Shown here: positions 1-4,196 of the stretch, in pieces
Layout: each line of letters begins with the position of its first letter
Position numbering within the stretch: position 1 is the first letter of the stretch
IMG/VR virus record: IMGVR_UViG_3300029828_000115
Direction: 5' to 3' (one strand)
Length of the DNA: 4,196 nt
From: a virus
Taxonomy: Duplodnaviria; Heunggongvirae; Uroviricota; Caudoviricetes
Program-made: the position numbers and the translations under genes
Notes under the pieces: generated by a model
Seen by the model: the letters and a program-made list of their open reading frames with translations, nothing else
Told to the model about the DNA's origin: nothing
Databases searched by the model: none

Positions 1-12
1 TTACCACAAATT

Positions 13-34
13 AAAAAACCTTCACTGCGGAAGG
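13..34 (-). terminator. Intrinsic terminator for the small wHTH gene: hairpin CCTTC-N6-GAAGG (19-34) followed on the minus strand by U6 (18-13), overlapping the gene's stop codon
   Basis: Inverted repeat and adjacent A-run read directly on the + strand, giving stem plus U-tract on the minus-strand RNA. The stem is only 5 bp. Confidence 0.45.
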
Positions 35-219
35 CGTCTGTAACAACCGAACTGATAATCTGCCAGACCCGCCATAACAAGCTGGGTCAGTATTAACTGG
101 CAACGTTCGCGTGAAAGGTAAGTATTCTGCGCAATTTCCCCGACGGTCGCCGGTTCGGTGACGCTTAATTCATTAAACACCACTCTGGCAGTTTCGGTCA
201 TATCCTGCTGTTTTAGCAT
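22..219 (-). CDS. Small (65 aa) putative winged-helix DNA-binding protein, MLKQQDMTETARVVFNELS...; the track ORF 22..306 begins at an upstream GTG that I do not favour
   Basis: Open frame with ATG at 219-217 preceded by AGGGA about 7 nt upstream. The core TVGEIAQNTYLSRERCQLILTQLVMAGL has the spacing of an HTH/winged-helix recognition unit, reminiscent of small PapI/FaeA-like regulators. Has its own terminator at the stop. Family assignment is by eye only. Confidence 0.45.
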   Translation of the reverse strand: MLKQQDMTETARVVFNELSVTEPATVGEIAQNTYLSRERCQLILTQLVMAGLADYQFGCYRRLPQ

Positions 220-342
220 GTCTTTTTCCCTTTTCTGGTTAACGTGACATACCAATAACTCTTGTCGAAAAAGCCAGCAAGCTGAAAGACCCGTATTCGC
301 AACCACCAGCGCGTTTAACGTCCTGTGCCGTTTTTAGGGCAC

Positions 343-365
343 AAAAAAACCCGCTCAGTGGCGGG
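343..365 (-). terminator. Strong intrinsic terminator on the minus strand: CCCGC-N6-GCGGG (350-365) followed by U7 (349-343); the same hairpin is followed by ATCTTTT on the + strand, so weakly bidirectional
   Basis: GC-rich 5-bp stem and 7-nt A-run read directly. Sits downstream (minus sense) of the toxin gene and candidate sRNA. Confidence 0.6.
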
Positions 366-387
366 ATCTTTTGATAAAAACGACAAA

Positions 388-408
388 GGCACCATTAAGG
401 TGCCTTTT
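388..408 (+). terminator. Second hairpin GGCACC-ATTAA-GGTGCC followed by TTTT on the + strand (also T-rich on the minus side); possible bidirectional terminator or structural element
   Basis: Perfect 6-bp inverted repeat at 388-393/399-404 with T-run 405-408. No + strand gene upstream in this window to terminate, so its role is uncertain. Confidence 0.35.
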
Positions 409-496
409 ACACAGGGGCAGCAGGCTTGTCATCACCTCATCGCTACTCCTGGCTTCCTGTTCGGAAGTCTCACAAGTCCCATCAGGGTACAGCGAC

Positions 497-525
497 AGTA
501 TCAGCCAACACACTATGTGTGTCAA
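497..525 (-). promoter_or_regulatory. Sigma70-like promoter on the minus strand: -35 TTGACA (525-520), 17-bp spacer, -10 GATACT (502-497)
   Basis: Consensus -35 hexamer and a -10 carrying the critical A2 and T6, at ideal spacing. Points away from the toxin gene toward the hairpin/terminator region. Confidence 0.4.
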
Positions 526-535
526 TATAAATTCA

Positions 536-569
536 TATCGAATTCGATAATCGTTTTCGATTATCGATA
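536..569. repeat. Cluster of overlapping palindromes built from TCGATA/TATCGA half-sites: 14-bp perfect palindrome TATCGAATTCGATA (536-549), 10-bp inverted repeat TCGATAATCG/CGATTATCGA around a TTTT loop (544-567), and TATCGATA (562-569)
   Basis: Read directly from the sequence. The cluster overlaps the last codons and stop (561-563) of the toxin-like CDS. Could be a protein operator array or an mRNA 3' stem-loop. Confidence 0.6.
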
Positions 570-962
570 CAGATAAGCCATCCCTATCCCGTGCAATACC
601 GCCCGTTTAATATTCTCAAACTCATCTTCCGCAATCATAGGAACAATATAATTTCGTCCCTCCCAGGTTCTGGTTTTTATGCGATCCAGTCGGCTCAATG
701 AAACCGTCATCAACATGTCACATTTTACCCAGCAAGTAATATGCTCATTACTAGGTATGGGGTTTTCTGATAACTCATGATGGCAATCTCTGCGAGGGAG
801 CGGTTCAGTAGTGCTTATTGGTACCACTGTTACCAATTGATTGTTGTGCCTGTTTCTGGACACGACCACCACTGGCCTGACCTTGACTATTTCCGGAACA
901 ACCATTCCCCGAAAATCACACATTAAAACAGAACGAACAGACGGCTGATACTTTAATACCAT
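561..962 (-). CDS. MazF/PemK/Kid-family endoribonuclease toxin homolog, 133 aa from ATG at 962-960 (MVLKYQPSVRSVLMCDFRG...)
   Basis: Hallmark blocks in the correct order: VLMCDF (compare MazF IWVDFDP), VRPVVVVS (compare RPAVVLS / TRPVLIVT), LVTVVPISTT (compare LPVVVPVTSG), KCDMLMTVSLSRL (compare RCDQPRTIDMKAR), IVPMIAEDEFENIKRAVL (compare RVPETIMNEVLGRL). The track ORF 561..1040 starts at a GTG upstream; I prefer the in-frame ATG with an AAGAG RBS-like element. Region is visibly more AT-rich than the flanking phage genes. Confidence 0.6.
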   Translation of the reverse strand: MVLKYQPSVRSVLMCDFRGMVVPEIVKVRPVVVVSRNRHNNQLVTVVPISTTEPLPRRDCHHELSENPIPSNEHITCWVKCDMLMTVSLSRLDRIKTRTWEGRNYIVPMIAEDEFENIKRAVLHGIGMAYLYR

Positions 963-1066
963 AAATCTCTTTGCCTGATAATGACGACTTGTGAACTCCA
1001 CTACAAACAAAATGATTCTGCTGAACAGGCAGTTTCGCACTATACATTATAACCTGTTAAGCCAAC

Positions 1067-1089
1067 AAAAAAACCCGCTCGGCGGCGGG
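1067..1089 (-). terminator. tR'-like intrinsic terminator on the minus strand: CCCGC-N7-GCGGG followed by U7 (1073-1067)
   Basis: GC hairpin 1074-1089 and 7-nt A-run 1067-1073 read directly; lies about 50-70 nt downstream of the promoter below. Confidence 0.7.
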
Positions 1090-1143
1090 ATTTGCTTACT
1101 TTGCCATCGAGTACAAAATCGGCAAAATATCAGATTTGCACGA

Positions 1144-1172
1144 AATATATGCCTTTTAATCTACTTTTGCAA
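1144..1172 (-). promoter_or_regulatory. Late promoter (PR'-like) just after the Q gene: -35 TTGCAA (1172-1167), 17-bp spacer, -10 TATATT (1149-1144); predicted start near 1137
   Basis: Near-consensus sigma70 hexamers at optimal spacing on the minus strand. The -35 overlaps the last Q codons. Promoter, short leader and terminator immediately 3' of Q is the canonical lambdoid late-control architecture (established for lambda and phage 82). Confidence 0.6.
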
Positions 1173-1845
1173 CACTTTGCTTTAAAAATGCCGTCTTTTG
1201 TTCTGAACGTGTTCTCATCACAAACAATAAAGCCTCACTATCCAGCCGGTGGAAAATGTGTTTCATTGCAACCCAGTGACCAGTAAATGTTTTGGACCAG
1301 TTTTTTGTTGTTACTCCCGCCAGTAATGCCAGTTCCTGATATTCATAAGTTTCACGCCCAGCTAGCTCACTCTTCACATCCTGTGCCGCCAGCCAGATTA
1401 ATTTTTTCAGGCGCTCCCGTGTTTTCTCCGCAATTTTTCTGGTACCAGATTGCGCGTTAAATTCATTCCACGCCCACTGTGTTATCGCAATCTGGTGTTC
1501 CCAGCAAATGCTGCCGCTGTAACACCACAGCAACCAGGCTTTATGGTGTTCTTCAAGAGACAGAACCGCCCGTCGCCATGATGATGTCGAAAACTCAACC
1601 TGACTTACCAGAGGAATTGACGTCCTCTTTGCCAGCGATTGTTTCCCCGGGATTGGTGGATTATCCAGCGTGATCATTTTTCCGGTCACTTCATCGCGGT
1701 ACCGGATTTTTTTACGCCTGTAACGCCCTGTATCGAACATGGCATTCTCCTGCCAGGCTTCAAGTTGACCTTTTGTTGCCCCACTCAAATCAGCGGTGGC
1801 GATAATGAGCTGCTCACGCACAAACTGTAAATACTGGTTATTCAT
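1156..1845 (-). CDS. Phage antitermination protein Q (Q-family late-gene antiterminator), about 229 aa from ATG 1845-1843; the track ORF extends to a GTG at 1851
   Basis: Position directly downstream of rusA with an ATGA start/stop overlap and directly upstream of the promoter/terminator unit. Size and context match lambdoid Q genes, including Qin quuQ as I recall; the sequence was not compared to any database. Confidence 0.6.
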   Translation of the reverse strand: MNNQYLQFVREQLIIATADLSGATKGQLEAWQENAMFDTGRYRRKKIRYRDEVTGKMITLDNPPIPGKQSLAKRTSIPLVSQVEFSTSSWRRAVLSLEEHHKAWLLWCYSGSICWEHQIAITQWAWNEFNAQSGTRKIAEKTRERLKKLIWLAAQDVKSELAGRETYEYQELALLAGVTTKNWSKTFTGHWVAMKHIFHRLDSEALLFVMRTRSEQKTAFLKQSVAKVD

Positions 1846-2207
1846 GCGCACTCCAGTTCTGTGATTTTTATCCCCAGCCGCCCACCAGGAACGAGCTGAC
1901 CGCGCACAATATTGATTTCATCAAACTGCTCGTCGTCTATAAGTAGTCCGGCATGCGTCAGCGCATCCAGTGGTGCTTTCAGGATATTGTCCAGGTCATG
2001 GCGGCGCTTATCCGGTGGTTCTGCAATGATCTTTATCGTCAGCCTTCCGGACAGGTTTAATTTCAGCCGCTGCTGGCGAACAATAAGCGCCACATCACGG
2101 CGATAACGCTTTCCGGCTTCCGAGATGAAATACGTATTGCCATGACGTCGCCAGTAGGTATTCACCGTTGGCGGGTAAGGCAAAACAAATTCTATGCGTT
2201 CAGTCAT
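1842..2207 (-). CDS. rusA: Crossover junction endodeoxyribonuclease RusA (Holliday junction resolvase), 121 aa
   Basis: Matches the RusA pattern I recall from DLP12 RusA: LPxPPxxNxYxR near the N-terminus, DKRRHDLDN catalytic acidic cluster, DALTHAG, DDEQ, GGRLGIKITE. Typical location between nin-region genes and Q. Confidence 0.9.
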   Translation of the reverse strand: MTERIEFVLPYPPTVNTYWRRHGNTYFISEAGKRYRRDVALIVRQQRLKLNLSGRLTIKIIAEPPDKRRHDLDNILKAPLDALTHAGLLIDDEQFDEINIVRGQLVPGGRLGIKITELECA

Positions 2208-3266
2208 TCATGCTTTCCACTTCAGGACACCCGAATTTCTCGCGTGCATTAAAAAACGAATCAGCAACAACAGCTGGCTGCCGTGTTTTTCTTCAAAATC
2301 TTTTACCCCGGCGTGCAGTTCGTTATGACATTTACGGCACAGCGGAATAACAAACAAATCATCAGCCTTTGTTCCCATCCCTCCCAGTCCATGACCAATG
2401 ATGTGATGCGGATCATCTGCCTGATTGCCACACGTCACGCATTTCTGCGTTTTTACCCAGCGCGTGTATACGGGCATCTCTTCCCGTTGTGGTTTCTGAC
2501 GCTGGAGATACTGAGTCGGAGACTCCGGATCAACGGCAATGCTGACCACCGTCTTTTCCTGTGGTGGGTTCTGTTGCTGGTGGACGTGAGGCGGTAACGC
2601 AATATTATTTGTGCGCTGCTTCAGCATGCTGGTGGCGGTCGGTTCTCCCGGTATGATGTCGCTTTCGCGGTACACTGAGCGGATTTTTTCCGCACGTAAC
2701 CCCAGAGAACGACGTAATACTACCTCCGGTAGTACGTCCGCCACCTGATTGCAGACAGCCCACCAGGATAATTCAGCCAGCGATAATTCCCGCTCCTGCG
2801 CACCGCTTATTGCGTGACGGATGACGTCAATCATCCATGCTGTCAGGTTTTGTTGAGCAAGTTGCTCAAGTGATTCTGAGGTCTGGTCACGCAGCTGGTT
2901 GTCGCAGTGCCAGCACAACACCATCGCGCCGGTGCCGTAACGATGTATGACGGTTTCGCTGTGGTGATAGTCACCATGAGGCCACTGGCAGGATTTAACA
3001 TGACGCAGGAGCCAGTCAGACAGTGCACCAGCGCCGCCGGCAGCACGAATCACCCGTTCGTCGCTGAAAAATGGCAGTAATGATTTATCTTCCGCCAGCG
3101 GCTGGCGAACGGCAGGAACAACTCCGGACGGCAGACCACGCATGCTTTTCGGTTCCGGCTCCACCAGCACTCGAGGGTTATGAAATACCTGCATGGATTC
3201 ACGGCCCGGCTTTAGCACCACCAGCCCAAGTTCCGGTACCGGAACAGGTCGAAGCAATACCCGCAC
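2208..3266 (-). CDS. ydfU: DUF968-family prophage protein (YdfU-like) with C-terminal Cys/His zinc-binding, HNH/DUF1364-like motif; 352 aa, GTG start
   Basis: Long ORF with C-terminal CVTCG...PHHI...GTK..D...PLCRKCHNELH, resembling small phage nuclease-like (YbcO/DUF1364-type) zinc motifs. GTG start 3266-3264 preceded by GGAGG. Stop abuts the rusA start (TGAATG). Symbol assigned from family and synteny memory of the Qin prophage, not from verified identity. Confidence 0.7.
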   Translation of the reverse strand: MRVLLRPVPVPELGLVVLKPGRESMQVFHNPRVLVEPEPKSMRGLPSGVVPAVRQPLAEDKSLLPFFSDERVIRAAGGAGALSDWLLRHVKSCQWPHGDYHHSETVIHRYGTGAMVLCWHCDNQLRDQTSESLEQLAQQNLTAWMIDVIRHAISGAQERELSLAELSWWAVCNQVADVLPEVVLRRSLGLRAEKIRSVYRESDIIPGEPTATSMLKQRTNNIALPPHVHQQQNPPQEKTVVSIAVDPESPTQYLQRQKPQREEMPVYTRWVKTQKCVTCGNQADDPHHIIGHGLGGMGTKADDLFVIPLCRKCHNELHAGVKDFEEKHGSQLLLLIRFLMHARNSGVLKWKA

Positions 3267-3267
3267 G

Positions 3268-3546
3268 TTACCTCCAGATGCGTTGCTGGAATGTGCGGGA
3301 CGGACGCGGTGGGCGTTCGGAATAAGGGAGTCTGACGTAGATTATCCAGTGACGATAATCGAGGCTGAGGGCTTTCCTAAACTCATACCCACGTCTGCGG
3401 TAGTTCTGAATCAGCCATTCGGCCTGTTCTTCAGTGCATGGATCATGCTGGAACCAGTCAGATTTGAATGCGTGAGAACGCCGCCCGCGCCTGCTGGCAA
3501 GGACGGCGAGATTATCAGAATTGTGTGATCTGGAATTTTGCGCCAT
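3268..3546 (-). CDS. Hypothetical small prophage protein, 92 aa (MAQNSRSHNSDNL...)
   Basis: ATG at 3546-3544 with good RBS (GGAGA, 6-nt spacer). Stop TAA lies 1 nt from the GTG start of the DUF968 gene, suggesting coupling. No family recognised. Confidence 0.5.
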   Translation of the reverse strand: MAQNSRSHNSDNLAVLASRRGRRSHAFKSDWFQHDPCTEEQAEWLIQNYRRRGYEFRKALSLDYRHWIIYVRLPYSERPPRPSRTFQQRIWR

Positions 3547-3612
3547 CGGCTTTCTCCGGTGGCACAGTGTTACTCAGCAGGGGTTCAGCCCTGCGCTGAA
3601 TTGTAGATGAAT

Positions 3613-3876
3613 TCACTCATCTTCAAAAGCAGAAAAACCAGCCTTAAGCCCAGCTTCTTTCAGAGACTGCAATGATGTGACAAATTCATTTTCACGCAAA
3701 ATAAAACCATCCGTCACCAGTCCATCCACAAAGTAAATTAACGCCGCCCCACTCTTCCTTTGTTGAGACTGTAAACATTTAATACGGCAGTGGCTGACAA
3801 TGGAGCCATTCTCAACGCGCACAGTATAGAGGCCATCTTCACTAAAAATTTCAACCAATTCTTCGATTTTCATCAA
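3613..3876 (-). CDS. Small prophage protein, 86-87 aa, possibly Rem-like by position between hok and the DUF968 gene; start is TTG 3876 or ATG 3873
   Basis: Open frame with GGAAGG RBS 6 nt (TTG) or 9 nt (ATG) upstream. Synteny with the Qin order relB-relE-hokD-rem-ydfU as I recall it; sequence identity to Rem not verified. Confidence 0.5.
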   Translation of the reverse strand: MMKIEELVEIFSEDGLYTVRVENGSIVSHCRIKCLQSQQRKSGAALIYFVDGLVTDGFILRENEFVTSLQSLKEAGLKAGFSAFEDE

Positions 3877-3954
3877 CAGAATCCTTCCAGATAAATAGCA
3901 CTCCCCTGCTCGGGGTCCATCCCTCTTCTCCCTGCGCGCTAATTAAGTGAATCG

Positions 3955-3982
3955 ATTCTAGTCAGGCATACCAGCTAATCAA
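3955..3982 (-). promoter_or_regulatory. Candidate sigma70 promoter for the Rem-like gene: -35 TTGATT (3982-3977), 16-bp spacer, -10 TAGAAT (3960-3955)
   Basis: Hexamers read on the minus strand; located between the hok terminator and the Rem-like ORF. Confidence 0.35.
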
Positions 3983-4030
3983 CAAACCCTGGTCGGTTAA
4001 ATAGAAGGATTGGCTAAAATTCACCCTATT

Positions 4031-4055
4031 AAAATAAAAAACCCGCCGAAGCGGG
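4031..4055 (-). terminator. Intrinsic terminator at the end of the hok mRNA: CCCGC-UUCG-GCGGG followed by UUUUUUAUUUU on the minus strand
   Basis: GC stem 4042-4055 with tetraloop and adjacent A-run 4031-4041 on the + strand. Confidence 0.65.
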
Positions 4056-4096
4056 TTAAGTGCGGGTGCGTTGAGGATGCCTGACACATCAGAGGT

Positions 4097-4118
4097 GGCG
4101 AGGGATTTCTCCCTCGCC
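4097..4118 (-). other. Perfect 9-bp stem-loop (GGCGAGGGA-TTTC-TCCCTCGCC) in the hok 3' UTR, starting 9 nt after the stop
   Basis: Inverted repeat read directly. hok-family mRNAs are known to carry structured 3' ends involved in fold-back inhibition and stability. Confidence 0.5.
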
Positions 4119-4126
4119 AGGTCTCT

Positions 4127-4196
4127 TACTCCTCAGGTTCGTAAGCTGTGAAGACAGCGACCTCCGTCTGGCCGGTTCGGATTCGTACCTCGCAGA
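4127..4196 (-). CDS. hokD: Hok-family type I toxin, 3' portion only (start lies beyond the window edge); encodes ...CEVRIRTGQTEVAVFTAYEPEE*
   Basis: Minus-strand translation of 4196..4130 gives CEVRIRTGQTEVAVFTAYEPEE followed by TAA (4129-4127), matching the conserved Hok C-terminus and, as I recall, HokD/RelF specifically. Confidence 0.8.

Follow-up and report, generated by a model that had tools for sequence, protein, structure and literature searches.

A solitary gene for a toxin of the PemK/MazF family raises the question of how its product is held in check. The window analysed here, a stretch of 4,196 nt, comes from a lambdoid prophage of E. coli, with every gene on the minus strand, and it contains such a gene: no protein antitoxin gene adjoining it was found in the RefSeq annotation or in the gene calls. 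A preliminary description, made from the sequence alone, had pointed to a hairpin-rich region following the toxin gene as the possible source of a stand-alone structured RNA that could be the partner or a regulator of the toxin. As an alternative it had suggested that the region might simply insulate the toxin gene from the neighbouring gene. The region was therefore examined for its predicted transcript, its conservation and its association with homologs of the toxin.

The toxin gene and the transcript predicted next to it

The toxin gene follows genes for DUF968, RusA and the antiterminator Q (Table 1), and the hairpin-rich region separates it from a small TrmB-like ORF, after which a DNA methyltransferase, tRNAs and lysis genes are found in related genomes. 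The region is intergenic, as had been stated, since the stop codon of the toxin gene is at 561-563 and the minus-strand gene that follows begins at 219 or 306. Among complete E. coli genomes none was identical to the window over its full length, the best matches being 95.7 % identical. The RNA region was rare in E. coli (37 of 5426 complete genomes); the toxin gene precedes it in 24 of these 37 genomes, and in the remaining copies (e.g. loci L003 and L004) the RNA region is directly after the Q gene and the toxin is absent. BLAST of the toxin cassette against the phage collection gave no match, and a scan of genome contigs with the single toxin protein gave one partial match only.

Table 1 Features of the window and of the RNA predicted from it
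Feature	Positions	Strand	Remarks
DUF968 gene	3266-2208	minus	
RusA gene	2207-1842	minus	
Antiterminator Q gene	1851-1156	minus	PF06323
pR'-like promoter	1172-1144	minus	TTGCAA-17-TATATT, directly after Q; separate from the RNA promoter
Terminator after Q	1089-1074	minus	Together with the pR'-like promoter spans 1172-1068
Site in toxin mRNA leader	977-985	minus	GUCAUUAUC, -23 to -15 from the AUG; complementary to RNA 436-428 (GGUGAUGAC)
Toxin gene	561-962	minus	PemK/MazF family, 133 aa; stop codon 561-563
Hairpin-rich RNA region	525-343	minus	Between toxin stop and TrmB-like ORF
-35 hexamer of RNA promoter	520-525	minus	TTGACA; consensus scan
-10 hexamer of RNA promoter	497-502	minus	GATACT, 17-nt spacer; predicted start G490; consensus scan
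Predicted primary transcript	376-490	minus	About 115 nt; core fold, terminator 1 and U-rich tail; ends inferred
P1 hairpin	476-490	minus	G490-C476, U489-A477, C487-G478, C486-G479, C485-G480; loop UGAU
Linker	468-475	minus	UUGUGAGA, single-stranded in the model structure; invariant GU(G/A)AGA(CU)
P2 hairpin	453-467	minus	CUUCC-GAACA-GGAAG; length varies within the family
P3 hairpin	412-451	minus	10-bp lower stem (451-442 with 421-412), 4-bp upper stem (437-434 with 425-422)
P3 loops	441-438, 433-426	minus	Purine-rich internal loop GAUG (441-438); 8-nt apical loop GAUGACAA (433-426)
Terminator 1	385-407	minus	AAAGGCACC-TTAAT-GGTGCCTTT, tail GTCGTTTTT; 9-bp stem, loop UUAAU
3' tail	376-386	minus	UUGUCGUUUUU; 386-379 complementary to apical loop 433-426, 8 bp, 2 G.U
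Terminator 2	365-350, to 343	minus	CCCGC-CACTGA-GCGGG and T7; back-up stop
TrmB-like ORF	306 or 219 to 22	minus	Next gene after the RNA

The toxin is of the YifN type within the PemK/MazF proteins. Its sole Pfam match was PF02452 (PemK_toxin, E 9.6e-14) and the RefSeq label of its gene is PemK/MazF family toxin; PADLOC and NCBIfam searches did not recognise it. The best Foldseek matches of its AlphaFold2 model (pLDDT 91) were MazF of S. aureus, M. tuberculosis and B. subtilis (TM 0.67-0.81). In a profile search against PDB sequences the invariant R29 and the PISTT segment (S50-T52) aligned with R29 and T52 of MazF, with a marginal similarity to the solved MazF sequences (E 0.016). As modelled, the toxin is a protein of the MazF fold in which the catalytic Arg and Ser/Thr positions are kept. 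The family is large (822 clusters at 50 % identity, E <= 1e-10), and this branch is spread over Gamma-, Alpha- and Deltaproteobacteria, other phyla and many prophages. A conserved ORF upstream of the toxin gene on the same strand could have encoded an antitoxin family, but no such family emerged among 131 unique loci, the largest clusters having 4, 4 and 3 members.

The minus-strand promoter TTGACA-17-GATACT, recognised already in the preliminary description, agrees with the consensus at 10 of 12 positions and was the top-scoring sigma-70-like site in the window. Its position is conserved in the family. When the upstream regions of 108 unique members were aligned at the start of the covariance model, TTG occurred at -34 to -32 from the RNA start (T 75, T 78 and G 63 of 108) and, beyond a 17-nt spacer, the -10 hexamer at -11 to -6 (A 80, T 69, A 77 and T 79 of 108). 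The location of the -10 hexamer makes the first paired G of P1, G490 in the window, the predicted start. A GC-rich hairpin is present after P3, at the position of terminator 1, in most of about 115 unique members, and its tail has an unusual sequence, CUUUGUC(A/G)UUUCU, which is conserved in the family. A transcript reading through terminator 1 would end at 343 (about 148 nt).

Both terminators that had been proposed for the minus strand were found (407-385, and 365-350 followed by U7), and terminator features do occur on both strands, the palindrome at 350-365 scoring on the plus strand too. The transcript ends first suggested, a start near 490 and stops near 384 or 343, agree with the match of the covariance model R2 at 491-409 (78.6 bits, E 4e-13), with the end of the terminator 1 tail at about 376 and with terminator 2 extending to 343. 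The segment with terminator 2 (341-367) repeats, in direct orientation and with 93 % identity, the terminator that closely follows Q (1065-1091); it is found in toxin-less prophages and is annotated as a terminator in phage SfV. Terminator 2 is assigned to the prophage late leader. The idea of insulation held for terminator 2 (365-343), the copy of the post-Q terminator, and did not hold for the rest of the region.

Fold and conservation of the RNA

The stem-loops of the region are as stable as had been assumed. The 148-nt RNA (490 to 343) had a predicted folding energy of -55.6 kcal/mol, compared with -38.5 ± 3.7 kcal/mol for 200 dinucleotide shuffles (z = -4.57), none of which was as stable as the native RNA. 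Its coding capacity is indeed negligible: the ORFs that overlap the RNA region, of 34-83 aa, are all mechanical, and between close relatives the P2 loop varies by one inserted or deleted nucleotide (GAACA vs GAAA), which a conserved reading frame would not tolerate.

The predicted core consists of three hairpins, and substitutions in the family preserve their pairing. In P1 (helix 1) 95.8 % of the alignment cells were paired, and RNAalifold gave the same helix. In P2 99.7 % of the cells were paired and both sides had changed in four of the five pairs, for example from CUUCC/GGAAG to CUUUC/GAAAG, whereas in P3 both-side changes were found in all ten pairs of the lower stem and all four of the upper stem. 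Taken over 66 distinct metagenomic sequences, 94.1 % of the cells were standard pairs, both sides had changed in 20 of 24 pairs, and the covariation score was 0.570, compared with 0.193 for shuffled alignments (0 of 500 as high) and 0.05-0.11 for slid controls. RNAalifold recovered the same helices from the viral alignment when the structure was not supplied, with compensation in 20 of 22 pairs; both alignments had been fitted to the covariance model and are biased towards it. Compensation was also seen in gapless MAFFT alignments, such as that of L092 with L073, in which G-C is replaced by C-G and C-G by U-A. From a MAFFT-only alignment of 40 RNAs RNAalifold gave just 6 pairs, because the variable lengths of P2 had been misaligned, a difficulty that was overcome with the gapless seed and the covariance models.

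Two single-stranded segments contain invariant positions among 40 diverse sequences. The linker columns G20, T21, A23, G24, A25, C26 and T27 are invariant, as is the core A-T-x-A-C-A of the P3 apical loop, the positions flanking which are nearly invariant. On this comparative evidence the region is a gene for a conserved structured small RNA with its own sigma-70 promoter and intrinsic terminator.

The U-rich 3' tail probably pairs with the P3 loop as a pseudoknot. Cognate loop-tail duplexes averaged -4.78 kcal/mol, compared with -3.79 ± 0.24 kcal/mol when the tails were permuted (0 of 2000 permutations), and loop and tail have changed together in several lineages (AACAAG/UUGUU, GGCAAG/CUUGCC, ACCAAG/UUGGU, UUGCAA/UUGC and GAUAAGC/GCUUUAUC). 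Such compensation was absent from the Xenorhabdus type, from L209, L210 and L198, and from L207 and L208. A different pseudoknot, between CUUGU of the linker and ACAAG of the loop, was considered and rejected, as the pairing is broken without compensation in L051 (CCAGU) and L092 (CCGGU); the loop-tail pairing fits the sequences better.

Association of the RNA with toxin homologs and its possible function

To assess the association independently of the RNA, a toxin alignment of 38 sequences (A1) was used to retrieve 80 loci from metagenomes and 80 from viruses on protein similarity alone, and they were scanned with the covariance model R1, made from ten gapless sequences and a hand-drawn structure. 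R1 matched the RNA in 72 of the 80 metagenomic and 64 of the 80 viral toxin-centred loci, almost always on the strand of the toxin and just downstream of it. In 130 of the 154 loci which had at least 200 nt of 3' flank, out of the 160, the RNA was on the same strand at a median distance of 51 nt past the toxin stop. Divergent or relocated copies were recognised in most of the remaining loci with the second model, R2, and by inspection, which left five toxin loci without any RNA. The RNA accompanies toxin homologs in about 85-95 % of the 154 loci, which come from distant bacteria and phages.

Hosts of the module include E. coli, Enterobacter, Klebsiella, Xenorhabdus, Pseudomonas and Geobacter. 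In prophages of Enterobacter, Klebsiella and Xenorhabdus a solo 133-aa gene is located between the Q gene and the lysis genes, and TTGACx-17-(T)AATACT and the same RNA, with hairpins that differ by compensatory changes, follow within tens of nucleotides. The Q proteins preceding the module belong to three unrelated families (PF03589, PF06530 and PF06323). Homologs with 50-55 % identity to the toxin were found on a Pseudomonas chromosome, on an integrase-linked metagenomic contig and in Geobacter sulfurreducens, again as solo genes with the same RNA next to them. The next gene is convergent in these loci, which excludes a role of the RNA as a 5' leader, and the contexts in Pseudomonas and Geobacter are chromosomal and non-phage. 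From these comparisons the RNA is a near-obligate neighbour of a toxin family that has no protein antitoxin.

The RNA also occurs without the toxin. In scans with the RNA motif, 15 of about 43 viral contigs had the RNA and no toxin gene in the stored locus. Both the toxin ORF and the -35 hexamer are missing in L003-type orphans, the RNA is fused to lambda-like pR' or tR' sequences in L004 and L044, it occupies a moron slot among tail genes in L064, L066 and L067, and it is found beside other toxin-antitoxin pairs in L005 and L059. The orphan copies may mean that the RNA has a role independent of the toxin, or they may be remnants; they are the main evidence in the sequences against a function dedicated purely to the toxin. 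About 497 bp of the window (515-1011), with CAT on either side, have no counterpart in L003, and the 3' end of this segment supplies the -35 hexamer. The promoter could thus have been an accidental hybrid created by insertion of the segment, but this was rejected, since the same promoter and RNA follow toxin homologs in five other genera (Enterobacter, Klebsiella, Xenorhabdus, Pseudomonas and Geobacter). The L003-type loci are more plausibly deletions.

Inverted repeats of 10 nt (497-506/943-952) and 9 nt (470-478/986-994) were also noticed in the window. About 0.4 and 1.5 such pairs, respectively, are expected by chance per 900 nt, and the copy of the 10-nt repeat at 497-506 lies upstream of the transcript start; no significance was attached to them.

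The proposal that a stand-alone structured RNA is the candidate partner of an antitoxin-less toxin gained strong, if indirect, support from the comparison: promoter and terminator are conserved, the linkage is high, the helices covary and no conserved protein antitoxin was found. We consider, with a probability of roughly 0.6, that the small RNA of about 115 nt (490 to 376) is a dedicated partner, and likely the antidote, of the MazF-fold toxin. An antidote is suggested because the RNA is found beside almost every member of a toxin family without protein antitoxins. The toxin gene (962-561) and the RNA would then form a two-gene cargo module in the late operon of a lambdoid prophage. The RNA would be made constitutively and in excess of the toxin, the mRNA of which probably also reads through the RNA, and the linkage suggests that the RNA would keep the RNase inactive by a type III-like neutralisation. 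The most likely route would be direct binding of the protein to the conserved single-stranded motifs, including the ACA-containing loop, because the linker and the loop are invariant across phyla and the flanking mRNA sequences are not. In Enterobacterales lineages the P3 loop may, in addition, bind by base-pairing to the toxin mRNA, in its 5' leader a little before the ribosome-binding site. If the analogy with ToxIN applies, the toxin would be freed when transcription is shut off, for instance during phage infection, and the RNA is lost.

Tentatively, and with somewhat less than even odds, the module may be taken further, as the representative of an undescribed and widespread class of RNA antitoxins in which a single-copy, pseudoknotted small RNA with its own promoter neutralises a MazF-fold RNase. 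The P3 loop could have a triple role, in contacting the protein, in the pseudoknot within the RNA and in pairing to the leader of the toxin mRNA, and the orphan copies could be decoys. Orphan RNAs in late leaders or moron slots could disarm related toxins of the host or of competing prophages. The pseudo-ToxI of phage phiTE is a decoy of this kind.

Of the other explanations, a type I-like antisense mechanism, in which the P3 loop pairs with the toxin mRNA leader and blocks translation or triggers decay with no protein binding, fares best, although we regard it as unlikely. In several Enterobacterales lineages the upper stem and loop of P3 can form 9-16 bp with the leader around position -25 relative to the AUG, with duplexes of -16 to -22.6 kcal/mol (UUGUCAUCACC vs GGUGAUGACAA). 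In the L171 type the pair is UGUCAUCG and CGAUGACA, a compensatory difference between lineages; the site is both stronger and compensated in the Enterobacter/Klebsiella and L171-type lineages. Of 102 unique loci, 24 had complementarity at p < 0.05, and 17 reached p < 0.01, where about one would be expected. It was insignificant in the other 78 loci, the large Pseudomonas group among them, and the duplex of the window type is marginal (9 bp with 2 G.U, about -12 kcal/mol, p about 0.03-0.06); in the window, pairing of the loop to the toxin mRNA is no more than suggestive. The loop and linker are, moreover, invariant across phyla whereas the leaders are not conserved, which is typical of a protein-binding site, and the toxin is a soluble MazF-fold protein of 133 aa and no type I peptide.

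Slightly less probable again is a reversal of roles, in which the protein serves the RNA as a dedicated processing or stabilising factor and the small RNA is the effector, for example a regulator of host or phage transcripts, or in which the RNA is a required cofactor or specificity element of the nuclease and not its inhibitor. Orphan RNAs persist with the promoter intact (L066) or within a late leader (L003, L004 and L044), and the RNA is better conserved than the protein, with a core that hardly differs between loci at which the proteins share 64-78 % identity; both points favour this reading. On the other hand, no target complementarity is known, the conserved MazF fold and catalytic residues are typical of growth-inhibiting RNases, and a toxin without an inhibitor would be hard to maintain. 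The strong promoter of the RNA, compared with a weak promoter or read-through for the protein, also fits an antidote made in excess.

We find it improbable that the RNA is a cis-acting element in the 3' UTR which works only within the toxin mRNA, on its stability, processing or translation, with no separate RNA being made. There is no terminator between the toxin stop and the RNA, and the -35 hexamer is sometimes inside the end of the toxin coding sequence; these features and the short median gap make it very likely that the toxin mRNA includes the RNA. Against this reading are the sigma-70 promoter, conserved at a fixed distance, the loci in which the RNA precedes the toxin gene (L204, L207, L215 and L216) or is on the opposite strand (L102, L106 and L145), and the orphan copies.

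The least probable is an ordinary late-operon leader, in which the region is just the distal part of the Q-controlled pR'-tR' leader, a terminated, 6S-RNA-like transcript with insulating terminators, and the promoter is a by-product of the insertion of the toxin cassette: the same sequence directly downstream of Q in toxin-less E. coli prophages, the origin of the -35 hexamer in the segment absent from L003 and the copied terminator 2 are in its favour, but as a full explanation it fails on the comparative data, as promoter and RNA are kept with the toxin behind three unrelated Q families and outside phages, the -35 and -10 positions are conserved in the 108 sequences, the helices covary and the L003-type loci are better read as having lost the toxin ORF and the -35 hexamer.

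Relation to known systems

None of the 4227 families of Rfam 15 (isrK, C4, abiF, pemK and ToxI included) matched the RNA of the window or of 17 diverse loci, and the covariance-model search had no match at E <= 1 over the RNA in the window or in these loci. Weak isrK matches were located elsewhere in the window, at 4036-4117 and 1068-1139. In a search of full-text literature no RNA partner was found for YifN/PemK-type toxins, for solo MazF or for a non-repetitive type III system. The toxin-RNA module is, provisionally, best filed as an RNA-antitoxin variant without an Rfam match or a description in the literature searched.

By function, the module would most resemble type III toxin-antitoxin systems and AbiF-RCd22. 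In type III systems (ToxIN, CptIN and TenpIN) the gene of an endoribonuclease has beside it, in the same orientation, the gene of a non-coding RNA that is its antitoxin; the RNA folds as a pseudoknot, more RNA than toxin can be made from such an arrangement, and the systems are found on phages, prophages and mobile elements (PMC3401426, PMC5086642, PMC8860590). In the module, too, an RNA gene beside an RNase toxin appears to replace the protein antitoxin, and the arrangement should yield more RNA than toxin. The known type III antitoxins are short tandem repeats, located upstream of the toxin with a terminator in between, and are processed by the toxin. Tandem Repeats Finder detected no tandem repeats at 300-1200, unlike in the characterised antitoxins, and the RNA is instead single-copy, about 115 nt long and built of three helices; it follows the toxin gene and has a promoter of its own. 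The toxin, likewise, belongs to PF02452 (MazF/PemK) and not to ToxN/AbiQ, CptN or TenpN.

AbiF-RCd22 is from a prophage of Clostridioides difficile, and is described as a toxic protein controlled by a structured RNA in cis and in trans, with direct RNA-protein interaction and a similarity to type III antitoxins (PMC12373285). The two have in common a prophage-borne protein of toxic type with an associated conserved structured RNA, and differ in that the protein there is Abi_2/AbiD/F, compared with a MazF fold here, and RCd22 contains two abiF motifs. The Rfam family abiF does not match the present RNA.

With the type II systems MazEF and PemIK the module shares the toxin fold, the catalytic Arg and Thr/Ser positions and PF02452, but no gene of the MazE/PemI type is adjacent or conserved among the 131 unique loci, and an RNA gene is present instead. 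It differs from type I systems in that the toxin is not a small hydrophobic peptide but a soluble protein of 133 aa with a MazF fold. The 6S RNA of lambda and StxS of Stx phages are short, terminated pR'-tR' transcripts of the late leader made from a constitutive promoter. The present RNA is similarly short and terminated and occupies the interval from Q to the lysis or late genes, but its promoter and the RNA itself are found with different types of Q and occur outside phages, a separate pR'-like promoter and terminator follow Q in the window (1172-1068), and no match in sequence or structure emerged from the Rfam scans. The pemK RNA motif of Rfam is a structured, cis-regulatory candidate in 5' UTRs of Firmicutes, upstream of pemK-type genes. 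It resembles the present RNA as a structured RNA candidate tied to PemK-family genes; the latter, however, is downstream of the toxin, has its own promoter, occurs mainly in Proteobacteria and has no Rfam match.

MazF and PemK are textbook type II toxins, neutralised by proteins, whereas in a whole branch of the MazF/PemK proteins a conserved structured RNA seems to take the place of the protein antitoxin. If this is true, the boundary between type II and type III systems would be blurred and RNA antitoxins would extend to the superfamily of type II toxins, with a new RNA fold carrying invariant, protein-facing motifs. The RNA family, for which a seed alignment and a covariance model have been built, is a ready candidate for Rfam. 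Many PemK/MazF genes annotated as "orphans" in genomes would be explained, and such a compact toxin-RNA pair, placed in the late operon of lambdoid prophages, could influence when lysis occurs or contribute to superinfection exclusion or abortive infection.

Probable late promoter and repeats in and around the module

Immediately 3' of the stop codon of the antiterminator gene Q lies a pR'-like promoter (TTGCAA-17-TATATT, matching the consensus at 9 of 12 positions), followed by a leader of approximately 70 nt and an intrinsic terminator. This unit is probably the true late promoter of the prophage with its first terminator; its match to isrK is weak and sub-threshold (19.5 bits vs a gathering score of 50). 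A 27-nt direct repeat (93 % identity), consisting of a CCCGC...GCGGG terminator and an A/T run, encloses the toxin-plus-RNA module and a 75-nt leader segment; prophage L003, which is toxin-less, has both copies as well. The toxin stop codon is spanned by a perfect 10-bp inverted repeat (TCGATAATCG / CGATTATCGA, spacer 4 nt), which is adjoined by the palindrome ATCGAATTCGAT. This repeat may serve as an operator for a protein or form a structure at the 3' end of the mRNA, and it lacks conservation in the other genera inspected.

Features of the window and of compared loci
Feature	Location	Strand	Remarks
pR'-like promoter, leader, terminator	window 1068-1172	-	
Direct repeat, 27 nt	window 341-367 / 1065-1091		
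Inverted repeat, 10 bp	window 544-567		
Small ORF, 65-94 aa	window 22-306	-	downstream; weak TrmB winged-helix match, E 0.0065
isrK-like match	window 4036-4117	-	31.2 bits, E 4.6e-4; sub-threshold (gathering score 50)
STnc100 (Rfam sRNA)	L011 2086-2284		71 bits, above threshold
RNA copy, toxin-less	L003 3040-3160		
RNA copy, toxin-less	L005 3031-3110		65.7 bits
Orphan RNA copies	L064 4530-4616; L066 4620-4705; L067 3726-3812		74-82 bits

Neighbouring genes and RNAs

The small downstream ORF is conserved: phiP27, SfV (orf47) and many Stx2 phages have it 3' of the late terminator, with DNA identities of 84-95 %. In the Klebsiella prophage L011, STnc100 is located between the Q gene and the toxin-RNA module. 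The isrK-like match elsewhere in the window, which comprises a terminator and two hairpins upstream of an 87-aa ORF region, is possibly another short prophage RNA.

Occurrence of the RNA without, upstream of or opposite the toxin gene

Four E. coli prophages (L003, L018, L031 and L039) have lost the toxin ORF together with the -35 element in a single deletion with CAT at its bounds, while the RNA and its -10 hexamer are kept; in loci of the L003 type the RNA now sits inside the Q-controlled leader. On one side of the copy in E. coli A34 (L005), approximately 80 % identical, lies a gene with a Panacea domain and on the other a ParD/RelE pair; the approximately 550 nt upstream are without annotation, and this locus contains no toxin homolog. 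The orphan RNAs of L064, L066 and L067 share a slot between tail/baseplate-like genes, where the adjacent cargo gene varies or is missing from contig to contig, and the L066 copy still has its promoter, TTGACT-17-AATACT.

The module also has alternative layouts. In four loci (L204, L207, L215 and L216; ~1355-1461 in these) the RNA precedes the toxin gene and shares its strand; in three others (L102, L106 and L145) the two are on opposite strands, either divergent or convergent. These layouts speak against a need for the RNA to be co-transcribed with the toxin as a 3' UTR.

Follow-up and report, generated by a model that had tools for sequence, protein, structure and literature searches.

A conserved structured RNA downstream of YifN-type MazF/PemK toxin genes, a candidate RNA antitoxin carried in the late-regulatory region of Escherichia coli lambdoid prophages

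Results

Organization of the locus

The window analysed here, that is, the whole stretch of 4,196 nucleotides, covers late-regulatory sequence of a lambdoid E. coli prophage, with every gene on the minus strand (Table 1). Along the direction of transcription, the 3' end of a Hok/Gef gene is followed by ORFs of 87 and 92 amino acids, a DUF968/HNH gene, RusA and the Q antiterminator gene (1156-1851), after which come ORF 561-962 and the 65-amino acid winged-helix ORF 22-219. In a near-identical genome, genes for a DNA methyltransferase, tRNAs, holins and an endolysin come next downstream. As the initial annotation had proposed, ORF 561-962 is preceded by a tR'-like terminator (GC-rich stem 1074-1089 plus T7) and a PR'-like promoter (TTGCAA-17-TATATT at 1172-1144), and a perfect TATAAT lacking a good -35 element is present at 1051-1046. 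The PR'-like sequence is retained with the same Q type in cassette-free prophages and, because one of these (ETEC1716) runs from promoter and terminator straight into the 65-amino acid gene, the PR'/tR' assignment is well founded, albeit inferential. The RNA extending from PR' to this terminator (1068-1139) gave a weak isrK-like match in Rfam 15. Three terminators in series (1067-1089, 385-407 and 345-365) part PR' from the late genes, and Q-mediated read-through would thus transcribe the toxin gene together with the RNA embedded behind it.

Table 1. Features of the late-regulatory region around ORF 561-962
Feature	Position	Strand	Basis or remark
65-aa winged-helix gene, phrog_331	22..219	-	first conserved late-leader gene; Pfam matches weak, below cut-off
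Second intrinsic terminator, stem 350-365 + T7	341..367	-	right copy of 27-nt direct repeat
Conserved structured small RNA, candidate RNA antitoxin	371..494	-	covariance model R1, 143.6 bits on window
Small-RNA sigma-70 promoter TTGACA-17-GATACT, 10/12 consensus matches	497..525	-	promoter scan
Perfect 9-bp inverted repeat CGATAATCG-N4-CGATTATCG over toxin stop codon	545..566	.	E. coli-specific
YifN-type MazF/PemK-fold endoribonuclease toxin (predicted), 133 aa	561..962	-	PF02452, fold model, catalytic alignment
Conserved 5' region of toxin gene: weak promoter and/or 5' UTR with ribosome-binding site	963..1013	-	
E. coli-specific spacer within cassette, perfect TATAAT 1046-1051, no good -35	1014..1066	-	sequence reading
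tR'-like intrinsic terminator, stem 1074-1089 + T7	1065..1091	-	left copy of 27-nt direct repeat
PR'-like late promoter TTGCAA-17-TATATT, overlaps Q end	1144..1172	-	promoter scan; function putative
Q antiterminator, 231 aa, PF06323	1156..1851	-	Pfam E=1.9e-94; RefSeq label 'bacteriophage antitermination protein Q'

The toxin gene lies within a 724-bp cassette (window 366-1064) whose boundaries could be established: it is bounded by duplicated terminators, the two 27-nt copies being 93% identical and 724 nt apart, and homology with cassette-free prophages resumes at the right copy (341-367). The full 1-1200 stretch with the cassette occurs in only 20 of 5,426 complete E. coli genomes, and the usual match among the 2,413 E. 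coli records matching part of a 1-1200 query is the 1-365 stretch with the 65-amino acid gene. This gene, considered as an antitoxin in reverse order, was ruled out, being common without the toxin. A separate search for the whole 366-1064 cassette found it in 24 of the 5,426 complete genomes, with an intact ORF and DNA identities of 97.9-99.9%; E. coli SE11 (NC_011415.1) is a completely sequenced carrier.

Shorter alleles of the cassette also exist. Nine E. coli genomes, including that of strain S19-651, carry an insert from which about 509-1013 is deleted, with loss of the toxin gene, and strain E9 and two others keep 366-487 only, the E9 copy (the one inspected) being located behind a different Q. 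The spacer at 1014-1066, which is not homologous to the corresponding Enterobacter or Xenorhabdus loci, is kept in S19-651; conservation with these two genera starts at the 963-1013 region, where the S19-651 deletion also has its left end. The inverted repeat overlapping the toxin stop codon has its loop flipped in L117 and is half-deleted in L102.

ORF 561-962 encodes a MazF-type protein of the YifN clade

The 133-amino acid protein had been read as a MazF/PemK-like RNase, and this reading holds. The protein matches PF02452 (PemK_toxin) with an E-value of 7e-14 and a score of 52.4 bits, above the cut-off of 23.1 bits, and the same domain is present in all 112 homologues found. An AlphaFold model built on 35 homologues reached a pLDDT of 92.9; the top 50 Foldseek matches to this model in the PDB are all MazF/MoxT/YdcE-type toxins (E-values down to 3.6e-7, TM-scores up to 0.82), the best among them being solved MazF structures, and the predicted fold is thus the SH3-like barrel of the MazF/Kid/CcdB type. 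All of 35 diverse homologues share residues E24, R29 and S50, which fall on E24, R29 and T52 of E. coli MazF in a profile alignment, such that the catalytic Arg and Thr positions invoked by the initial annotation are occupied by R29 and S50, respectively. With fold and catalytic residues thus established, ORF 561-962 is a genuine MazF-type toxin by family, fold and catalytic positions, with RNA cleavage as its predicted activity; by the same comparisons the protein would be toxic. NCBIfam returned only a weak MazF match, PADLOC no match, and a single-sequence search of the PDB sequences only noise.

Alignment of the homologues supports the ATG at 962 as the family-wide start. A GTG-extended form of 159 amino acids and a 43-amino acid ORF at 916-1047 were rejected as non-conserved. 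RefSeq already labels the ORF 'type II toxin-antitoxin system PemK/MazF family toxin', and JGI names its homologues 'YifN (PemK superfamily)', a distinct 'YifN' clade. The related yifN of E. coli K-12 is a pseudogene, indicating that some family members are dispensable.

No protein antitoxin at this or homologous loci

No MazE/PemI-like protein partner was found at this locus or at homologous loci. The space upstream of the gene (963-1066) holds no conserved ORF, only the non-conserved 43-amino acid one, in agreement with the initial annotation. Clustering of the neighbouring ORFs at 80 homologous loci, retained from at least 508 GTDB species genomes with YifN-clade relatives, revealed lineage-specific synteny only and no family shared across taxa; in phage loci, Q precedes the toxin gene and no small partner gene is present. 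The comparison of homologous loci for a conserved partner thus came out negative for a protein and positive for a non-coding RNA, described below. While a canonical MazE/PemI antitoxin is absent as claimed, the premise that the toxin is an orphan is nonetheless removed by this RNA. We note that the earlier reading searched upstream ORFs and that the RNA lies downstream.

A structured small RNA follows the toxin gene

Directly downstream of the toxin gene lies a conserved structured small RNA of about 115-120 nt (371-494). Along with helices P0-P2b it has a loop, GAUGACAAG, that is invariant, a hairpin at its end (385-407) and a tail reading CUUUGUCGUUUUU. The terminator hairpin (407-385) is positioned about 100 nt past a strong sigma-70 promoter-like site at 525-497. 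The same promoter-RNA-hairpin arrangement is found behind the Enterobacter and Xenorhabdus toxins (78% and 71% identical, respectively), and in the comparison of these three genera the RNA interval appears to be conserved at least as well as the toxin gene itself.

A covariance model prepared from 21 distinct enterobacterial prophage copies sharing a common fold detected the RNA just after the toxin stop codon and on the same strand in 77 of the 80 distant GTDB species loci, which represent many phyla, usually within about 100 nt of the stop, with E-values ranging from 1e-20 to 3e-3. The positive taxa include Pseudomonas, Caulobacteraceae (Caulobacter), Neisseria, Pasteurellaceae, Oxalobacteraceae, Saccharibacteria and Anaerolineales, and a small Vibrio phage record (~13.5 kb) likewise shows a match downstream of its toxin homologue. 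Behind the K-12 yifN pseudogene, the model gave a weak, relic-like match (E=0.22).

The structure of the RNA is established by covariation. In a 39-sequence alignment, 90% of the cells are paired and both-sided changes occur in 22 of the 32 pairs; none of 500 shuffles reached the observed values, and the covariation score of 0.421 compares with at most 0.106 in controls with slid partners. For the largest covariation count, the alignment had been fitted to the model; MAFFT/RNAalifold, run independently on less diversity, returned the same helices. Across phyla there is hardly any variation in the loop GAUGACAAG, in a 5' segment, CUUGUGAGAC, or in the tail CUUUGUC. Loop variants exist, such as GAUAACAAG. 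For a candidate pseudoknot joining GACAA of the loop to UUGUC of the tail, the columns concerned vary very little and show a single compensatory case alongside several mismatches.

The RNA also appears to have its own promoter. The best promoter-like site places its -10 hexamer at the same register in 32 of the 39 loci, across phyla, and often falls within the 3' coding end of the toxin gene; this fixed register argues that the RNA is probably transcribed on its own. The downstream promoter was also considered as a second, Q-specific PR', an assignment that was rejected, the same promoter and RNA being found with three Q families that are unrelated to each other, as well as outside phages. Small ORFs of 25 and 56 amino acids within the RNA were dismissed as well because indels break their frames between E. 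coli, Enterobacter and Xenorhabdus, the AUG of the loop is missing from 8 of the 39 RNA sequences, and the variation is compensatory rather than codon-like.

The RNA is single-copy, with no tandem repeats detected in 1-1300. Rfam 15 yielded no family match, only sub-threshold hits driven by the terminator hairpin, and nothing at the RNA element across 11 diverse loci; nor was a nucleotide match to the RNA found in the GenBank phage collection, or a description of the RNA or of the toxin-RNA pair in the literature.

One-sided linkage of RNA and toxin gene

The linkage between the two elements, established in several sequence collections, is asymmetrical. A toxin gene lies upstream of the RNA in 20 of 32 IMG/VR contigs and is absent from the other 12; among 37 RNA-bearing E. 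coli genomes, the corresponding numbers are 24 and 13. Metagenome contigs were drawn from a 15-mer scan that returned mostly chance matches and of which only the 26 model-confirmed loci (out of 120) were used; 21 of the contigs had a covariance-model-confirmed RNA with enough upstream sequence, and these carried an intact toxin gene in 13 cases, a decayed one in two and none in six. Conversely, the toxin gene is found without the RNA in at most 3 of the 80 loci, one of which is on a contig that ends too early. Such one-sided linkage is what would be predicted of an antitoxin-toxin pair, in which the antitoxin may survive alone and the toxin may not.

RNA-only copies in prophages lie within the PR' leader, as in strains E9 and S19-651 and in L106/L108, and have lost the -35 element together with the toxin gene. 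Other toxin-antitoxin genes adjoin some RNA-only copies elsewhere.

Placement in phages

In prophages, the toxin gene recurs in first position after Q genes of three unrelated families (PF06323, PF03589 and PF06530), typically at about 190-260 nt from Q (up to ~665 nt in one contig), and in a Mu-like prophage it follows Mor. At the present locus it shares the strand of Q and lies past Q, the late promoter and the terminator, with the methylase, tRNA and lysis genes further downstream; a terminator separates Q from the toxin gene in all three loci inspected. This location on the late strand makes Q-dependent read-through into the toxin gene a reasonable expectation. The Q-to-lysis interval is a well-known general cargo hot spot, and placement alone is consequently weak evidence; the timing behind Q may have been selected or may merely reflect this hot spot.

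Discussion

A type III-like module as the preferred reading

The arrangement described above is suggestive of a two-gene, type III-like toxin-antitoxin system on a mobile cassette inserted into the Q-controlled late leader, with the MazF-family RNase held in check by an RNA antitoxin. Both the architecture and the toxin family would be new to this type; we put the probability of this reading at roughly 55%. From comparison we infer binding of the RNA by the protein, neutralisation, Q dependence and the biological role of the pair. In the proposed mechanism, the small RNA would be made continuously from its own constitutive sigma-70 promoter and would bind directly to the RNase, with its invariant single-stranded motifs as the probable contacts; the loop GAUGACAAG, which includes an ACA, could serve as a pseudo-substrate. 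The RNA-bound RNase would remain inactive for as long as the supply of RNA lasts, and the toxin would be freed once RNA synthesis ceased. Transcription of the toxin gene in a lysogen is expected to be low because PR' transcripts would stop at 1067-1089, and the RNA to be abundant. Once Q is made, antiterminated polymerase would pass all three terminators and transcribe the toxin gene as the first late gene. That the RNA loops are invariant and the toxin leaders variable points to recognition of the RNA by a conserved protein.

Given that the RNA has a promoter of its own and follows the toxin gene in 77 of 80 loci, most of them outside prophages and devoid of Q, the module appears to be self-contained, and antitermination would then be at most an additional, phage-specific layer of control. 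Read-through promoted by Q probably boosts toxin transcription rather than being the sole restraint on the toxin. A broader proposal, which we advance tentatively and hold at somewhat less than even odds, is that the 'solitary' YifN clade, with at least 508 GTDB species genomes, represents one half of a widespread and unrecognised class of RNA-antitoxin systems in which a single structured RNA, free of repeats and transcribed independently, would neutralise a true PF02452 toxin; lambdoid and Mu-like prophages would repeatedly have placed the module first in the late operon, and RNA-only PR' leaders may immunise the phage against the same toxin encoded elsewhere.

Alternative explanations

The model put forward by the initial annotation, in which an orphan toxin is held back at the transcriptional level only, by tR', and released by Q antitermination to shut off the host late or to effect abortive infection, draws on gene order, with Q, a PR'-like promoter and a strong terminator before the gene and the lysis genes after it, on the repetition of this placement behind three Q families, and on the lack of a protein antitoxin. 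By our reading, the -10 candidate of the toxin promoter is moreover degenerate in E. coli (TAGTGG) relative to its counterparts in relatives (TAAAAT, TAATAT or TAGAAT). The claim that terminator and Q alone restrain the toxin is nevertheless not supported, given the conserved RNA at 371-494, downstream of the gene and with its own promoter: an independently promoted RNA follows the toxin gene in 77 of the 80 loci, and most of these are non-phage loci where no reliance on Q can be invoked. The Q-lysis interval being a general cargo hot spot further weakens the argument from placement, and we regard this model as improbable. The invariance of the RNA also bears on a type I-like mechanism whereby the small RNA would pair with the 5' region of the toxin mRNA and block translation or destabilise the message. 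In Enterobacter-type loci, the loop GGUGAUGACAA could pair along about 11 nt with AUUGUCAUCACC in the toxin 5' UTR (duplex z of -4.2 with crude scoring), and the sequence upstream of the Neisseria gene contains a related motif, UGUCAUC. Over 36 loci, however, the energies of cognate duplexes were no better than those of shuffled ones (mean z of -0.34, again with crude scoring), and the RNA loops are invariant across phyla whereas the toxin 5' regions are not, which is the opposite of what co-evolving antisense pairs display; antisense control, which may operate in Enterobacter-type loci, has a low probability in our estimation.

A rather unlikely explanation, but one that deserves consideration, is that the pair does not form a toxin-antitoxin system at all, either because the protein processes or binds the RNA in a ribonucleoprotein of other function, or because the RNA is an independent late-leader sRNA of the StxS/IsrK kind travelling with the gene. 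The RNA does occur alone within the PR' leaders of several prophages, where its function may be unrelated to the toxin, its end resembles the hairpin and U-rich tail of Hfq-type small RNAs, and the toxicity of the protein is a sequence-based prediction. Against this stand the invariance of the catalytic MazF residues, the contrast between common RNA-only and rare toxin-only loci, and the presence beside some RNA-only copies of other toxin-antitoxin genes, a situation typical of the turnover of toxin-antitoxin cassettes. That the cassette might be decaying cargo devoid of function could be argued from its rarity as a whole (24 of 5,426 E. coli genomes), its deletion variants and the K-12 yifN pseudogene; yet the ORF is intact in 24 of 24 genomes at 97.9-99.9% DNA identity, and purifying and compensatory selection is clear for both the protein family and the RNA, leaving very little probability for this explanation.

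Significance

Many MazF/PemK genes are annotated as type II without a neighbouring antitoxin, which raises the question of how cells tolerate such orphans. Should the RNA be the antidote, it would provide an explanation for a whole orphan clade spread over many phyla, would widen type III systems past repeat-array antitoxins and ToxN-like toxins, and would add a defined structured RNA with a testable function whose invariant loops are probably sites of protein contact. With regard to phage biology, the locus places an RNase-plus-RNA module in the Q-controlled late leader, the slot of the Shiga toxin genes. The conserved RNA partner makes the 'solitary YifN/MazF' clade experimentally tractable. 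The natural toxin-deleted and RNA-only alleles are ready genetic controls, and E. coli SE11 is a defined carrier strain.

Comparison with known systems

ToxN has a Kid/MazF-like fold, and type III systems reside on mobile elements and prophages, with terminators setting the expression of the toxin relative to that of the RNA. The locus resembles these systems (ToxIN, CptIN, TenpIN; AbiQ) in combining an endoribonuclease, predicted here, with an adjacent conserved untranslated RNA and in having no protein antitoxin. It differs from them in that the RNA is single, non-repetitive, multi-helix and downstream of the toxin gene, with its own promoter, whereas known RNA antitoxins are tandem direct repeats upstream of the toxin gene, with a terminator in between, and in that the toxin belongs to PF02452 and is not a homologue of ToxN, CptN or TenpN (PF02452 being the only Pfam match, and PADLOC giving none). 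In known type III systems, the toxin processes this upstream tandem-repeat array and assembles with it into cyclic complexes (PMC8860590).

The RNA-only copies (E9, S19-651 and L106/L108) are reminiscent of another known element in being antitoxin-like RNAs carried by phages without a toxin, although they look like deletion derivatives of the full cassette. The element in question is the pseudo-ToxI of phage PhiTE, which allows escape from ToxIN; an anti-defence role of the RNA-only copies would, by analogy, be speculative. Cargo of Q-dependent late leaders in lambdoid phages includes the stx genes, the PR'-tR' small RNA StxS and Gifsy-1 IsrK/AntQ. The cassette shares with such cargo its late-strand position, with Q/PR'/tR' on one side and the lysis genes on the other, the short terminated leader RNAs, and full expression that is expected only after antitermination; it departs from it in being a self-contained RNase-plus-RNA module that is also found outside phages, and its Q dependence is deduced from position.

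With the type II systems MazEF, PemIK and Kis-Kid the toxin shares its Pfam family, its fold and equivalent catalytic positions, but no MazE, PemI or Kis gene lies upstream here or in the 80 loci, and the protein is about 20 residues longer and belongs to the YifN clade. A solitary MazF has been described in Myxococcus xanthus, where MazF-mx has no adjacent MazE and MrpC acts as a surrogate antitoxin (PMC4803016). Both cases present a MazF gene without an adjacent MazE and a non-canonical mode of control; whereas the neutraliser of MazF-mx is a distant transcription-factor protein, the candidate in the YifN clade is an adjacent RNA found family-wide.

Toxin-less copies of the RNA and mobile-DNA neighbours

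In the compared loci L162, L244, L192 and L012 (8221-8356 in the last), copies of the partner RNA that lack the toxin gene lie immediately behind antitoxin genes that belong to other type II modules; by a reading of the translated sequences, these genes encode a HigA-like antidote and HicB-like antitoxins. This placement of the RNA suggests that cassettes have been exchanged at toxin-antitoxin loci. Downstream of the yifN pseudogene of E. coli K-12 (locus L083, 1365-1460), a weak match to the RNA model (E 0.22) keeps the 5' hairpin and first helix of the RNA (CCCCUUGAGGGAC...CCCGG-loop-CCGGG); this match is possibly what is left of the partner RNA of the decayed K-12 gene.

An sRNA-Xcc1 element is found directly past the toxin and RNA module in a Pasteurellaceae genome (L010, 4631-4719), and a group II intron occupies the same position in a Saccharibacteria genome (L024, 4611-6423); both are signs of mobile DNA.

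Transcription signals and other features of the window

When the region upstream of the toxin gene (963-1013) was compared with loci L089, L093 and L107, the candidate -10 element of the toxin's own promoter was TAGTGG in the E. coli copies, whereas prophages of Enterobacter and Xenorhabdus have TAAAAT, TAATAT or TAGAAT there. From these hexamers, the E. coli toxin may be more dependent on read-through from the PR'-like promoter.

The inverted repeat at the end of the toxin gene (see table) is restricted to E. coli and lies about 20 nt upstream of the -35 element of the RNA's promoter. L117, an IMG/VR contig, carries the 4-nt loop in flipped orientation, and L102, another of the compared loci, has lost half of the repeat. 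The repeat may represent an operator or the scar of a recombination event.

Additional features of the window
Feature	Position	Strand	Description
Inverted repeat	545-566		perfect, 9 bp, CGATAATCG-N4-CGATTATCG; overlaps toxin stop codon
Short RNA	1068-1139	minus	PR'-like promoter to terminator; weak isrK-like match (19.5 bits, E 0.48)
ORF, 92 aa	3268-3546	minus	phrog_1212
ORF, 87 aa	3613-3876	minus	phrog_340
Hok/Gef type I toxin, C-terminus	4128-4194	minus	CEVRIRTGQTEVAVFTAYEPEE, then stop; right edge of window

The Hok/Gef C-terminus marks a second toxin locus, unrelated to the first and truncated by the window edge. Directly downstream of it, at 4036-4117, is a sub-threshold isrK-like Rfam match (31 bits) with a terminator at its end. 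The 92- and 87-aa ORFs matched only PHROG families of unknown function, and neither had a Pfam match. The short RNA between the PR'-like promoter and the terminator would correspond to the late-leader RNAs that end at a terminator in other lambdoid phages.
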